Source: Octopus sinensis
Lineage: Eukaryota
Direction: 5' to 3'
Assembly (NCBI RefSeq): GCF_006345805.1
Contig: NW_021828928.1
Span: 1-7,188, forward strand
DNA: 7,188 bases
In this document: positions 1 to 7,188 of the stretch, piece after piece
Position numbering within the stretch: the first letter of the stretch is position 1
Layout: each line of letters begins with the position of its first letter
Program-made: the position numbers and the translations under genes
Notes under the pieces: generated by a model
Database searches by the model: none
Told to the model about the DNA's origin: nothing
Seen by the model: only the letters and a program-made list of their open reading frames with translations

Positions 1-58
1 GGAAAATTCAAAATTTCTAAATCAGTTTTACAGAAATATAAGCTAAGAAATCAAATAG
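1..58 (+). CDS. Candidate 3' part of an upstream host exon (GKFKISKSVLQKYKLRNQI, phase-1 donor); product not recognised
   Basis: Frame 1 is open for 19 codons while frames 2 and 3 hit TAA. It ends at ATAG|GTACGT (58|59), a good 5' splice site. Too short to identify. Confidence 0.35.
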
Positions 59-67
59 GTACGTAAT

Positions 68-275
68 TGTGTCTTTATTTTTGTCCCACTAACATTGCTT
101 GACAACCGATGTTGGTGTGTTTACATCCCTGTAACTTAGTTGTTCAGCAAAAGACACCAATAGAATAAGTACTAGGCTTACAAAGAATAAGTCCTGGGTT
201 CAATTTGTTTGACTAAAGGCAGTGCTCCAGTATGGCCACAGTCAAATGACTGAAACAAGTATACGAATAAAAGAA
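68..275 (+). mobile_element. SINE family A, 3' body only (5'-truncated)
   Basis: Near-colinear with 495-700 (gcttgacaaccgatg...gcagtgctccag...caaatgactgaaacaagta). No tRNA head upstream. Confidence 0.85.
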
Positions 276-295
276 TATATATATATATACATACA

Positions 296-700
296 GGCGC
301 TGGAGTGGCTGTGTGGTAAGTAGCTTGCTTACCACCCACATGGTTCCGGGTTCAGTTCCACTGCGTGGCATCTTGGGCAAGTGTCTTCTACTATAGCCTC
401 GGGCTGACCAAAGCCTTATGTGTGGATTTGGTAGACGGAAACTCAAAGAAGCCTGTCGTATATATATGTGTATGTGTGTATGTGTATGTTTGTATGACTG
501 TGTTTGTCTTCCTAGCATAGCTTGACAACCGATGCTGGTGTTGTTACGTCCCCTTCATTAGCGGTTCGGCAAAAGAGACCGATAGAATAAATACTAGGCA
601 TACAAAGGATAAGTCCCAGGGTCGAGTTGCTCAACTAAAGGCAGTGCTCCAGCATGGCCGCAATCAAATGACTGAAACAAGTAAAAGAGTAAAAGAGAGA
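296..700 (+). mobile_element. SINE family A, apparently full length (tRNA-derived head, internal TA/TG microsatellite, 3' body, AAAAGAG tail)
   Basis: Pol III A-box-like TGGCTGTGTGG (306-316) and B-box-like GGTTCAGTTCC (349-359). Internal (TA)/(TGTA) tract ~459-494. The 3' body duplicates 68-275 and the head matches 2638-2805. Confidence 0.85.
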
Positions 701-788
701 GTATATACACGTACACTATATAAAGACACACACGCATAATATATACATGTCTATGTAAAAGGGAAATAAAATGTTGAAGTTGATATTG

Positions 789-805
789 AAAAGGAGAGAG
801 GGAAT

Positions 806-836
<31 letters not shown>

Positions 837-890
837 GAAAGTAAAAGAAGAGAAGGACATATGAAGGATATAAAATAGGAAAGGAAGGGT
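789..890. repeat. Purine tract containing (AG)11
   Basis: (AG)11 at 813-834 within a G/A-rich stretch. Confidence 0.9.
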
Positions 891-896
891 TGTTAT

Positions 897-982
897 CATT
901 ATTATTAATTACTATTACCATTATTATTATTATTAATTACTATTACTATTATTATTATTATTAATTACTATTACTATTATTT
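897..982. repeat. (ATT)n-derived repeat with a 28-bp higher-order unit (3 copies)
   Basis: TTAATTACTATTAC recurs at 905, 933 and 961. Confidence 0.85.
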
Positions 983-1203
983 GGGTGGTGAGCTGGCAGA
1001 ATCGTTAGCATGCTGGGCAAAATGCTAGGCAGCTATTTGTTTGCCTTTACGTTCTCCGTGCAAATTTTGCAGACATCAACCTTCATCCTTTCGGGGTCAA
1101 TAAAATAAGTACCCTTTGAGTTCTGGGGTCGATGCAATCAATTTACCTGCTCCCCAGAACAAGCTGGCCTTCCGTTAAAATTTGAAGCCATTATTATTAT
1201 TAT
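983..1203 (+). mobile_element. SINE family B copy 1 (tail type 1)
   Basis: Head gtgagctggcagaatcgttag with A-box-like TGGCAGAATCG (994-1004) and a degenerate B box. Core ttcatcctttcggggtcaataaaataagtac. Ends ctggcctt...tttgaagcc(ATT)n. Homologous to 2028-2250. Confidence 0.8.
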
Positions 1204-1206
1204 TTT

Positions 1207-1428
1207 CATGACTCATCTGCCACTACATTCTGAGTTCAAATTCCACCAAGGTCACCTTTGCCTTTCATCCTTTTGGGGTCGATTCAACAACTTCCAGCCA
1301 TGCACTGGAAGCGATGTAATTTACTAGTCCCCTCACCCCAAATTTCAGGCCTTGTGCCTATAGTAAGAAAGTATTACTATTATTATGATGATTATTATTA
1401 TTATATTATTATTATTATTATTATTATT
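1207..1428 (+). mobile_element. SINE family B copy 2, 5'-truncated (tail type 2) with long (ATT)n tail
   Basis: B-box-like GAGTTCAAATTCC at 1232-1244. Core gcctttcatccttttggggtcgat. Ends aaatttcaggccttgtgcctatagtaagaaag then (ATT)n ~1372-1428. Homologous to 2388-2614. Confidence 0.8.
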
Positions 1429-1985
1429 GAGTGAGAGAGCAGTGCATGCCATCAAAGTGACACTGGGGTAAAATATACAAAGCCCAATATACCCATCATG
1501 ACTACCCGTCTGATAAAGGTACACCCGGTACATGCATCACAACCATATGTACGCGACATGGTGATCTCATATCATGATAAACAGCACATGACCTTGCAGG
1601 TGGGGCCCAGTTAGAATTTTCTTCAGGTTGAGTAGCCCATCCCGCTCAAAAGGTCCCTGAATAAGGGTTGTTTAAGGATGTTGAAAGAACCACCCATGTT
1701 TCCAGAGGTGAATTATTCAAACCCCCAACAATCCCTCTCAACACATGGCTATGATGCTCCCCCACTACTTCTGCTCGTGATCAGAGATGCACATAACGTC
1801 AGCCACTAAGGGACATGCTCAACTGGTTAAGGTCAAACAACTGACAAGCAAATCTGTGGTATTGAGCAGAATATTTGCTGTAGCCCATCTTTTATACCAA
1901 GACAAAACAATGTACATGATAACACTTCCAATCAGTTAAGATCAGAAGCCATGAGAGCCACTGCCTGGTACTGCATCGGGGCATT
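1429..1985. mobile_element. ~555-bp non-autonomous interspersed repeat of unknown class, flanked by (ATT)n on both sides
   Basis: Abrupt, GC-richer complex block between two ATT arrays. No credible ORF and no clear A/B boxes. I recall it as a recurrent octopus repeat (unverified). Orientation undetermined. Confidence 0.6.
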
Positions 1986-1990
1986 TATTA

Positions 1991-2021
<31 letters not shown>

Positions 2022-2027
2022 AATTAC

Positions 2028-2250
2028 TGTGACGAGCTGGCAGAATTGTGAGGATGCAAAGCAAAATGTTGAGCGGCATTTTGTCCATCTTTACATTCTG
2101 AGTTCAAATTCCACCAAGGTTGACTTAGCCTTCATCCTTTTTGGATCGATAAATTAAGTACCAGTTGAGTACTGGGGTCAGTGTAATAGACTGGACCCTT
2201 CCTTGAACTTGCTGGCCTTGTGCCAAAACTTGAAATCATTTTTATTATAT
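2028..2250 (+). mobile_element. SINE family B copy 3 (tail type 1)
   Basis: gagctggcagaattg head, GAGTTCAAATTCC B box, core ttcatcctttttggatcgataaattaagtaccagttgagtactggggtc, end gctggccttgtgccaaaacttgaaatcatt. Preceded by (ATT)n 1985-2027. Confidence 0.85.
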
Positions 2251-2274
2251 TAAAAAAAACATAAAAGAAATCAT

Positions 2275-2387
2275 TGCTGTTGTTGTTGTTGTTTTTGCTG
2301 CTGCTGCTAATATTATTATTATTGATGTTGTTATTGTTATAGTTATTGATATTCTTCTTCTTCTTCTTCTTATTATTATTATTATTA
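2275..2387. repeat. Compound trinucleotide microsatellite (TTG)n-(CTG)n-(ATT)n-(TTC)n-(ATT)n
   Basis: Read directly from the sequence. Confidence 0.9.
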
Positions 2388-2614
2388 ATGTGATGAACAA
2401 GCAGAATTGTTACAAAATGCCAGACAAATTACTTTGCATCATTTCTTCCAAGTTTACATTTTGAATTCAAATTCCACCAAGGTTGATTTTGCCCCTCGTC
2501 CTTTTGGGATTGATAAAATAAGAACCAGTTAGGGGCTGGGGTTGACATAATCAATTAACCCCCCACACCCAAAATTTCAGGCCTTATGCCTATAGTAGAA
2601 AGGATTATTATTAT
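2388..2614 (+). mobile_element. SINE family B copy 4 (tail type 2)
   Basis: Degenerate head gatgaacaagcagaattgtta, gaattcaaattccaccaagg, core, end aaatttcaggccttatgcctatagtagaaagg(ATT)n. Confidence 0.8.
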
Positions 2615-2637
2615 CTTCAAAATATTACCAAAAAAAG

Positions 2638-2858
2638 TTGGGGGCATGGCTGTATGGTTAAGAAACTCACTTCAGAACCTTGTGGTCTCAGGTTCAGTCC
2701 CACTTTGCAGGACCTTAAAGAATTAACTTCTTCTAATGTTCCAGGTTGACTTAAGCCTTGTGAATGGGTTTCCTACATGGAACTGATAAAGCCTATGGTA
2801 TATACATGTGTGTGTATATTCATGTATGCATATCTACATTTGTACTTGTATGTGTATG

Positions 2859-2899
<41 letters not shown>

Positions 2900-3083
2900 A
2901 TATGTCTGCTCATGTCTCCTTGTCTTGACATCTGCTGCGAATTATAAACAAATGTCACGTCACACAAACAGTGTCGTTTGTTTGCAGTGTTCCACCAGAA
3001 AACATATCCAACCATTGTGCTGTTCATGTCGGAAGAACTTGGGGAAATATTCTCTTGCTTGAAACCAGCTGAGGATTGGTGAG
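2638..3083 (+). mobile_element. SINE with family A head but a different 3' body (diverged, 3' end missing or unclear)
   Basis: A box TGGCTGTATGG (2647-2657), B box GGTTCAGTCC (2691-2700), colinear with 296-460 up to the microsatellite. After (TG)n the sequence (gtctccttgtcttgacatc...ggggaaatatt...) does not match 495-700. Confidence 0.7.
2861..2898. repeat. (TG)19 microsatellite inside the SINE
   Basis: Perfect dinucleotide run. Confidence 0.95.
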
Positions 3084-3494
3084 CCTATCGAGTGTAGTCA
3101 TAGACTTGACTGAGTGGCACTCACAAGAACCTGGCAAGAAACAAAACAAAATTATGAGAGGGAAAATACAGAAAAGAAAATACATCACCTCCAGTTCATG
3201 CTTCCTGTAGCAGAAACAGCTGGAAGCTAATGAAGGTGTCTACGTAACTCTTGTTCTTTTGTCGTTCATTGATTCATATCTAAAAACATACATAGACACA
3301 AACATTTATACACAGGTATGTGAAGGTATATTCATATATTTACATATGTCCATTTATGTATATCTGTATGTATGTATATATCATCATCATCATCGTTTAA
3401 CATCCACTTTCCATGCTACCAGGCTTCAATCTTAATCTGGCAGAGTTTCTGCAGCTGGATGCCCTTTGTAACGCCAACCATTGAGAGTGTAGTG

Positions 3495-3723
3495 GGTGCT
3501 TTTACGTGTCACCGGCACGGGGCCAGTCACGCAATACTGGTAACGACCTTGCTCAAATCTTTTACACATGCCACCGGCACAGGTGCCAGTAACACAATGC
3601 TGGTAACTATGAAGCTCGAATGGTGACTTTTATGTGCCACTGGCAAGGAAGCCGGTTAGCCACTCTGTTAACGATCACACTCGTATGGTGCTCTTTGCTC
3701 CCCGCTAGCACAGATGCCAGTCA
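3495..3723. repeat. Degenerate 62-66 bp tandem repeat (~3.5 units) in the LINE 3' UTR
   Basis: caccggcac-like cores at 3510, 3572, 3638 and 3703, each followed by gcc(a/g)gt; the first three are then followed by a ct(g)gtaac-like motif. Confidence 0.7.
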
Positions 3724-3850
3724 TCAGATTTGATTTTGATTTCACTTGCATCAACAGGTCTTCGCAAGCAGAGTTTTAGTGTCCAAAGAAGGAAAAGGTA
3801 TGCATAAGTGGGCTGGTTACGCCCCTGGCATAGGCCATGAGGTTATGGTC

Positions 3851-4723
3851 TCATTCGGCTTGCCGGGTCTTCTCACACACGGCATATTTCCAAAAGTCGC
3901 GGTCACTAGTCATTTATTTGGTGAGGCCTAAAGTTTGAAGGTCATGCTTCAACACTTCATCCCAGGTCTTCCCGGGTCAACCTCTTCCACAGGTTCCCTC
4001 AACCACTAGGGTGTGGCACTTTTTCACACAGCTATCCTCATCCATTCTTGCGACATGACCATACCAGTGCAGTCTTCTTTTGCACACCCCATCTGCTGCT
4101 TCTTAGGACCAATATTTCTCTCAAGGTACTTACACTCTGTTGAGTATGCACACTGACATTACACATCCATTGGATCATACTGGTTTCATTCCTTGCGAGC
4201 TTACGCATGTCCTCAGCAGTCACAGCCCATGTTTCACTGCCATGTAGCATGGCTGTTCATACACATGCGTCATACAGTCTGCCGTTTACTCTGAGTGAGA
4301 GGCCTTTTGTCACCAGCAGAGGTAAGAGCTCTCTGAACTTTGCCCAAGCTATTCTTATTCTAGCAGCTAAACTTTCAGCGCACCCTCCCCCGCAACTGAC
4401 TTGGTCCCCTAAGTAATGGAAGCTACCAACTACTTCTATTTTTTCTCCCTGGAATGTGGTGGAAGTTGTTCTCTGCGCATTTCCAGTGTTTATTGCACCC
4501 TAGCATCTGCCACATACAAAAACTATCTTCCCCATTAGCCTTCCTTTGATATTACTGCACCTCTTATGCGTCCATAGCTTACACTGGGTACATCTTATAG
4601 AGTTTTTACCTATGCCTCTACTACAGATCGAGCAGGGCCATCTACCTGAAGGGGTTTGTGGTTTGCTTGCCTTCCCACTTATTAGGACTTTGGTTTTAGC
4701 TAGGTTGACTCTAAGGCCCTTTG

Positions 4724-4724
<1 letters not shown>
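3851..4724 (-). pseudogene. Decayed RTE ORF2 remnant (reverse transcriptase C-terminus with embedded PHD finger)
   Basis: One frame runs from 4724 to ~4075 with stops at 4500-4502 (TAG) and 4257-4259 (TGA). A frameshift near 4075-4080 follows, then two more stops, and the probable natural stop TGA at 3851-3853 after EKTRQAE. Confidence 0.9.

Positions 4725-4726
<2 letters not shown>

Positions 4727-4756
<30 letters not shown>
4727..4756. repeat. (AT)15 microsatellite at the LINE 5' truncation point
   Basis: Perfect run. Confidence 0.95.
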
Positions 4757-4759
<3 letters not shown>

Positions 4760-4804
4760 ACAGAAGTAACAAAGTGACCCAAGATCTGAAAGTTTCATTA
4801 ATTA

Positions 4805-4869
4805 GCACTTATCAAACTGGTTTTTTGGAGGTATATTCCCAGACCTCCAAACACCACTTTGATGAGTGT
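4805..4869 (+). other. 65-nt stem-loop, pre-miRNA-like geometry
   Basis: 25 base pairs (23 Watson-Crick, 2 G-U), one C-C mismatch, one small internal loop, 10-nt terminal loop (4833-4842). The fold is seen directly; function is unproven. Confidence 0.55.
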
Positions 4870-5190
4870 CAACTCTTGGACCTTGAGTCCCTACTGTCAC
4901 GCCCCTATCACCCCTACCTCTATCTTTCATCTCTCAATCACTCTCTCTTCTTCTTCTTTTTACTCTACTATCTTACTGCTATGATAAAAATTGGCAGTAA
5001 ATCTCTTCTCTTCACCATTCTTCCAATGAAACTAGGGATGTTACTGGACCTACCTGGGTCTCTCCCTAACACCCAGCCACTCCTTTTCATATATTATTAC
5101 CCTAGATCTCTCACCCATCCCAAGGTATATATCAAACCCAGAGACTGAGGGGAACCTTTAGTTTTGTCAAGGACATGGCGATTGTCTCTA

Positions 5191-5356
5191 GTGATGGTGC
5201 CATAAGATGCACCCAGTGCACATTGTGCAGTGGTTGGTGTCAGGAAGAGCATCCAGCTGCAGAAAGAAAACCAGAAAATGTAACTTCAGGCAAGATATTC
5301 TTTGAACCATCCAACCCATTCCAGCATGGAAAGTGGGGGTAAAATGATGATCATCA
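5191..5356 (+). mobile_element. RTE-type 3' end fragment (truncated LINE or RTE-dependent SINE tail)
   Basis: Reverse-complement match to 3381-3518, including exact GCATCCAGCTGCAGAAA (5249-5265 vs 3446-3462) and AGCATGGAAAGTGG (5323-5336 vs 3404-3417). Ends in an ATGATGAT tail. Confidence 0.8.
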
Positions 5357-6218
5357 TACATACATACAGACGTATGGATGTATAAATATACATATGTGCA
5401 TCCTTGTGTATATATTATACACATTCATTCTATCATATATACATATATATGTATGTGTATCCTGAAGAAGGTCTCTTTTATTTTTCATTCCTCCTGGGGT
5501 CAATAGAGTAACAGTTATTATTTCACAGACCAAGGAGGGGTGGAGGATCATTCTGATGATGATGGGTCACCAGAATGTCATTAAACACCCCACCAATATT
5601 TCCTAATCCACCTCATTAAACCCCCAATACTTCATAATAAACTACACCAAGTTATAACTCCTCACCTAACACAAAACAAAACACACTTCACCTGCCAAAC
5701 CCCTTTTTCATACAAACACATCTTTCTCATTGCTACCCAAACATTGTCCCTTATATTAAAGATAATTAAGATGAACCTACCTTTCATTAATTGGGCTTAT
5801 TCATAACCAATCTTTATGATCTCAATCAGCAACAAATAATAACGATCCTCTCAACATGCTGTCTATCAGTGTGATTATATGAAAGCCCATCTTTGGATAA
5901 GCTTTCCGAGTTAATCAATGTTGTGTAAGATAATTGTGTGGATTATATTGAAATGTCGAGAGATTTACAGCATTTGTCAGATTAAGAACAGTTTCATCTC
6001 CAGCTTTATTCGTATCTGTTAATCCAGGTAAATATCACGGAAACCAAGCCAACCATGACTGTCACATCATTTCCAGTGCATATAATTATTAATAATACTT
6101 ATATTCCTGATTTGTAGGGACGTGGTATTTCATTATGCAACCATAAATTCCTGTAAAATATATTAAATCGTTTTAGAAGTCAACACCACATTCTACTTTG
6201 TTAGCAGTGTTTTTCACA

Positions 6219-6448
6219 TTATTCTATTGATATTCCATAGAAATTATAGTTGGCTCTGATTTTTTGCTGAAACGTTTCCTATCGAGATGTCAGATGTATA
6301 CAAACAATGAGATAAACAATGAGAACAAACAACAGATGTTTTTCTCTTTGATCTCATTGTTTGTTTCTGTCTGACATTTCGATATGAAATGTTGTAGCAG
6401 GAAATCAGTCCTGGCTATAATTTCTACCGATAATATCTGTAGAAATAA
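6219..6448 (+). other. Long fold-back / inverted repeat (~230 nt), candidate structured intronic RNA
   Basis: 6238-6313 pairs ungapped with 6351-6426 (60 Watson-Crick, 10 G-U, 6 mismatches). An inner stem spans 6317-6350 with a 5-nt loop, and an outer stem pairs 6219-6234 with 6432-6448. Confidence 0.9.
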
Positions 6449-6701
6449 CCTCAACAAAATATTTATATTCCTTCTTACTCCAAAACTTTTCACCATCACT
6501 TATATTCAGTCAATAAAGATAATGGTGTATTTATATCATCAAGTTTTATTTCTAATGATTATTCCATTGGAAACAGTTTAAATGTTTAACTTCACTGTCA
6601 AATAAACAATTTGTTTAATGTATTTAATGAAATGTGTGTTTTCCTTGAAATTCTTTGAATGAATCAAGTAAATATTATTTTATCAGAAGCTTTTCACAAA
6701 A

Positions 6702-6727
6702 CTAATAAAGTTTTCATTTTATTTCAG
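6702..6727 (+). promoter_or_regulatory. 3' splice acceptor (branch point, pyrimidine tract, CAG)
   Basis: CTAAT 6702-6706, TTTTCATTTTATTT, CAG 6725-6727. Confidence 0.6.
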
Positions 6728-6732
6728 CTTTC

Positions 6733-6738
6733 ATGTAA
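6733..6738 (+). promoter_or_regulatory. ATG-TAA: minimal start-stop uORF, or last codon plus stop of the spliced upstream frame
   Basis: The only ATG between the acceptor (6727) and the main ATG (6845), immediately followed by TAA. Confidence 0.4.
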
Positions 6739-6844
6739 AAATTAGTGAATTTTGAAGAGATAAATTGTATTCCAAAGGAAGAAAACAAAATCCACAGAAA
6801 AGAATATATTTAACAGAAAAAGATAATAATTCTATATTCATAAA

Positions 6845-7188
6845 ATGGAGAAGATTAATGAAGAAAACAAAATATTGGCTCTCATTCCTGCCACAGTCTG
6901 TGATACAACAGCAATTTATAAGGAAACTACACCAATTATTACCCAAATATTACACACACAAAACACAAAGAAAACAGAAGAACAGGAAAGAAAAGACACA
7001 AAGAAATCTAAAGAACAGGAAAAGTCCATGTTACCAAGTTTCCTTCATATTGTGACATGTTACCGAACACTAATCAAAACAGACCACATCAATACGTTTA
7101 TAGATTATGTAAAGGATAAATGTAATCACATGGACTCTCTGGGATTAAATGGATCTCGAATTTTACGTAATATCAAACGTAAAATGCC
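6845..7188 (+). CDS. 5' part of an unidentified protein (>=114 aa, runs off the window): MEKINEENKILALIPATVCDTTAIYKETTPIITQILHTQNTKKTEEQERKDTKKSKEQEKSMLPSFLHIVTCYRTLIKTDHINTFIDYVKDKCNHMDSLGLNGSRILRNIKRKM
   Basis: ATG in strong context (AAAATGG), in-frame TAA upstream at 6827-6829, and no stop in 114 codons of very AT-rich DNA. It contains a frame-preserving 33-nt internal duplication and lies just after a canonical acceptor. Absent from the ORF track, probably because no stop falls in the window. Confidence 0.65.
   Translation, partial: MEKINEENKILALIPATVCDTTAIYKETTPIITQILHTQNTKKTEEQERKDTKKSKEQEKSMLPSFLHIVTCYRTLIKTDHINTFIDYVKDKCNHMDSLGLNGSRILRNIKRKM

What the first reader, a model, noticed from the sequence alone, without database searches (positions are those of the whole stretch)
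6219..6448. Long intronic fold-back whose arm differences are all G-U-compatible on the + strand
Seen: the 76-nt arms (6238-6313 / 6351-6426) align without gaps and differ at 16 positions. Ten differences are transitions, and all ten give G-U pairs on the + strand (6250, 6251, 6252, 6263, 6264, 6269, 6274, 6286, 6295, 6296); none gives A-C. The other six are true mismatches. Extra stems extend inward (5-nt loop) and outward, giving roughly 105 paired positions. Neutral decay of a DNA palindrome should give G-U and A-C about equally; 10/10 has probability ~0.001 for a named strand (~0.002 either strand). The + strand is also the host-gene strand inferred from splice sites, and the hairpin ends ~280 nt upstream of the acceptor. 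Inference, three options: (a) a selected RNA duplex (hpRNA/endo-siRNA or miRNA precursor, ADAR substrate, or splicing element); (b) a fossil of A-to-I hyper-edited dsRNA that was reverse-transcribed back into the genome, since every wobble can be read as a + strand A-to-G change at an A-U pair; (c) a MITE-like palindrome (the core is bounded by TA...TA). Very extensive ADAR editing and miRNA expansion in coleoid cephalopods are established, which makes (a) and (b) plausible.
Basis: partly seen in the sequence, partly recalled or inferred. Interest (0 to 1): 0.8.

Follow-up and report, generated by a model that had tools for sequence, protein, structure and literature searches.

The report
Transposon-derived fold-back in octopus intron
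The long hairpin is real, but it is the internal inverted repeat of a common octopus transposable element that landed beside a gene and was copied more than 40 times with it, and its "G-U only" pattern looks like chance rather than a selected or edited RNA.

Summary
Arms 6238-6313 and 6351-6426 give 60 Watson-Crick, 10 G-U, 0 A-C and 6 other pairs. The + strand folds at -108 kcal/mol against -92 for the - strand.

The hairpin is not a single-copy intronic element. It lies in a 354-nt insertion (6109-6462) flanked by a 10-bp direct repeat (TTATATTCCT). It belongs to a dispersed repeat family with about 700 or more copies in this Octopus sinensis genome. Three dispersed copies carry exact 11-13-bp target-site duplications of their own.

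The insertion sits in a putative 5' intron of an Octopus-specific gene with a large intronless ORF. At least 43 copies exist, mostly 96-98% identical, and they carry the same flanks (a few are rearranged).

Across those copies the stem changes as fast as the flanks (0.219 vs 0.237 events per column). Transitions at paired sites give 11 G-U against 13 A-C, and covariation equals the shuffles. Fifteen dispersed copies give 65 G-U against 62 A-C.

Polarised against the repeat consensus, the ten wobbles are 5 C>T and 5 A>G. At least five of them arose after the insertion, so a fossil of A-to-I editing is excluded.

Verdict: an ordinary transposon palindrome with a chance bias. Transcription, small RNAs and editing were not testable here.

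The parts
6099..6108 (.). Left copy of the direct repeat TTATATTCCT (putative target-site duplication)
   Evidence: Sequence. Homology to the O. bimaculoides paralogue L048 ends at TTAATATTCC.
6109..6462 (+). 354-nt insertion of a dispersed non-autonomous repeat: head, long internal inverted repeat, short A-rich end
   Evidence: Absent from the homologous site in O. bimaculoides L048. The same architecture occurs in dispersed copies on many chromosomes, three with exact 11-13-bp direct repeats of their own.
6109..6223 (+). Non-palindromic 'head' of the repeat (TGATTTGTAGGGACGTGGTATTTCATTATGCAACC ... GTTAGCAGTG ... CATTATT)
   Evidence: Aligns with the head of about 40 dispersed copies. No tRNA or Rfam match.
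6224..6237 (+). Remnant of the outer stem, about 15 nt shorter than in the repeat consensus (TGTTAAGGTTATCTCTACAGATATTCTA)
   Evidence: This explains the imperfect outer pairing with 6427-6455.
6238..6313 (+). Left arm of the fold-back
6302..6325 (+). 12-nt tandem duplication AAACAATGAGAT / AAACAATGAGAA in the apical left arm. It is length-polymorphic among copies (12-, 13- and 26-nt gaps).
   Evidence: L040-L042 lack 12 nt; L037, L038, L039, L047 and O. vulgaris L049 lack 26 nt between direct repeats AACAAACAA.
6314..6350 (+). Apical region with inner stems and the 5-nt loop 6332-6336
6351..6426 (+). Right arm of the fold-back
6427..6462 (+). Right outer stem and end of the repeat (CCGATAATATCTGTAGAAATAACCTCAACAAAATAT)
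   Evidence: The same end (CCTTAACAA[A/G]T) is found in dispersed copies L050, L052 and L056.
6463..6472 (.). Right copy of the direct repeat TTATATTCCT
6028..6727 (+). Putative 700-nt intron (CAG|GTAAAT ... TTATTTCAG|C) that holds the insertion. This is an inference from sequence.
   Evidence: The donor context is conserved in O. bimaculoides L048 and O. vulgaris L049. The acceptor context is conserved in L048 and L098. No transcript evidence is available.
6845..7186 (+). Start of a large intronless ORF (about 1600-1900 aa in full copies) of an Octopus-specific multi-copy family
   Evidence: No Pfam family reaches its threshold.

Best explanation
The fold-back is the internal long inverted repeat of a dispersed, non-autonomous transposable element of Octopus. 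One 354-nt copy (6109-6462) inserted with a 10-bp target duplication. The site is the putative 5' intron about 400 nt upstream of the start codon of the ancestor of a lineage-specific gene with a large intronless ORF. When that gene was amplified by local segmental duplication (scaffold C30 plus small unplaced contigs), the insertion was copied with it. At least 43 near-identical hairpins therefore exist. The arms have since decayed neutrally by ordinary point mutation, partly at CpG sites, and by slippage in the apical repeats. In the lineage leading to this copy all ten transitions happened to be + strand C>T or A>G, which gives G-U pairs. This is best read as a chance outcome seen in the most extreme of 44 copies. 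If the region is transcribed with the gene, the RNA would form an imperfect duplex of about 95 bp. That would be a generic ADAR or Dicer substrate, as any intronic inverted repeat would be. Shown: repeat membership, insertion boundaries, co-amplification, lack of constraint, and the polarity of the changes. Inferred: intron status, transposition mechanism, transcription.
For: (1) At least 40 hairpin copies at 86-100% identity (most 92-98%) lie mostly on C30 and small contigs. Homology runs through 4800-7188 and on into a 1377-aa ORF.
(2) The homologous site is empty in O. bimaculoides and filled in O. vulgaris.
(3) Dispersed copies occur on all large scaffolds: 108 exact and 686 two-mismatch hits of a head-arm junction pattern against 11 control hits. 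Exact private direct repeats of 11-13 bp flank L050, L052 and L055.
(4) There is no constraint among the gene-family copies. Events per column are 0.237 in flanks, 0.219 in the stem and 0.241 in unpaired hairpin. The flank spectrum is strand-symmetric (A>G 22 / T>C 22; C>T 18 / G>A 20).
(5) Transitions at Watson-Crick pairs give 11 G-U against 13 A-C, and 19 transversions break pairs.
(6) The count of structure pairs: 98.4% of cells paired equals the shuffle mean (208/500 shuffles reach it). There is one double change (111/500). Covariation is 0.024 vs 0.023.
(7) Fifteen dispersed copies give 65 G-U against 62 A-C, with single copies ranging from 10:2 to 1:8.
(8) Polarisation: 5 C>T and 5 A>G. 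They arose in three periods: before the type A/B split, on the type A stem, and young.
(9) Apical stem segments of 12-26 nt are lost or gained among copies.
(10) No Rfam family comes near its gathering score. None of six probe strings taken from the hairpin occurs in the held supplements of the octopus miRNA survey.
Against: Taken alone, 10 G-U: 0 A-C is nominally improbable (about 0.002), and the gene-family consensus is already 7:0. Relative to transversions, G-U-type transitions are also over-represented in this lineage (10 of 16 differences). Among the young type A copies, G-U-creating variants are more often shared by several paralogues (7 events, 4 of them shared). A-C-creating variants are all singletons (4 events). 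This is my reading. It is not significant, but it points in the direction selection would predict. The right-hand side of the empty-site alignment is only moderately better than shuffles (z ~2.9). The class of the element is not settled. No expression, small-RNA or editing data could be consulted.
Confidence: 0.8

Rival explanations
1. The sense-strand RNA duplex was or is under selection. It could act as an hpRNA/endo-siRNA precursor, an ADAR substrate or sponge, or a splicing or expression element of the gene family. G-U is tolerated and A-C is removed.
For: The window copy is 10:0 and the family consensus is 7:0. The + strand fold is 16 kcal/mol more stable than the - strand fold. The + strand is the strand of the downstream ORF. 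G-U-type variants are shared by more paralogues than A-C-type variants (not significant).
Against: The stem evolves as fast as the flanks. The copies show 11 G-U against 13 A-C and 19 pair-breaking transversions. Covariation is at shuffle level. Type B copies and the O. vulgaris copy carry two A-C pairs and lack 26 nt of the apical stem. Six non-wobble mismatches are tolerated. The site is empty in an O. bimaculoides paralogue. No Rfam or published octopus miRNA match was found.
Confidence: 0.08
2. The wobbles are fossils of A-to-I hyper-editing. An edited dsRNA was reverse-transcribed and fixed in the genome, so each wobble is a + strand A>G at an A-U pair.
For: Five of the ten wobbles are A>G on the + strand, two of them adjacent at 6400 and 6401. 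The element has variable-length target duplications suggestive of an RNA intermediate. Extensive editing in octopus introns is documented (PMC9699675).
Against: Five of the ten wobbles are C>T, which ADAR cannot produce. 6250, 6251, 6369, 6269 and 6368 changed after the insertion, because paralogues that share the same insertion and flanks still carry the unchanged state. So at most three A>G sites could predate insertion. The paralogues are genomic duplicates with flanks and intron, not retrocopies. Dispersed copies show no orientation bias.
Confidence: 0.03
3. A strand-asymmetric mutational process acts on the + strand of the palindrome. Candidates are deamination of C and A in single-stranded non-template DNA during transcription, or in an extruded hairpin.
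For: C>T plus A>G on one strand is the classical signature of single-strand deamination (established knowledge from mitochondrial and transcription-associated asymmetries). The + strand is the putative non-template strand and lies near the 5' end of the gene.
Against: The flanks of the same copies show a symmetric spectrum (A>G 22 / T>C 22; C>T 18 / G>A 20). The adjacent non-palindromic head shows changes in both directions relative to the repeat consensus (read by eye). Other lineages of the same hairpin gained A-C pairs.
Confidence: 0.07

Closest known systems
Intronic inverted-repeat transposon sequences that fold into long dsRNA (for example inverted Alu pairs in primates, or MITE-derived hairpins such as Made1/mir-548). 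This comparison rests on my own knowledge.
   Same: A repeat-derived, imperfect, roughly 100-bp fold-back inside a putative intron on the gene's sense strand. It is a generic potential ADAR or Dicer substrate, multi-copy, and shows no sequence constraint.
   Different: Here a single element carries both arms. The many near-identical copies arose by duplication of the host gene rather than by transposition. No RNA evidence is available.
Penelope-like elements and metazoan non-LTR retrozymes (PMC8557442; PMC7229834)
   Same: Longer members of the repeat family occur in tandem and inverted, variably truncated arrangements. They carry a motif with the hammerhead core order CUGAUGA - helix II - GAAA. 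Helix II shows compensatory variants (GGAG/CUCC, GGGG/CCCC, GUGG/CCAC). Target duplications are variable at 10-13 bp.
   Different: Rfam hammerhead models do not report the motif even at E<=10. No reverse-transcriptase partner was sought. The window copy has lost the region that carries the motif. Cleavage is untested.
MITEs / Foldback elements (class II non-autonomous elements)
   Same: Small, abundant, with a long inverted repeat that makes most of the element a hairpin.
   Different: The inverted repeat is internal. The element's termini (TGATTTGTAGGG... and ...CAACAAAAT) are not inverted repeats. The target duplication is 10-13 bp and variable rather than fixed, and it is not TA.
Drosophila-type hpRNA (endo-siRNA) loci and animal miRNA precursors. 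The defining features rest on my own knowledge.
   Same: A long transcribable hairpin on a defined strand.
   Different: There is no conservation, covariation or known-family match. The stem is far longer than a miRNA precursor. Small-RNA evidence is untested.

Membership tests
Dispersed transposable-element family (generic) | Many copies in unrelated genomic contexts | tested here: met
   The head-arm junction pattern gives 108 exact and 686 two-mismatch hits on all large scaffolds against 11 control hits. Flanks are unrelated.
Dispersed transposable-element family (generic) | Target-site duplications that differ between copies, and an empty site in a relative | tested here: met
   Window TTATATTCCT. 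L050 AAGTAATAGTTT, L052 GTTACTTTAAGGT, L055 ATCCTTTTGTA. L056 has 12 bp with one mismatch, read by eye. The O. bimaculoides L048 site is empty, although its right side is only z ~2.9 against shuffles.
MITE (class II) | Terminal inverted repeats at the element ends | tested here: not met
   The ends defined by the direct repeats are TGATTTGTAGGG... and ...CCTCAACAAAATAT. The inverted repeat is internal.
   Duplications are 10-13 bp and variable. The TA next to the arms lies inside the element.
SINE | Pol III-type head (tRNA, 5S, 7SL) | tested here: not met
   ARAGORN finds nothing in the window copy or in 7 dispersed copies. Rfam reports no tRNA, 5S or 7SL match.
SINE | Variable target duplication and an A-rich or simple 3' end | tested here: inconclusive
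   Duplications are variable at 10-13 bp. The end is only weakly A-rich (CAACAAAAT, CAGAAAAAAAT). The sense strand of the element is unresolved.
Penelope-like element / retrozyme | Hammerhead ribozyme motif | tested here: inconclusive
   A hand-found core (GGGTG CTGATGA AGGAG CAAAAA CTCCT GAAA TATGGCATATA CACCC) occurs in about 10 longer copies, with helix II covariation. Rfam is silent. The motif is absent from the window copy.
Penelope-like element / retrozyme | Tandem and/or inverted, 5'-truncated arrangements | tested here: met
   Longer copies show head-to-tail continuation and palindromic halves with variable centres. This matches the description in PMC8557442.
Penelope-like element / retrozyme | Autonomous RT/GIY-YIG partner sharing sequence | not tested
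   No search was made.
miRNA precursor | Hairpin of about 60-80 nt with conserved mature arms and a known family or read support | tested here: not met
   The stem has 95 pairs. The best Rfam hit scores 31 bits against a gathering score of 69. None of six probe strings occurs in the supplements of PMC9699675. There is no constraint. Read support is not testable.
hpRNA / endo-siRNA locus | Small RNAs of defined size from the arms | not testable with these tools
   No small-RNA data are available here.
Structured RNA under selection | Reduced substitution rate and compensatory or wobble-biased changes across homologues | tested here: not met
ADAR substrate | Long dsRNA in a transcribed region, with A-to-G differences between RNA and DNA | not testable with these tools
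   The structure is suitable. Transcription and editing are untested.

The most novel reading that the evidence does not exclude
The 43 or more near-identical sense-strand hairpins, one in the leader intron of each member of a clustered Octopus-specific gene family, might act together. They could be an hpRNA/endo-siRNA source or an ADAR sink that regulates the family in cis or trans. The G-U-only pattern of the consensus (7:0) would then be a trace of past selection on the sense RNA.
Probability: 0.06. Interest if true: 0.55.

Novelty: new member of a known kind. Interest (0 to 1): 0.15.

Why it matters
As it stands, this is an example of how a repeat-derived palindrome can mimic a selected RNA. 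A wobble-only pattern in one copy disappears once paralogous and dispersed copies are used as replicates. Two by-products may interest cephalopod genomicists. One is an abundant, apparently unclassified repeat family whose longer members carry a hammerhead-like motif. The other is a large, recently amplified Octopus-specific gene cluster. If the hairpins did yield small RNAs or act as editing sinks, that would link transposon insertion, gene-family amplification and RNA regulation in octopus. Nothing found here supports that.

Tried and rejected
Rfam search of 5800-7188 at E<=1 gave only sub-threshold plant-miRNA-like hairpin matches.

Rfam search of 20 dispersed copies, and of a 141-nt stretch holding the hammerhead-like motif, gave no hammerhead, tRNA, 5S or 7SL match. 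ARAGORN found nothing.

Pfam searches of the large ORF and its O. vulgaris homologue found no domain above threshold.

I considered selection at the level of the element's own RNA as an explanation for the G-U bias. I rejected it because dispersed copies are 65:62 and the sense strand of the element is unresolved.

I considered transcription-associated asymmetry and rejected it because the flank spectrum is symmetric.

I tried to obtain a closer O. bimaculoides homologue. P0011 is not on record. P0024 has an unrelated upstream region apart from the acceptor context.

I searched the supplements of the octopus miRNA paper for six probe strings taken from the hairpin and found none. This is weak negative evidence.

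Loci from the window's own genome are not delivered as files, so sequences were brought into scripts through alignments.

Full report
OBSERVATION. Arms 6238-6313 and 6351-6426 pair without gaps. They give 60 Watson-Crick pairs, 10 G-U pairs on the + strand at the ten listed positions, no A-C pair, and six other mismatches (inverted repeat I1). As RNA, 6210-6455 folds at -108.1 kcal/mol on the + strand (z = -15.2 against dinucleotide shuffles) and at -91.9 on the - strand (z = -11.5). The MFE structure has 95 pairs (84 WC, 11 G-U) between 6222 and 6444, with a 5-nt loop at 6332-6336. CAG|GTAAAT lies at 6025-6033 and TTATTTCAG|C ends at 6727. An ATG at 6845 opens an ORF that runs off the window.

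THE HAIRPIN IS MULTI-COPY AND TRAVELS WITH A GENE. The window is a whole 7188-nt contig of a 2.72-Gb, 13,516-contig assembly. Protein hits on the 15,106,159-nt scaffold C30 are named Octopus sinensis. The 230-nt hairpin has at least 40 scored copies at 86-100% identity, most of them 92-98%. Many lie between 2.8 and 10.5 Mb of C30, and others lie on small contigs. The similarity is not confined to the hairpin. The whole of 5300-7188 is repeated at 93-98%, 4800-5400 is repeated at 91-98%, and homology continues downstream.

In the copy on C12107 the ORF continues for 1377 codons, with further open frames just upstream. Its relatives are uncharacterised proteins of about 1600-1900 aa found only in Octopus. 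Many lie on one 29.19-Mb O. vulgaris chromosome, others are in O. sinensis and O. bimaculoides, and they are called as single-exon genes. No Pfam domain reaches its threshold. So the "intronic hairpin of a host gene" is one of at least 43 copies made by local amplification of a lineage-specific gene. A few of those copies are rearranged and have lost one flank (L006, L009, L017, L035-L037).

THE HAIRPIN IS PART OF A TRANSPOSON INSERTION. An O. bimaculoides paralogue (L048) is 84-86% identical to window 5300-6107. Homology stops at TTAATATTCC, and no hairpin is present. The O. vulgaris copy (L049) is collinear with the window at 94% and has the hairpin. In the window the same word, TTATATTCCT, occurs at 6099-6108 and again at 6463-6472. 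Joining the two flanks gives a continuous alignment to L048: 91/109 identities on the left of the junction and 72/98 on the right. The right flank alone is z ~2.9 against shuffles, so that side is only moderately supported.

A pattern made of the two arm ends finds further copies on scaffolds C2, C4, C7, C16, C17, C18 and C22. Aligned, they share more than the arms. Each has a head of about 130 nt (GTATTTCATTATGCAACCATAAT ... GTTAGCAGTGC ...), an outer stem, the arms, and a common end CCTTAACAA(A/G)T, all set in unrelated flanks. Three of them have exact private direct repeats of 11-13 bp at the element ends: L050 AAGTAATAGTTT, L052 GTTACTTTAAGGT and L055 ATCCTTTTGTA. L056 has 12 bp with one mismatch, read by eye.

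A head-arm junction pattern whose spacing excludes the gene-family copies has 108 exact hits. With up to two mismatches it has 686 hits against 11 for the reversed control, on all large scaffolds. The element is therefore an abundant dispersed repeat, and the window carries a 354-nt copy at 6109-6462.

It is not a textbook MITE, because its termini are not inverted repeats and the duplications are long and variable. It has no tRNA, 5S or 7SL head. Longer members continue into an internal region arranged in tandem and inverted halves. That region holds a hammerhead-like core, CTGATGA - stem-loop - GAAA, with compensatory variants in the stem. This recalls Penelope-like elements and retrozymes (PMC8557442; PMC7229834). 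Rfam does not call the motif, so it remains a lead only.

TESTS OF SELECTION ON THE RNA DUPLEX. The 43 paralogous copies, plus the O. vulgaris copy, serve as replicates of the hairpin's evolution. In a 1-kb oriented alignment, variant events per column are 0.237 in flanks, 0.219 in paired hairpin columns and 0.241 in unpaired hairpin columns. The flank spectrum is strand-symmetric: A>G 22, T>C 22, C>T 18, G>A 20.

Classified by effect, transitions at Watson-Crick pairs gave G-U 11 times and A-C 13 times. Nineteen transversions broke pairs, six events turned G-U back into Watson-Crick, and there was one double compensatory change. On the hairpin alignment, 98.4% of cells are paired, equal to the shuffle mean (208/500 shuffles reach it). 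One pair has changes on both sides (111/500), and the covariation score is 0.024 against 0.023.

Apical stem segments of 12, 13 and 26 nt are present or absent among copies, flanked by short direct repeats as expected for slippage. The older "type B" lineage (L038, L039, L047 and O. vulgaris L049) carries A-C pairs at 6288 and 6289. Within the 76-nt arms the copies range from 6:0 to 11:2, and the window is the only one at 10:0. In 15 dispersed copies with both arms the totals are 65 G-U and 62 A-C, with single copies from 10:2 to 1:8. None of this indicates selection for pairing on either strand.

POLARITY OF THE TEN WOBBLES. I used about 65 dispersed arms as an outgroup. By that test the wobbles are C>T at 6250, 6251, 6390, 6378 and 6368, and A>G at 6252, 6269, 6401, 6400 and 6369, all written on the + strand.

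They arose in at least three periods:
- Five are shared by type A and type B copies: 6252, 6400, 6401, 6390 and 6378.
- Three are specific to the type A stem: 6250, 6251 and 6369.
- Two are young and are shared by the window copy with one or two other copies each: 6269 (also L003) and 6368 (also L004 and L046).

At 6274 the window keeps the ancestral G, while the type A consensus has C.

The editing-fossil idea needs every wobble to be A>G and to have been copied through RNA. Half are C>T. At least five changed after the insertion, in genomic duplicates that keep flanks and intron. That idea is therefore excluded for most sites. Two of the C>T changes are at CpG (6390, 6368).

WHAT REMAINS. 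On its own, 10:0 is nominally unlikely, and the family consensus is already 7:0. A strand-specific mutational bias is not seen in the flanks, and by eye it is not seen in the adjacent head either. Among young type A copies, G-U-creating variants are more often shared by several paralogues than A-C-creating ones (my reading). The numbers are too small to bear weight. I therefore put about 0.8 on neutral decay with a chance bias. The remainder is divided among past selection on the sense RNA, a hairpin- or transcription-linked mutational asymmetry, and, least likely, editing fossils.

Whether the region is transcribed, edited or diced could not be tested. Editing of intronic hairpins is common in octopus (PMC9699675), so this hairpin may well be edited if it is expressed. 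That would be generic rather than specific.

COMPARISON AND VERDICT. The closest known things are repeat-derived intronic inverted repeats that fold into dsRNA. For the element itself, the closest are Penelope-like or retrozyme-type non-autonomous retroelements. MITE membership fails on termini and target duplication. miRNA-precursor membership fails on size, family match and constraint. hpRNA and ADAR-substrate status are untestable here. The finding is a real structure with an ordinary origin: a new member of a known kind, of low interest.

Noticed in passing
window 6845-7188 and onward (L032 258-5735); C30 2.8-10.5 Mb: A large intronless ORF (about 1600-1900 aa) belongs to an Octopus-only, uncharacterised family. 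In O. sinensis it is amplified to 40 or more copies at 93-98% identity on one scaffold plus small contigs. Many copies also lie on one 29.19-Mb O. vulgaris chromosome. There is no Pfam domain, only weak beta-propeller-like hits.
   Followed up: partly
L054 445-520 (+); L051 485-560 (+); - strand of L071, L072, L077, L086, L097, L050: Longer members of the repeat family carry a hammerhead-like core: GGGTG CTGATGA AGGAG CAAAAA CTCCT GAAA TATGGCATATA CACCC. Helix II has compensatory variants (GGGG/CCCC, GUGG/CCAC). Rfam does not report it. The window copy lacks this region.
   Followed up: partly
L009 1040-1500 (C30:2848531-2848991): One locus holds a second, more diverged and inverted partial copy of the same insertion about 400 nt from the first. 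It is joined at the TTATATTCCT repeat. Its arm is a mosaic of left-arm and right-arm states. Another small palindromic element is nested in its head.
   Followed up: partly
L035, L036 (C30 ~15.0 Mb), L037 (C30:9.65 Mb): In three rearranged copies the sequence about 30-45 nt upstream of the hairpin is replaced by an inverted copy of the ORF's 5' part (window ~7020-7110). This creates a larger palindrome.
   Followed up: no
window 5300-6107 vs L048 4316-5388: The region upstream of the insertion is 84-86% identical to an O. bimaculoides paralogue, while the encoded proteins are only 67% identical. This suggests a conserved leader exon or promoter.
   Followed up: no
window 4038-4808 (- strand): ORF fragments here resemble retroelement remnants. 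One has a PHD-finger match (E = 2.6e-6). The other (4038-4250) has a reverse-transcriptase-tail-like sequence by eye but no Pfam hit.
   Followed up: partly
alignment A2/A5, e.g. window 6248, 6272, 6330, 6369: Several variants (6248 A>G in six copies, 6369 G>A in six) are shared by copies that otherwise fall in different sub-lineages. This suggests recurrent CpG mutation or gene conversion among paralogues.
   Followed up: no
copies L020, L028, L030, L043-L046; L032 180-1600: There are many single-base length differences in homopolymer runs between copies, and frame breaks in the C12107 ORF relative to the window ORF. These could be long-read assembly errors or pseudogenisation.
   Followed up: no
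window 213-3062: This stretch is low-complexity and microsatellite-rich: (CA)n around 2770-3060, and A/T-rich runs that translate as poly-N and poly-I at 1345-1533 and 1951-2157.
   Followed up: no
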